Source: Piedraia hortae CBS 480.64 (lineage: Eukaryota). From it: a DNA stretch of 64,000 bases. The translations under genes were made by a program, and so were the position numbers. Under the pieces are notes generated by a model. It did no database searches and was not told where the DNA came from. It saw only the letters and a program-made list of their open reading frames with translations. This document shows, in pieces, positions 1 through 64,000 of this stretch (its first letter is position 1; the number at the start of each line of letters is the position of its first letter). The DNA is taken from positions 1-64,000 of the forward strand of contig MU006019.1 in the NCBI GenBank assembly GCA_010093745.1. Direction: 5' to 3'.

Positions 1-1000
1 AGAGATTTGTATGCAGGTACACATCTGCTCACAATTATAATAACCCGTTCCGATGAACTCTATTCGATGGGAAAGAAATACCGCACCGTATGTCGCCAGC
101 TTTATTATTGTACAACATAAAGTAGCTTCAGGTGACGTTTCGAAATCCACACACACATCAAAGTGTGTTTATTTTTGGTTACAATCGTGGGATCTGACGC
201 CACATGGATAGCCCTGACGTTAACGATTTTTTTCAGCTACGCAGTTGAGATACATCCCAAGTAGCAAATCACATTACAAGTCATTCATGCGCAGATGAAT
301 CTGCTCATTTTTGGAATAAGATTTTAATAGATGAATCTTTGAGACTTTGCAAGGTGAACGTTGCTAAGGCCGCAGAGCTGGCAAGGACTCTTGAACTGAA
401 GATTTCGAAGTTGATCGCTACGCCCTCAAAAGGTGTCATACAGTTCAGACACTCAACCAATCGATCGCTAAGAACTCAATAATCGAAGCTAGGGCTGAGA
501 AAGTTGTTTTAACCCTTCCCTTCGGCAACGAAACTATGAGGTCAGTCTCCAACAAGCTCGTCGACAGACCTTAAACATTCATCACAGTTGCGATTGGATC
601 AAAGTAATCTGACACTCTCACTGAGGTAGGTCTGATGTGTGCCATTAAACTTCGCGATCTTGCTTGACAACTGGGAACATTTGGCGTACCGACATCACCT
701 TCTGCCTCATTGGTAAATTTCTCCTAATGACACTGAAGTACATTGCAGCTACAACAGCTTCGGGATCAAGAGCCAGGTCCGTTTTATTGATCAGAACAAT
801 TGGCCCGGTGGTTTCTCAGTCCGTACAGACGTAGCGGCTGCCAGGAATCCTTGTGAGAAGATGACAACCCATAGAAATGGCTGTTGCCAATTGCTAAGGA
901 CGACAGAGCCTACACCTCCCATCCTGCCCTACTTTTGAATGTATACCTGCCGTCCCGAAAGACGTGCATGGCACCAAAATAACCACTATCTCCGTCAAAC

Positions 1001-1536
1001 CTACTTAGCCGTTCGAACACCTGTACGGTGACAAATGACCGGTCCGGACGCCGACTCTCTGACGGCGAGATCCTTGGCATTCCCCTCCCCTTTGTTAGTC
1101 ACTTTCCCACAATAAGCGTAAACTGCGTGACACTTACGCAATCCTGGCTGTACGTATAGACGGATGCTTGAGCGAGCCGTCAGCAGGTCGGTTGCAAGAT
1201 CTGTGAATGCGGGAACCTTACTTTTTTCTTGATGCGGAACACACAACGGCGAACCCTCTCCCCCCATTTTTGGCCCAGCTGCGTCAAAGGCATGCCGACA
1301 AAGTCCACGTCCTGAACGCCCTCAAAATCGTGTGGCCCAGTGGTCGATGAAGAGGCAACTGGCAGCTGAACTGGCTCAGGGTGAGCGGGCGGTGGTGGAG
1401 CAGCTCGATCATGATGGATTAGAAGAGGAGCCTCTTCAGGCTCGGGGGGAACGGGGTGTGGTGTGAGGTATACCACCCACAGGGGCAGGCTTACAAGGGC
1501 GATAGGGATTAGAATCAAGGGCCAGAGGAAGTCCAT
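1001..1536 (-). CDS. Hypothetical orphan protein with an N-terminal hydrophobic segment; possibly spliced or degenerate
   Basis: ATG ORF 1536-1180 (MDFLWPLILIPIALVSLPLWVVYL followed by a Pro-rich stretch). A GTAAGG donor near 1221, a GCTGAC branch and a TACAG acceptor near 1148 could join it to the 1001..1267 frame. No family recognised. Confidence 0.3.
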
Positions 1537-2761
1537 GGTAGAAAATTGAAAATGGCTGGGGTGGCAAGGTGGAGGGACGATTTGTTACGTCTTTATTGGG
1601 TCTGACGCACTACAGGTCACAGGGACGCTATGTAGAGGAACCAGGCGGTGCTCTCTCACATGAGGAAGGAAGGAGGAGATTGAAAGGTTTTACATAGGGC
1701 TACTGTAAGAAAATATGTGCGTAGATACCAAAGGGAGACACCTCCCTTGTGGCGAGCGATCATTGTGAGCAGGGTTGGTTTTCTTGTCGATCTCAGTTGC
1801 ATCCATTCTACCCGTAGCCTAGGATGTTCATGATCCGTACACAATTGCATAGAGACCTGGATTCCTCTCGCTCGCCATCGATGAGCCACAAGCAGTTTGG
1901 GAAAATGGGGTAAGTTTGCACCGGTAATTACATAGACCCGGCAAAGAGGCGATCACTAATAGCATGACTGGCTCTATCCAGTTTCCGCATACCTATCACC
2001 AGACAATACCGAATTAATTCGGGTAAGAGGCCAACAATAAAGTGGTAAGTGGCCGGCCCTATGAACTCTACTTCATCGGTTGTCAAACACGGAGAAAAAA
2101 TCTTTTTTCTGAGATAGCTTATACCAAGACTGACTGCACTCCCAACGGGAGAAAAGACTCAACACAAACATATCACGAGCCATATGCTTGTGTTACGTAA
2201 GATACCGGTTCGATTCCACAAACCAATATGGGAAAAGCACTTAAACAAGGAAAGGAGAATCTATACCAATTTTTAAGTATCGCAACATCGTGACATTGTG
2301 GCTTCTGCGTTGGCACAACGCATTATTCTTAAGAATCTTCATCCAGATTTGTGGACAATCAATAAGAGACGCAACGAAGCTGCGTCCCCGGTAGGCATCA
2401 AATTTTCCAATTTACCAACAAAATCTCAGCGAGCCCTCTCTTGGGACCTAGCCCTTCTTCTCAGCTTCGTGTCCGCCGTCATGAATGAGAGCCTTTGAGC
2501 GCGTCCGTGCACAATAGACTGCCTCCGGAAAGTGTTCGATGGAAGAAGAGGAACACAGGCGGACTTCTATACACGCTCGCTTCACTGAGTTCACCAATTC
2601 CATCGATATTTCTACCTAAGCCGAGAGGTGAGAAAATAAATACCACAGACCAGCTATCTTACTCTGAGAGACTGTTAGCGACGATCTGAGCCTTTGATAA
2701 CTACCAAACTTAAAAGGGTGCCTTCGTACATCATGATTGTAAGCATGAGCCATTCATCCCA

Positions 2762-3304
2762 CTACCTATATCTCCATAAACCCAGCGATATCGGGATCCA
2801 ATTCCCTCTACACCTCAAACGTTCCCCACCATGTATAATAGCGAGCAAACATCCATCAGGATGGGCGGTGATCTTTTCCGCCTTGATCTCTTCTTCCACA
2901 GTCCTCTCCTCAGCGAACGCAGAGATCAACGTTGACGTGGCCTTGACAGGCACAAAAATCGTGCAGGGTGAGAAGCAGTCGCCTTGGGTTTTGAGGTTAG
3001 AGAACTGGGCTTTCGTGTGCGCATTTCTGGGCTTGGCGATGGGGTGGTTATAAATAGGTGTTTCTGGCGGGATGGTGATGCCCGCGGCGTGAGGCTCGTT
3101 GTATGCAACGTAGCCGTAGGATCGGTCGCAGATCTCGTTGAAGGGGATGAAGGTTGATTTGGTTTGCCAGAGGCTGGTGCGGTTGGTGGAGGAAAGAGGG
3201 CGGGTAGGCATGTTGGTTGAATATATTTTGATGATACGGGGTGAAGACAGAGATGATAGCGCGTGGTGTTGGAAAAGCAAGAAGAGGAAGTGAATAGTGT
3301 TCAA
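2762..3304 (-). CDS. Hypothetical protein (likely ATG at MPTRPLSS, near 3211)
   Basis: 180-codon ORF with gene-like compositional skew; no recognised domain. Confidence 0.3.
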   Translation of the reverse strand: MNTIHFLFLLFQHHALSSLSSPRIIKIYSTNMPTRPLSSTNRTSLWQTKSTFIPFNEICDRSYGYVAYNEPHAAGITIPPETPIYNHPIAKPRNAHTKAQFSNLKTQGDCFSPCTIFVPVKATSTLISAFAEERTVEEEIKAEKITAHPDGCLLAIIHGGERLRCRGNWIPISLGLWRYR

Positions 3305-3879
3305 AGCAAAAGTGTTTCCAGCCGGGTACAGCTAATTTGGACAGACGCCATGGAATGCCACTGACATTTATAACCACGGACCTCTTTTCACAGATACTGG
3401 GATGTTTTATAATCTGATATCGGCAAGATCTCTTAACAATGATACAAAGGACCGCTGATGAGCTGTCAATTGCCAAAGTTTGAATGCTTAAAGATTGGCT
3501 CCGATGTTGTTGGTTGACTGATTGCTTCGATCCCTTGATGGTGGGGTTTGCCCCCAGGTCGATGTAGACTACAGTTGAATCTACATTTCAACGCAGTTGC
3601 ACCAACAATTTAAGTCCGCTGTGGAAAAAAAAAAAAACTGCTCTGTTGTTTCAGAATCAATGATATCGGGATAGACGACAGCGTTATACAGGCAACCCGA
3701 TATGTCCTTGATGGGTGCCACATTCGCACGTAGAGACACCCGCTGTCAAGCGTATTCTAAGACTGTTTGCAACGGATAGTTGCATTATGGTTCAAGCAAA
3801 CCAAGCTTGTGCCTCCAGCAAACATATCAATTAACTGTTATTATGCTACCATTAAATGCCTCCAAGACGATCGTTGGAT

Positions 3880-4350
3880 CTACTCAGTTATTGCACGTGA
3901 AGGTTCGGATTTTGGCTCTTCTTTCAGTTTTCTCCGCTTGGACTTTTTTAACTGGCGCTTTGCACCAATAGGAAATCTTTTTGCAGCATGGCACAGTCTA
4001 CATTCAATTTTGTATACATTTGCCCAGGGCTTCTGACCATGGGACTGATTTTCCGTCGACATGGCGGCTGTGGCATCCTTGATTAAAACGGCGTTGCAGC
4101 GCTTGCAGATGGAACGCTTTACCTCTGGTTTCAAACGAATGGTGGCCTTTTCAGCAACCTGCTTCATGTGCTTGACAAGATGCAGCGAGAGGCCCCCAGA
4201 GTTGGGGTCCAATTTGGCATCCGGGAGGTTACAGTTGGGGGTATTGGATGTTCGTGCAGCAGGCTGTCCGTGTCCCTGCTCGGTCAGGTAGACGGCAGCT
4301 TTGTGTAAGTAGGCTATGCGAGCTGAAATGTGCTTGCTTTGGTTCTTCAT
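3880..4350 (-). CDS. RPR2: RNase P subunit Rpr2/Rpp21 family
   Basis: HISARIAYLHKAA helix, IRLKPEVKRSICKRC...ECRLC zinc ribbon and KRFPIG motif; ATG at 4350 (MKNQSKH). Confidence 0.88.
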   Translation of the reverse strand: MKNQSKHISARIAYLHKAAVYLTEQGHGQPAARTSNTPNCNLPDAKLDPNSGGLSLHLVKHMKQVAEKATIRLKPEVKRSICKRCNAVLIKDATAAMSTENQSHGQKPWANVYKIECRLCHAAKRFPIGAKRQLKKSKRRKLKEEPKSEPSRAITE

Positions 4351-4704
4351 GAAGGGTAGCTGCAAAGGATCAGGCTGTGTGGATAAGCAATGAGGGCTTG
4401 GCGTCGCACGACATGATAAGCCTCAGGCATAGGATGCAGTGCGGCCTCAGGCTCAACGCGGGGAATTTGATCGAGTATAACGAAGCTCAGACCAGGTGGC
4501 CAAAACCGGTTAGTGCCGTGGCGGAACTCGCGGTTTTTGTGCAAGCCTTGCGACAACATTCTGCCAACGCTTTTGCATTGACAATCGTCCACATCGCTGC
4601 TAGTTTTAAGCGACGCGTGTGCAGCCCAGCGTTCAGCGCGTTCGTGTGACCGACGCGACTTCTTTTCTCACCACCACTAACCCACTTTGCTATACGTATC
4701 CACC

Positions 4705-5010
4705 ATGTCCGGCGAAGAGGATCTCATTGACTACTCGGACGAAGAGATCCAGCCAACGGGCGGCTCGTCTAATGGCGCGGCTACTGATGGCAAAAAGAAA
4801 GGCGACCTGACGGTCAGCGGCGGACCCAATGCCGCGCAGGGCAAGGGAAGTTATGTCGGCATCCACAGCACCAGCTTCCGCGACTTGCTGCTGAAGCCAG
4901 AAATCATGAAGGCCATTACGGACTGCGGCTTCGAACATCCATCAGAGGGTTAGTCATTTCATTCCTCTGCGAGAGCGTCCGTCCAAGGGGAGCTGCGACA
5001 AGCCGGCCAG

Positions 5011-5048
<38 letters not shown>

Positions 5049-6413
5049 GAAGGAGGGTGGTGGAAAGCTGAGAGCGCAGAGCGCAGAGCACAGAGACGTG
5101 CAAAGGAGTCTTGTGTTTTGTAGCGGCCTTGGTGGTGGCCACATGGACGGACGCTCTCATCCCCGACGCTTCTCGATCGACATCTAACAACGAATTAGTG
5201 CAACAACTGTGCATTCCTCAGGCGATTGTCGGCGCCGACGTGCTCTGTCAGGCCAAGTCTGGGCTCGGAAAGACGGCCGTGTTCGTCATCTCAACGCTGC
5301 AGCAGATTGAGCCGGTGCCGGGCGAGGCTTCGGTGTTGGTTATGTGCCATACACGCGAATTGGCCTTTCAGATCAAGAACGAATACAACCGCTTTACCAA
5401 GTACATGCCGGACATCAAGACGGCCGTCTTCTATGGCGGCACTGACATCAAGGAGAACGAGAAGGCGCTGGCCAACAAGGAGGCGCATCCCAACATCATT
5501 GTAGCTACTCCCGGTCGCCTCAACGCCCTTGTGCGTGAGAAGAAACTGCGGTTGGGCTCAGTCAAGTTCTTTGTCCTTGACGAGTGTGACAAGATGTTGG
5601 ATCAGATTGGTATGTACGAGCCTCTGGCTGGGACGTGTAGACTGACTTTGATAGACATGCGCCGTGACGTGCAGGAGATCTTCCGTGCTACGCCGTCCAA
5701 TAAGCAGGTCATGATGTTCTCGGCCACCCTGTCTCAGGCCACGCGGCCCGTGTGCAAGAAGTTCATGCGCACGCCGCTCGAGATTTATGTGGATGACGAG
5801 ACCAAACTCACTCTGCACGGACTTCGTCAATATTACTGCAAGCTTTCAGAGGCAGAGAAGAATCGCAGGCTCAACGATCTCCTGGATGAGCTGACGTACA
5901 ACCAAGTCATCATCTTTGTCAAGTCGACCGTGCGTGCAAATGAGCTGTCGAAGCTCCTGGTCGAGTGCAACTTCCCGTCCACAGCTGTGCATTCTGGTCT
6001 CAGCCAAGAAGAACGGTATGTCTTGAGGCAAGCTGAAACTCCATGACTCTGACAAGCATTACAGCATCAAACGCTACCAGGACTTCAAGGCATTCAAGCA
6101 CAGGATCTGCGTTTCCACTGACGTCTTTGGACGCGGAATCGATATTGAACGCATCAACGTGGCAGTCAACTATGATATGCCTGATGCTCCATCTAACCTC
6201 GCGGCCGACAGCAAAGAAAGCCTGGCCTCTGCCGCCGACACGTACCTCCACCGCGTCGGCCGTGCTGGTCGCTTCGGCACCAAGGGAGTAGCGGTAAGCT
6301 TCATCAGCAGCGAGCGCGATGAGATGGTTCTCAAGGCCATCGAGTCACGGTTTGAGAAGAAAATTGAGGAATACCCAGCGGGTGGCGTTGGAATTGACAT
6401 GAAGGGGGAATAG
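4705..6413 (+). CDS. SUB2: DECD-box RNA helicase Sub2/UAP56 (TREX); exons 4705-4948, 5199-5609, 5655-6015, 6065-6413
   Basis: [15 protein letters not shown]-terminus, [24 protein letters not shown] and [10 protein letters not shown] motifs. Introns 4949-5198 (GTTAGT..CTAAC..TAG), 5610-5654 and 6016-6064 restore the frame. Confidence 0.97.
4971..5158 (+). other. Long stem-loop in SUB2 intron 1: perfect 15-bp inverted repeat enclosing a second stem, (CG)8 and a (GA)n tract
   Basis: GAGAGCGTCCGTCCA (4971-4985) is the exact reverse complement of TGGACGGACGCTCTC (5144-5158). Confidence 0.85.
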
Positions 6414-6627
6414 ACTAGTGTACTACCAATGATGTAGCCGGCTGAGTGCGGTTTTCGCTCTGCGCGAATGTTCCCGTGCAATATTCACTCGTCACGGTTT
6501 CCGTGCCTCACAATTGCAGAGCCTTGGCAAACGCAGATTGTTTAGTGACTTCCTAATTTGGCAACTTGACGTAGCAACCGGGTTCTCCAACAGACATTTC
6601 CTCTGTGCCCGAACCCAGCTGTACAGC

Positions 6628-7854
6628 ATGGACCGCTACCATTCGTCTATGCGCTACAATGCGCCGCAGATTCACGCCGTGCCAGAGAACGAACGAGCGC
6701 AGGATCCGTACAACGCGAGCAAGAAGCTCCCGTGGGGTTACGACACGCTGACGTCGACGACTGTGGCGGCAGAGACGCGGCGCGAGTTACCAGAGAAAGG
6801 CCCATTTGGGCGGGCATCTGCGCGACGACGGGGGACAAGTCGCAGCCGCAGTAAAGGCCCGGCGGAGCCGCAGAAGCGGGAGGAGGACGAGGCGCGCCTT
6901 GAACGTGCAAAGGCCGAAGAGCGCATCTTCGGCAGCTTAATGCGAAAGCTGCCGCGCGATGAGAGTGATGCGTCCCTTCCTGCGAGCCACGCGGCAGCAG
7001 GAGCTGTGGCCGAAGACAGCGAACCGACAGAGGTTGTCCTATCCGGCTACGGCTACGATCTGGAATGGGCTGCCATTGATTTCTACGAAAGACTCAGCGG
7101 CGGCGATATTCTAGAGGATTATGCTCGCAGTTCCGACGGACAACCCAGCAATTACCAGAGCATTGCCCGTTCTTACGGAAGGAAAAGCCTTAGTAAGGCA
7201 GCCATGAAGAAGAAGAATGCCTTTGCTGGCGGCCAGCACTGGATTAAAGTCACGTTTGGATCACGGGCCGCGGCGGAGCTGGTGTTGGCGCGGTCTCCAA
7301 GAGTAATCAGAGGATATCTTGTGTCGGCCGAGCTGTGGACCGGAAAGGCCCCAGCTGACGGGGCCGTTCCCGTTGGCGATGATGGAATTGCCAAGCCTGC
7401 ATCAGACAGAGATACGCGAGCAGCAGCAATGCCTGCCTCAAGGATGCCGACATCAGCTGTCCCACCCTGGGGGGCAACAACATCCCGCACCGTTCAAGAA
7501 CCGCCGCCATCTACCTCCATCTCGGTTACGAATACTGAACAGGACGCACAACTGCATCGACGACAGCGCTCTCGTCCGTCCTCTGCGCGGAATGTCAGCA
7601 TCGGAACGGGTTCCCTACGCATACCAGGTGCTAAGATCATGCCTCTGCTCCCGGCCGAGGACGCCCTAATGCCGCGTCAGCCGAGACAAGGCTGGTTCGC
7701 GTGGCTCTTCAGCGAGCCGATTATCGGCAATACCGTGCCATTGAGAGAGGATGGAACATTTGATTTTGAGCGTGCAAGCTACTACTGGCGATTCTGGTAC
7801 TGGGTTGATAGGTTGTTTGGCACAGAGGTGTGCGGGTGTCATTCTGGGCAGTAA
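6628..7854 (+). CDS. Nup53/Nup35-type RRM nucleoporin-like protein
   Basis: PTEVVLSGY...WAAIDFYE...GGQHWIKVTFGSRAAAE RRM-like core typical of filamentous-fungal Nup53-like proteins; Trp-rich amphipathic C-terminus; first ATG at 6628. Confidence 0.7.
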   Translation: MDRYHSSMRYNAPQIHAVPENERAQDPYNASKKLPWGYDTLTSTTVAAETRRELPEKGPFGRASARRRGTSRSRSKGPAEPQKREEDEARLERAKAEERIFGSLMRKLPRDESDASLPASHAAAGAVAEDSEPTEVVLSGYGYDLEWAAIDFYERLSGGDILEDYARSSDGQPSNYQSIARSYGRKSLSKAAMKKKNAFAGGQHWIKVTFGSRAAAELVLARSPRVIRGYLVSAELWTGKAPADGAVPVGDDGIAKPASDRDTRAAAMPASRMPTSAVPPWGATTSRTVQEPPPSTSISVTNTEQDAQLHRRQRSRPSSARNVSIGTGSLRIPGAKIMPLLPAEDALMPRQPRQGWFAWLFSEPIIGNTVPLREDGTFDFERASYYWRFWYWVDRLFGTEVCGCHSGQ

Positions 7855-7991
7855 TGTACGATAATATGCTGTCTATGTCATGAATTCTCTACGGTATTTT
7901 CAAACGGTGGACGACCAAGTGGGGACGGCAAGTTCCGGATGACGCAGGGTCCTGCCAACGTCAACTCTGTCAACGTCAATGGAATATAGCC

Positions 7992-9068
7992 ATGTCAGAC
8001 GCCAGTTCGTCCCGGCTTCAAAAGATTGTGTGCAGCGTCTACAACGATGTTGTGCAAAACACCGTCCATGACATTCTCCTCCAGGAGCACCGCGCTCACA
8101 AACTGTTGATAGACTCAATCGATCCCGCCACGCAGCTGCCTCTCTGTGACAAATGTAGCCTTCCCCGCGTCCTCGATCCACCGCTGGCGCCCAAAGTATG
8201 CGCGGCAGCGGTGGGCAGCGGGCTGTTAGCGTCTAAGGAAACCACAGTCTTCTGTGCCAAGCGACCCTGGTGTCGGACGCCGGGGCACGACATATTCGGC
8301 AATCCGTTCCCGCGCGCAGATGTTACGGGCCGGAATCCGACCAAGAAAGAGCGCGAACAACAGGCCAAAGCGGCGGCGAACATTAAGAAGGACGGCGCAT
8401 CGGACGACGGTCACAACAATAGTCACAGCCAGGGCAATACTGGTCCCCCGAGCCCCAACGCCCACGCCGCTTCATTCAATGAGGGCGGAACAGGCCCGCG
8501 TAAGGTGGAAAAGGGAGACAAGAAACCAAGTAAGATTGAAAAGCTGAGAAAGGGCGAATACGTCCCTTATTACACGTGTCCCAGCTGCAAACGCAGTCTG
8601 CTGATTGTACGTTTTGCCAAACACCTTGACCAGTGCATGGGAGTCTCTGGTGCGGGGAGGGCGGCCAGCCGGTTTGCGCTCGCTCGGATCAGCGCCAGTG
8701 GGTCAACACCGACGGGCAGCAGGGCAGGCACGCCGTCTCTTGAATCTCGAGATGGAGATCCAGACAATGGCCCCGATCAAGATGGCAGTGCTGCTGTCAG
8801 GAAAAGGGTTCTTAAGAAGGGTCTGACGAGCAAATACAAGAGGAGCACAAAGATTAAACTCACTCCAGCTCCACAGCCAAAAAGGGCCGTTGAAGGGTCA
8901 GTGGTTGGGTCCGAGGGCAAACGGGAAAGGGAAGTGGATGACGACGATGACGAAGCAGACACCAATGACGGGTCCCCCAAGAAAAGGCAGAGGCTGAACC
9001 TCGAAAGAGTCGGGAGCATGGCCTCGTTTGATACGGCAAGCGTGGTCGAGGACAACGACGATGACTGA
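7992..9068 (+). CDS. SGF11: SAGA deubiquitination-module subunit Sgf11
   Basis: N-terminal helix VQNTVHDILLQEHR and zinc finger CPSCKRSLLIVRFAKHLDQCMG. Confidence 0.82.
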   Translation: MSDASSSRLQKIVCSVYNDVVQNTVHDILLQEHRAHKLLIDSIDPATQLPLCDKCSLPRVLDPPLAPKVCAAAVGSGLLASKETTVFCAKRPWCRTPGHDIFGNPFPRADVTGRNPTKKEREQQAKAAANIKKDGASDDGHNNSHSQGNTGPPSPNAHAASFNEGGTGPRKVEKGDKKPSKIEKLRKGEYVPYYTCPSCKRSLLIVRFAKHLDQCMGVSGAGRAASRFALARISASGSTPTGSRAGTPSLESRDGDPDNGPDQDGSAAVRKRVLKKGLTSKYKRSTKIKLTPAPQPKRAVEGSVVGSEGKREREVDDDDDEADTNDGSPKKRQRLNLERVGSMASFDTASVVEDNDDD

Positions 9069-9114
9069 TGGTGGTCGTGCTAGGATAGTGCTTGTATTCT
9101 TGTAGGATGTCCAG

Positions 9115-9537
9115 TTAATGCGCACCAGATTTGGCCGACACAACGACCAACAGGAACTTCCCGTCTGGTACGATGACAAACTCGTTTTTCTTGGTCCTCA
9201 GTCGGACTAGCTTGGCCTCATCGTTGTCGCCGTTCAAATCTTGGACGAGCTTCCCCGCGCTCTGCATAAACGCGTGCACCAGCGTCGCCACCGCCGTCGC
9301 GCTCCTCGTGCCTTTCTCTACCGTCCCGTTGACGTTTTCGTGCACCTCGGCTCCCTGAACGGCTTCTTCTTCATCGTTGTCGTCGACAACAAGGCCCGTA
9401 CTGCGCACAATGGCCCCCGTCTCACGCGAGAGGATCAGCGTGCTCTGCACTCCCGGGCGGGACGAAAGACTAGAGAGCGTTGCATCGACTTCATTTGCAG
9501 CAGAAGCTGGCGCTGGCGCTGCGTTTGGCGATTCCAT
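9115..9537 (-). CDS. Roadblock/LC7 dynein light chain
   Basis: LSSRPGVQSTLILSRETGAIVR...LVRLRTKKNEFVIVPDGKFLLVVV. Confidence 0.88.
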   Translation of the reverse strand: MESPNAAPAPASAANEVDATLSSLSSRPGVQSTLILSRETGAIVRSTGLVVDDNDEEEAVQGAEVHENVNGTVEKGTRSATAVATLVHAFMQSAGKLVQDLNGDNDEAKLVRLRTKKNEFVIVPDGKFLLVVVSAKSGAH

Positions 9538-10141
9538 CGAACTGTCAAAGGGGAGGTGGTAACGTTAGGGTTGCGCCGCCCAAACCGAAAACATCCTACG
9601 ACGCTAGGCGACTCGGCGTCACCGAACCACTGTTCGGGTTCAAACGTGACCCTTCAGCAGGTCTAAATGCGGCCGCAGCGGAGTTGTGCGGCAACGTTCG
9701 TCCCTTGCAGCTGACATGTTACGCGTGGAAAGTGCTGAGACATTTTCTTTTTTGGACTAGTACGAGCCACTATTCAGCTGATCATCTGATTGGCGGTGGG
9801 TCGTACACTCGTTTGGAGGCGGTCATGCACGGGGTCGTGTGACTACTCGGGCTTTAATTGACCAACAGGGGTTTTTTGCGGGGAAATTACGCAGATGGCT
9901 GCACCAAACTCGGAGAATTAGAAGCCACCACAAGGGTATGGCAAAAACGGGGAACGCGAGGGGTCAGATTAGAATTCCGAATCGAGTCAGCGTGGCGGGA
10001 AATCCAAAAGGAGATGCATTCCACCCTTCCCCTTTCCTTTGTTTATTGCCAAAACCCGACCGTTCGTTCTTGTGGGCACACATCAATTCGCTCGCTTCAG
10101 TTTTTGTTTCTTGTCTCGCAGCAGAATTCTAATCTACAGCA

Positions 10142-10922
10142 ATGTTTTCGATACTTGTCGTATCTCTGGCCGCTCTGGCCGTGGCCCAGTCCACAGTTAT
10201 CTCGTTTGATTCTGTGCCTAACCCAATTGTCGATGGCAAGGCCCAAACCATCAAGTTTCACACATCAGATCAGTCTAATGTAGGTGATCCTAGGAAAATA
10301 TTCGATTTCAAAAAGCTAACCCTGCCTCCAGTCTGTTACCATTACCCTACGCAAGGGCGCATCCAATGATCTTCAGACAGTCGAGACGCTGACGACGAAT
10401 GCACAAAACGGCGAATTTGTTTGGACTCCCTCGGAGTGTCTGCCCAACGGCAACGACTATGCTCTTCAGATCACGCAGAATGGCCAAGTGAACTACTTTG
10501 GTCCGTTTAGTGTTATTGGAGCTGCATCTAGCTGTGCCAGCTCCAGCTCATCTGCTGCTACTGCTGCCACCACAAGCTCCGATGCCAGCCCAGCTGGTTA
10601 TGGCACGCCCTCTAGCAGCGAAGCAGCATCCGGTTCAGCCGTAGATGGTGGTGCCTCATCCAGCTCTGCCGCAAGCAATGACGTCCCCACAACCGTATCC
10701 GCCGTCCCCTCATCAGTAGCAACAACCAGCTCCATACTCGGAAACAGCTCCGTGCCAACCGGAACGGCTTCAGGTTCAAACAGCTCATCACCGTATACCA
10801 CAGGCGGGCTTAACGGAACCGCTTCATCATCTCCTGTACCGTTCACGGGTGCGGCTTCGGCGTTGACGAACTCGCTGCCGCTTTTGGCTTTCTTCGCTGC
10901 TGTGGCGGCGATGTATTTGTAA
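10142..10922 (+). CDS. Secreted Ser/Thr-rich GPI-anchored cell-wall protein (Kre9/Knh1-like N-terminal domain); exons 10142-10279, 10332-10922
   Basis: Signal peptide. Intron 10280-10331 (GTAGGT..GCTAAC..CAG) joins SVTITLRKG...FVWTP...YALQI...NYFGPF. S/T-rich linker and hydrophobic C-terminal GPI-type signal. Confidence 0.85.
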
Positions 10923-11349
10923 ATTTAACAGTATTTTTTTTTCTCTTTGAGAGGAGGGATCAAAAAAGGGGTTTGTTGGGATCTTTTATTCAGGACGGGG
11001 TTTAAGGTTATGATTTATTTATTTTTTTCCTCGGTGGAGGCATATCATGGTGCAAAAAGCCAGGATGATATCGATTAAGTAGAACTGTTGTCACATCGTA
11101 GATCCAACTCCTGCCTGATAACGCCTTTCTCAAAATCAAATATCTTACCCAACAATCTTGTTGAAAAGGCCCCATCATTGAGCTGAAATACCATCTTTCG
11201 ATCGGTGGTGCACCACCCAACTCGTGAAGCCTGAAGTGCACAATCCCACCAGCACTTTTCGGTTTAGCGCACGTCACCGGCGCGACCCGCTCCACCAACA
11301 AGGTCCCCACCAAAAATTTCCTGTTCCCCAAAAAAGTACCACACAAAAA

Positions 11350-12231
11350 ATGCCCGCCTCCACCTCCACCTCCACCTCCTCTGAAGGCGGTGGAGTCCCT
11401 ATTCTCTCCTTCAACCTCCCCAAATCCATCTCCGCAGCATCCACAAAACGAAAACGCCCTTCCTCCCCCCAACCAAAACCCAACAAGAACCCAAAACATA
11501 CCAAAGAATCAAAGCAGGAGCTAAATCCAGAGATAGCAAATCTCAGCCCCCGCGCATTAGCAAGCTACATGCTCACCCAAACGCGTCGTTTCCAACCAGA
11601 TCTAACCACCCTCGAGCTTGAAGAGTTGACCCTCCCGGTCGAGAGGATAAGGGATACGACGGCGTGGAAAGACCAGAGGGTGGCGGGGAAGTTACCTGAT
11701 TTTATTCGATATCTGTGTGGGAGTGAGGCTCTATCCACAAAGAAGGGTGCTTCGCGCACGGAGGAGAGGGATGCTCCGCGCACAAAGAAGGGCGGTCAAC
11801 CCGCAAAGGAGGACGCTCCACCCTCAGAGAAAGCCGCTCCACCCGCAAATAACTCCTCTCCGCACACCGAAAAAGGCGCTCCGCACACGCTCATAATCTC
11901 CAGCTCGGGCCTCCGCTCCGCGGACTTGTACCGCGCTTTGCGGGGGCTCAAGGGCGAGAAAGTCGTGAAGCTTTTTGCAAAACATATTAAACTTGCTGAG
12001 GCGAGGGAGGTTGTGAGGAGGACGGGGTTTGGGGTTGGGGTTGGCACGCCGAGGAGGATGCTTGATTTGGTGAGAGGGGGGGAGTTGAGAACAAACAAAT
12101 TGGAGAGGGTGATTGTTGATGCGTCGTTTAGGGATCAGAAGCAAAAGGGTGTGTTGGAGATTAGGGAGACATGTGGTGCGTTGGGGGAGTTGGTTAAGGA
12201 GTTGGAGGGGGTGGAGGTCGTGTTTTTTTAG
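11350..12231 (+). CDS. CMS1: 90S pre-ribosome factor Cms1
   Basis: GAPHTLIISSSGLRSADLYRAL, VVKLFAKHIKL, GVGTPRRMLDL and IVDASFRDQK motifs; first ATG at 11350. Confidence 0.9.
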   Translation: MPASTSTSTSSEGGGVPILSFNLPKSISAASTKRKRPSSPQPKPNKNPKHTKESKQELNPEIANLSPRALASYMLTQTRRFQPDLTTLELEELTLPVERIRDTTAWKDQRVAGKLPDFIRYLCGSEALSTKKGASRTEERDAPRTKKGGQPAKEDAPPSEKAAPPANNSSPHTEKGAPHTLIISSSGLRSADLYRALRGLKGEKVVKLFAKHIKLAEAREVVRRTGFGVGVGTPRRMLDLVRGGELRTNKLERVIVDASFRDQKQKGVLEIRETCGALGELVKELEGVEVVFF

Positions 12232-12383
12232 ATGGGGAGGGAGAGGGGGTGGGGGTGGGGGTGGGACGAAGAAATCGAGACGATCTTCATTCACACGTTC
12301 GTCTAGGAATGCAATTGAACCTCCTCGAGTGGGATATGGGGAGGGATATGTGGACAATGTAAATTCACAGTGCGTCATGATGC

Positions 12384-14210
12384 ATGATTCCCCCTCACCC
12401 ATCCACCAAACCTATATACCGAATATCCCAGTATCACGATCCCAGTACCCAACCAAGGGTCCTACCAACCCTTCGTACCATCCACTCAATGTCCTACTCA
12501 TCAACCCTCCCCTCCCTCCTCATCAACTCCACCACTAAGGTAATCTACCAAAACTTCACTTCACGCGTCGCGACCTCCAACGCCCTTGCCAGCCTATCTT
12601 ACGGCACGAAGATCCTCGGCGGCGTAACCCCCCACAAGTCCGGAACGCACCTCTCTCTCCCCCTCTTCCCCACCCTCCGCCTCGCCGTATCAGCCCTCAA
12701 CCCAACCGCAACCGCCATCTTTGCGCCCGCGTCCCACTGCGCAAGCGCAATCGAATCCGCCCTCGAGTGCGAAATCCCCCTCATCGTTGCGGTCGCAGAA
12801 CACGTTCCTACACATGACATGCTTCGCATCGCAGCGATGCTGCGAACTCAGGGGAGAAGCAGGCTTGTAGGCCCGAATAGTCCGGGGGTGATTTCGCCGC
12901 GGGCGGGGTGCAGGATCGGATTCCAGCCGTTGGGAATTTTTAGGCCTGGGGGGGTGGGGGTTGCGGCGAAGTCGGGGACGTTGTCGTATGAAGCTGTTGC
13001 GAGTTTGACCAAGGGGGGACTGGGGCAGTCGGTTTGTATTGGGGTTGGGGGGGATGTGGTTTCTGGGACAAGTTTGGTGGATGCGTTGAGGGTTTTTGAA
13101 TTTGATGAGGGGACGGAGGGGGTTGTGATTATTGGGGAGGTGGGAGGGGAGGTTGAGGTTGAGGTTGCGGAGTGGGTTACTGAGTATAGGAGGAGGGCGG
13201 AGAGACCGAAGCCGGTTGCTGCGTTGGTTGGGGGATTGGAGGCTCCGGAGAGGAGGGTTATGGGGCATGCGGGCGCGTGGACTGGTGTCGGGGAGAGGTC
13301 GGCGAGGGTGAAGAGGAGGTTGTTGAGAAAGGCGGATGTTGTGGTGGTGGATCATCCGGAGGAGTTTGGGGGCGTTATGAGGGGTTTGTTGGGGCAGAGG
13401 AGGGGTTTTTGTGTTGATGTAAGGGAGAGGGGGTTGGAGGGGGTTTGTATGTTGAGTTTGGATGAGCCGCCTGAAGATGCGGTTTTTGTGGGTGTCACCA
13501 TTGATCGGACTGCTCGTTCGCCGTGCATTGTTACGATGTGTAAAGGGAAAGTTCATCGCATGCCGTACGATTATCGGACTGGGCCTACGAAGGAGGACAT
13601 GGCTAGTCTTCCGGAACAGTTGGTTCCGTTGGTAAGGCAGCTGGTCCGTCTCTTTCGTGAAGAGGCTGCGCTTGTTGTTGGGGGTAAGACTAAGACCAGT
13701 ATCTCCCACAGCAAACCCACCTTATACACGTCCAGTTTTGAGATAAAGGTTGAAAACCGTCCAGAAGAATCAGGCATAGTCTACATCCCTCTCCCGTCGC
13801 CATCAGCTCGGATAGGAACACTCGTAAACGGCGCTGGTTTGGCGATGAACACAATCGATGCATTATCACTCCTTGGAGGGATATGCACCAATTTTCTTGA
13901 TACAGGTGGCAAGGCTAACGCTGCCACCGTGAAACGTAGCTTTGAATTGATTCTGAAAGATGATAGGGTCAAAGTTATCTTTGTGAATGTTTTTGGTGGC
14001 ATCACTGATGGAGGTTTGATTGCAGAGGGAATTGTACAGGCTGTTAAAGAGGTCGATCAGGGGAATGTAAAGGTTGTGGTAAGGATAAAGGGCAATGAAG
14101 AAGAGCTTGCGAAGAAGATCCTGGATGAAGAAGCTTTGAGTAATGTAGAGTGCTATGATTGCTTTGCAGTTGCGGCTAAGAGGGTTGTTGAATTGGCTTA
14201 TAGCAATTGA
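12384..14210 (+). CDS. Succinyl-CoA-synthetase-like fusion: complete alpha subunit plus truncated beta subunit
   Basis: Alpha motifs GGVTP, RLVGPNSPG, KSGTLSYEA, IGEVGG and MGHAGA (catalytic His). Beta C-domain motifs IGTLVNGAGLAMNT, NFLDTGG and IFVNVFGGI, all in a single ORF. Confidence 0.85.
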   Translation: MIPPHPSTKPIYRISQYHDPSTQPRVLPTLRTIHSMSYSSTLPSLLINSTTKVIYQNFTSRVATSNALASLSYGTKILGGVTPHKSGTHLSLPLFPTLRLAVSALNPTATAIFAPASHCASAIESALECEIPLIVAVAEHVPTHDMLRIAAMLRTQGRSRLVGPNSPGVISPRAGCRIGFQPLGIFRPGGVGVAAKSGTLSYEAVASLTKGGLGQSVCIGVGGDVVSGTSLVDALRVFEFDEGTEGVVIIGEVGGEVEVEVAEWVTEYRRRAERPKPVAALVGGLEAPERRVMGHAGAWTGVGERSARVKRRLLRKADVVVVDHPEEFGGVMRGLLGQRRGFCVDVRERGLEGVCMLSLDEPPEDAVFVGVTIDRTARSPCIVTMCKGKVHRMPYDYRTGPTKEDMASLPEQLVPLVRQLVRLFREEAALVVGGKTKTSISHSKPTLYTSSFEIKVENRPEESGIVYIPLPSPSARIGTLVNGAGLAMNTIDALSLLGGICTNFLDTGGKANAATVKRSFELILKDDRVKVIFVNVFGGITDGGLIAEGIVQAVKEVDQGNVKVVVRIKGNEEELAKKILDEEALSNVECYDCFAVAAKRVVELAYSN

Positions 14211-14230
14211 ATTATGGTGCACTTATCAGC

Positions 14231-14269
14231 GTCTTGGCATTGAAAGTCTTGGCATTGAAAGTCTTGGCA
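14231..14269. repeat. 15-nt tandem repeat GTCTTGGCATTGAAA, about 2.6 copies
   Basis: Read directly, just 3' of the SCS-fusion stop. Confidence 0.9.
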
Positions 14270-15245
14270 AATTGTTGCCTTGCGGTAAAGAGCTGTGGTT
14301 GAAAGAGACTGGGGAAAGATAAGGCTACTCATTGCCTCCCGGCATCCCGAAACACTGTCCATGGGTTATCCTAGTCATCTATCCACTGCAGCTTCCTTGT
14401 TGGGCTGCCAAGCCCCATCATTCAGGGTCAAGCTGTTGGGTTAAGTACCGAAAGTCTCCTCCGTTCGATTGCTTTCGGTGGTTTGCGTATGCAAGTTCCC
14501 ACCATGGACCGTTCAATTGCCGTTTGCATCTCATGTAGGGCCAGTGCGTTTGACGGGAGGCCCCGATGTGAGTGACTATGAATGATGCCTTTGCCGGGTT
14601 CACTCGTCGCCGCTTTTCTGATCAACAACATGGCGAAAAGCAAAAAGAAGATGATCGCAATGGCCCAAAGCCATTTCAAGCTAAGTTATGGCGTCGATGA
14701 ATCTCGGCTAGAAGGGTGTCAGTCTGCTATATGATAACGAATGCAGCCAAGCTAATGATTATCAGGGCAGCGCCTCTGCAGTGATGTTGGGATCGAACCG
14801 GCAAACTCAATTCGTCAGTGCAAACTGGTGGGTCATTGTAGCCTACATAAGAGTGCTCTAATCGATTCAATAGGCCCTTTCCAAAGTCAACATCAATTTG
14901 GTGGACTTTGTTAATGCCATGATCTCTGGCAGCCAAGTCCACCATTTTCCATCTAAAAATGCGCTGAGAGATTACATTGCAAGCCACGGCAACGAGAAAA
15001 CATTTCCGTTGAGAGCGGCCAAGGCGAATGGATATCTGAAGGCCCTCCTCATTACCCTTTGGCGTTGAGATGACGCACGTCAGACGTTCAAGCTAGGTCC
15101 AGGCTAAGCCGAAATAGTTTTAGCGTTATCATGTGCGACAAACGTCACCCGTGTCAGCCTGCGCGAGGAAGAAGGCCATGTTCCTGTCTTGTTAGAGCTG
15201 TGACTGTGTGTATTCCGTATCTCTCAGCAATGAGAAGTGCCCAAA

Positions 15246-18200
15246 ATGCGGCTTGTGTGGATGATTTTGGCTCTGGTTGGTCTGGCGCTCGCCAAAGACC
15301 AGCCAGAGGTCAAGGAATCCAGCTTCGACGGCCCTGTGGGAGACCTGTTCTACTTTGAGGACAGCGATGTTGTTTTGTTAACGTCAGCGCGGACGGCCTA
15401 CAGGTCGGAGGATGCCGGTGCAACGTGGAAACCGCTGGACGGCCCGAATAAGGGCGAGACGATAGACGTAGTGCAGCATCCTCATCTCGACAATGTAGCC
15501 ATTGTGCTTGGTTCTCACAAAACGCATTGGATCACAAAGGACAAGGGCAAGACTTGGACAGCGTTTGACTCGGTGTCGCTGCCTCCCACCATGTCGAGGC
15601 CGGCCATCTCATTCCATGCCACCGACCCTGACCGTATCATCTTCCACTCGGCCGATTGCGTTGGTTGGCTGTGTGACGAGAAGATAATGTACACCACCGA
15701 CGGCTTCAAGACGGCAAAGCCTCTCCGGGATAAGGCCGTCTCATGTCTCTGGGCCAAGTCAACCAATGTCTTTACAACCGGTAGCGAACATCGGGACAAG
15801 AATCAGATCTTGTGTATTGTTAAAGGCAGCCGCTCGCCTTTCAGCGCTAGTTACCGTCTGCTGGCATCCGATGACTTCTTTGAGACCGAGGCTGAGCCAA
15901 CCTTGCACTCGGATGGACGACCTGTTGGTGGCGTTACCCAGCTGGCCGCCGTCAAGGGTTACATTGCTGCCGCTGCCAAGAGCGAACGGACTTCGGAGCT
16001 TGCCATGTATGTGACCGTCGACGCTGTCCACTGGCACCGCGCCGAGTTTGGCGAGCACACACTGGAAGAGGACGGCTACACGCTTCTGGAGTCCACAAAC
16101 TACAGTATGCAGGTTGATGTTCTGTCCGGCAGGAGGACGGCGGCCATGGGTGCCTTGATGACATCAAACTACAACGGCACTTTCTTCACCAAGAACATTG
16201 AACACACCAACCGCAACATGCGCGGCTACGTGGATTTTGAAAAGATCCAGAACATCCAAGGAATCGTCATGGTCAATGTTGTCGATAACCCAGAAGAAGT
16301 TGAGAAAAACTGGCAGGCCGTAAAGAAGCTCAAGACGAAAATCAGTTTCGACGACGGGCGAACGTGGCATGCCATGGGAGGCGATGATGGGCCGTTGCAT
16401 CTCCACAGCGTCACAAATCAAGTCAATCTAGGTCGTATGTTTAGCTCGCCGGCGCCGGGTATCATCATGGGCGTGGGTAATAGAGGCAAACATTTGACGC
16501 CGTATGAAGAAGGCGATCTTCACGTCTCAGACGATGCCGGCTGGTCGTGGAGAAAGGCACTTTCCGGCCCGCATCTTTATGAATTTGGTGATCAGGGCGC
16601 CGTGCTGGTGGCCATCAAGCATGGAGAAACAGATGCCATCCACTGGTCCCTCAACCACGGCAAGGACTGGGAAAAAGCTGATCTTGGCCATCTGGGGGTC
16701 AGGGGAAAGATCACTCCTATCATTCTAACGACCACGCCTGATTCTACATCTCTCAAATTCACCATGGTGGCCACGAGGGGCAAGGGCACTAAGCTTGAGC
16801 ATCTGGTTGTATCTCTTGACTTTGCCGGACTACATGAAGACAAGTGCAAGTCCAAAGACTTTGAAGATTGGTATGCCCGCGTCGACGACAAGGGGAACCC
16901 GACGTGCATCATGGGTCACACCCAGCGATATCGCAGACGTAAGGCGGACAAAAAGTGCTTCGTGGACGAAGAGTTCAAAGACCCCAAGCCTGAGCAAAAG
17001 GACTGCAAATGCACAGCTCAGGACTATGAGTGTGACTTTGAAAACAACTTTGTGTGGGATCCAGACGGCAAGAAGTGTGTGTCTAATGGTCCAATCAAGG
17101 CGCCCAAAGACAAGTGCAAGAACCCCGATGACACATTCATGGGATCAAGCGGCTACCGCCTTATTCCGGGCAACACTTGCATCAAGAAGGGCGGTGAGGT
17201 GCTGGATGAACCGGTCGAGCGAAAATGTGGCGAAGCCGGCAAGGCACCAGCCAGTGGCAAAATCACTGCCGAAGTCACAGAGTTCAAGGGCGGGAGGTTT
17301 GTCGAATACTACTATCTTGAACGCGGCGAGTCCAGTTCAGGAGACGATGAGACTGTCGTCATGCGAACAGATCTCCGTGAGGCCTGGATCACCCACGATC
17401 ACGGCAAAACGTGGAGCCGCATGGACACTGATGGCAAGGAAGTCGTGGCCATTTATCCGCATCAGTACATTAAGGATGTTGTCTATCTCATCACCCCTGG
17501 CAAGAAAGTCTACTTTTCCCAGAACAGAGGAAAGACAATGCACTCGTTCGAGGCGCCTGAGAAGCCAAATCACGACCGGCTGCAAATTCTGCAATTTCAC
17601 CCGACGCAGAAGGATTGGCTCATTTGGACGGGCGGTAGGGACCAGCAGACGGTGGCCCATGTTTCCACAAAAGGCGGCGATGATTGGCGAACGCTGCTGA
17701 AATCCGTACGAAAATGTCAGTTTGTCTATCGCGAAGACAGACGAGACAGCGATCGGTTGATATACTGTGAGCAGTACGAGGATGAAAATCCACACGCTCA
17801 GCTGCGGCTTCTCTCGTCTTCTGACTTCTTTGAACACAAGAAAGAACTGCAGAAGAACATTGTCAGCTTTGCAACCATGGCAGAGTATATCGTCGTGGCT
17901 AAACGGAATACCGAGCTGCACAGCCTGGAAGTTGACACCAGCATTGATGGCCAGATATTTGCCAATGCCCAGTTCCCCAAGAACTTTCACGTCCCACAGC
18001 AACAGGCTTACACGGTGCTGGATTCCAGTACGCATGCCGTGTTCATGCACGTCACCGTCAACAGCGTGGAGGATAGTGAGTATGGAAGCATCGTAAAGTC
18101 CAACTCCAACGGGACGAACTACGTACTCTCTGTAGATGAAGTCAGCCGCAATCGTCTTGGCTACGTAGACTTTGAAAAGATGCAGGGCCTGGAGGGAGTT

Positions 18201-19637
18201 GCCGTCGTCAATCGTGTGGCCAACGCCAAGGACGCTGACAAAGGTCATGCCAAGAAGCTGCAGACGTTTATGACGCACAATGACGGCGCAGATTGGGCGC
18301 GTATTCCCATGGAGAAATGGGAGCGGGACGGCAAAGAGGAAAGGTGTGATGGTGGCATTGAAAAGTGTAGTCTGCACCTACACGGCTACACCGAAAGACG
18401 GGATCCCGGCGATACCTTTTCCTCGCCGTCTGCCGTAGGCCTCATGCTCGCCACGGGCAACGTGGGAGAGTTTCTGAAAACGAAAAAGGAAGCTGATACG
18501 TGGCTTACGGCTGATGGAGGCGTTACATGGAAGCTAGTCGCGCCTGGAAACTGGATGTGGGAGTTTGGCGACCAGGGCTCCATCCTGGTCATCGTCAAGG
18601 AAGACGAACCGACACGGGAGATCCTTTACTCACTAGACGAAGGCTCCAACTGGAAGCGATACACCTTTTCCGACGCTCTTATGACCGTCGAGGATCTTAC
18701 AACCGTCCCAAGCGATACCAGCCGCAACTTCCTCCTCTGGGGTAAGATGAAAGGCAACCTCGTAAGCGTGAACATCGATTTCTCCGGTCTAGAAGAGCGC
18801 AGACACTCGTGCCATCTGGATGAACGCAACCCCGAAGGACCACAAAGCGACTACTACCTCTGGTCCCCCAAACACCCGCAAAGCGACAACGACTGTCTTT
18901 TCGGCCACGTAGCACAATACCACCGCAAAAAAACCGACGCATCATGCTACAACGGTCGCGAACTACAACACCTCCACAACATCGCCCGAAACTGCACCTG
19001 CACCCGCATGGATTTCGAATGCGACTACAACTACGAGCGCGTAAGCGACGGTTCTTGTCGTCTCATCCCGGGCGAAAAACCCCTCGACCCAGAAACCGTC
19101 TGTCGCGAAAACCCCAATTTAGACGAATACTACGACATCACCGGCTACCGCCGCATCCCACTCACAACCTGTGAGGGAGGCTTCGCATTAGACCATACCA
19201 GCACCGTACGCCCTTGTCCAGGCCACGAAGAAGGTTTCAAAAAGAAACACGGCATCTCCGCCTGGGGCGTCTTTTTAGCCATCTTCCTCCCCATCGTTGC
19301 CGCCACTGGGGTAGGTTACTGGGCATATAACCATTGGGATGGGAAATTCGGCCGTATCCGTCTTGGAGAAGAAAGCTCCCTCCCGACTTTCATGTCGAGA
19401 GATACTCTCCTTGACAGGGACGCGCCGTGGATAAAGTACCCCGTGATTGTAATCTCGGCCGTCATGGCCCTGGTCAGTGCCGTTCCGGCAATGGTCGCTA
19501 CTTTAGCGAGAAGGCTAGCACCGCAAAGGGATTCCTCTTTCCCGCGGTTTACGAATCGAAGTCAATTCGCGAGCTCGTTTGGAAGGGGCTCGTACGAGGT
19601 TGTCGATGATTTGGAGAATGAGGGCGAGAGTGATTAG
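15246..19637 (+). CDS. VPS10: Vacuolar sorting receptor Vps10/Pep1 (sortilin family), intronless
   Basis: Signal peptide MRLVWMILALV, two Vps10 propeller plus Cys-rich modules (SFDDGRTW, EFGDQG, DYECD, GYRRIP), one TM helix and a cytosolic tail. Confidence 0.96.
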   Translation: MRLVWMILALVGLALAKDQPEVKESSFDGPVGDLFYFEDSDVVLLTSARTAYRSEDAGATWKPLDGPNKGETIDVVQHPHLDNVAIVLGSHKTHWITKDKGKTWTAFDSVSLPPTMSRPAISFHATDPDRIIFHSADCVGWLCDEKIMYTTDGFKTAKPLRDKAVSCLWAKSTNVFTTGSEHRDKNQILCIVKGSRSPFSASYRLLASDDFFETEAEPTLHSDGRPVGGVTQLAAVKGYIAAAAKSERTSELAMYVTVDAVHWHRAEFGEHTLEEDGYTLLESTNYSMQVDVLSGRRTAAMGALMTSNYNGTFFTKNIEHTNRNMRGYVDFEKIQNIQGIVMVNVVDNPEEVEKNWQAVKKLKTKISFDDGRTWHAMGGDDGPLHLHSVTNQVNLGRMFSSPAPGIIMGVGNRGKHLTPYEEGDLHVSDDAGWSWRKALSGPHLYEFGDQGAVLVAIKHGETDAIHWSLNHGKDWEKADLGHLGVRGKITPIILTTTPDSTSLKFTMVATRGKGTKLEHLVVSLDFAGLHEDKCKSKDFEDWYARVDDKGNPTCIMGHTQRYRRRKADKKCFVDEEFKDPKPEQKDCKCTAQDYECDFENNFVWDPDGKKCVSNGPIKAPKDKCKNPDDTFMGSSGYRLIPGNTCIKKGGEVLDEPVERKCGEAGKAPASGKITAEVTEFKGGRFVEYYYLERGESSSGDDETVVMRTDLREAWITHDHGKTWSRMDTDGKEVVAIYPHQYIKDVVYLITPGKKVYFSQNRGKTMHSFEAPEKPNHDRLQILQFHPTQKDWLIWTGGRDQQTVAHVSTKGGDDWRTLLKSVRKCQFVYREDRRDSDRLIYCEQYEDENPHAQLRLLSSSDFFEHKKELQKNIVSFATMAEYIVVAKRNTELHSLEVDTSIDGQIFANAQFPKNFHVPQQQAYTVLDSSTHAVFMHVTVNSVEDSEYGSIVKSNSNGTNYVLSVDEVSRNRLGYVDFEKMQGLEGVAVVNRVANAKDADKGHAKKLQTFMTHNDGADWARIPMEKWERDGKEERCDGGIEKCSLHLHGYTERRDPGDTFSSPSAVGLMLATGNVGEFLKTKKEADTWLTADGGVTWKLVAPGNWMWEFGDQGSILVIVKEDEPTREILYSLDEGSNWKRYTFSDALMTVEDLTTVPSDTSRNFLLWGKMKGNLVSVNIDFSGLEERRHSCHLDERNPEGPQSDYYLWSPKHPQSDNDCLFGHVAQYHRKKTDASCYNGRELQHLHNIARNCTCTRMDFECDYNYERVSDGSCRLIPGEKPLDPETVCRENPNLDEYYDITGYRRIPLTTCEGGFALDHTSTVRPCPGHEEGFKKKHGISAWGVFLAIFLPIVAATGVGYWAYNHWDGKFGRIRLGEESSLPTFMSRDTLLDRDAPWIKYPVIVISAVMALVSAVPAMVATLARRLAPQRDSSFPRFTNRSQFASSFGRGSYEVVDDLENEGESD

Positions 19638-20985
19638 TTTTCTTCTGCGTGTATATAATTTTGTATCTTGTCTGAAATAGTGTTGAGATGTGATGTGTCA
19701 GATCAGGTTGAATGTGAGATTACCATCGACTTTGAATATGTGTTTCAGTGTCTGAATTTACTAGTACAGTTATGGCATCTCTACAGTGCACGACATGGGT
19801 CAAGGGGTGTGGTAACGGTGGAAATGCATTGGCAGTCTCCGCAGCAAAATACTCAGGCTCCTCGATCCCTGATAACAGGTTCCCGCACAGCACTTCCAGA
19901 ACATAATCGGAGGTGACAAGGAAGACAATGTTACTATAGACTCTAGGGTTAAGGGTGCCTGTCACCTTGATCCTATTGGGACAGCATCAACAGCTCTTTG
20001 TCTATGCCGGTACTTTTGTAAATAGTCGATTGCCCGGACAATAACGATTCCATCGCTAATCTGTGTCCAAAGCCAAAGGGCCATGATTTGTCTCTTCAGC
20101 CTGCCCTTATCGGTTGTTTGGCGTGCCTCCTTGTGGAATGCTTATAGCCAAATGGCAAGATAATCGTCGAAACGCATTAGCAATGAATCTAGCAATAAAT
20201 CGTCTGTGGGGCAAATGTTGCCTGGATGATGCTGGTGACGATATTACTGGCTTCCATAACGGCTCAATGAATAAAAGCTCCACCTGCAGCCGCACGGGAG
20301 GATCAACATAGACGGCAGCCTTCTCAGCGGTGTTCCGCCATCTTGAAATATGCGGCAAGAGGGGGTTCTTCCTCTCCGCCAACTCCTGCAAGATATTATG
20401 CATTTCCTGAGCCGTTCAAAAGTGTACCCACGATGATACTCCTCCGGTACGGTTATAACGGTACAGGAGGAACATCATCTCTCGCAGTCTTCAGCCCCTG
20501 TCCCCTCTTTTACCACCCCCACCTATGTTCCCAGACCCGTCCCCTCCTCCATCTCCAATCTTCTGCTCAATCTCTTCGACGCCTTGTCTCTATCTCACCC
20601 AACTGTCTCTCTCATCACCTCTCCCCTCCTTTCCAACCCCTACCTCTCCTGCACCGCTTGGGCCTCCCCTCGCTTCCACGTTTTCGTTTCTTCTTTGAAT
20701 CTGCCTTCCCTCAATCAATCATCCTTCCTATCGCTGTCCAGATCCGGGTGAAATTTCGTTTTCCTCTTCATCTAGTCGTCCCCGAAATTTGTCGTATCCA
20801 GGGCGTGCGAATGTTGGGGCAAATTGATAAACCCGAAAAAGTGCCCAAGGCCCAACAAGCCAACATACTTCAGAACCAGAAGGATGGTTCGGGAACGACG
20901 CAAGAGCACGCGTGTCGGAAGCAATGACTTCGATGACTGAACCGACTGCGATGGAAAAGCAGTGCAGTGCGACATTGAATGGATC

Positions 20986-21082
20986 AGAGAGAGTGAGAGT
21001 GAGTGTGAGAGTGAGTGTGAGTGAGTGTGAGTGAGTGTGAGTGAGTGTGAGTGAGTGTGAGTGAGTGTGAGTGAGTGTGAGT

Positions 21083-21150
<68 letters not shown>
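20986..21150. repeat. Compound microsatellite (GTGAGTGTGA)n-(GA)n-(GT)n
   Basis: About 7 copies of the 10-mer at 21011-21080, then a GA run and a GT run. Confidence 0.97.
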
Positions 21151-21151
<1 letters not shown>

Positions 21152-21768
21152 TGTGTAAAGAATGGACAGTATGTCTGGGAGCGAAGCTTTTAAGCATCAC
21201 TCAGATGTGGGGCACTAGTCGGTGTGCTCTTTTCGCATTCGTTGAAACGTCACTTAGATGCACGGAATCCATTCTCATGTGTGACTCTGTGCTTCATGAG
21301 GGGAAAGAGACATACCGTTCGCCTGGCCACTTATTAGTATGCACCTCTGGTGAAAATTATTTGTCATTTCGTAAGAATGGGCTGACTTGTATAGAATAGC
21401 CCACATCCTTCCCAACTGTGGAGTTCGGCTCCGCTTCTATGTCTAAGCGATGTGAGTTATTTTTACATCGCTGTGGCTATCATGTCTACCCTATGCGTTC
21501 TTTGCGGGCTGTTCTATCCCCTCCACGAATAGAATTTGGGAGGAGATGTTTCCATCGAAAAGGGTCAACGAGCCGAGCCACGAAAGGCCCTATCAAATAT
21601 TATTACTCCTTGCTGGACACCCTAATAATCCCTTCACAACCACCACTACTCTATGGCGCCAGAGGACTTCCTACATACGGTTCTTGAACTGTTATCTTGC
21701 GGGCCATGTCCAGAATACTGTACTCATTGACCGCTCATGCATTTAAACTTTCTCTAATACAAACCTTT

Positions 21769-21781
21769 CCCCCCCCCCCCC

Positions 21782-21814
<33 letters not shown>
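21769..21814. repeat. Poly-C/poly-G tract (46 nt, one interruption)
   Basis: Read directly; lies 22 nt past the ferric reductase stop. Confidence 0.95.
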
Positions 21815-21816
<2 letters not shown>

Positions 21817-21836
21817 ACCCCCCAAAAATCTCTAAA

Positions 21837-24566
21837 TTACAACGCATAATCCTCACAATTACAAAAAACCTCATCCACCCTCCCGTCCCACACCAGATGC
21901 TGCAGCCCCGCAACAGCAGATTTCACATCCCTCCTCATTCCCGCAGGTCCACATACAAAAACACAAACTTTCCCACTCCAATTCTCACCCGCCTCGCGAA
22001 GCCAGAATTTTAGGTCGGGTCGACCATATTCGATGCTGCTCCAGTTCTGTGGGGGGGCTGAAGGAGCTCCCGAAGGGGGCCTCGTAGGGGCTCCCGGTGA
22101 AACTCCCGAGTGCACCCCCAAAGGTTCCCCCGCGGTAGGCATGGCAGGAAGGGCAGTATACCCCTCCATCGCCACCTCCCCTCCATCAGTGCTGATTTCG
22201 CTTCGTGTGTGTGCTGCAGCGACCTGCGAAATCCTCTGACCTCTTCCTTGTGAAATCCTCTTACCGCCCGCAACACTGTTCGGTAGGAAGGCTAGTCTAA
22301 GCAGTCCCTTTTCCATCTCGGTTGGGGTGCGAGGGAAGGCTAAGCCGCCGTTGTAGAGTTCGGTGGGTCGCTCCGCGGGGAGGGGACCCTGCGCGAGGGT
22401 TATGTCTATTGAGTTTGGACGGGCGCGGCGGCGTTCGTGGAGGGTTGGGTGGGGTGGTAAATGGGGGGTTGAGGTTATGATTGAGAGGGAGGAGGAGCGG
22501 GATGATCTTCGGCGTTTATTATTGTTGGTGCTGGTGTGGTTGCTGGGACTCGCTGCGCGAGGAAGGGGGAGGGAGTATCGGTGGCTTCGCTTTTGGTTGG
22601 TGATGGCTGATGAGGGTGGGGATAGGAGTTCGGATTTGGGGCGTGGACGGTTAACCTCCAGGGCGGGAGGTTCATTGGTAGATGGTTGGGGTTGGGGCTG
22701 ACTTCCGTGTGAGGAGTTGGAGTTGGCTCTTCGTGTGGCTTGTGTTTGGGGGGTTATGTTTCTTGCTGATTCTGGATGTAGAAATTGAGATGGAGAGGGA
22801 GATACTCGACGTGCAGCTTCTGGGCTGAGATGCCTTCCCGATCTCTGGCTGAGGAACGAGGTAGGTCTGGATCGCGCAGAGGTTGGGTTGCTCTGCGCCA
22901 TGTACCGGTTCTCGGCGATTTGCTGGAATACACCGTTGACCCGGTCGTGCAGAACACTCAGAGGTCGGGTGGGTGTGGCTACTGCAGTTGCTCTGGTCGC
23001 TCCGGTAATATAGAACCGACAAGAGACGGAACCAATGGGCGCAAATTCCTTGCACGTTCGAAGCTCCTCCCGAAACCATTCCATCGTTTCCGGTCGCTTC
23101 ATGGTCCAGATTAATTCGACATTCTGCGCAACGGCCCGACCGGTTCGGAGTCGCTTCACCAGATCTAGTAGGTATGATACAATGGCGGTGATACCAGAAC
23201 CACCAGCAATTAAGATGACATGGTCAAATGAGGCTAGCTGTCGACGCATACCTCCATAGGGCCCATCTAGGAAAGCCTGGTACGTGTGCCACGGACCGTG
23301 ATCCAGCGCCGTGTCGAGCACTTTACGGGTAAAGCCCGCCCATGGACGGAAGACGAGGATCATATCCCTGAATTCCTCGCCGTATTCGCTGGGCATATCT
23401 TCATCCCAGAGACTGGCAATGGTAAACGGATGACTCCCCCATAACTCGACGGCTGGCATGCGAATGTAGACAAACTGACCCGGTCGCCATCGCATGCGAG
23501 TGGGAATCGTAATCTTGACTCCGTTCTCCGGCAGCACTGTTATCGCGCTCTCTTCTCCAACCAGGAAGCTGATACGCGTTGGACTGCTCCAGTTTAGTGA
23601 CCACACACGTATTAGCCAGGAAATTGTCCAGACGCCAATCGTGGCAAAGAGATATGACCACGAGGAGAGATAGTTTTTGCAGTGCCAGAAAAGCATTCCT
23701 ACAAAGACAATGGAAACGGGTACGTGAAGCACTCGGAAGCCCTCGTAGAACCGGCGACGAAGGGGCGCAAATGAGTGCAGAGAGAGAAAGAAGAGCGGTA
23801 CGATACAAGCGAGTCCCGTGCCGTAGTAGTAGAAGTTTCCAGGTTTGATGAAGCTCTTGAAGGTGGTAATGCTGGCTTGACTGCTCCAGATGGGCGTCAC
23901 ATAGAACGGAATCATGTGAATGAGACTCAGAAGCAGACAGATGTAGGCCAGCCAGCGATGTAAGACGTTTAAACGTTCGTGGCCGATTCCCGTCATGTAG
24001 CTGATGAGATTTCCTTTAGTTCCCAATGCAACGATCCATGGAATTGTAGCGACTGCCAACATGCCAGCACGTATAGCCAACGGCGGGGAGCCAAAGCGAA
24101 TGTCTGGCCTATACAGCGGCCGGGGGAGGAAGCAGAATAGCAAGACAAAGACTGTCGCGGCGAAAACCAGCAAGATAGTGCTGAGAGAGGGCGCAATGGT
24201 CCAGTTTTTTGTGACTTTCACAGTCGGCAACGGGCGATAGGTGAACCAACGAAAGACGGCCAGGATGATGTTGAAGGGTCGGTAGGAGATTCCAGCAGTC
24301 GCAAAAGTCTCGGATCTCTGATCGGACTGCGTAGGCTCTCTACTCCCACTGACCATCTTCTCGATCTCGGCCTCGACGGCATCTGTGTGGGCGGCGGTGC
24401 GCACGCGGTCGTTCCAGAACTGAAACCATCGCCAGAGGGTGGTGAGTGCCAAGAGGACGACGGCAAAGTAGCTCCAGGCGCGCGCATACTTTCCCGACTC
24501 GGTCCAAGGATCGCGCTGGTTTGCGACAGACGGACCGGCGATGCGCTCCAGCAGCAACGCTGGCAT
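21837..24566 (-). CDS. Ferric/cupric reductase (FRE/NOX superfamily) with a large low-complexity insertion; start uncertain
   Basis: Heme His motifs LHRWLAY..SLIHM and RVLHVP..FWHC, HPFTIAS (FAD), DGPYGG, LIAGGSGIT, YGRPD and VCGP...CEDYAL. First in-frame ATG at 24566; the frame is open back to a stop at 24651-24653. Confidence 0.93.
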   Translation of the reverse strand: MPALLLERIAGPSVANQRDPWTESGKYARAWSYFAVVLLALTTLWRWFQFWNDRVRTAAHTDAVEAEIEKMVSGSREPTQSDQRSETFATAGISYRPFNIILAVFRWFTYRPLPTVKVTKNWTIAPSLSTILLVFAATVFVLLFCFLPRPLYRPDIRFGSPPLAIRAGMLAVATIPWIVALGTKGNLISYMTGIGHERLNVLHRWLAYICLLLSLIHMIPFYVTPIWSSQASITTFKSFIKPGNFYYYGTGLACIVPLFFLSLHSFAPLRRRFYEGFRVLHVPVSIVFVGMLFWHCKNYLSSWSYLFATIGVWTISWLIRVWSLNWSSPTRISFLVGEESAITVLPENGVKITIPTRMRWRPGQFVYIRMPAVELWGSHPFTIASLWDEDMPSEYGEEFRDMILVFRPWAGFTRKVLDTALDHGPWHTYQAFLDGPYGGMRRQLASFDHVILIAGGSGITAIVSYLLDLVKRLRTGRAVAQNVELIWTMKRPETMEWFREELRTCKEFAPIGSVSCRFYITGATRATAVATPTRPLSVLHDRVNGVFQQIAENRYMAQSNPTSARSRPTSFLSQRSGRHLSPEAARRVSPSPSQFLHPESARNITPQTQATRRANSNSSHGSQPQPQPSTNEPPALEVNRPRPKSELLSPPSSAITNQKRSHRYSLPLPRAASPSNHTSTNNNKRRRSSRSSSLSIITSTPHLPPHPTLHERRRARPNSIDITLAQGPLPAERPTELYNGGLAFPRTPTEMEKGLLRLAFLPNSVAGGKRISQGRGQRISQVAAAHTRSEISTDGGEVAMEGYTALPAMPTAGEPLGVHSGVSPGAPTRPPSGAPSAPPQNWSSIEYGRPDLKFWLREAGENWSGKVCVFVCGPAGMRRDVKSAVAGLQHLVWDGRVDEVFCNCEDYAL

Positions 24567-24873
24567 GTCGGTGTCTTCGGCCACATCATCCCCATGCACT
24601 GTTGTAGCCGCCGGCGCTAGACCCTGCAGTGGCGCTGTGATGGCCGCATCTCATTGGGCCTCACGCTCCTTCCTATTGGGGCGTCCACAGTCGCAAGCCA
24701 CAGTCAAATCCTGTCGTTTATTCAACCGTTCATTCGACCGTTTGCAAGCTTCCAACGGCTATATGCATGTGATCTGATCCGCCAAGCCTTCAATCTTCTC
24801 ACACACTTTGCCAAGAGACCCACTTTCCCCAAACCTGCCAAGATACACACACAATCTACAAATTACAAAAACC

Positions 24874-25551
24874 TCACCCCACCAGGTCCGCCATCCCAAC
24901 CCCACCCGCAACCAACACCAGCACACCACGCATGAAATTAAACCCATCCCACAACCTTAAAAACTGATCCGTGTTCCCTCTCTCCTCCTCATGATCAATC
25001 GGCGCATCCTCATACGGCTCCACAGGGGCCTCCAACCCCCCAATACGATTCAACTTGTGTCTCAACGGAGCCATCCATCCCCCCTCAATGACGCCCCCCG
25101 CGAGCAATGCAACCGTCGCCGCCGACCACTTCGCCACCCCTGCCCTGTTACCCATCCCCCTGTAATAGTACACAGCAAGACACGCAGCGCTTAGAGCTGC
25201 AACCCCCTGAAGCGGAGCCTGAGTCTTCCACCCGCCCTGGGTAATAATCCCAAACTGCTCCGCCGCGAGACGGTACGACGTCGACCGGCTGCTGCTGGCT
25301 TTGGAGAGGGGGAATGTCGTCCCCGGGGTTAGGAGGGAGTCGTTGCTGCTGCCACCGCCTTGGTGTGAGGGCTGGGGAGTCAGACGCCCAGACCGACTAG
25401 GCTCTTCGCCGCCGACTTTGCTAGATGTCGCGTGCAGGAGGCTGGGGATGAGGTGGAGGGAAGTTGTGAGGATTGAGCCTGCAGAGAGAAGGGCGGACCC
25501 CACCGCTACGCCTTTGAGGGTTGAGATGGCGGTCTGATCGTTGGGCGACAT
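24874..25551 (-). CDS. DUF1772/anthrone-oxygenase-like membrane protein
   Basis: Four hydrophobic helices and C-terminal WMAPLRHKL...LRLWDGFNFMRGVL pattern; ATG at 25551. Confidence 0.6.
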   Translation of the reverse strand: MSPNDQTAISTLKGVAVGSALLSAGSILTTSLHLIPSLLHATSSKVGGEEPSRSGRLTPQPSHQGGGSSNDSLLTPGTTFPLSKASSSRSTSYRLAAEQFGIITQGGWKTQAPLQGVAALSAACLAVYYYRGMGNRAGVAKWSAATVALLAGGVIEGGWMAPLRHKLNRIGGLEAPVEPYEDAPIDHEEERGNTDQFLRLWDGFNFMRGVLVLVAGGVGMADLVG

Positions 25552-25809
25552 GGTGGTTTGGAAATTTGGAGTGCTGATGTTGCGTTTGGCGTGGATGGCG
25601 TTTAGGGTTAGGAGATGAGTGTCCAACCTGACTCGATGACACTCACTTCTTTTGCACTGCTGTATGTCTTGTACGCTGAGCTGGCAGATGGTAGTTATCA
25701 TGTGAACGGGTTGAGTGAATTTCTCTTCGCGGTGGTTACTCTCGGGATATACTGCTTATTCGTACAAGCTCAGCCCTGACTCTGCTCTGAGCAACCGATA
25801 CCATGCCGA

Positions 25810-27514
25810 TCAAAAGCTCAAAATGGCAGCACTGCTATCCGGAACATCAACTTCGATTCCATAAGCCATGCCTATTCCGTTGCCGTTACCAGGCGTAATG
25901 GGCTGGACTGCAACCCTCTCACCGCGTGTAATATCATGCGAAAGGACGGGCTTGCCTTTCTCCAGCTCGTAATCATAACTGTATCCGTCAAAAGTAATTC
26001 CAGTCATGGCATCACTGCCGTTGGCCATGAGACGCTTGACGCTGGCGCCAAAGTTTACGGGGCTATATCGCAGTCTGTTAACAGGAATGGTGAACCGCTG
26101 ACTTGGCCGGGGCCCGGGCGTAATGAAATCGTTTCCTTCTGTCGCGTTGAACTCATTGAGGTTGATGAGCATGATCCTACCGAGCTGGCCATTTACATAA
26201 GCCGCATAGGCTGCGAGGTGGATGCTGTCGTTCAGCGGAATATTGACCACTTTCGGACGACCTTCAGCCCGTGTGAGATTGCCTAAGAAGGCGGCCACGG
26301 CAATGTTGCCATAGTAGGGTGGCTTGGTGCCCATTGTGGTACGATTCGTTTCAACGGGCTGCCAGCTTTGGTATCGGTAATTGGTGCCCTGGTGCATGTG
26401 GAAGCGGGAGATGTTGTTGGCGGCTAGCAGCAGGCTGAAATCAATGCCCCATAATGCACTGCCAAAAGTGTCAGACAGGCGGGCTTGACCTTGTCCGGCG
26501 AGAGAATTGCCTTCGCCGATGATAAAGGGGATGTTTGTTCGATTGGGCAGCGTGTTTAGCTCGTTACGGATTTCCGATAGACTTGCCACGGCCTCAACGC
26601 TGACAGAATGGTTGAGTAAAGTCCCGGCTAGAGTATTGCCAGGTCTACTAGCATAGCCGACATAACTACCAGTATCATGTCAGCACCGATCAGATTGGAT
26701 TCAGGACTTACTTGTGTCGTGTAATGACACCCAAGACCTTGTCGGCGTTGAGACCACTCAGCTACGTCGTTGTAAGGTTCATTAGGGGAATGAAGCCTGC
26801 GAACGATGGTCCCATGAGCTTGAACTTGGCTCCACCTGCAAGGTCCGAGCACGATTTCCTCATCTCCTCTCGGATTTTTTCAACCCAAAACCGCCATTCC
26901 TGGACATATTGTGCCTCGTGATACGTAGACGGGCGAATCGGTGCACCTTGCAGAGGGAAACCATAGAAATCAGGTTCGTTGCCAAGTTCCCAGACATCCA
27001 AATCACTACGCAAAGTGCGGCAAGCATAAGCAACAGAATCAAGTAACGCATGACGCTCTGCCGTGGTATTGCGTCCAAGGTTGAACCCATGTGTATACCG
27101 CGTTCCGGTTATAGCTCTGTACGAATCAAAGAACGACGGTCCAAATTTCAAATTAACCGGTTGATCCCTGCTGATTGATAAATTGTATCTTTGAAGAGTA
27201 GCCACCTTGAGAGTTTTGTCAAAGACAGCATTGTCTTGTGACGTGCCTCCCACTCGGATAAACGGCTTCGAACCCGCGTAAGAAGCCATGTTTTCCAAGA
27301 GCTGATTGGTGAAGGTATTGGGATGCGTGACATTCCCTGCGTAATCGGGCCAGAATGCGAATTCTATGGAATAGGAAAGGAAAGATTCCAAAGGTATGCC
27401 TGCATTGCCGGGTGCACTACTCGATACAAAGACTTTGACATCAGGGCGGCTTTGAGCTGTCGCAACATGGCATACACCAATGGCAATTGATGCGAGAAGG
27501 CTGGAGAAACGCAT
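25810..27514 (-). pseudogene. Glycoside hydrolase family 79 (beta-glucuronidase-like) with an in-frame TAG at 26764-26762; intron 26711-26666
   Basis: Signal peptide, SYSIE, IRVGGTSQD, WELGNEPD (acid/base), IGEGNS (nucleophile), FHMHQGT and PPYYG. The frame continues past the stop (LSGLNADK..RHN|YVG..TLLNH) through a canonical 46-nt intron. Confidence 0.85.
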
Positions 27515-27939
27515 TTTCGCTACGAATTGTCCAGGAGATTGAGCTCAATATTTAAGTCGCCACCAGGCTGGTTTCCCCGCAAGCAATTGAAGCCATACGA
27601 AGGAGGATGGCCAATTGCAATTGGACGGTGACAAAAGCTTGCCATTTCTAGCTTTTTCATTGCTTTTGAGCCATCCTAAGACGCCAAGGGGTGTAGCATT
27701 GACGCCCCAAGGCCCCTGGGCGTCCATGCCACTCATTCATCAAGCTCTCGGGTAAGAGCCTTGTACGTAATGCTTAATCCTCGTGGTTGTGTTGAGGACG
27801 TCATGACTTGCTCGTTGAGGTGTCCGGATATCGTCGAACTCCCGGATGTTGTGGCGTGGCATTGAAGGCGGGGGTGAAACGGCGAGCAAGCGCTAACTGA
27901 CCGCAGTCCTGCAACTGGAACCGCCCAACATAGGTTCAA

Positions 27940-28520
27940 GCATAAAAGATGTCCTGAAGAAGTTTAAACGAGTAAGAAGTCAAGGCTGCCGAGAGCATGG
28001 CAATGAAACTGACCAGGATGTACGAGGAAAGGGAAGAAAGCCAAGATCCCACCAGCCGTCCAGACGCAGGCACATGAATTCACGCACAAGATATCGTGAA
28101 AGCCTGGGTGGACTGACTCGGGCTGATGTTGAAAGCTGTTAAGCACGGAATTCGCCGCTCCATCGGACTTTCTTCGTGGGAATAAACTGCTACTTGCAGA
28201 TACAGCAATGTCATTGGAGGAGTCATGGGGCTTGTTACCCAACAATTGATGTCGCATCTATTCCGCAGGGCGTATAGAAAGTACTGACTTCTACATGGGT
28301 GAAGGTGCACACATACTCGTCGCTGAAGCGGACTTGGAAACTAGCCACGACAACATGAAGTCCGTATGAAGCATCGTCAAGCTTGCTGGCTGCACGGCGG
28401 ACACAGGTCAAAATCAATTCAGGTACAGGCTAACGAAGTACCAGCCCAGATGCCTGAAGACGTCACCGGATCTTGCGTGTGCGGACGGGCCCGCCACAAA
28501 GCCGTGGATGACGCTTTGCC
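27940..28520 (+). mobile_element. Possible degenerate Ty1/Copia gag remnant
   Basis: Broken frames give VKAWVD*LGLMLKAVKHG, DFLRG and a CVCGRARH knuckle-like motif. Weak evidence. Confidence 0.3.
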
Positions 28521-28637
28521 TGGCGTTGCTTGACCATGAGCTCGTTCGAAAGCGCTGCCCCTAGTTTCTGTTGGCATGAAGCCAGTTAAAGGGGACGAAC
28601 TGATAGTGTGAGTACACTAAGACATGAATAATAGTAT

Positions 28638-28940
28638 TGTTATGTGTGCTGCATATATAAAGGACGTTGTACATGGTCATCACGTGACACATCCTTCAAC
28701 CAAGCCTCGTTGCTATGAGCACATGAGCATATATGGCTAAACTTCTCAGGGTTTTACCTCACGGTGAATGTTTCCCCTGGAATGTGGTCACGTCACATGA
28801 TGTGAACACGGCGGATGCGGTCCGGACCGTGCCGGAATGTTGGGCAGTTGTTCCTCAACCACTCACTTCCTTAAGACCAAAATATAACAAGACAATACAA
28901 CTCAATGCATGAGCATAATCACGGATACTGTCCTTGTTCC
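28638..28940. repeat. LTR-like fragment; 28747-28819 has a diverged inverted copy at 49172-49232
   Basis: TGTT starts, a TATATAAA box, and shared motifs CGCATYCGCCRTGTT and CCGTGAGG(G)TAAAACC. Confidence 0.5.
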
Positions 28941-29339
28941 CACTCTCCGTGTCCACATTGCACATGACGCTGCGCTAGATTACCACCTCCATATTCCATC
29001 AGTTTCCTCACCGTGGCCGGCATCGGTGCAGACAGCACTAAGCCTCTGGAGCCGATGGCATACAGCGCAACGCTATCTGCCTTCATCACGGTTGCCCAGC
29101 TCCTTGTGGTCAATAAAGCTTCGCCCGGTTACCGGTAATCCTCTGGAGCAGATGAGCTCCAACCTGATGCTGTGGCTGGGATCGCACACAAAAGCTAGGC
29201 ACAGTGCTGCGACTAAAGTGTCCTAAACCGAATGACGCGAAAAGATGCGCACCCGTTAACGAATGTAACGAACGAGATACTGAGGGCCGCAGGCCACCGC
29301 ATATATGCCTTCCTTGGCCTCCAAGAAGGATTTTAGCAG

Positions 29340-29800
29340 ATTCCGGTGGCACAAGACAGCGTTTATAATGCTATTTAGCCTACTCGAGTGGTACATAATG
29401 CCTTTTGGCTTAACCAATTCTCCCGCCATGTTTAAGGCACTTATGAACGAGTTCCGGGCACTGCCCCGGTCGTTCACTGCAGGCTTGATGAATGACGTCG
29501 CCGTGTGGGGAGACACGCCCAGCTCGAAGAGCGGCTGAGAAAGGTTTTGCAACGCTTTGACGACCACGATGTGGCGCTGAACACGAAAAAACATTGATGG
29601 TTTGTGCCGAAAGGTGTGCTTCTCGGGTTCAAAGCTTCGCATGAGTGTCGACGAAGCAAAAGTGGTGGCATCAAAGTCCTACCTGACCGCAAACGGTGGC
29701 TTTGCCTCGGGTAACTTCAGTTTGCAAGTCTTTTGCGAGGCTCACAGATGCATGTCAAATGGGCAAATGTTGATGGGTTTCTGGTGCTTCTGCTCTCACT
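29340..29800 (+). mobile_element. Degenerate Ty3/Gypsy reverse-transcriptase fragment
   Basis: HKTAF...EW..MPFGLTNSPAMF...MNDVAVWG (decayed YxDD), followed by FLGF. Confidence 0.85.
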
Positions 29801-30159
29801 TGCACACCTGACGTCCGGGCTGCCTGCTTTTCCCACCAGAGGTGTGCAGGTAAAGATCTCCGCGCCTTACTCCTCTGACAGCCGCGGCATATCTCCCCGA
29901 CGTTTCATCACGAAATGGATGAGCAAACGGAACATTCGAGACAAACTTAAGGAGGTTATGTAGCCATGGTCAGGATGATTGAGTTGACCTCCTTCCATCG
30001 GCTGGGTTTCCTGCCAATAACACGATCAGCCGTTCTAATCATCCCTTCCTACCAAATGCAAGTATTAAGGTCAAAATCCACCAGTTGATTTCACGAACGC
30101 CGCGAGTTTGTGAATGTCGCCCATTTGCAAGTGTTCGCCTGGGCCGCACGGTCCTTTCA

Positions 30160-30680
30160 TGGGCTTACAACGGTGCAAGGTATACCGTGCAATTTACTGA
30201 CTACCACACAAAATTCAACATGGTATGGTGTTGTGAGCAGAAACTTCAGATACGAAGAGTCATTTCCGAGTGAGTGGCTTGGTGTACCACCATCAAGTAG
30301 TCTGTTGTAGACAGCCTACATCCTGCTCTCAGTCTCATAATTGCCTCTGGCTACTGCCTCGTTCAAAACTTTGCAGAAGACTCGCAACCTCGAGGACTGA
30401 GAGCTGAGAATTTTTTCGTTTCATGGCAAAGCCAGCGACTTAACGTCGGCCGAGGGGGAAAGCTTTGAGGTGGCGGTTTGTGCTTCGGTCGTCATCATGT
30501 CCGGACAGAAGAGTATCCTGCGAAGATCGAGGGCACTTGCTTCCTTCAGGTACCAACCACTGAAGTAGCGCCGGTAGACATTGAACTAAAGAATGTTCAA
30601 TATATTCCCGGATTTCACGTAAACATTGCCCTAGCAAACTTCTACAAACGTTGCGGAGTCTGATACGATATGAAAAATTA
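30160..30680 (+). mobile_element. Degenerate Ty1/Copia integrase and post-protease fragments
   Basis: YNGARYTVQFTDYHTK (integrase core start) and IELKNVQYIPGFHVNI (Copia LxxVLYVPxFxxNL motif). Confidence 0.7.
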
Positions 30681-30989
30681 ATACCTCAACGACACTGTCT
30701 CCTTTGGTATATTTTGAGTCGTTTGCGCCAACCAAGTCTGGACGGAGATGCATATGGTTGTATGCAAAATCTACTCGGAAGAGACGAAAACGCCCACGTC
30801 CTCCCTAGTACCAAACTTTCCGGTTCGCGTCAAAAGCGACAGAAGATTGGACATGCTGCAACGTCTCGAGCCCCTTACACTCTATCATCAAATCCAGAGG
30901 CTGGGGGCATCACAGTTGCGCATGCACGCCAGATAAAGGATGCGTTGAAGTCGCTGGGGCACGGCAGTCATCATGCTTTACAACGGATC

Positions 30990-31240
30990 ACGCTATAAGA
31001 ACGAAATCCATCGCGCAACGGGGCATAGGGTCTATGCGTTCCTGGATCTACGCGATGGATCCTGGCAAGTTCAACTCGACGAGAAAGCTGTATTCGTAAC
31101 GCTTTTTGGCCTCTACGAATGGACGGTCTTGCCGTCTGGACTGTGCAATGCGTCCGCACCTTTTCAACCATTCTTGACTGATGCTTTTCGCTCATTTGTC
31201 GCTAGTTTTTTGGACGACGTTGCATGTCTCCGATGGGATG
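30990..31240 (+). mobile_element. Second degenerate Ty3/Gypsy RT fragment
   Basis: FLDLRDGSWQVQL...KAVFVTLFGLYEWTVLPSGLCNASAPFQ...FLDDV. Confidence 0.88.
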
Positions 31241-31419
31241 AATGGCCCTCGACGAGACTCGCATGTTATTTGCGCTGCGGCTGAAGGTTGCGGATGCGCA
31301 GCACCCATTTGCAGAATGTCCAAGGATACAACGATCCTGGTTGCGGTACCGACTCTAGTCTTGCATCACCCGCGGACAAACTGGAAGACTGGCAGACGTA
31401 CGTTCTGTTATGAAGTACA

Positions 31420-31700
31420 CAGCACAAACAAACACGAGTGCTGGAAGTTGGTCCCACAGCCGCCTAGCGCTAACTTAGTCCAAGGAAATTGGGTATACAC
31501 GATCAAACATGACGTGAATGGTGCATCCGCTCGGTACAAGACAAGGTGGGTTGCAGGTGAGTTTACCTAAACCAAAGGGGTTGGTTTTTACGAAACATAT
31601 GCTTCTGTCACTAAACCTTCAACTGTCAAACTGATATTGGCTTTAATTGCTTACTACAATTCTCAGTGCCGTCAGTTTGGTATCAGGACGGCTTTCCCTC
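31420..31700 (+). mobile_element. Degenerate Ty1/Copia RT fragment
   Basis: WKLVPQP..NWVYTIKHD..RYKTRWVAGEFT*TKGVGFYETYASV..TVKLILALIA..TAF. Confidence 0.9.
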
Positions 31701-32138
31701 CTTCGTCCTTTGGGGTCGTTGTGTAGGGCGGTATGAATTCTTGTCATGGTTTGAGCAATGGCTGGCTGAGTGGCTGTGCGTCTGCAAGGCGTTTTTACTA
31801 ATGGATCTGCACATTGATGTATATTTATTATTATCGATGGTCAAAGAATCATTTTGCCTCTCATCACACCGTTACTCGTGATCAGGGATGGGTAGTGAGG
31901 TCGTTCACAAATTCTTCATCAATCCCACCGCCCTCACGAGTAAAATGAGGGCCATTACCTCCAAAAACTTGTCTGCATGGAACTCACATAAAAAATCACA
32001 CAGCAAAACACTTTAACATGGAAAAGTTCATTGTCATTTGTATCTACCCTCTCTCTCAGTCGTTCCATTCTCCTGGACCCATTCTCCGTCCCCTGGTCTA
32101 TACTTCTGTCCATCTACTCGAACTCGAACAGAAATTCG

Positions 32139-35065
32139 TCATCGTCGTTCTGCTCTGCGTTCCCCTGGGGGGAACAGGTGATCATGCTGGGAAGCACCCC
32201 CGTGGGAATGCTGATCACGCTGCGCTTGGTATACACGCTGGTCCTGCTGACGCTGGATGTCCTGCGGGGTGGAGACACGCTGGGGATCACCCTGGCGGGA
32301 CTGTTGCTCATACTGGAGGGTCTGTGGGTTGTAAGCTCGCTGGTCCTGACGCTGATATCCAGCTCGCTGAGCGCTCTGATCCTGAGGCGTGGCCTGCTGG
32401 CGCTGCTCGTGGACATTCTGCGGGTGGTAGACAGCTTGCTGAGCCCGCTGGGATTGGTAAGCCGGGTTGGCAGCGATGCTGCGCGGGTGGATGTACATTC
32501 CCGGCTGGGTTTGATGCTGCTGCTGGTGGTACGTCGCCGACCGAAACTGAGAGCGCGTGGCTTGCGGGGGCTGCTGTTGATGCTGTACGACTGGCTTCTG
32601 AGGCAGCTGGTGCGTCTGGGCCGTCTTCTGCTGTTGCAGCTGTTGAGACTGGTGCATGTTTTGCTGGTACTGATATGTCCCCCGCTGGGCTGGCACGGGT
32701 TGCTGCTGATGCTGTACGGCTTGATGAGCTGGGCCCTGAGGCTGTTGCTGGTTCACTCCCGTCTGGGCCTGCTGCTGCACGGCTTGCTGCCGGGATTGCG
32801 GACGTGGCTGGTGCATGTTCTGCTGCTGCTGCGTGGAGTGTTGAGGCTGCTGACGTTGCACGGATTGCTTAGCCTGAGCCTGAGGTTGCTGCTGGTACAT
32901 CCCCGTCTGGGCCTGCTGCTGCATGGTTTGGCGATATTGCTGCCGCTGGCACTGCTGCTCCTCATGCTGCGCGGCTTGTTGAGGCTGACGTTGCAGCTGC
33001 TGCGGCTGACGCGTGGTGTGCTGGTGATATACTTGTGGAGACACATAGTGCTGGTATGAACCATGCTGGGGTATATTCTGCTGCTGAGGTTGATACGCCT
33101 GACGAAGCATCTCTTGCGGTGGCTGTTGGTAATGACTCTGCACGTGCTGTGTCTGGCGTATTTGTTGTTGATACTGAAGATGCTGCTGCGGCGGCAGATT
33201 TTCATCATTCTCAATGTGCTGTGGCTGAAACTGCCCCTGCTGCAACGCCGGCCGATATACTTGTTGCTGCAACGGATGGACATTCTGCGGATGGAGGTAT
33301 TGTGTATGCGGAGGGGGGTACATCAATTGCTGCTGTGGCTGCAAATTTGGATTGTAGACCTGCTGTTGCGGCACCTCCTGCTGCGCACCAATCTGCTTCT
33401 TAGCCCGCGAAGTTGACTGTGCGCTAGCTTTGCGCTTCTTTCCACCAGTCTTCCCACCCGTGCTGTTCTGCGCACTCGATTCCGTTTTGGTTTGGGTTGA
33501 AGACTGTTTATTTTTCGAATCGCCAGGACACAAATGGCCGACTTCAGCTTCAGCCCTGATGAGAGCCATATCGTCCCAGTTGATTTGGGGATCGAGTGCC
33601 TCTTGCGGAAGTTGAAAACCCTGCTCGGTTACAATTCGTGGAAGATCTTGGACCGTGGCAAATTGGTCGTTTTGAACACACCATTCAATGACCTGAGTGA
33701 GGATGCCACGATCCTGTCCTTGCGGCGGAATGACAACACCTTGTGCCATGGCTGCTAGCGGATAGAGAGCCAGTTTCTTATGATCAGCGGGGCGCGCAAG
33801 CATGTGGCCGACATGGTAGGGCGATAAGCCTTTCGCAGCGAAAAGTTTCGGGTCCGCCAAAGCTTGCTTCACCTTGTTCTTCCTGAAGTCTTTCTCTGGC
33901 CCGTGGTAATATGTAAAGTTTGGGCGATGCTGTTTGCGGATCTTATCATGTACACGCTTGACCGACGGCTCTGCGATTCTGTCTCGGTGGTAGAGTGCCA
34001 TCTGGGCGATCAGACGGGGCCCAAAGTTGTGAGCTCGGGCGCGCAGGTTTAGCTCGGGAAGATTCGAGAGATGGGCAGGCAAGTAGCAGGCAGCTTCGCG
34101 GATGCCAATGTCGATTGGGGGCAATGCTACAGTCAGAGGTGGAGCATCTCGCATGTCAGTATCCCAGGTTGCAACCCGCTCGTTGTTTTTATAGTTGACG
34201 GTTTTGGCTGGGTCCGCCTTCCAGCCAGGCCATGCTACTGGCGCTAGGGTATACTTTGCCGTCACACTACAGGCTGGTCCGGTAGGCCTGCGAGCTGCTT
34301 CTTCGAGTTTCAAAATTGCAGCTGTCTTGACTTCTTGGCCCGCGTCGTCGTCTGAAGGAGTTTCATCGCGACTGGGCGACCGCAATGGCGATGGATAATT
34401 CGATGGTACATCTCTTGAGGCCTGATATGGCTGTGCGGAAGCCTCAGCAGGCGGTGATGGTGTGGGTAAGGCCGAACTTTGCCCAGGGCGAAGCAGACCC
34501 GTCGACGGGCTTCCAAACGAGCTCCCAGACGGGCTTTCAGGCGAGCCTGCAGACGGGTTTCCAGTCGGCGGTGTCGTGGGAGATTGATCAGGCAACATCC
34601 CACAGGGCCGATAAGAACGTGGCATTGACGACCCAAAAGACGCAGGCGTTGGACTTGGAGGAGCTGACCATTCGTTGGACGATGAAGAGGATGGCGTGGG
34701 AGACTCGATCGAAGGCATTACTTGCTGGGCTGCAGTTTCGACGTTGCCCATAACATGATGATAGACCGAATCATCACGTGGCTCTTGAAGGCCACACCGG
34801 GCTTCCAACACGAGGGGACAGCGCTTTTCGGAGGGCAATTCGCCACGAACACTCTTCAGAGCCCACTCCACGCAGCCAGATGGGACCATGGAGAGGGTGC
34901 CATTCAAGGCGAGTTTCAACTCATCAGAGTGTTTTGGATCTGGTGGATCCAAGGGGGTCATAGCCAGAGGTGCTGATGAGGAAACATAAGCATTGGAAGG
35001 ATCTGTTAAAGATTTAGTAAGTGGTGAATGACTTGCACGATCAACTAACCTTGACCAGAGGCCAT
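32139..35065 (-). CDS. Orphan protein of about 960 aa: Ser/Pro-rich N-region, folded middle domain and Gln-rich repeat tail; exons 35065-35050, 35002-32139
   Basis: 940-codon ORF. An upstream mini-exon MASGQ and a 47-nt intron (GTTAGT..CAG, 35049-35003) splice in frame. Confidence 0.75.
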
Positions 35066-35502
35066 GTTGGTGTTAGTGTGAGTTGTCGGATGCATGTCTT
35101 TCGCAGAGGATTGCAATGGTTGTTGTGAGTTGAGGAAGAAGGACAAGACAGCCTCAAGAAATAAAACCAAGCCATATTGTCCTGGGCGAATATATGTTGC
35201 TGGTGGTCTTGCAACAGCACATGGGCACCGTCCTGACATCCTAGAGAGAACATCATCATGTTCGAGGAGAAGAAAAGGAACAAAGTCAATGATCAGTCCA
35301 CAAAAATAGCACGTGAATGGATTTTGGGAGAAGTTGCCCACCCCAGAGGACAGAAACCTCACTTCGCTGATAATATGACCATTTGGGTGAAGTGTTGGAC
35401 CTGAAAAGTTAGACTTAGTTGTATCTGTGTCACATAAAAGTTTAACTTCAGTGAAGCTGGAAATTAACACAGTTCATCTAAGCCAAGCTGCTTACCTACA
35501 CA

Positions 35503-37405
35503 TTACTTCATCAACTTGTCAACGGCCCATTGAACGTTGAGCCCTCTGAGATCGCCGTAAAGTTGTCCGATCCCTAGGAAAACAACGGGTATCCCTTATT
35601 AGTTAGTGCTTGTTCAAACCAACACAGAAAAACTCACCTGTAGCGTGCACCATACTGACCAAAGTGCCAACCATGTCACCGACAGTGTCGCATTTGCTGA
35701 CGATAAATCCGTCCATACCTGCGCCATTATTACGCATGCGACCCTTTTCGTCGACGAATTCGCGCGCAAAACTTCGCGCTTGAGCTACGCTGTCGCTGCC
35801 AACAAGAGCTTCACCGACCATGAAGATCTTGTCAGGCTTGGCAAGGCGGCCAAATGTGGTCAAGGAGCTCATCAGGCGCGCATCATTGTGGCGTCGTCCA
35901 GCCGTATCGATCAAGACAACGTCGAACTTGCCAGAAGCAAATGCTACAGCCTCCTTGGCCACGTTCGCAGCATCTTTGCCGTAGCCTCGTTCGAACAGTT
36001 CGATGCGTCCCACGCCTTCGCGCTGGGATAATTCAGTCAGATTGCGCACGTGTACGCGTAACTGCTCGACTGCACCAGATCGAAAGGTATCGGCTGCCAC
36101 GACCAGCACGCGCAGTCGGTTCTGTAGCAAAAAGTAGGCAATTTTGCTGAGATTGGTTGACTTGCCTACGCCATTGACTCCGACAATGGAGATGACATAG
36201 GGTCGGGTGCTGATAGTGGCTGTGATTTCACGAAGGAGGTCGAGAGAAGAGGTTGGTGTAAGAATTTTGGTGAGAGCTCGCGCCATGCTTTCGTGAATAG
36301 TTGCCTCAACAGATGTGAATGAGGCAGTGGTGTGGTTGAGAAGATCTGCCTCGACGGAGCGGCAGAGGCGCTCAGCTGCTTCGCGAGCCACGTTCTTCTC
36401 CAGCAGATGCGTTTGCATCTGTGCAAGAGGTTGTTGTAGATCGGCTTTTGTGAGCTTCTTGCCGCCCACAACGTTACGAAAGAGACCTGCTATCCGCGAG
36501 CTGGCTCTATTAAGTAATCCCGTGGCTTCTTTCTCAGGCTTTTTACTTTGAGAAGAAACAGCGGCATCGATCTCATCGTCTAGATCTTTTAGCACAAAGT
36601 GCTGGCCGGATCTTTGGCCCATATGAGATGCGTCTATGTCGGTTCTTGCAGCGACAGAATCGCCCTGAGGAGTGCTGTAGTCGAGCACAACGCCACTGTC
36701 ATCTTCCACGGCCATGCCATCTGCATCCCATTGCCGTTTGGCCTTTTGTGGTCTTCGCGATCCCTCGTCAGAGGACACTGGCGCCGAACTTGTTAATTTC
36801 TGGTGCTGTGCCTTGCGCGCCCTTCGCGATGCCTTCCCGGGCCCGGTCTTGGCTTTGAGCACTTCTGCCGGGGTTGTCGGCCGCGAGGCTTCAGAATTGG
36901 CGGTATCAGGGGTAGTCAGGCCACTGGTTGGCCGCGACGAAACTACTGGCTTCACGAACGGCAACGCTGGTGGAGGATCTTCTACAGTTGCGCTGGCAAT
37001 AACAGTGCTCCCGGTATCAAGTTTCTTTATCAAGGCATCAAACAGAGCATCGAAGCGGCTGGTGTCAAGCTTGATGACATTGGGCTTCTTCAATTGGGCT
37101 CCATATTCCTTCACAAAGAGGGCTCGGGCAGCGGTCAGAAGTCGATCCACCCAGGCAAGGTTGAGGATCGACTGATAAACCGAGACAAAAACGAGGCCAA
37201 GGTCCCTTGCCCAAGTCCATTTCAATAGGTGCTTCTCCTTTTTGTAACTGGAGACCTCATTATCTGAATCTTCCTTTGCGCCTTGCTTGTCTTCGATCAA
37301 GGCGTCGACTACAAAGCTATTGATGAGATGCGGTGATAGAGGGGTGTAGTGTTTCCGCCATAGAACGATACCAGAGGTCGTCAGAACCTCGAACCCGTCG
37401 AGCAT
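35503..37405 (-). CDS. SRP101: Signal recognition particle receptor alpha subunit; exons 37405-35638, 35594-35503
   Basis: MLDGFEVLTTSGIVLW longin N-terminus, GVNGVGKST, DTFRSGAVEQL, DTAGR and SKCD. A 43-nt intron (AAG acceptor) restores GIPVVFLGIGQLYGDL. Confidence 0.96.
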
Positions 37406-37654
37406 GATGTTTGGCAAATTTCAAGCGGGTTTTTGTTGTGCGATTGGTTGAACCATTTTCTGATACAGCTAGTGGGCTGACCCTATTACAGCTAGTCCGC
37501 TTTTGCTCCGTGCTGACTCAGCACATTTCCAAACAAAAGGCGAATCCCCAGACGGAACGCCTCCGCCCAACGCGATGCCCCATCAGGATTGACTGCTGTC
37601 TGTTCGACATCTCACTCCCACCAAGTTGGTACGACAGCTCCGTTTGAGGACAAG

Positions 37655-38706
37655 ATGCAGAGACCGACTTATTCCATTCCTCCTGCACAGACACCTCCGC
37701 TGCACCACCCAGTTCGTAGCCGTATTCTCCCAACTGCCTGTTTCTAACTCCCGCAGGTTCCTCAACATGTCTCGACAGTTCCCCAATTCCGCTCGCCTCC
37801 CCTTCCGGCGTCGCAGAACAGCAGTTATGGTTATGGACAAAGTCCGGCAGGAGGGCAAGGCTTCATGTCGGGCGCGCAATACATGAACAGTTTCATGAAC
37901 GACCCTACAACACATATGGGACTCCAGATGGGCCAGACTGCCATGAGGGCTGGCCATGAATACATGGAACAGAACCTGAATCGATTCGTCAGTGTCTCTG
38001 CTCTGAAGCCATACTTCAACGTGTCAAATAGCTATGTGTTGTCGAAGCTTATGCTGGTCCTGTTTCCCTGGAGGCACAGGCGATGGTCACGATCGGCCAA
38101 CCATGGCTCTGCCGGGACCTCTGCCTATCTTCCGCCACGGGAGGATGTCAATGCGCCAGACATGTACATTCCACTCATGGCGGTTGTGACATATATCCTG
38201 CTCTCGACGCTGATTGCGGGTTTGAACGGGCAATTTGAACCGCAACTGCTGGGTATAACGTTTAGTAACGCTGCCCTCATCATTGTCCTCGAGCTACTCG
38301 TTGTTTGGTTGGGCAAATATTTTCTCAGCATCAACTCGGACAGCCAGTTCTACGACTTGATTGCCTATTCAGGCTACAAATTTGTCGGCGTTATCGTCAC
38401 CATTGCCTTCACGCCGATTTCCCATCGACTACTGGCGTGGGTAGTTTTTGGGTATACGTATTTCGCCAATGCTTTCTTCTTGGTAAGTCTTGAGCTTTGT
38501 ATCCGAACTCTGCTGACCCAGTGTAGCTTCGCAGCCTTAAGTACGTCTTGCTGCCTTCGGACAACACGGCAGGAAACCCGGCAGCTGCTGGGACGATGCA
38601 GACGATTGATCGAAGCCAACGAGGCCGGCGAACAAAGTTCCTTTTTATCTACAGCTACGGTGTTCAGCTTCTGTTTATGTGGTGGCTAAGCGCTAGCTTC
38701 GGGTAG
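37655..38706 (+). CDS. YIF1: Yif1/Hrf1 ER-Golgi trafficking membrane protein; exons 37655-37711, 37757-38482, 38527-38706
   Basis: YFNVSNSYVLSKL, PPREDVNAPDMYIP, AYSGYKFVG and FFLLRSLKY motifs; canonical 45-nt and 44-nt introns. Confidence 0.95.
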
Positions 38707-38877
38707 AAGCAATTAGATGACAGCACGTAGAATTCTGGGTAGATTGCCTTCTGACATGACGTGTATGCAGTGACATGGGGTAAAAGTGCGCCAAGAAGTG
38801 GGCTGGCGGGGCATTATCAACGGATCGTTCCGCCTCCAGGCACACGCCCAAAATTTCCTTTGGACGACCTAATCAGC

Positions 38878-40020
38878 ATGGCACCCGAACGAAGTGAAAA
38901 GATTGCGAACAAGATAAAGCGCCAGCAGGTACATATTAAGCAGAAGGCCCGAAAGGAACAAGAGAAACGCGACACGCGGCTGAGGCGCAGACGACACGAG
39001 GACCAGAACCCGCACTTGCGCGCTGAGCGGCGCGCGAAGAATGTTCCGAAGACCATTGAAGATAAGAGGATATGGGAGGACGCGGGAGTTCTACAAAGCG
39101 TAGCGGAGACTCGAGCGCAGGAGGCCCCAGCCGAAGACGAAGAGATGCAAGACGTGAACGGGGAGGACAATGCGGAAGGCGAGGACGATGATAGCATGTT
39201 TGCGCCTTCGGAAGCCGAAGAAGAAGGAGAGCCAAAAGCAACGAAAGCGGCAAGCCAAGTTTCCATGAACGTGACATCCCTCGCAAGTCACTATCCCCGA
39301 CTGTTCAACCCATCGCCATCGCCCAAAATTCTCATAACCACCTCCATCGACTCCACCCTACACCACGAAGCAAAGCTCCTCACCACAATCTTTCCCGGAA
39401 GCATCTACATTCCACGCAGCCCTCGGGGCCAAAGGTTCAAGTACAAGTACTCGATCCACGAGATCAGCGCATTTGCGACTCGGAGGGAGTTCACACACGT
39501 CATCGTCCTGAACCAGGAGATGCGCGCCAAGGTTCCGTCAGGGATAGATATCGTTGCATTACCCAAGGGGCCCATGTTCCACTTTTCCATGACAAACTGG
39601 ATTGAGGGACGCAGGATACCCGGACACGGAAATCCGACGAATCACTATCCGGAGCTAATCCTCAACGGCTTCAGGACGGAGTTGGGCATTCTCACATCTC
39701 AGATGCTCAAGGGCTTATTCCCCGAGCGACCGGAGCTCCAAGGGAGACAGGTTGTCACTTTTCACTGTCAAAGGGACTTTGTCTTCTTTCGAAGACATCG
39801 CTACGTGTTTAGAGAGCGCACGGGAACGGAACATGGGGTTAAATCAGTGGATGAGAATGGGAAAGTCAAGGAAGAAAAGTTTAGGGCCGGGTTGCAGGAA
39901 CTGGGGCCCAGATTCACACTCAAGTTGCGGAGGGTGGATAAGGAGATTGGGCATGGAAGTGGACAGGAATGGCAATGGAGGGGCAAGGATGATAAGGTCA
40001 GGACGAGGTTCCAGCTCTGA
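38878..40020 (+). CDS. RPF1: Brix-domain 60S biogenesis factor Rpf1
   Basis: IANKIKRQ, NVPKTIE, PKILITTS, HYPELILNGF, FHCQRDFVFFRRHRY and LQELGPRFTLKL. Confidence 0.92.
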   Translation: MAPERSEKIANKIKRQQVHIKQKARKEQEKRDTRLRRRRHEDQNPHLRAERRAKNVPKTIEDKRIWEDAGVLQSVAETRAQEAPAEDEEMQDVNGEDNAEGEDDDSMFAPSEAEEEGEPKATKAASQVSMNVTSLASHYPRLFNPSPSPKILITTSIDSTLHHEAKLLTTIFPGSIYIPRSPRGQRFKYKYSIHEISAFATRREFTHVIVLNQEMRAKVPSGIDIVALPKGPMFHFSMTNWIEGRRIPGHGNPTNHYPELILNGFRTELGILTSQMLKGLFPERPELQGRQVVTFHCQRDFVFFRRHRYVFRERTGTEHGVKSVDENGKVKEEKFRAGLQELGPRFTLKLRRVDKEIGHGSGQEWQWRGKDDKVRTRFQL

Positions 40021-40291
40021 TAGAGGAATACTTTCCTACGTACCTTCAATTTTGCATATCTGACAGCTTCCAAAAGGAAGTGCAGGAACGTTTGATGTGT
40101 AGCTCCATCTTGCATTCAATTAGTCGCGCATGGGTTTCCATATGTACTGCGTTTGCGAATGGAAATAGTTAAAGTTCTGAGTGCGTAGCCTGACTGGTGC
40201 TGTGTAACTCGGGGATCTCGGACCGTTGAATGACGTCTGCGTCGTCAGCAATGAGTGGCAACCACAATCCTCCTTCGTTTCTTCTACAATC

Positions 40292-41764
40292 ATGAAGTTG
40301 CTTGCTGTAGTTTCGTCTGTAACTTTGGCTTCGGCCTTGGTACTTCCTCCGCAGGAAGTATTTGAAAACATTGCCATTGAGGATAACCGCAACCGTTGGG
40401 GTCTCTCAGAGCACGTAAAACAACCATGGGAGACTGTTCGCGATGCGGTGAACAAGGCTGAAAATTGGGCCTCTCACATTCTGGATGATATCTGGGATGA
40501 TGGTGAGGATGCGGTCCAAATGGCGCAGGAAAAGTTCCATAAACTCTCCGCTGTGGAGTCATTGCTGTGTCCTGAGGATCCTCACCACCCGCCTCACGAT
40601 GGTCCTCATCATCCCCCACCTCACGATGGCCCTCCCCATCACCCACCCCACGATGGTCCTCCTCACCATCCGCCTCATGATGGCCCTCCACACGATGGTC
40701 CTCCACACGACGGCCCGCCTCACCACGGGCCTCCCCACCACGGTCCTCCCCATCATTGTCCAGGCCACCATGGAACATCCAACCTCACAGTGTACCAACT
40801 GATCGAAAAGAGTAAATACACGACCAAACTCGCGAAGCTAATCAACAAACACGACGACATCGTCGAAATGCTAAACAGCACGAAAGCAAACTACACCGTC
40901 TTCGCCCCCACTGACAAAGCCCTCAAACACATCCCGTGCGACGGAGACCACGAGCCCAGCAAGGAACAACTCAAAGACCTCCTCCTCTACCACACCCTCG
41001 ACGGTCTCTACACTGCCAAACGAATCTTCTTCACCCACACCGCACCCACTTTACTCCAAAGCACCCACCTCAGCTCCAAAAAGGAAGCCCAACGGGTCTC
41101 TTTCCAACTCACCCTCCGCGGCCTATCCGTCAACTTCAAAACCCGCATTACCCACCCCAACATAATGGCCGTCAACGGCGTAATCCACGCCATCGATCGT
41201 CCCCTCCTGCCCCCCAAAGCAAAAGCCTCCCTCCTCTCCCTCCTTCCCTCCCGCTTCAGCACCCTCGAACTCGCCCTGCACAAAACCGGTCTCATCGAAA
41301 CCCTTACCTCAAGTGGTTCCAAAGGCGGAACCCTCTTCGCACCCTCCAACCACGCCTTCGCAAAACTAGGTCCTGCCGCAAATGCATTCCTCTTCTCCCC
41401 TGCGGGACTTCCCTATCTTAAATCCTTACTCCAATACCATATCGTTGAAGGACATACATTGTATAGCGATGCGTATTATTTTGCGGAGGGGCATGGACAT
41501 GCGCATATCGATCTCCCGACCCTGCTGGAGGGACGGACGGTTAGTGTTGATATTGCGCGCTGGGCGAGGTTTGTGGAGATGAAGATTAATGGCTTCGCGA
41601 AGGTGGATGTCCAGGATTTGGTGGCGGAGGATGGGGTTGTTCAGGTGACGGAGAGTGTACTCGTCCCGCCGAAGAGGCCGGGGTTTGAGCCCCCCGTGGA
41701 GGAGGGGGAGGTGGAGCCGGAAGAGTTGAGGGTGAGATTGGAGGGGTGGAGGGGGGAGTTGTAG
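40292..41764 (+). CDS. Secreted two-FAS1 fasciclin protein with a His/Pro repeat
   Basis: Signal peptide; YTVFAPTDKA, NGVIHAID, TLFAPSNHAF, LLQYHIV and DGVVQV motifs. Confidence 0.9.
   Translation: MKLLAVVSSVTLASALVLPPQEVFENIAIEDNRNRWGLSEHVKQPWETVRDAVNKAENWASHILDDIWDDGEDAVQMAQEKFHKLSAVESLLCPEDPHHPPHDGPHHPPPHDGPPHHPPHDGPPHHPPHDGPPHDGPPHDGPPHHGPPHHGPPHHCPGHHGTSNLTVYQLIEKSKYTTKLAKLINKHDDIVEMLNSTKANYTVFAPTDKALKHIPCDGDHEPSKEQLKDLLLYHTLDGLYTAKRIFFTHTAPTLLQSTHLSSKKEAQRVSFQLTLRGLSVNFKTRITHPNIMAVNGVIHAIDRPLLPPKAKASLLSLLPSRFSTLELALHKTGLIETLTSSGSKGGTLFAPSNHAFAKLGPAANAFLFSPAGLPYLKSLLQYHIVEGHTLYSDAYYFAEGHGHAHIDLPTLLEGRTVSVDIARWARFVEMKINGFAKVDVQDLVAEDGVVQVTESVLVPPKRPGFEPPVEEGEVEPEELRVRLEGWRGEL
40580..40760 (+). 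repeat. Coding tandem repeat encoding (PPHDG/PPHHG)n
   Basis: Imperfect 12-15-nt units. Confidence 0.9.
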
Positions 41765-41973
41765 TTTATGGTTTATGAAATGTGTGTTCAGTGAGATGAT
41801 TGATGGAATTGCTTCATGTCACGGGCTGTGACCCTAGTATGATAGTATTGTGCACCATCATGGCATGGCAGTGCTATTATGGGTAACAGTATAACAAAGA
41901 ATACACCCCAACACCCCATTGCTACCTCCCATATCTAACAGAATATACACATCCCACAACCCTCTCGTTTTCT

Positions 41974-42918
41974 CTATCCCTCCCCAAACCCCTCAAACTC
42001 CTCCACAGGTGGGACATAAACCTGCTGCGGATTGAACCACTGTGGCGGCGGCGGCTGCTGCTGGAGTTGATATGGCGGGACGAACACCTCGCTCGGGACG
42101 ATGAAGGGGGACATGACAGTCGCATCCGCGGGGAAAGAGCACGACAGGTCTGTGGGCGGAAAGGAGGGGTATTGCGCCGCACCGTCTAGATGGTCGTAGG
42201 ATATTGAGCGGAAAAGAGGGGGCCAGATCGAGGGTGGAGGTGCGGGAAGGGTAAGATGGTCCGGAGAAGTAACACCCTGTGCGGGACTGTCGAAATGCCA
42301 GAGGAGGGAGGCTTCGCCTTCAGGAGCTGGTAGGGGGGCGACGGTTGTGTCCCAGGAGGAGTTGTAGGGTATGACGTTTGGAGGTGGGGGGAAGGAGGAT
42401 GGGTGGTGGAGAGGGTTGGCCATTGGAATTGGGACGAGAGGTGGCGGTTCGATGACCGATGTTGTGGTTGTTGGGACGGGCGGCGGAGGTGCAATCACTT
42501 TTGCTGCTGCTGAGGGTCGGCGCTGCGGTTCCGCTTGTGTGGTTGTGCCCGCGTTGAGAGGGGAGAGGGAAACGACTGACGACGGACCGGATCGGCCCTC
42601 TAATGCGCCCTCCATAGCCATTTGCTGGTCCACAGGATAGTAGACGCACACCTTGTTCAGGCGGATGCAGTTCTGGCAGCGGCCGTGGGCGTCGGATTCG
42701 GCCACAAGACACCGGATCTTGCGGTGTCTGCAGTGGCCGCAGGCGACGGATATGCGCTGGTACGTCAGCTTGTGACGACGACGCTCGGCGTCGATGTCTG
42801 TCTGCCTCAGCTGGGGAGTCGAAGCCGAGCGGGAAACACCCTTGGCTCGACCACGCTTCCGTGGCAGACGGCGGGCGCTGACGAGGGATGCGGCGCCGGG
42901 AGTTGCAATGCCAGGCAT
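41974..42918 (-). CDS. Zn(II)2Cys6 transcription factor
   Basis: ACGHCRHRKIRCLVAESDAHGRCQNCIRLNKVC followed by a Pro-rich tail. Confidence 0.92.
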   Translation of the reverse strand: MPGIATPGAASLVSARRLPRKRGRAKGVSRSASTPQLRQTDIDAERRRHKLTYQRISVACGHCRHRKIRCLVAESDAHGRCQNCIRLNKVCVYYPVDQQMAMEGALEGRSGPSSVVSLSPLNAGTTTQAEPQRRPSAAAKVIAPPPPVPTTTTSVIEPPPLVPIPMANPLHHPSSFPPPPNVIPYNSSWDTTVAPLPAPEGEASLLWHFDSPAQGVTSPDHLTLPAPPPSIWPPLFRSISYDHLDGAAQYPSFPPTDLSCSFPADATVMSPFIVPSEVFVPPYQLQQQPPPPQWFNPQQVYVPPVEEFEGFGEG

Positions 42919-43663
42919 GACTGAGACGGGATATTACAGAGGAGAAAAAGGCTCATCCAAAGGGAAGCATGGTCCCGAAGAGCGCAGAGAGCTCAGCATC
43001 CGTTGCAGGAAACGATTGCAGTGGCAACCTCTTGTTAGGGTGGGTGGCGTTTCGTCATCCGGCCCGATACACAACCCCGACACCGTCTTGCGTCTGTTGG
43101 ATTAATTCCTGCCAATAGCATCAACGGACCGCCAGACCCGGTAATGCGCATGTCGATTTTCCCCCATTTACCTGCTGCGGTTAGCTTGACCAGGTCCCAC
43201 CCCGGTTCAATTGCGCCCCGCCATGTGGTTGTCTAACCGGTAACGGCGCGTCATCTGTCTACACGTGACCTCAACGCCCTGATTTCCCCATGATCCGCGC
43301 ATAGCTTTGGGTTGCCTCGCTTTGATTGCTGAACCCTGGCCAATGTTAAAGCTTAGGCCTGGCTGCCTGAATCATGTGATACCGACGTAGAAATTCCCAA
43401 CGGCGTGGCGGCGACTGTGATCAGCATGATCGCAGATTAGATCGTAGAGATTATTCCGGAGCTTTATTTTTCCTGTCCAATCACGCCTCGTCTGTTTGTC
43501 GTACAGATACAGTCTCAAAAATCCTCCGAAGCAAAAAAGCCCCGAGGACCCTGACTCGGTAATGTTGAGATGACGTTGAGCTTGACTGTAGGGAGCCCAC
43601 AAGCTCTTCACCCCCCTCGAACTGCTTCATTGCTACATTTCTACCGTTCGCTCAGTATAACAT

Positions 43664-44649
43664 ATGGACCAAGTAACACAAATATGGTGCAGCAAGTGTA
43701 GCACACGCCGCTCATCAGCAGAATTCGGATGCCATGCAAATGGCAAGATGAAACAACTGTGTGCCCGCCATGGGAAGAAGCGTGGCTTGTCACCTGATTT
43801 TGATTTCGACAACTGGGACGACTTCTTGGAGGAGCTGAGGGCATGGAATGTCTCGGTGCGTGCAGTCTGTATTTGTAGAACTGGACGCTTACACCGCAGG
43901 CGCCCTCTACTCCGATGGACCTGGAACGTCTATTTCTGCTTGACGAATTGCCCGTCAAATTTATTGGCTCGCTTCCCGCAGACTCCACCGATAGAACGCC
44001 GTTGAACAGGGCTGTGCGTGAACTGGTCGAGACGATTTGGCAAGCCGGTGGCTTTAGGTTCAGACATATCAAAACGCGTGTCAATGAAAGCAAAACAATG
44101 TATTTTGACTACCGTTGCTCGCAGGATGAGAAATTCGCCGCCTGCTCGCGCTCCCGCGGCAGCCGCAATGTAAGACGCATGGTGCGGTTTCCGTGCCAGA
44201 GCAAACTGAACATTTGCCCGCGTCTGGACCATCGCCAGCTGAGGCTGAGTCTCCACCACTGCCACCACGAGCCATATTCCTTTAGCCAGTTTAAATTACT
44301 GAAGCCCCGCGACTCCGCAACCACGAACGCAGAAAGTGAAGTACTAACATCAACTCGTGAAGAAACGACAACCACAGAACAGCTTGGCAAGAACCATGTA
44401 TCTTACCAAGACTTTCTCCAAGACTGGACGGCCATGGAGGCGGAAATGCGGATGCAATTAGCCGCCGGCAACCCTGACTTCGTCCTCGCTTGCATGAAAA
44501 AGTTTACAGCAGTCTCTGCCGTGCGTGCTGACATTGACCAGCTGAAGAACCATGGTGCAACGTCCCAGACCAGGGAAGCTGAGAGGCCTGCACTGGCAAT
44601 GAAGTGGAAGCCGTTGCCCGCATCCGCTGACGATCAGCAACAAAAGTGA
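43664..44649 (+). CDS. Mutator (MULE)-transposase-derived protein retaining the N-terminal Zn/WRKY-GCM1-like region and lacking the DDE core; exons 43664-43855, 43900-44649
   Basis: A 44-nt intron (GTGCGT..CTTAC..CAG) joins two ORFs in frame. Motifs CSKC..CARH, IWQAGGFRF..YRCSQD..MVRFPCQS..HCHHEPY. Confidence 0.65.
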
Positions 44650-45044
44650 TGAATAGAAAAAACATCAGTGTTTTATCATTGGAATCAAACACACAAAGCT
44701 TCTTACTCTCCTTTCAAAATCTCACCTGTTTTTCATCCAGGCAGGGGTTCCGAATCAATCCCAAACAAACACCGGCAGCAGATTAATCAAACCTTTCAAT
44801 TATCCACCTCAGCAGCCAGAACGCACTGTTCTTTCAACGGTGATGCAGACAAACTACCCATGCGATAGACTCGATAGATGAAAGAGAAGAGCAAACGCAT
44901 CGTTTGTACGTTGCGTTTGTCAAGTTCGAAGCGCCCGTCATCCCTGGCGTCGATCAAACACTGCTAAATCATGGAAACCTTTCCTGTTTTTTCACGGCAC
45001 GAAGTTGCCGGAACCGCTGGCAAAAGGGAATCTTCCCTGTCGCA

Positions 45045-45116
45045 TTTCACATCTGCAGGAACAACGCTTTCACGTCGGCAGCGACAACGCTTTCACATCT
45101 GCTGCATTAACAGCGC
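45045..45116. repeat. Imperfect 23-nt tandem repeat TTTCACRTCKGCAGSRACAACGC, about 3 copies
   Basis: Read directly, upstream of the microprotein ATG. Confidence 0.8.
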
Positions 45117-45171
45117 TACACGGCGGTTTGAAGATACCACTCCAAAACACTAGTCAAGCACAACAGCCAGA

Positions 45172-45474
45172 ATGGGGGCCGTCCTTTCTTGCGTATGTCT
45201 TTTTCGCATGGATCCCTGACGGCTACTGACGAGGGCAGGTCCAAAGCATTTTCGCCGCTATTGGCAGCGCCATAATGGCGGTTGTCAACGCCGTTGCGTC
45301 GGTCTGCATGGCTATCATCAATGTGAGTTCAAGAGCAAAAGGGATAACAGGGATACAAGCTAACGGTGACAAACAATACAGGCCATAGTTTCCGTCTTCT
45401 ACGCAATCATTTCATGCCTGACTTGCGGAAAAGTGGGACGTCGTGGCGGGGGGACAATGACGAGTGCGGTGTAG
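45172..45474 (+). CDS. 65-aa hydrophobic microprotein; exons 45172-45192, 45239-45322, 45382-45474
   Basis: Two canonical phase-0 introns (GTATGT..CTGAC..CAG; GTGAGT..CTAAC..CAG) give MGAVLSCVQSIFAAIGSAIMAVVNAVASVCMAIINAIVSVFYAIISCLTCGKVGRRGGGTMTSAV. Confidence 0.85.
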
Positions 45475-45632
45475 TAGTGATTAATTCCGTAGGGCGCGTA
45501 TGGTAGGTGATGCGGTGCATGGTGTTAGTCAAGTGTGTGCGGTCTTTTTGTGTCATTGAGGGCTCTCCTAAACGCCGTCGCCATTTCCATATTCCGTTCC
45601 CATTTCACAAGGCAAGCTGATCTGTTCTCCTT

Positions 45633-46067
45633 TTACGACCCGTGGTGTTTGTTGACGACGACTGCTTATCGTTAGCGCCCGACCCCGTCTCCGCGGCTAC
45701 GACAAGCTTACCCGACGGGACAATGATGACAATCAAGAGAACGATGATGCCGATGAGAATGCAGAGGCGCATCTTCATATCCTTCCACCACATTTGCTTG
45801 CGCACCTTGGAGGCGCCGCGGTGGAAGTTCCCAGCCGAGTCGGCCAAGGCATCCGTCTTGTTCTGCAGTCGGTCAATGTTCTCGCCGCGCTGCGCCGTGC
45901 GCTGGATATTCTGCTGCACGTTTCGCTTCGCTTCGTCGATTTCCTGCCGGTCCTGTCAGTAATCGCTCGCCTTGGATACTGCTGAGACGCACCCGCTGAA
46001 GCTGGCTGATGCGGTCGTTGCCACCTTGCGTCGTGGGCGGGTCGTACAGCCCTCCTTCATGAGACAT
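45633..46067 (-). CDS. Synaptobrevin/VAMP R-SNARE (Snc1/Snc2-like); exons 46067-45993, 45943-45712, 45661-45633
   Basis: [33 protein letters not shown] plus a TM helix; canonical introns. Confidence 0.93.
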
Positions 46068-46534
46068 GATGAGCGATAGGTAGATGCGACGCGAGAGATG
46101 TATTTGCGGGTTCTTAAGGCCGAGAAGTGAGTTGTCGCGCGTGTGATGTTGTTGGAGAGACGTGAGATCGCCGCGTGAAGAGCCGGCTTTGGTTCCGCAC
46201 TACGGCTATAACCGCCGCTAATTGGATGACGTTGACGCCCGATAGTGGATGACTGCGGATTACACAGCAGATATTACGCTAATGTGCTGCCTACCTTGAA
46301 CAGAGCGTGGTGTATGCCCGACTGATCTGCTCCCTAGACCAATACGTGGTAGTTCTTTAGTGGCTTTGACCGCTTACGTATGGCACGTAAGCCGCCATTG
46401 TTCATACGAACAAAGCCCGAGTCAAAATGTGCCACTCCCTTCAGATTGGCAGACCACAGCCGTCTCATGTGAACATGGCCCATCCGAGGCTTGCTGCTGG
46501 CTTAATAGTTTAGTTCCTATCGCAAAAGCATGGC

Positions 46535-48085
46535 ATGGCTACTCTAATACTTCTCTCCGCAGCCGAGTCTTTGCTTATCACAAAACTCGCCTCCGAACAC
46601 GTTCCCATCTTACCACTTTTTATAGGCTTGTTCATCGTCCAGGCGGCAGTTGTTTCCTTCTACAATGTGCACATCTACCCTTCCTATCTAACGCCACTCA
46701 AAAATCTACCCATCCCCGATGGCGCCTGGCCAATCATTGGCCATACTCTAACCGTGTTCGAAAGGCCGCCTAGTACGAGCTTCCAGCGATGGATGCACGA
46801 AGTCCCCAACGATGGCTTGATACGATTCAGAGGGCTGTTCAATGCCGACCGTCTTCTTGTGACGAGCCCAAAGGTCGTGGGCGAGATGCTGGTGACCAAG
46901 CCATACGAATTCGAGAAACCAGAGCCAACCCGGAACTTCCTCCGATATATCCTCGGAAATGGGTTGATTGTGGTTGAAGGAGAAGAGCATCGCTTCCAAC
47001 GAAAAAATCTCAGTCCAATGTTCGGTTTCCGGCCGATCAAGAACCTCTATCCCGTGTTCTGGGAGAAGGCGATCCAGATGACGGACGGTATTGCCCGCGA
47101 ACTTCCCGAGATCGTAGAAATAACCCACTGGGCAAACCGAGTAACCATGGACGTAATCGGTCTAGCAGCCATGGGTCGCGACCTTCACGTCCTCCAAAAA
47201 GGCGACGATGAATTAGTTCGCACCTACGAAGAAATCACCGAGCCTACCCGCGAGAAACTTCTCTACTTTGCCGCCCGCGTCCTAGGTCCAGCAGCACTAG
47301 TCAAGCGCCTACCTTTGCACATCAACCGTCGACTAAGCATCATCATCCCCCGACTCCGCACCATCTGCCTCTCCATGGTCCAAGGCAAAAAATCCTACCC
47401 CGGCAAAAGCGACATTCTCACCCTCCTCCTCCAATCCGGCAACTTCTCCGACAACCAACTCGTCGACCAACTCCTCACCTTCCTCGCCGCCGGTGCAGAA
47501 ACTACCTCCTCAGCATTCACCTGGTCCACCTACCTCCTATCCAACCACCCAACCACCCAAACCTTCCTCCGCAACGAACTTCGCACCCACCTCCCCGAAA
47601 TCCAAACCGACCCTTCAGTGCTCGAAACCCTCCCCCTCCTCAACGGAATCTGCAACGAAACATTACGCCTCTACCCCACCGTCCCCGCCACAGTGCGCAA
47701 AGCCCGCGAAACAACAACCCTCGTCGGCCATATCATCCCCGCAGGCTGCGAACTCACAATCTCTCCCTGGGCGATTAACCGTAGCCCCGACCTCTGGGGG
47801 CCTAATGCCGAGGACTTCATCCCTGAACGATGGATCGATAAGGAAACGGGAAAACTAAGAGGATCGGGTGGCGCGGAGAGTAATTATGCGTTTGTGACGT
47901 TCCTGCACGGGCCGAGGTCATGTTTAGGAAAAGGGTTTGCGTTGGCGGAGTTGAGAGCGCTCCTCGCAGCGATGGTATTGAGGTTTGAATTTGAGGGGGT
48001 GCGTGATGGGGAGGTCGTGCCGCATGGGGTTATCACGCTTAAGCCGAGGGATGGGTTGAAGTTGAGAGTTTGGGAGGTGGAGTAG
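46535..48085 (+). CDS. Cytochrome P450, intronless
   Basis: AAGAETT (I-helix), ETLR, PERW and FLHGPRSCLG heme motif. Confidence 0.96.
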   Translation: MATLILLSAAESLLITKLASEHVPILPLFIGLFIVQAAVVSFYNVHIYPSYLTPLKNLPIPDGAWPIIGHTLTVFERPPSTSFQRWMHEVPNDGLIRFRGLFNADRLLVTSPKVVGEMLVTKPYEFEKPEPTRNFLRYILGNGLIVVEGEEHRFQRKNLSPMFGFRPIKNLYPVFWEKAIQMTDGIARELPEIVEITHWANRVTMDVIGLAAMGRDLHVLQKGDDELVRTYEEITEPTREKLLYFAARVLGPAALVKRLPLHINRRLSIIIPRLRTICLSMVQGKKSYPGKSDILTLLLQSGNFSDNQLVDQLLTFLAAGAETTSSAFTWSTYLLSNHPTTQTFLRNELRTHLPEIQTDPSVLETLPLLNGICNETLRLYPTVPATVRKARETTTLVGHIIPAGCELTISPWAINRSPDLWGPNAEDFIPERWIDKETGKLRGSGGAESNYAFVTFLHGPRSCLGKGFALAELRALLAAMVLRFEFEGVRDGEVVPHGVITLKPRDGLKLRVWEVE

Positions 48086-48939
48086 GGGAGGGGGTACTGG
48101 GAAGCAGCGCACTTTGGCACGTGTGGGTTTGATGTGGTTATGTATTATGATGACCACGTAGCTGGGGTGTGCAATCTGCTGTGTACAGTATTACTGCCCA
48201 TCGTGTTATGGTTCAAGAGGTCAGAGGTGCACTCAATCGAGGAAGACGCACCCATTGGCATATACATACTGTCCACGTAAAATAGCTCCGAGCCGCCTTT
48301 GAGACAAAGCTCTCCAAATCACGTGGAGAATTGGTCAATGAGACCCCCGGCCCGTAGGCAATCCTCTGCACAAACTTTATCCAGAGCTACCTCCACTTCG
48401 AGCCAAACTTCCCCGTGCCTTTTCAATGCCCAGGCCAGTTTCTCACTTTCCTTGTGATTGTGCATCCCCGTTCTCTTTTAAGAATATCCAATCCATCTTC
48501 CTTCTCAGACACTCACTTCGCCCCGTGCACAAACTCTTTCTTCGACAAAAAAACTCCCCTTCCTTGAAAGGGACGAAAGATATCACAGCGAACATAACCC
48601 TGCAGTGGAATGGCTTTGCATTTCCTCACCCTCGTGCCCATATTTTTCTCCATGAAGGGGTCCTCCATATCTCTCCCACGGGAAGAGGAGGATTTTGCCT
48701 CCCGACTGTGCATGTGTCTATAATGAGTTGGGGGAGAGGGATTGTGAGTTTTCTTCTCGAGAAGAATTTTTGGATGTTTCGTGGGTGGTGAGAGTATTTA
48801 CAGTACATTGTTGTGACTCCACTTTCCTTTTACGAAAGTTTAGAGTGCGAAGCTATTTACTTTTTAGCCACAGAAGCTAGGAGGGCAGAGTTTGGTTGCG
48901 GAACATTATTGAGCTCTCGTATTACCATGGGATTGCGAG

Positions 48940-49260
48940 GATTATGTGGCGATTAGGCTCTCGTTGATGGGAGTGCTCAGCGTCCCGAACCAAGAGGACT
49001 AAGCGAAAGACGGAAATTGACAACAGAGACAGGACAGATGCAGATGGATATGAGTCAATACCAGTGTCGATATGACAGAGTGAATGACTATCCATCTCAA
49101 AATGAGGGGGACGTTCAGAATAAATATACTGTACCGGTGGGCCGGTGACGTCACGTCGTACACTAGCAGGGCGCATTCGCCATGTTACATATCACATGAC
49201 CCTGAGGGAAAACCTCCGTGAGGGTAAAACCTAGGGTGCAGCTGGTAGTGTAGGAGGTAT
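48940..49260. repeat. Probable solo-LTR/dispersed-repeat relic (boundaries approximate)
   Basis: 49172-49232 resembles the reverse complement of 28747-28819. Confidence 0.4.
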
Positions 49261-49642
49261 TGCTAACATGCTATGCAAGTGCCCCGCATACGCGCTAGCG
49301 GCGATGCTTGAATCCAGCAGATTACAGGGTACTACGATGGCATAAGACCTCTGCTGAAAGAGAAATGTAAATCAACGGTGATCGAGAAAAGGGTTTTCTG
49401 TGTTCGGCGGCCATGTGTAGGTATAGCTTTTTTGCTCATGTCCCCCAATCCATCATTACGTTGTTTTGAACATGAACATCGAGGATCTCAACGGGGATTC
49501 GACAGAACCCACGGTGGTGGATTCTTCCATCACTTGCATGGACGGGTACTTGCATTGTAGATTGGGAAGAATATAGAAAAAGCTGGAAAGCCGTTCATTG
49601 CGGTCTAGGAGCCGGGACTATACCACCTATTCATCTAGATAT

Positions 49643-50969
49643 CTATTTCCTCTTTTGACCCTGAACAAGCGACTCACCCATGGCTTCCTTGGCGGCTCCA
49701 TACTTCTTCAGTCTAATGGCATTGACGCTGATGAACCCAGTCGTGTCTTGCGGCTGGAAGTCGCCGATCTCATCCATGGACGATTCCGACTCGTCATACA
49801 GCTTCTCCGTGTCAGACCAACGGCCGAGAACGGAGAACATTCCCTTGTAAGCACGGCATCGGACGGCACCGTTGACGTTCTTCTGCGACGCAACGATGCT
49901 GTCCTCGAGGAACTCACGTTCTGGAGAGAAGTAAAGTCCATTGTAGAGCAGCTTGGAGTAGTTGAACGAGACAAACTGGTCCCGAAGTGCGCGAACTTCG
50001 CGGTCCATAACCAGCCCTTCGAGATCAATGTGCGCTGCCCGAAGCATGGTGAGGCCAGGCGTCTCGTAGCATCCACGGCTTTTGATTCCAATGAAGCGGT
50101 TCTCAACAATGTCCACCCGTCCAACGCCGTTGCGACGCGCAATGGCATTCGCGGTGAGGAAGAGCTTGACAGAATCAGTGAAGGTCTCTTTGCCATGCTC
50201 GAGCTTCACTGGGATGCCTTGCTTAAAGTGCAAGGTAAAGTCTTCGGGCTCGTTGGGAGCCTTGGACGGATCAGTTGTTAGCTTCCACATGTTCTCTGGA
50301 GGGCTGGTGTTTGGGTCCTCCAATATGCCAGCCTCGTAGGAGCAATGAGCGAGGTTCTCGTCCATGCTCCATGGGCTGCTCTTGGTACTCGTCACGGGAA
50401 TGCCTTTTGCTGCTGCATAATCCAGCAAGTCATTGCGGCCCTTGAATCGGTTATAGAACGCTGGGTCCCGCCAAGGCGCGAGAACTTTGATATTGGGCTG
50501 TAGAGCGTAAAAGGCGAGTTCAAACCGAACCTGATCATTGCCTTTTCCAGTGCAACCGTGCGAGACGGCAAAGCAGCCCTCCTTCTGAGCTACAGCAATC
50601 TGAGCACGGGCAATGACGGGTCGTGCTAGAGAAGTTCCAAGCAGATAGACATTCTCATACACAGCATTGCACGCAATGGCAGGGAAGCAAAACTCCTCAA
50701 CAAACTCCTTGCGGAGATCCTCAATATAACATGCTGAAGCTCCAATCTTCAAGGCCTTTTGTTTGGCTGCTTCAAAGTCCTCTTCCTGGCCAATATCGGC
50801 CATGAAAGCGACGACTTCGTAGCCCTCGTCCTGCTACACTTTAGCACAGTTTCCTACGACTACAAACAAACATTCATGTTTATGAGGAAAGACTCACCAG
50901 GAAGTATCTAAGGATACAGCTGGTATCGAGCCCACCAGAGTAGGCGAGACAGACTTTTCCCTTGGACAT
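49643..50969 (-). CDS. ARG1: Argininosuccinate synthase; exons 50969-50898, 50830-49643
   Basis: LAYSGGLDTS, YLLGTSLARP, HGCTGKGNDQVRFE, SMDEN and KSRGCYETP; 67-nt intron. Confidence 0.98.
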
Positions 50970-53180
50970 TGCGACGATAAAGTGATTGTTTGCGGGAAGA
51001 GTTGTTCAAAAAATTAAAGCGGGGGTGGGGGGGTGACAGGGTTCAACCCACCCCCAATCCCCTGCCGTTTCTCGTAAAACAACGTGCAGCTGTCATCAAA
51101 AATGAGCCGTGAGTAGGGGTAGGGAATTGCATGCTAAAGTCGCATCCAGCCGACAATATCTCCCGATGCAAGGATGTCAAACCCGAGAGGCCGGAGAGCA
51201 CAAGGGACGGAGCTATGCGGTGTGCGCTACGCTATACTGCCTAAAGAACTAGAACAAAGCGTGAAGAGCAAAAGGGCAACCGTCCCGGTGGTGTAGGATC
51301 CCACGGGCCGTGCCGAGGCCACGTGACTGGAACTGGATTTTAAAGATTACCCTAACGTTAGCAGTAATACTCTTCCCAATCCAGCTTAGCTTGCACATAT
51401 CCGCTCATCATGGGGATCGAGGCGACGTTTTCCGGTGTTGAAAAGCTCAATGTGATAGAATCCTAAGAGTTATCCAGTCCTGTATCATAAGTGGGAGTAT
51501 GGAATTTACTCACGTTCCGGGGCTTGCCGAGACGCCAACTACACTTCCTACTTGCATCGGGACATTGCCGGCTGAATGAGACTGTTGCATCGGAACTATC
51601 TTTGGGTAAACGTGACTATCGCATGCGGAACGTTTTCCGCGTGCGACTGTCGCACGAAACTCCCGATCCCTAGCCATGAGTGGTCTGAATTATGCAAGGA
51701 TATGCGGGAAGGTGCATCACGCACGTGAATGCAGCGGATACTGGCGGCCCAGCGCCATGGTAAATGTGAGCAAGGACCCGTCTAGGAGTACGCCGGGGAG
51801 CGCTTCCACCTGTACTCCTGAAGGGGTCCTTTATCTTCGACGTCGCCATTGCGGGTGCCTCATACCCCGCGTGTTCACATGTGGCGCGACCTGTGGCTAG
51901 GGCGGTCACGTTTGACAAGCCATGCATTCACAATAGCTCTGACGCGGAGAGCGATGCATTAGTACTCTCAAGCCAAAGTTGTTCTTATTTTGCCGCGGTC
52001 GGCGAACCCTCGAGTTTCAGCCATGGCTTCACGAACAATGCTGGCATTCATCTGCACAGTCTTCGCTGTACTCTGATAACTTGTATCTGCAAAGTCATTC
52101 AGACTGTGCATGAAAGGTGCTGAGCAGCTCCAGCTGTTGATGATGACTCGAATCCAAGTGCATGATACAGTTTGCGGCGTCAATCATGAGGCCCAAGACA
52201 CGAAAATCGTGACACACCCAATACACACGTAGGCATGACGCAAGGCAACAACAAGGTATCAGCATGCAAACAGGTTCCTCTCAATCTACACGCGTTATCC
52301 GCTGACGCGTCTTCACAACACAGTCTTCCAAAACGGTTCGCTGGACGAAGGATCATGCAAAAGGTGTCCAACTCTCCTGCATAGCACTCAGCTCCTTCCC
52401 AGTCAGCCGTTCACGGCTGACTATCTGTAAGTTGCCCCTGCATGGAACATGTACGGTTCAGCTCCTTCGGAGTCGGCGACCGGCACTACCGAGTACAATC
52501 TCCCGGGAATGTACCTGGCCGCATACACGCAGCTGGCGACCCCATGCACCCGTGCTTTCCCTCTTTCAACAAAAGGGAAATGGTGCAGACAAAACGTCTG
52601 GGGTCAAAGTCTAAACGGACGGCTGCGTGCTTATCACATGAAGGCAACTAGCGGACACGCCCTATGCACTAAAGTTAGGCACAGATGCAATGCAATGCAA
52701 TGAAGCGCAAGCATGTGAGTCATCATGTTTCACATCTTTTTCGTAGTCATAGTCGTCGTCGTCGGCCTGCGCCGAAAAGCTGACAAGAAATGTGACAGTA
52801 AGTTTATCGTGGGTTTGGGAGTGATTGTCGTTGGTGCTTTATGGAGTTGGATTTGGTCGTCAACGGACTACGTCTGCGCCGCTGTTGGTGTAACCTAATT
52901 CCGGCATGTTCTATGCTCGCGCGCCTAACAATTACGGCCCAACCAACAACTGCTTTATACACCAAGCTTTGCAATGTAGTTTTTCATGCCGGGTTGAAGA
53001 TTGGGAAAATTTTTCAATTTCACGGTGAAAATTGCAGGGATGTTTAGAATGATTTGGAATACTGATGCGAGAATCAATCTCCACCACCCACAAAATCTGT
53101 CTTGTTTAAACTTCCTGAAAAAGAAAAAGAAGAAGAATATCGTAACCAGCGAGAGTGTAGACGAGTTCAATGTCCTGCTT

Positions 53181-54338
53181 TCAATTTATCCCACATTCCT
53201 TTAGTACCAGCTTCCCGTTCTTCCATGCAACGAGGTCGTGATCAATGAGATAATTCTCTGTCGCTTTATCGACGATCCAGTCGTGCGGTTCACGAGTTGT
53301 CCCTCTCAAGTCCTCAAAGTGTTTGCCAATGTGCTCCATTCGCTGCTCCCATGATTTAGGTCCGCAGAATGTCTTTGGACAAAAGAGACACCTGCTCTGC
53401 GATGGCGGTGGCCGGCGGTGGTGGAAACATCGCATGGCGACCTTGTCTTCTGCGTCTTCTCCGTCTTCGTTGTTATGGCTAGAGTGCATCCGTCGTAAGT
53501 GCTGTATGAAAAGGTCTTTGCGATTGTATTCCTTCAGTGGTCGCCCGTCTGGCCGTGGACATTGGTCGCACTGCCAGAAGGACAGATGCAAATGTTGGGT
53601 GGATACGTGTCGCTTCCATTCGTTCTTGGCGCCAAAGCGTGAAGTGCAGCCATAGTTGGCAAAAGGGCATTGGAACCGTTGCCTTTCAGGGGTTCCTCGA
53701 TGGAATGTATTGGTTCTCCCTGCTCCGGATTTGGTGACCCTCCCCGAGTTCGTAGATGTTCGTCGAAGTGTGCTGGCGGCAGGAGGAGACAACTTGTGCG
53801 ACGACTGCTCTGAAGGAGCCTCTCTCAGTGCCGGACTTTCCCATTGTAGTCCCACCCCAGCTAGGCCTGGGTATATGTTGTCGTCGAGGAGAGGAGGGTA
53901 GGTCAAGAAGGGCTGTGGTTGGACCTCGTGTGGTGCAACGCAGACGGGTGGGCAATCGAGAACCAAATCATCACCCATCATGGCCGGCTCGCTAGACAGG
54001 TCCGGTGAATAGGTTGGATAGCTGACAACGGGTGATAACCACGGTGACCGGAAATCGTCGTCCCCGCTGCCTGGAAGAGAAGGTGAGGGTGCAGTACGGG
54101 GTGAAGGAGCTTGGAGGTTGAGAGAGGGCCAAGGTGCAACCGAGTCAATGTTTTTGGTGCTATCAATGGATGGAAAGTAGTGAACGGGAGAATCGTTGTC
54201 GAGAGCCGTCCAAGGCTGGCTGCGAGAGTACGGCGACTGGCGTCGGCTGACACTGTTGTCTGCCCAGTTTGAGTCCATGTGAGGATCAGGCTCATCCCAA
54301 GTGTTGTAAGGGAATCCGTGTGTCATGATGGCAGCCAT
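53181..54338 (-). CDS. C2H2 zinc-finger transcription factor
   Basis: CPFANYGC..FGAKNEWKRHVSTQH, CDQC..RKDLFIQHLRRMH and CLFC..WEQRMEHIGKH. Confidence 0.92.
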   Translation of the reverse strand: MAAIMTHGFPYNTWDEPDPHMDSNWADNSVSRRQSPYSRSQPWTALDNDSPVHYFPSIDSTKNIDSVAPWPSLNLQAPSPRTAPSPSLPGSGDDDFRSPWLSPVVSYPTYSPDLSSEPAMMGDDLVLDCPPVCVAPHEVQPQPFLTYPPLLDDNIYPGLAGVGLQWESPALREAPSEQSSHKLSPPAASTLRRTSTNSGRVTKSGAGRTNTFHRGTPERQRFQCPFANYGCTSRFGAKNEWKRHVSTQHLHLSFWQCDQCPRPDGRPLKEYNRKDLFIQHLRRMHSSHNNEDGEDAEDKVAMRCFHHRRPPPSQSRCLFCPKTFCGPKSWEQRMEHIGKHFEDLRGTTREPHDWIVDKATENYLIDHDLVAWKNGKLVLKECGIN

Positions 54339-56012
54339 AAGCAAGGCAAAATATCAGTTGAAAAGTGGAGGGAGAAACGGGCATCCAACGCTCGTTATAC
54401 GAAATTCACAACAAGGCGCAAGCGGTTGCCTTGTGGGTGCCTAATGCAAGCTTCAAAAGCAAAAAGAGGGTCGACTGAGGCGGAGTCACCGTGGACGGGT
54501 GAGCTGCCGGGTTCATGGACTCATGGCAGGGGTCCCCCTCAGCCCCAGGGCCCGCGAACGAGGGCATGTGGGCCTAACGAACGCCTCAATTCAGAGCTGA
54601 AGGCTAGCTGAAGCGACGCCTGTTGGTGTCCCGGACGCTGGACGGTTAACCGTGCAGGTCCACGTGCCGATCTTCCACTTCTTTACTACCGCAGGGACCG
54701 CCTCTCGCTTGGCGGCAAGTCAACTGTCGCTTAATGAGGTACAGAGGCCGCCCCGCTTGGGTGTGCGTGACTCACCACGCCACCACGACCTTTTACCTCA
54801 TTGATGCTTGTGTTGCCTGAGGGGGTCTCTCGCCTATGCATCCGAATTCTAGTTAGCCGCAAGTCTCCACACTCCAGGGTCTGGCCGTTCCCCCTAGGGC
54901 GCAGCAGAAACTCCTCCACCCGGGAGATCTACCTGACAGGCAAGTGCAGTTAGCAGCAACGGCTGCCCCGGTCGTGTTTTCCGTTGGCTTTGCGTTTATT
55001 CTCCACAAACTCCCCCAGATTCACACTTTCGGAACTGTCGTCGTGATCGACGCCTACTTAAAATAGACCCGCGTGGCGGTGACTCGAGGATTTCTTTCAA
55101 TGCATCACGACGCGAGCCATGTTGGCCCCCAGATGCTGTCAGGCACCTCATCTTGCTGACTCCTCTGCTTAATATGGCTAGCTTTTGGACCTGCAGCCAG
55201 TTGTTTTAACTTCGCGCAGGTCATCATTAGCATTGTGTGACAGGTTATACTTGGTTGGCTTGCTGGTCGCCATGAGAGGCCCTTGATAAGGATTTAATCT
55301 GGGGAACTTGACGAAACATTCCATTGCATCTTGGATGACAGGTCGTTCCGCCTGTGTGGAGGTACAGGTGCGATCAGTGCTTCACTGGACTGGTCCAAAT
55401 TAGAACATTCACCCTTATTTTCCGACTGTCAATGGTATCAGAATTCTACGAATTAGCTTTCCAAACAGCCAGCCAATCACGCCATCATTTTGTGTCCGTT
55501 CAAAGTTACTATTTTAGGTCATCCGTTACGCCTCCCACACAGGTGGATTAAATTGCCAGACGTTCATGTTAATCAGCCGAACCGTTAAGAGTCCACCATG
55601 TAAACTCCATTAGACCTTATGCGCAGCACCAGCAACCTCTTGTGGACCAGGGTCCAACCAAAGTCACGGGCGGTGCTTTGACCGGAAATAAGGCCACAAC
55701 CTCTAAATGGTAGCGAAAGATTGGGCTATGCAATTCGGCAGCCCATTTCCCCAAGTGGATCCAGAACCGGTACCGTCGGTCTGGAACCGCACTCCAATGG
55801 CACGCCTCTTCTCAGACGCCACCATGCGGTCAGCTATTCTGAATTTGGAACAGTCAATGTGATGACAAGTCCTAAAATGTGTCCAAGTAGTTTACATGGC
55901 ATCTTTGCGCTGACTCACTTCTTGTTTTGCAGTACATAGCCATCAAGGTATGACACACTCAATCAGTCACGTATTGGGAGCATTACTGGTCTACTCTCGA
56001 GGCGGCGTAGGA

Positions 56013-56059
56013 GAGAGGCTTAGCAAGAGGCTTAGCACGAGGCGCTTCTAGAGGCTTGC
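56013..56059. repeat. Short imperfect repeat (GAGGCTTAGCA-like), 3-4 copies
   Basis: AGAGGCTTAGCA AGAGGCTTAGCA CGAGGC..AGAGGCTTGC in the MFS upstream region. Confidence 0.7.
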
Positions 56060-56453
56060 TATCTCTGCGTCACTTATCAAACAAGCCATCAACTGTCCCT
56101 CGATGCTGTTGCTATCGAATAATAGTAACAAATGATCGTGGATGGATTCGGCCTCGGTAGAAGGATGGCCGATGACGCCTCCGACATGAAGATGTTCCAT
56201 ATTCATCCTTGATGTGCGAAAATAATGTTATCATAGCCATTCTCCCTTTGCAGGATGCCGCATGGGTCACTTACATAGCTGTCTCCAATATCCAACCCAT
56301 TCCAGGACCCGGCTTCACCCGTAGCTCTGGCTAGAGTTTATAGAAGGACGGAAAAACGGGCGCTAGAAAGAGGCTTCGTCCTCCGCACGCGGCTCTCAAC
56401 TACATGGATTGAGCACTTCACTTTAGGGCATAGACATTTTCAAAGGGGTTACA

Positions 56454-58013
56454 ATGTCGCAAAGAACGTTAGCCGAGACTGAAGATACAGTAGAAGATGC
56501 AACGGAACACGGCGAGAATACGCCGCTAGTCGCCACACCCAGTGCAGCCCCTTATCATGCAACTTCATACGCTCTGTCACTGGCTGTACTCATCTTACTC
56601 CAGTCAATGAATATTAGCATGCTCACGACGACTCAAAGCGCCATAGCCAAGGACCTCAGGGCATATGACAAGACATCATGGTTCACATCAACTTACCTCA
56701 TTACAATGAGTGCCTTGGGCCCGCTGAACGGAAAACTCAGTGGCATTTTCTCCCCGCCGGCTTGCATATTCGTTTCATCGATGATTTTGGCTGTTGGTGG
56801 AGTATTTTCAGGCCTTGCAAGTAATTTCGAATTGTTCCTTGTCGGGAGATCGATATCAGGCTGCGGTGCGGCGGGGATCTTCACAGTCGCTGTAATTCTG
56901 GTACTGGATCTAACCAAGCAGGCCCGGAGAGGCCTGGCTATAGGTCTGTTGAATGCGGGCTATACAGCCGGGGTAGCATTTGGGGCCACCACAGCAGGGA
57001 CACTGCTGCCCCTCACGGGCTGGAGAGTTTTATTCTACGGCCAGGCCCCTATTGCTCTCCTTGCTGGAACGGTACTGTTCCTCTCCCTTCCAAAGTGGAA
57101 CGAAACGGAGAATGACCTTTCAGTCGCTCGTCTCGATTATCTTGGAGCCCTAACGCTGACAGCTTCCATTGTGCTGCTGCTTCTGGGCCTGAGCTCACCC
57201 AAGTCAATCCAGATTTGGCCCATTGTTGCCTCTCTCATTGTGCTTGTCATGTTTGTTGTCTGGGAAATGTACGGCGCCTACGATCCCATCATCCCCGTTC
57301 GCCTACTCCGCTCTCGTGGCCTGCTTTTCACATGTCTCGGGACTGTTGGTTACATGATGACTCGATGGACGGTTCTATTCTATGCTCCAACTTATGCAAT
57401 TGCCGTACGCGAATGGTCGCCTGGCACGGCTGGATCTATACTCATCCCTACGAATGCGGGCTTTGCCCTGGGCGGTCTTCTCGTGGGCTGGTTGCACATC
57501 AAACGGTCCGGAAGTTTTTACTACGCCAGCCTCGTAGCCTACACATTGTTTCCACTTACCATGGCGGCTTTGGCCCTGCTATCAGCGCAACAGTCTAGCG
57601 TAATACTATACTTGGTGATTATCTTCATCAATGGGGCAATCTCAGGCGCGGCTCTTAACTACACGTTGGCGCACGTGCTGCACCTAACGCCCAAGGATAC
57701 TCACTACGTTGCAACGTCCTTGATAACAACCTTTCGTGGCCTGGCCGGATCATTTGGCGCCGCCATTGGCGGTGGATTCTTCACGCGACAGCTAAATGCG
57801 ACCCTGCACGCTGAATTCAGACACAAGGGGATCCGCAATGAGCCGCTCGTACGGGAACTTCTCGGATCACCTGCGCTTGTGCGGAATCTGAAAGGGATCG
57901 CCGAAGCCGCGGCGGTCGACGGCTACGAAGCGGCGCTACGGACGTTATTTTTTGCGGGGGCGGGACTTGCCGCAACTATGATCCTGGTCCAGGCCGCTAC
58001 TGGCCGCCAGTAA
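56454..58013 (+). CDS. MFS transporter (DHA2/Vba-like, about 14 TM)
   Basis: SWFTSTYL, GKLSGIF, GRSISGCG, GWRVLFYGQAP, RLDYLG and PIIPVRLL. Confidence 0.9.
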   Translation: MSQRTLAETEDTVEDATEHGENTPLVATPSAAPYHATSYALSLAVLILLQSMNISMLTTTQSAIAKDLRAYDKTSWFTSTYLITMSALGPLNGKLSGIFSPPACIFVSSMILAVGGVFSGLASNFELFLVGRSISGCGAAGIFTVAVILVLDLTKQARRGLAIGLLNAGYTAGVAFGATTAGTLLPLTGWRVLFYGQAPIALLAGTVLFLSLPKWNETENDLSVARLDYLGALTLTASIVLLLLGLSSPKSIQIWPIVASLIVLVMFVVWEMYGAYDPIIPVRLLRSRGLLFTCLGTVGYMMTRWTVLFYAPTYAIAVREWSPGTAGSILIPTNAGFALGGLLVGWLHIKRSGSFYYASLVAYTLFPLTMAALALLSAQQSSVILYLVIIFINGAISGAALNYTLAHVLHLTPKDTHYVATSLITTFRGLAGSFGAAIGGGFFTRQLNATLHAEFRHKGIRNEPLVRELLGSPALVRNLKGIAEAAAVDGYEAALRTLFFAGAGLAATMILVQAATGRQ

Positions 58014-58085
58014 TGGATGACGCTAGTATTTGATGCGGGGCTCCGGCCCGTCGCGCGAATCAACCTCACCTTCGCCTGAGACACG

Positions 58086-59021
58086 ATGCAAGCCCACCGG
58101 ACGGAGAACTGGTCGAAATCAAAAAGGCAGCGGATGCTGCAGCCATATCTGCCGGAGCAGCCGACGCCCATAAGTTCACATCGCCGCCCGCGGCTTCGTT
58201 CCGCCGCTCGCAATCTGCTTCATTACACCATCTTCACCGTTGTCCACATCCTGTTCAGTCTCTTCATCCGCCTGAGGCGGTTATATCACGGATCTGTGGA
58301 TAATCTGCTATCCATTTACTATCACCACCATCGTACGCCGGGTCTGATCCGCGCCGACACCAAGAACCTCAGCAAAGTTCCGCGCCACCTCAGCGTTATC
58401 CTAGACCTTCCGCCTCAAGGAGTGAAGAAGGAACGCGTAGAGGCGCTTGCGCGTGATGCAGCCGAGCTGGCTGCGTGGTGTGCGAGCGTGGGCATTCCGC
58501 AGCTAAGCATCTACGAACGCACAGGCACTCTCAAAGCGTCACTGTCTCTTGTGCACCAGAAAATAGAACAGAACTTGGAAATTTATTTTGGTGCAGATTC
58601 GAGCACGAGACCGTCACTTTCGGTCCGGGCGCCGCATCAGACATCTTGTTTGCCGTCTCGCACTCCCTCTCGAGATAGCGCCACATCCCACCTTAGCGTC
58701 CTACTCATCTCGATGGAGGAGGGTCGACAAACCCTCGTCGATCTTACCCGCACGCTCGCAGGAATGGCCCAGGAAGGACGAATTTCTCCTAACGACATTA
58801 GCCAGGACCTTATCGATGCCGAGATGACGGAAAGCGTTATGGATGAGCCCGATTTGCTGATCCTATTCGGGGATCGCGTTGTTCTCCAAGGCTACCCGCC
58901 ATGGCCCATTCGCTTGACCGAGATTTTCAACGTCCCTGATCATATTACGGGTGTCACTTACAGCGTCTTTATAAGAGCCTTGCAACGTTTCGCTAAAGCA
59001 GAAATGAGGGTGGGGAAGTAG
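58086..59021 (+). CDS. NUS1: Dehydrodolichyl diphosphate synthase complex subunit Nus1/NgBR
   Basis: YYHHHRTP, PRHLSVIL, LSIYERTG, EPDLLILF..LQGYPPW.IRLTEI and C-terminal RxG (RVGK). Confidence 0.94.
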   Translation: MQAHRTENWSKSKRQRMLQPYLPEQPTPISSHRRPRLRSAARNLLHYTIFTVVHILFSLFIRLRRLYHGSVDNLLSIYYHHHRTPGLIRADTKNLSKVPRHLSVILDLPPQGVKKERVEALARDAAELAAWCASVGIPQLSIYERTGTLKASLSLVHQKIEQNLEIYFGADSSTRPSLSVRAPHQTSCLPSRTPSRDSATSHLSVLLISMEEGRQTLVDLTRTLAGMAQEGRISPNDISQDLIDAEMTESVMDEPDLLILFGDRVVLQGYPPWPIRLTEIFNVPDHITGVTYSVFIRALQRFAKAEMRVGK

Positions 59022-59499
59022 TTTATGAGCGTTCGTGTATGAAACGATAGACGCATAAAATGTACGATAATCGTTGGGTTTTCGATTCTATGATGAGTTC
59101 TCCCCGTTCAGGAAGAGGAATTTTGCATGTTCCCTAAGGAAATTAGAATAACGATTTATGATTGATGCGGTCGGAAGCCTAGCTTGTTCTGTCCCTTGGC
59201 GTTCTTGGGCAAGTTTATGTATCACGAGATAGAAAGCCGCCAAGAAATGGGTATATGCCAACTACATTTCCTCTATAAGTATGTGCCGTCCACTGAATAA
59301 CATCAAGAGTGTGGTGTCATCTTGACATCCAACATTCCTCTCTCACCGAGTTAACTTATCTTCAAAAGAGGGTAAAAGGACCCGATTGTTTGAATAACCG
59401 TGAAGAAGAATATACACGGCTTTGGAAAACCATGTCACCATGTAACTAACACTCGCTAAGCTGCCCTTGAGCATCAACATTCTTCATCTATACACCTGC

Positions 59500-60600
59500 C
59501 TCTGGAGCCATGGAGTTACCAGAAAAAGGCAGTAGGTCGGGAACGGAACTGTTTTCGACGAATTAGCGGGAAGAGAGAGAGAAACAATGGGGCTTTTCTC
59601 TTCCACGTAAGCTACGATCATTGTTCTTTTTCCCCGGTTGGGAAGTTTATGACGACTCTCACTCAACTGCCGTGTCATCACATCAAGAAATCGCCCATGG
59701 ATATGCACGTGTGGGAGAAAAGCTATACACCCAAAAGATGTATCGTTTAAAGAGTTCTTCACTCGATTCACATCTTCGAACGCTCCAGTGTTCAAACAGT
59801 ATCGTGAAGTATTACATTCTTTTTCCAGTGGTCAAGCGACCGGACAATTTTCTTTCCTAGGTAAATATCCACCATTCCCATTGAAGAATATCGGCCTGTC
59901 TCCATTTCATTAAGCCGAGAAGGTATACGTATATGAATTGAAACAAACCAGGGGGCTTTTGGATTTGGGAAAGCAGATTGAGAGGGGTTGCCCGGATGTC
60001 GGTGAGTGTTTGTACCTCATGCAGTCCACTATAAATCTAGCTGCACTTGAGGAGAAGTGGCTCCAAGGCGGGGACGTTGTGACTTGAGGTTCGTGCATCG
60101 GGCTATATGAGTAGATGTTGGAGAAAATGGCAGTAGCCCAAGTTTGCTCGTGTGAAAGGTAGAGACTATATGAAAGCGATGGTTAGAAATGATTAGGAGT
60201 ATTTACTCTTCATCTTCAGTACCTACTGAACAGAATTATCTGGGGAGAAGAGATATGAGTAATTTATGACTTGGTAAGCGGAATGTACAACTGGCATATG
60301 CTGGAAATTTATGGATGTTGCACGGGCATATTATCTAGTTCACATCCTATTTGTTGGCCATGCTATAGGTGTCTTTGGGTCAATCAATCTGACGTGAAGT
60401 GAGATAAGTTCCGCACATGAAGCTATCAATAGTAAAAGGGGGGTTTGACTCGGTGCAGAACCAATCCATGCCAGAGCTACGATATTAACACTGGAATCTG
60501 CTTATTTTTTGATGAATATGCGATTCATTTGCATGGTCAGTCGCCTGTATTAAGAAGGGTCGAGGTTGCCATAAATAGATGGAGAAACTATAAAATACCT
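59500..60600 (-). mobile_element. Degenerate Ty1/Copia remnant (post-integrase SH3-like segment; possible protease motif); boundaries approximate
   Basis: FGCIAF..HVHI..RHKLPNRGKRTMIVAY matches the Copia FGC..Y..KL.PR..FVGY motif; AT-richer, stop-riddled surroundings. Confidence 0.55.
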
Positions 60601-62101
60601 GCTGAGTTTGCTGTCTCGTAAACAACATACCGGTAGCAGGTCAAGCTGGACAATGAACACGCTCAAATGCCACTGCATTTTTACCGATCCATCTCCGGTC
60701 ATATGAGCACCTTGGACAATGGTCCAAATTAGAACAACCTAGCTATACCAAATACAGGCTAGTTGTGAAGAAACCAATGTTGGCTTGAATCGAAACTATG
60801 TATACGACCGTAGCAAGCCTTTTGAGGAGACTGTCAATTTGCATGATGCGAAGGGTAGTAATGAAGGTGTTATTGAGCAAATGCAGCCCATGGTGGTTAC
60901 AATTGGTAGTGAAGAGGCTAACTTAGGGGCAGGCCGGATATCAACGGTACACCGCGCGCCAGAACAGCCCGGAGACGAGATTCCCACGGTTGAAGATCAT
61001 GACTTTAGCTTATCTTGCGGAACCTTGGCACTACGTAAGTCTAGGATCTTTACAATGATGACACAAGCCCGTCTTGAACAGGGTGGCAATCATTCAGTGG
61101 ATCGCGATGTGAAAACAAGGTATCGTGTGCAGGGGGCTGAGTTGTACCGTCGTCAGGTCGCGTTGCGCGTAGTCAACACGCAGTTCATTAGCTTAGCTCG
61201 CGTCCGGTAAGTCAATCCCACATCCACCACACCTTATTCTTTGAACTTTGCATACTCATTCTTCAACTCGCAACCTTCATTTGCAAAGATAATGGCGCCC
61301 CGTCAATGCTCGGGAGCTTGCAGCACTCAGCCGGAAAAGACACTTTGCTCTTACGTTAATCACTGTCAATGCACTTCCACGAAGACGGCGATATGGGCAG
61401 GTCCAGACATCGCTTGATGGCGCACTTTACGTCGACCAAGCACAAGCGTAGAGAAGAACGCATCAGTGAGCCCAAGGCGGAGATGTTGCGGACGTTTATA
61501 GACTTTAAAACCATGGAGGCAGCGCTGACGAAGGCAAGGCTTGCCAAAGCGGCTAGAGCACGGGCAGTCGTTGAGCAGGAGCAGGTGGCAGGTCATACTG
61601 CAATGGAGTGCGGGCTGAACGAAGATGGAAACGGAGGTGATTAGGTTGAATTTAGTACATTGAGGAGCGAGGCGGATAGCCACGGTTCATTCTGGAGCAG
61701 TCCGGCAACGGTGCAAGGCATGATTACCGTGCCTTGGAAGAGTTTCGCGCCCTCAACAAAATCTAATGTTGCCTGGATGCCTTCGCCAACAGCCTGTACA
61801 GACATTCATCCTCGGCACACTCAACGCGAGAATAAATGTCATTGACGAACTTCAGGTTGAAGTCTGTACCTAGGTCCCCGTAAAAAGTCGAATTGGTTAG
61901 TACAATTATGCATAGCCCGATTGAAATCCGTTAAGTCTGTCCGTTGTGTTGTTTATCGTTACTTGCGGAAAGTCTTCCGTGTGTGAGATGACGTAACTTC
62001 GGAACCTACCGCACTGATCCTGTGTGCTTCGAGGATTGACAAGATCCAACATCACGGTGACACGTGTGAGTTGTACCTCACCTAGTATAACACTGCCTGC
62101 G

Positions 62102-63568
62102 ATGACTCTTGCACTCAATGCACCTGACATACCTTCAGAGATCCTACTTGAAATCCTAGGAAATTTGAGGGATGATCGTGATGCATTGTGTCGAATCGTC
62201 TTGGTCTGTAAAATCTGGGCAGATCTAGGCACAGAATTACTATGGCATGATGCCCCTGAAGACGCCTTCCAGCTCGTCTCTAGTGATCGAAAGCAATACT
62301 ATGCCGACAAGGTCCAGGAGCTGGCAGTGTCTTCTCCCGTCTCGCTCCATCTCGAGGGACTTGCGTTTCCGCGTCTCAGACACCTCAGAGTGTCTCCTAA
62401 CAGCCACAGGATCCCCGAAGGTGAAAGTTTGCCTTTTGAGCATTACGCCCAGCTCTTGATGCCGCAGCTGAAATCGCTGCATGTACGCTCCGGACGAGGG
62501 AGGTGTCATTTTCTTTCGTATATACCTCTCAAGTGCCACAGCTTGCAGCAATTGAGGATCTATGGCTCAAGCAATTACTTGGTAGGTGATGACCTGCTAA
62601 GATGTCTCGAACAGCTTCAAGATCTCCACACCCTGTGCCTCTCTTGGGATGATAGAGTGTATTCGTTTCCGTCAGGGAATGAACTGGTCATACACCTAGC
62701 CCAGCGGCGCAAGCTGGTGATGCTTGAAATTGACTACAGTATCACCCTCGGCTCTCTAAAACTGCTCGTACCTCGCGCCGAGCCACTATTCTGCGATCTC
62801 CAATCTCTGGAGATTATGCTGGATTCCAACGCAGTATCGACATTGGCCCAGCTCATGCCTGGTCTTGTTGAGCTCAAACTAACATTGAAGACCTGCGAAT
62901 CAACATCGTTTCTCATTGGGATCGGTACTCATCTGACCAACCTTCGAGGCTTGAGCATCGCATTTCACATCGTGAGAAAACTCCAAAAGCGTGAAATTGT
63001 GTGTCTCGGATCTTTGACGTCGCTGAGGCGCTTGAGTTTGACCTACGACCACACCCTCAATTACGACATCGTCATAGCAATGGAACTAGATGAGTCCCTA
63101 GCAGAGCTTGACTTTAAATTGCTTTTCTCCAACCTTAGTCAGCTGCGAGAGTTTGTCTTCCACGCCAACACAGACTTGACGTTTGACATACTGAGAATGC
63201 TCGGGAAGCATTGTCGTAACCTCATGTATTGCGCAGTTCTTATGAAGGAGTTTGAACTCTTGACTCTGATGCTAGAACCGGTAGTGCTCTTTCCGAATCT
63301 AAAAGGACTTGAGATCGGAAATTGCTTATTTAAGGAAAGGCTCGGTGACTTCGCAACACAGCCCTTGACGGTCACAGCCATTCTTGCTCATTTGATGGAC
63401 ATGACCCTGAAGCATCATGCACCTAAGCTCGAAGATCTGGCATGTGCACTGATTCCAAGCGAAGTGTCACGGGCACTAACAACTTCATTCGAGGCACGTA
63501 CGAGGCCGTCATCACCTCTTCCGTCTTGGCGATATTGGCCAAAGCTGTCCCTGCTCGACAACCTCTAG
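62102..63568 (+). CDS. F-box / leucine-rich-repeat (RNI-like) protein
   Basis: IPSEILLEILGNL..LCRIVLVCKIW..LW F-box, then repeated LxxLxL units (PRLRHLRV, PQLKSLHV, PNLKGLEI); first ATG at 62102. Confidence 0.85.
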   Translation: MTLALNAPDIPSEILLEILGNLRDDRDALCRIVLVCKIWADLGTELLWHDAPEDAFQLVSSDRKQYYADKVQELAVSSPVSLHLEGLAFPRLRHLRVSPNSHRIPEGESLPFEHYAQLLMPQLKSLHVRSGRGRCHFLSYIPLKCHSLQQLRIYGSSNYLVGDDLLRCLEQLQDLHTLCLSWDDRVYSFPSGNELVIHLAQRRKLVMLEIDYSITLGSLKLLVPRAEPLFCDLQSLEIMLDSNAVSTLAQLMPGLVELKLTLKTCESTSFLIGIGTHLTNLRGLSIAFHIVRKLQKREIVCLGSLTSLRRLSLTYDHTLNYDIVIAMELDESLAELDFKLLFSNLSQLREFVFHANTDLTFDILRMLGKHCRNLMYCAVLMKEFELLTLMLEPVVLFPNLKGLEIGNCLFKERLGDFATQPLTVTAILAHLMDMTLKHHAPKLEDLACALIPSEVSRALTTSFEARTRPSSPLPSWRYWPKLSLLDNL

Positions 63569-64000
63569 ACCATCCCTGCCACTCATCACAAAGACAACTC
63601 TACTTTCCCGTTTCCAGATAACGACAAGTAGAGTAGCGTCGATCTGTAAAGAATGAAGTGGCACATTCGAAACATTCCAATAGAATATAAAGTAGGCTTA
63701 CACATGCTGAATTGGTTTATGACTTCAAAAAAAGGCCGTGATGCCACTTATTGTTCAATACCTGGAAGACTGCTTGCAAGAACATGATTAGTCTACATGT
63801 AATAGGTCTGAATGCATCTAATAGGTGGCGTCATTCCTGAGAGGGCAAATGAAGGGACATTAGTGGCTGAGAAGGAGTAGTGCGGTTTGGACATCTGTAT
63901 TCTCTCTGGTTTCCCAAGCGAAGAGAGTGCCGAAGAGATGGGTATATTGCTGAGTTCTGACACTTCGGCTCGAGTGACACTGCGTGTATATAAGACGTTG

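Follow-up and report, generated by a model that had tools for sequence, protein, structure and literature searches.

The window analysed here, a stretch of 64,000 nucleotides, carries on its forward strand an orthologue of the SUB2/UAP56 gene for a DEAD-box helicase, here called SUB2. Two sequencing runs bear on its splicing, X1, which is available as contigs and whose RNA label is a guess only, and X2, which is a DNA run. The gene, the intron and the elements within it are arranged as follows.

4705..4948, + strand: SUB2 exon 1, with its ATG at 4705 and a phase-1 end after ...FEHPSE; an X1 contig covers 4629-4948
4949..5198, + strand: intron 1, 250 nt; joint 4948/5199 in X1 and the identical junction in five intronless, cDNA-like relative loci
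4949..4954, + strand: GTTAGT, the 5' splice site; the pyrimidine at its +3 is non-consensus and conserved
4951..4953, + strand: in-frame TAG on retention, read from the sequence; the immediate stop is not conserved
4971..4985, + strand: 5' arm of helix P1; conserved core 4977-4985 = GTCCGTCCA, outer extension 4971-4976
5010..5095, + strand: looped-out interior of (GC)8.5 + (GA)11.5 + (AGAGCGC)3.6, lineage-specific
5125..5140, + strand: small GGCC/GGCC hairpin just within the 3' arm of P1, not seen as conserved
5144..5158, + strand: 3' arm of P1; conserved core 5144-5152 = TGGACGGAC, outer extension 5153-5158
5184..5188, + strand: branch-point box CTAAC, 25 nt past P1 and 11 nt from the 3' end of the intron
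5196..5198, + strand: 3' splice site TAG, from the sequence and the X1 joint
5199..5609, + strand: SUB2 exon 2, DEAD domain, from X1 joints and from Sub2 and Pfam matches

Splicing of exon 1 to exon 2 restores the reading ...FEHPSE/VQQ.... The best matches of exon 2 are Sub2 (3e-58) and DDX39B (7e-56), other DEAD-box proteins following at 1e-21, and exon 2 also matches Pfam DEAD. Introns 2 (5610-5654, 45 nt) and 3 (6016-6064, 49 nt) are both joined in X1. Against these two neighbours the 250 nt of intron 1 make it an outlier in length, as the original prediction had said, and it is an outlier in every relative too.

RNA forms and orthologues of intron 1

One X1 contig joins 4948 to 5199 (skips 250, GT..AG, side 29), and all three spliced joints of SUB2 are present in X1 and missing from X2. 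A check for retained intron in RNA, which had been proposed along with the original prediction, yielded a 309-nt intron-containing X1 contig at 4919-5227, whose overlap with the exons amounts to only 30 + 29 letters and so falls below the 31-letter bridging rule. The depth of this contig is 184.8, that of the spliced-junction contig 515.9 and those of the exon contigs 1176-1224, ratios which would give 15-26% retention of intron 1, but contig depth is not a valid measure for comparing the parts of one gene. Positions 4361-4621 and 6449-6535 are uncovered in X1, and introns 2 and 3 have no internal contig; these blanks were not counted as evidence, and low DNA contamination and low retention of introns 2 and 3 in X1 would follow only from such uncovered stretches. 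The core of the 5' arm of P1 holds a donor-like GTCCGT, for which no alternative joint is listed in X1, where contigs drop rare variants. An immediate stop on retention had also been predicted, and GGT TAG is indeed read at 4948-4953 in the window, but the stop is not conserved (GTCAGT, read GGT CAG, in 24/52 sequences) and arises because the donor happens to be GTTAGT, and from nothing more.

Among 80 related loci, exon 1 was included in 68, and the intron occupies the identical phase-1 codon position in 63/63 genomic loci with exon 1, which come from metagenome contigs. The remaining 5/68 are intronless, cDNA-like and fully spliced, with exactly the exon 1/exon 2 junction of the window. Intron 1 of the relatives measures 424-706 nt, while their intron 2 measures 47-70 nt and their intron 3 is 47-65 nt long or absent. 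Retention of intron 1 only was not found in the metagenome and metatranscriptome contigs, where intron 1 is always accompanied by intron 2 in the same locus, which indicates that all of these loci are DNA-like. Orthologous introns that are short or stemless had been named as grounds for giving up the idea of a structured element; the introns proved to be long in the relatives, and the helix is orthologously conserved with compensatory changes.

The long-range helix P1

The perfect 15-bp stem described from the window alone is confirmed, 4971-4985 being the exact complement of 5144-5158, and pairing continues at 90% over 20 nt (4971-4990/5139-5158). When intron 1 was dinucleotide-shuffled 1000 times and perfect inverted repeats whose loop was 20 nt or longer were sought, the longest reached 12 bp, against the 15 bp observed. 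Within the 64-kb window the P1 15-mer occurs without mismatch at its two arm sites only, and with 2 mismatches at one more (2497-2511), where 0.16 sites are expected. With the stem looped out, 62 nt of intron 1 remain, as had been calculated, the linkers measuring 22 nt between 5' splice site and stem and 25 nt between stem and branch point, 47 nt in total. In the window this stem represents P1, a long-range helix which closes SUB2 intron 1 in most of the related fungal genes examined.

Both core arms are present within 2 mismatches in 44/51 unique orthologous introns, plus the window, and at each core position pairing is kept in 38-40 of 40 arm haplotypes. Over these 45 sequences contiguous P1 ranges from 11 to 21 bp (median 14), and its dG has a median of -25.7 kcal/mol. 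Across 946 sequence pairs, identity amounts to 93% at the 18 core bases of the arms and to 36% at four-fold sites in exon 2; synonymous sites of exon 2 are saturated among the relatives. In 35 representative sequences 74.6% of the cells pair, against 69.9% in shuffles (0/500 as high) and 28-40% in slid registers, and the covariation score is 0.197 against 0.132 in shuffles (0/500 as high). Kinship alone can make related sequences exceed shuffles, structure or not. The near-invariant core contributes little covariation, most of the signal residing in the flanks and in a few lineages: the outer -1 pair is found as CG (20), GC (7), UA (2) and AU (2), and own partners pair better than shuffled ones in the inner flank (70% vs 59%) and the outer flank (55% vs 41%; 0/2000 each). 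Duplexes of the inner flank have mean energies of -10.2 with the own partner, -8.7 with the partners of other sequences and -7.2 when shuffled, the own partner ranking 1-41 of 45, a comparison that is weak alone because this flank is common to many lineages. Compensated changes also occur within the core, from G-C to A-U in L032 and L002/L006 and from U-A through U.G to C-G in the L031/L033 clade, and locus L073 has two adjacent double changes in P1. RNAalifold found P1 independently in clades A+B, C+D, E and F. The claim of a structured cis-element was therefore borne out by P1, which is real and selected in RNA, being conserved orthologously with compensatory changes.

One clade has five unique introns without the core (L026, L027, L037, L039 and L042), two of which, L026 and L037, have other long helices, and no arm was found in the truncated loci L054 and L056, where 200 and 547 nt precede exon 2. 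With bulges, P1 extends to 20-51 bp in several lineages. P2, another helix of long range, shows 94.4% pairing across 14 sequences, and its double-change cells number 13 where shuffles give 4.5; a hairpin of clades C+D carries double changes at 6/7 pairs.

Dispersed copies of the arms were sought in the 64-kb window, in about 287 kb from the related loci and among the contigs of the DNA run X2. The 9-mer core has 80 occurrences within intron 1 of the related loci and only 1 site truly outside it in the ~287 kb of flanking DNA, and X2 yielded no extra contig on the P1 arms. The suspicion that the inverted repeat is the end of a dispersed MITE thus failed, as the arms sit at an orthologous position and dispersed copies are missing from the window, the 287 kb and the X2 contigs.

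The interior of the window intron is a different matter. Its repeats are present as described, (GC)8.5 at 5010-5026, (GA)11.5 at 5026-5048 and (AGAGCGC)3.6 at 5071-5095, and so is the GGCC...GGCC hairpin (5125-5128/5137-5140). The closest relatives have 363-423 nt of different sequence where the window has these microsatellites, and the interior is a lineage-specific shortening with microsatellite filler that the relatives lack. Having lost the interior and shortened both linkers, the window indicates that the ancestral arrangement is not strictly required. A second stem proposed at 4992-5002/5110-5124 can be drawn as 5+5 bp flanking an internal loop, but it lies outside the minimum-energy fold and its conservation was not found. 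The intron had been described as a large folded RNA, and as a whole it was not confirmed as exceptional in this respect: its folding energy is -87.0 kcal/mol against -87.6 +/- 4.6 in shuffles (z = +0.13), and 107/200 shuffles fold at least as well. Taken as a whole, the original interpretation keeps its selected cis-element, its length outlier and its intron-containing RNA and loses the exceptional fold of the whole intron.

Donor, linkers and rejected pairings

Among unique sequences a pyrimidine stands at +3 of the donor in 52/52 of intron 1, 4/61 of intron 2 and 0/47 of intron 3; GTYAGT is found in 52/52 intron-1 sequences, while +3 is A or G in 104/108 unique intron-2/3 sequences. Judged from these sequences, the non-consensus donor of intron 1 is maintained by selection. 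Over 45 sequences the linkers have medians of 52 nt (5' splice site to P1) and 49 nt (P1 to branch point) and minima of 22 and 25 nt, whereas the loop within P1 varies from 158 to 544 nt. The linker sum has a median of 99 nt and a range of 47-198 nt, and the rule of 42-85 nt for yeast zipper stems, limits which were modelled on the yeast spliceosome, fits 5/45 sequences, the window included.

Three further pairings were rejected. The first, P0, would join a CCCCAA-like stretch after the donor with a TTGGACGAAC-like stretch before the branch point and is unsupported by duplex energies, with means of -7.7 kcal/mol for the own partner, -7.2 for the partners of other sequences and -6.4 +/- 3.0 for shuffles. 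A pairing between donor (GUYAG) and branch-point box (CURAC), which RNAalifold draws in clade F, has no covariation between +3 and R and places C opposite A in 19/52 sequences. The pairing of an ACTAAC stretch of the 5'UTR (4676-4686) with the exon 1/intron junction shows no conservation over 51 sequences (-11.75 vs -12.38 kcal/mol in shuffles) and is due to chance. A conserved alternative structure competing with P1 was not found among P0 and the donor/branch-point pairings. The window intron has no Rfam match up to E = 10, and in 20 orthologous loci no family reached its gathering score.

Possible roles of P1 and known systems

What the sequences show are the anatomy of the locus, the conservation of P1 along with its compensatory changes, the weakness of the donor and, in the RNA-like run X1, a spliced and an intron-containing form. 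That most of the related fungal genes keep the helix together with an unusually weak splice site and an intron of excessive length suggests probable control of SUB2 splicing, and the explanation towards which we lean, as fairly probable, is that the three together act as a zipper-type helix setting the efficiency of SUB2 splicing, with retention throttling the output. Intron 1 is maintained at about 10x the length of its neighbours with a non-consensus donor (GUYAGU), and P1 joins a segment ~50 nt past the 5' splice site (22 in the window) with a segment ~50 nt before the branch point (25 in the window), looping out 158-544 nt and fixing a short distance between the two reactive sites. P1 would then be a zipper-type structural enhancer that promotes the splicing of an otherwise poor substrate. 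Such a deliberately weak substrate would be spliced incompletely and leave unspliced RNA with an early stop, and intron 1 could thereby throttle how much of this dosage-sensitive helicase is made, protein presumably being lower on retention. With its 11-21 contiguous bp, P1 may be the part open to action by a helicase or to the state of the splicing machinery, and Sub2 may feed back on its own intron 1, either sign being compatible with the sequence.

The window stem fits the positional rules of yeast zipper stems (RPS17B, RPL7A and others; Rangan et al. 2025, PMC12350175), having 15 perfect bp, linkers of 22/25 nt and a total of 47 nt, but most SUB2 orthologues lie over the 85-nt linker limit. 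Zipper stems of S. cerevisiae are 20-30% conserved in sequence and often have few orthologues (PMC12350175), whereas the P1 core is 93% identical. The host of P1 also differs, being a fungus in which the other introns of SUB2 are of ~50 nt. To our knowledge, S. cerevisiae SUB2 has no comparable intron. Variants of the RPL28 zipper stem lower the retained-intron fraction (PMC12350175), hence zipper stems are not necessarily promoters of splicing. In intron 1 of RPL7B the zipper stem is a splicing enhancer that is disabled by autoregulation (Granas et al. 2025, PMC12311795), and it resembles SUB2 intron 1 in that a zipper stem makes a weak splice signal usable and a conserved intronic structure is linked to control by the own product. 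The weak signal of RPL7B is, however, the branch point and that of SUB2 intron 1 the +3 of the donor, and RPL7B has a mutually exclusive conserved structure that binds Rpl7, while the SUB2 intron is known from sequence alone and an alternative structure was not found in it. YRA1 and SUS1, yeast mRNA-export genes of the pathway to which Sub2 belongs (TREX and TREX-2; PMC3201863, see also PMC4691836), have introns with non-canonical signals and retained-intron RNA that sets the protein level, but the genes and the signals are different, and the feedback by Yra1 is experimental while one by Sub2 is a hypothesis.

It is possible, though rather unlikely, that P1 is a constitutive aid, which only makes an old oversized intron spliceable, with no regulation or feedback and with the unspliced RNA as ordinary pre-mRNA. 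The conserved geometry and helix agree with this, as do the five fully spliced cDNA-like relative contigs and the fact that the evidence for retention comes from a single contig run, but it leaves unexplained why +3 is a pyrimidine in 52/52 sequences, why the long interior was not simply deleted as in the window, and why the arms are 93% identical, beyond the needs of pairing, over saturated synonymous divergence. An improbable explanation is that the excised intron yields an independent functional RNA closed by P1, for instance a stable intronic RNA, a precursor of small RNAs or a scaffold to which proteins bind, control of splicing being secondary. The nested structure of the relatives (P2 and the clade C+D hairpin) and the bulged P1 of 20-51 bp would suit such an RNA; the window, however, swapped its interior for microsatellites and retained P1, Rfam has no match for the window region or the 20 orthologous loci, and it is the position of P1 relative to the splice signals that is conserved and not the loop. 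Transcriptional elements are frequent in first introns, and the strong primary-sequence conservation of both arms could reflect inverted transcription-factor sites or an intronic enhancer acting in DNA; this is very improbable, since the arm copies are always inverted, their distances to the splice signals are fixed, and compensatory changes of the flanks and of some core positions, including G.U intermediates, are sensible only in RNA. An inverted repeat arisen by chance, or the repeats that end a MITE or some other insertion, would accord with the low-complexity interior and with a whole-intron fold no better than shuffles, but is hardly credible for 15 bp against at most 12 bp in 1000 dinucleotide shuffles, with a core nearly confined to intron 1, two arms only in the window, no extra X2 contigs and an orthologous position in 63 loci, and orthologous conservation already refutes it.

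Control of SUB2 splicing by P1 as a zipper-type helix can be carried one step further. Sub2/UAP56 has a role in spliceosome assembly and mRNA export, and the levels of Yra1, Sus1, Chtop and DDX39A/B are set via their own introns. Against this background SUB2 intron 1 of filamentous fungi might be an undescribed, ancient sensor of the activity of Sub2/TREX or of a spliceosome helicase that stabilizes dose, a proposal which is speculative and which we consider unlikely as it stands. P1, with P2 and the conserved hairpin in most lineages, would form or melt and so switch between spliced and retained RNA, a fungal counterpart of the plant DEAD element with a zipper helix replacing the masked splice site. 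In the plant element, found in the pre-mRNA of DRH1/RH46 (Burgardt et al. 2026, bioRxiv 10.64898/2026.01.23.701338), a hairpin is a negative helicase sensor; it resembles P1 as a conserved helix within the pre-mRNA of a DEAD-box helicase, there tested as an activity sensor via splicing, and efficient DEAD-box unwinding of ~10-15 bp (same source) is near the contiguous length of P1. It differs in that its helicase is DDX5-like and from another kingdom, while P1 resides in a DDX39/UAP56 gene, and in that a local 20-bp hairpin masks an alternative 3' splice site whose use yields non-coding isoforms, whereas P1 is long-range and spans the intron. Homology between the two is not indicated, as P1 has no Rfam match (whether or not Rfam includes the plant element) and the architecture is different. 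Human DDX39A and DDX39B, which share the protein family of Sub2, each promote splicing of intron 6 of their own transcript, which follows the protein level (Banerjee et al. 2024, PMC11317157), but the intron is a different one, the determinant there is a C-rich polypyrimidine tract and not a helix, and the dependence is positive, depletion giving more retention, which is the opposite of what the original prediction proposed.

Literature on SUB2/UAP56/DDX39B introns matched only work on human DDX39B and unrelated papers on Plasmodium SUB2, and SUB2, UAP56, helicase, DEAD and export are unmentioned in the main texts of PMC5640933 and PMC8216456 and in three PMC5640933 supplements; control of SUB2 through an intron in filamentous fungi was thus not reported in the literature searched. 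If zipper-type control by P1 is true, P1 would be one of the rare intron helices of zipper type to have phylogenetic support, the yeast examples being poorly conserved. The shortened intron of the window is a natural deletion variant that narrows which parts matter. The near letter-for-letter conservation of the helix over saturated synonymous sites, together with the invariably weak donor, points to a control of SUB2 in filamentous fungi similar to that of Yra1, Sus1, Chtop and DDX39A/B.

SUB2 and its first intron

The helicase gene under study is an orthologue of SUB2/UAP56. In protein comparison its translated exon 2 matched yeast Sub2 (3e-58) and human DDX39B (7e-56), with the next DEAD-box proteins only at 1e-21, and its exons matched the Pfam domains DEAD and Helicase_C. 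Removal of intron 1 restores the reading ...FEHPSE|VQQ... The gene is laid out as follows, the coordinates being taken from the sequence and all three introns also from spliced joints in the sequencing run X1.

Features of SUB2 in the window
4705-6413, + strand: SUB2 gene, four exons
4705-4948, + strand: exon 1
4949-5198, + strand: intron 1, with donor (5' splice site) GTTAGT at its start and TAG at its 3' end
5184-5188, + strand: CTAAC box of intron 1
5199-5609, + strand: exon 2
5610-5654, + strand: intron 2
5655-6015, + strand: exon 3
6016-6064, + strand: intron 3
6065-6413, + strand: exon 4

The three spliced joints were found in X1 contigs and none of them in X2, a DNA run of the same coded organism; X1 was labelled RNA by guess, and its spliced joints indicate RNA. 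In addition to the contig with the spliced junction, X1 contained a 309-nt contig (4919-5227) running through intron 1, whose 30 and 29 exon letters fall under the 31-letter threshold. This hints at enough intron-containing SUB2 RNA for assembly but does not measure it, as contig depths cannot be ranked. We also noticed that exon 4 encodes about 15 additional residues (approximately 6186-6233), between helicase motifs just upstream of HRVGRAGR, in the window and in its closest relatives, the loci L001-L005 and L008; they are missing from most other orthologues, in which the exon-4 match covers 246 nt for 97 query residues. Since an X1 contig spans 6064-6445 without a joint, this stretch is mRNA and not intron.

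The original prediction viewed intron 1 as a large folded element closed by a 15-bp stem. The stem itself was borne out: 4971-4985 and 5144-5158 are exactly complementary in inverted orientation, the 15-mer has no other mismatch-free site in the window, and when the intron was dinucleotide-shuffled 1000 times, perfect long-range inverted repeats reached at most 12 bp. The repeat-filled interior is present as (GC)8.5, (GA)11.5 and (AGAGCGC)3.6, with the stem looped out 62 nt remain by computation, against about 62 nt expected, and retention does read GGT TAG, a stop at once. The intron as a whole, however, folds no better than its shuffles (-87.0 versus -87.6 +/- 4.6 kcal/mol, z = +0.13), the second stem proposed within it lies outside the minimum-energy fold and showed no conservation, and an Rfam search of the intron returned no family at E up to 10.

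Intron 1 in related SUB2 loci

Relatives were sought with the exon-2 protein in metagenome contigs, from which all compared relatives come. Among 592 pattern-matching stretches 517 encoded a relative, and the best 80 of these 517 (76-93% identity; L001-L080) were retained. Twelve lacked exon 1, and five (L008, L009, L020, L040 and L080) were intronless throughout, with HPSE joined to V as predicted. All 63 other loci carried an intron of 424-706 nt at the same phase-1 position (51 unique sequences), and since intron 2 was kept in all 63, these loci are genomic DNA. Their intron 2 measured 47-70 nt and their intron 3 47-65 nt, where present. An oversized first intron is a property of SUB2 throughout this sample of relatives, in which the 250 nt of the window is the shortest intron 1. 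Because the exon-2 DNA tree places the window as sister to L001 (559 nt) within a group of 499-619-nt introns, its length is a secondary shortening, in which most of the interior was lost and microsatellites were left, together with some 35 nt lost upstream of the 5' arm of the stem and some 25 nt downstream of the 3' arm. Contigs of other organisms in X2 (record 8) and in a further run, X6 (record 10), also matched SUB2 exons at lower identity (window 4815-5563), with 638 letters against 381 of the window and 950 against 747; by length alone, this fits a longer intron at the same site in these organisms.

Conservation of the closing helix

The best long-range stem in most orthologues reused words of the window's stem, here termed P1. 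It was anchored by sequence only, with up to two mismatches per 9-mer core (4977-4985/5144-5152 in the window), the anchors of L001, L002, L006 and L003 being set by hand from flank similarity. Both cores were found in 44 of the 51 unique orthologous introns and in the window, with GTCCGTCCA lying some 50 nt past the donor and TGGACGGAC some 50 nt ahead of the branch point. Over 946 sequence pairs the 18 core arm bases were 93% identical versus 36% for four-fold sites of exon 2, a level at which such sites are saturated. The core 9-mer occurred at 80 sites inside intron 1 of the loci and at 8 in the remaining 287 kb, 7 of these lying in truncated copies of intron 1; this distribution, nearly confined to intron 1, ruled out a chance repeat or a dispersed element such as the MITE that the original prediction had considered.

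Every core position paired in 38-40 of 40 distinct arm haplotypes, but the core is nearly invariant and therefore says little on pairing. The rare core changes were compensated, to A-U at position 1 (L032) and at position 5 (L002 and L006), and from U-A through U.G (L031 group) to C-G (L033) at position 2; L073, which failed the anchor rule, had two neighbouring double changes within a 29-bp helix. The flanks are lineage-variable yet complementary: GAGAGC/GCTCTC in the window, CAGAAC/GTTCTG in L011, TCTTTGC/GCAAAGA in L017, TTCCGC/GCGGAA in L064 and TCCCA/TGGGA in L032. The alignment used 35 sequences from the 45 anchored ones (10 near-duplicates and 7 unanchored sequences were left out), and over 17 pairs 74.6% of its cells were paired. 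Shuffles gave 69.9%, none of the 500 reaching the observed value, and slid registers gave 28-40%; the covariation score was 0.197 versus 0.132 (0 of 500), although related sequences may score above shuffles even without structure. Ungapped flank pairing exceeded that with shuffled partners both in the inner (70% versus 59%) and the outer flank (55% versus 41%; 0 of 2000 each). RNAalifold recovered P1 four times, one set of clades (groups of orthologous introns, A-F) at a time.

P1 as recovered by RNAalifold
Clades A+B: 11 bp
Clades C+D: 13 bp, 131/141 cells paired
Clade E: 23 bp, 196/207 cells paired
Clade F: 12 bp, 74/77 cells paired

The core was missing from five unique introns, all of one clade (L026, L027, L037, L039 and L042); two of them (L026:1897-2498 and L037:1866-2498) instead have very long near-perfect long-range helices of 51 bp and 22 bp, respectively, sited roughly 128 nt from the donor and 122 nt from the intron 3' end. 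L029 retains a shortened core within a 32-bp helix. As for the 12 loci without exon 1, an arm was visible in the truncated intron of 6, in 4 the sequence ahead of exon 2 was shorter than 70 nt, and the remaining 2 (L054 and L056) showed no arm.

A second, nested helix (P2; alignment A3, columns 146-174/327-345) with compensatory changes was 94.4% paired in 14 introns of two clades (L010, L011, L014, L015, L017, L021, L024, L028, L057, L060, L061, L065, L068 and L078), with 13 double-change cells versus 4.5 in shuffles. Several clades also share a short hairpin whose loop is conserved; in clades C and D it lies near P2 and the loop is TTTCGAC-like. None of 20 orthologous loci gave an Rfam match at gathering score, and P1, P2 and the hairpin together look like a multi-helix intronic RNA without an Rfam family. 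The window lacks P2 and the hairpin, so the role of P1 there, whatever it may be, does not depend on them.

Position of P1 and the weak donor

Across the 45 sequences uninterrupted P1 spanned 11-21 bp (median 14 bp), and the median of its dG was -25.7 kcal/mol. The median linkers were 52 nt from donor to P1 and 49 nt from P1 to branch point, and the loop measured 158-544 nt. Steady linkers around a variable loop indicate that P1 is positioned relative to the splice signals and not to the interior. The linkers of the window (22 + 25 = 47 nt) fall inside the 42-85-nt range published for yeast zipper stems (PMC12350175), but only 5 of the 45 sequences do so, the median sum being 99 nt.

In the 52 unique intron-1 sequences the third base of the donor (+3) was always a pyrimidine, T in 28 and C in 24; in the same genes it was a purine in 57 of 61 unique intron-2 sequences and in all 47 unique intron-3 sequences. 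A pyrimidine at +3 weakens the donor in its pairing with U1. That it has been kept through so much divergence suggests selection for a poor splicing substrate, as in the introns of YRA1 and SUS1 (PMC3201863).

Three further observations concern sequences near the arms. The conserved 5' arm core starts, in the window (4977-4982) and likewise in orthologues, with GTCCGT, which is donor-like and has a +3 pyrimidine as in the real donor; lying within the arm, it would be masked by P1, and no alternative joint is listed among the X1 contigs. The 5' arm region (4970-4990) can pair instead with an imperfect second complement just past the 3' arm (5161-5176) and 8 nt ahead of the branch-point box; this duplex reaches -20.6 versus -30.5 kcal/mol for P1, and the duplicated complement was not seen in relatives. 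In many loci (L001, L003, L017 and L073 among them) a TTGGACGAAC-like stretch akin to the 3' arm lies 5-10 nt ahead of the branch-point box; its pairing with the region past the donor was not supported by tests.

The P1 element is undescribed in Rfam 15 and in the main texts of surveys of fungal structured RNAs (PMC5640933 and PMC8216456), and full-text literature searches found no description of it. Structural splicing enhancers and regulated introns of export factors are known kinds; the SUB2 instance, the depth of conservation and the coupling to an invariant weak donor appear new. A zipper stem is coupled to autoregulation in RPL7B (PMC12311795). Precedents for a possible feedback of Sub2 on its own splicing point in both directions: a hairpin acts as a negative helicase sensor in a plant DEAD-box gene (bioRxiv 10.64898/2026.01.23.701338), and human DDX39A and DDX39B each favour splicing of one intron in their own transcript (PMC11317157). 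The best-supported reading is that P1 is a zipper-type helix which would make a deliberately weak, oversized intron 1 a usable splicing substrate, and that SUB2 output would be set through this P1-aided splicing.
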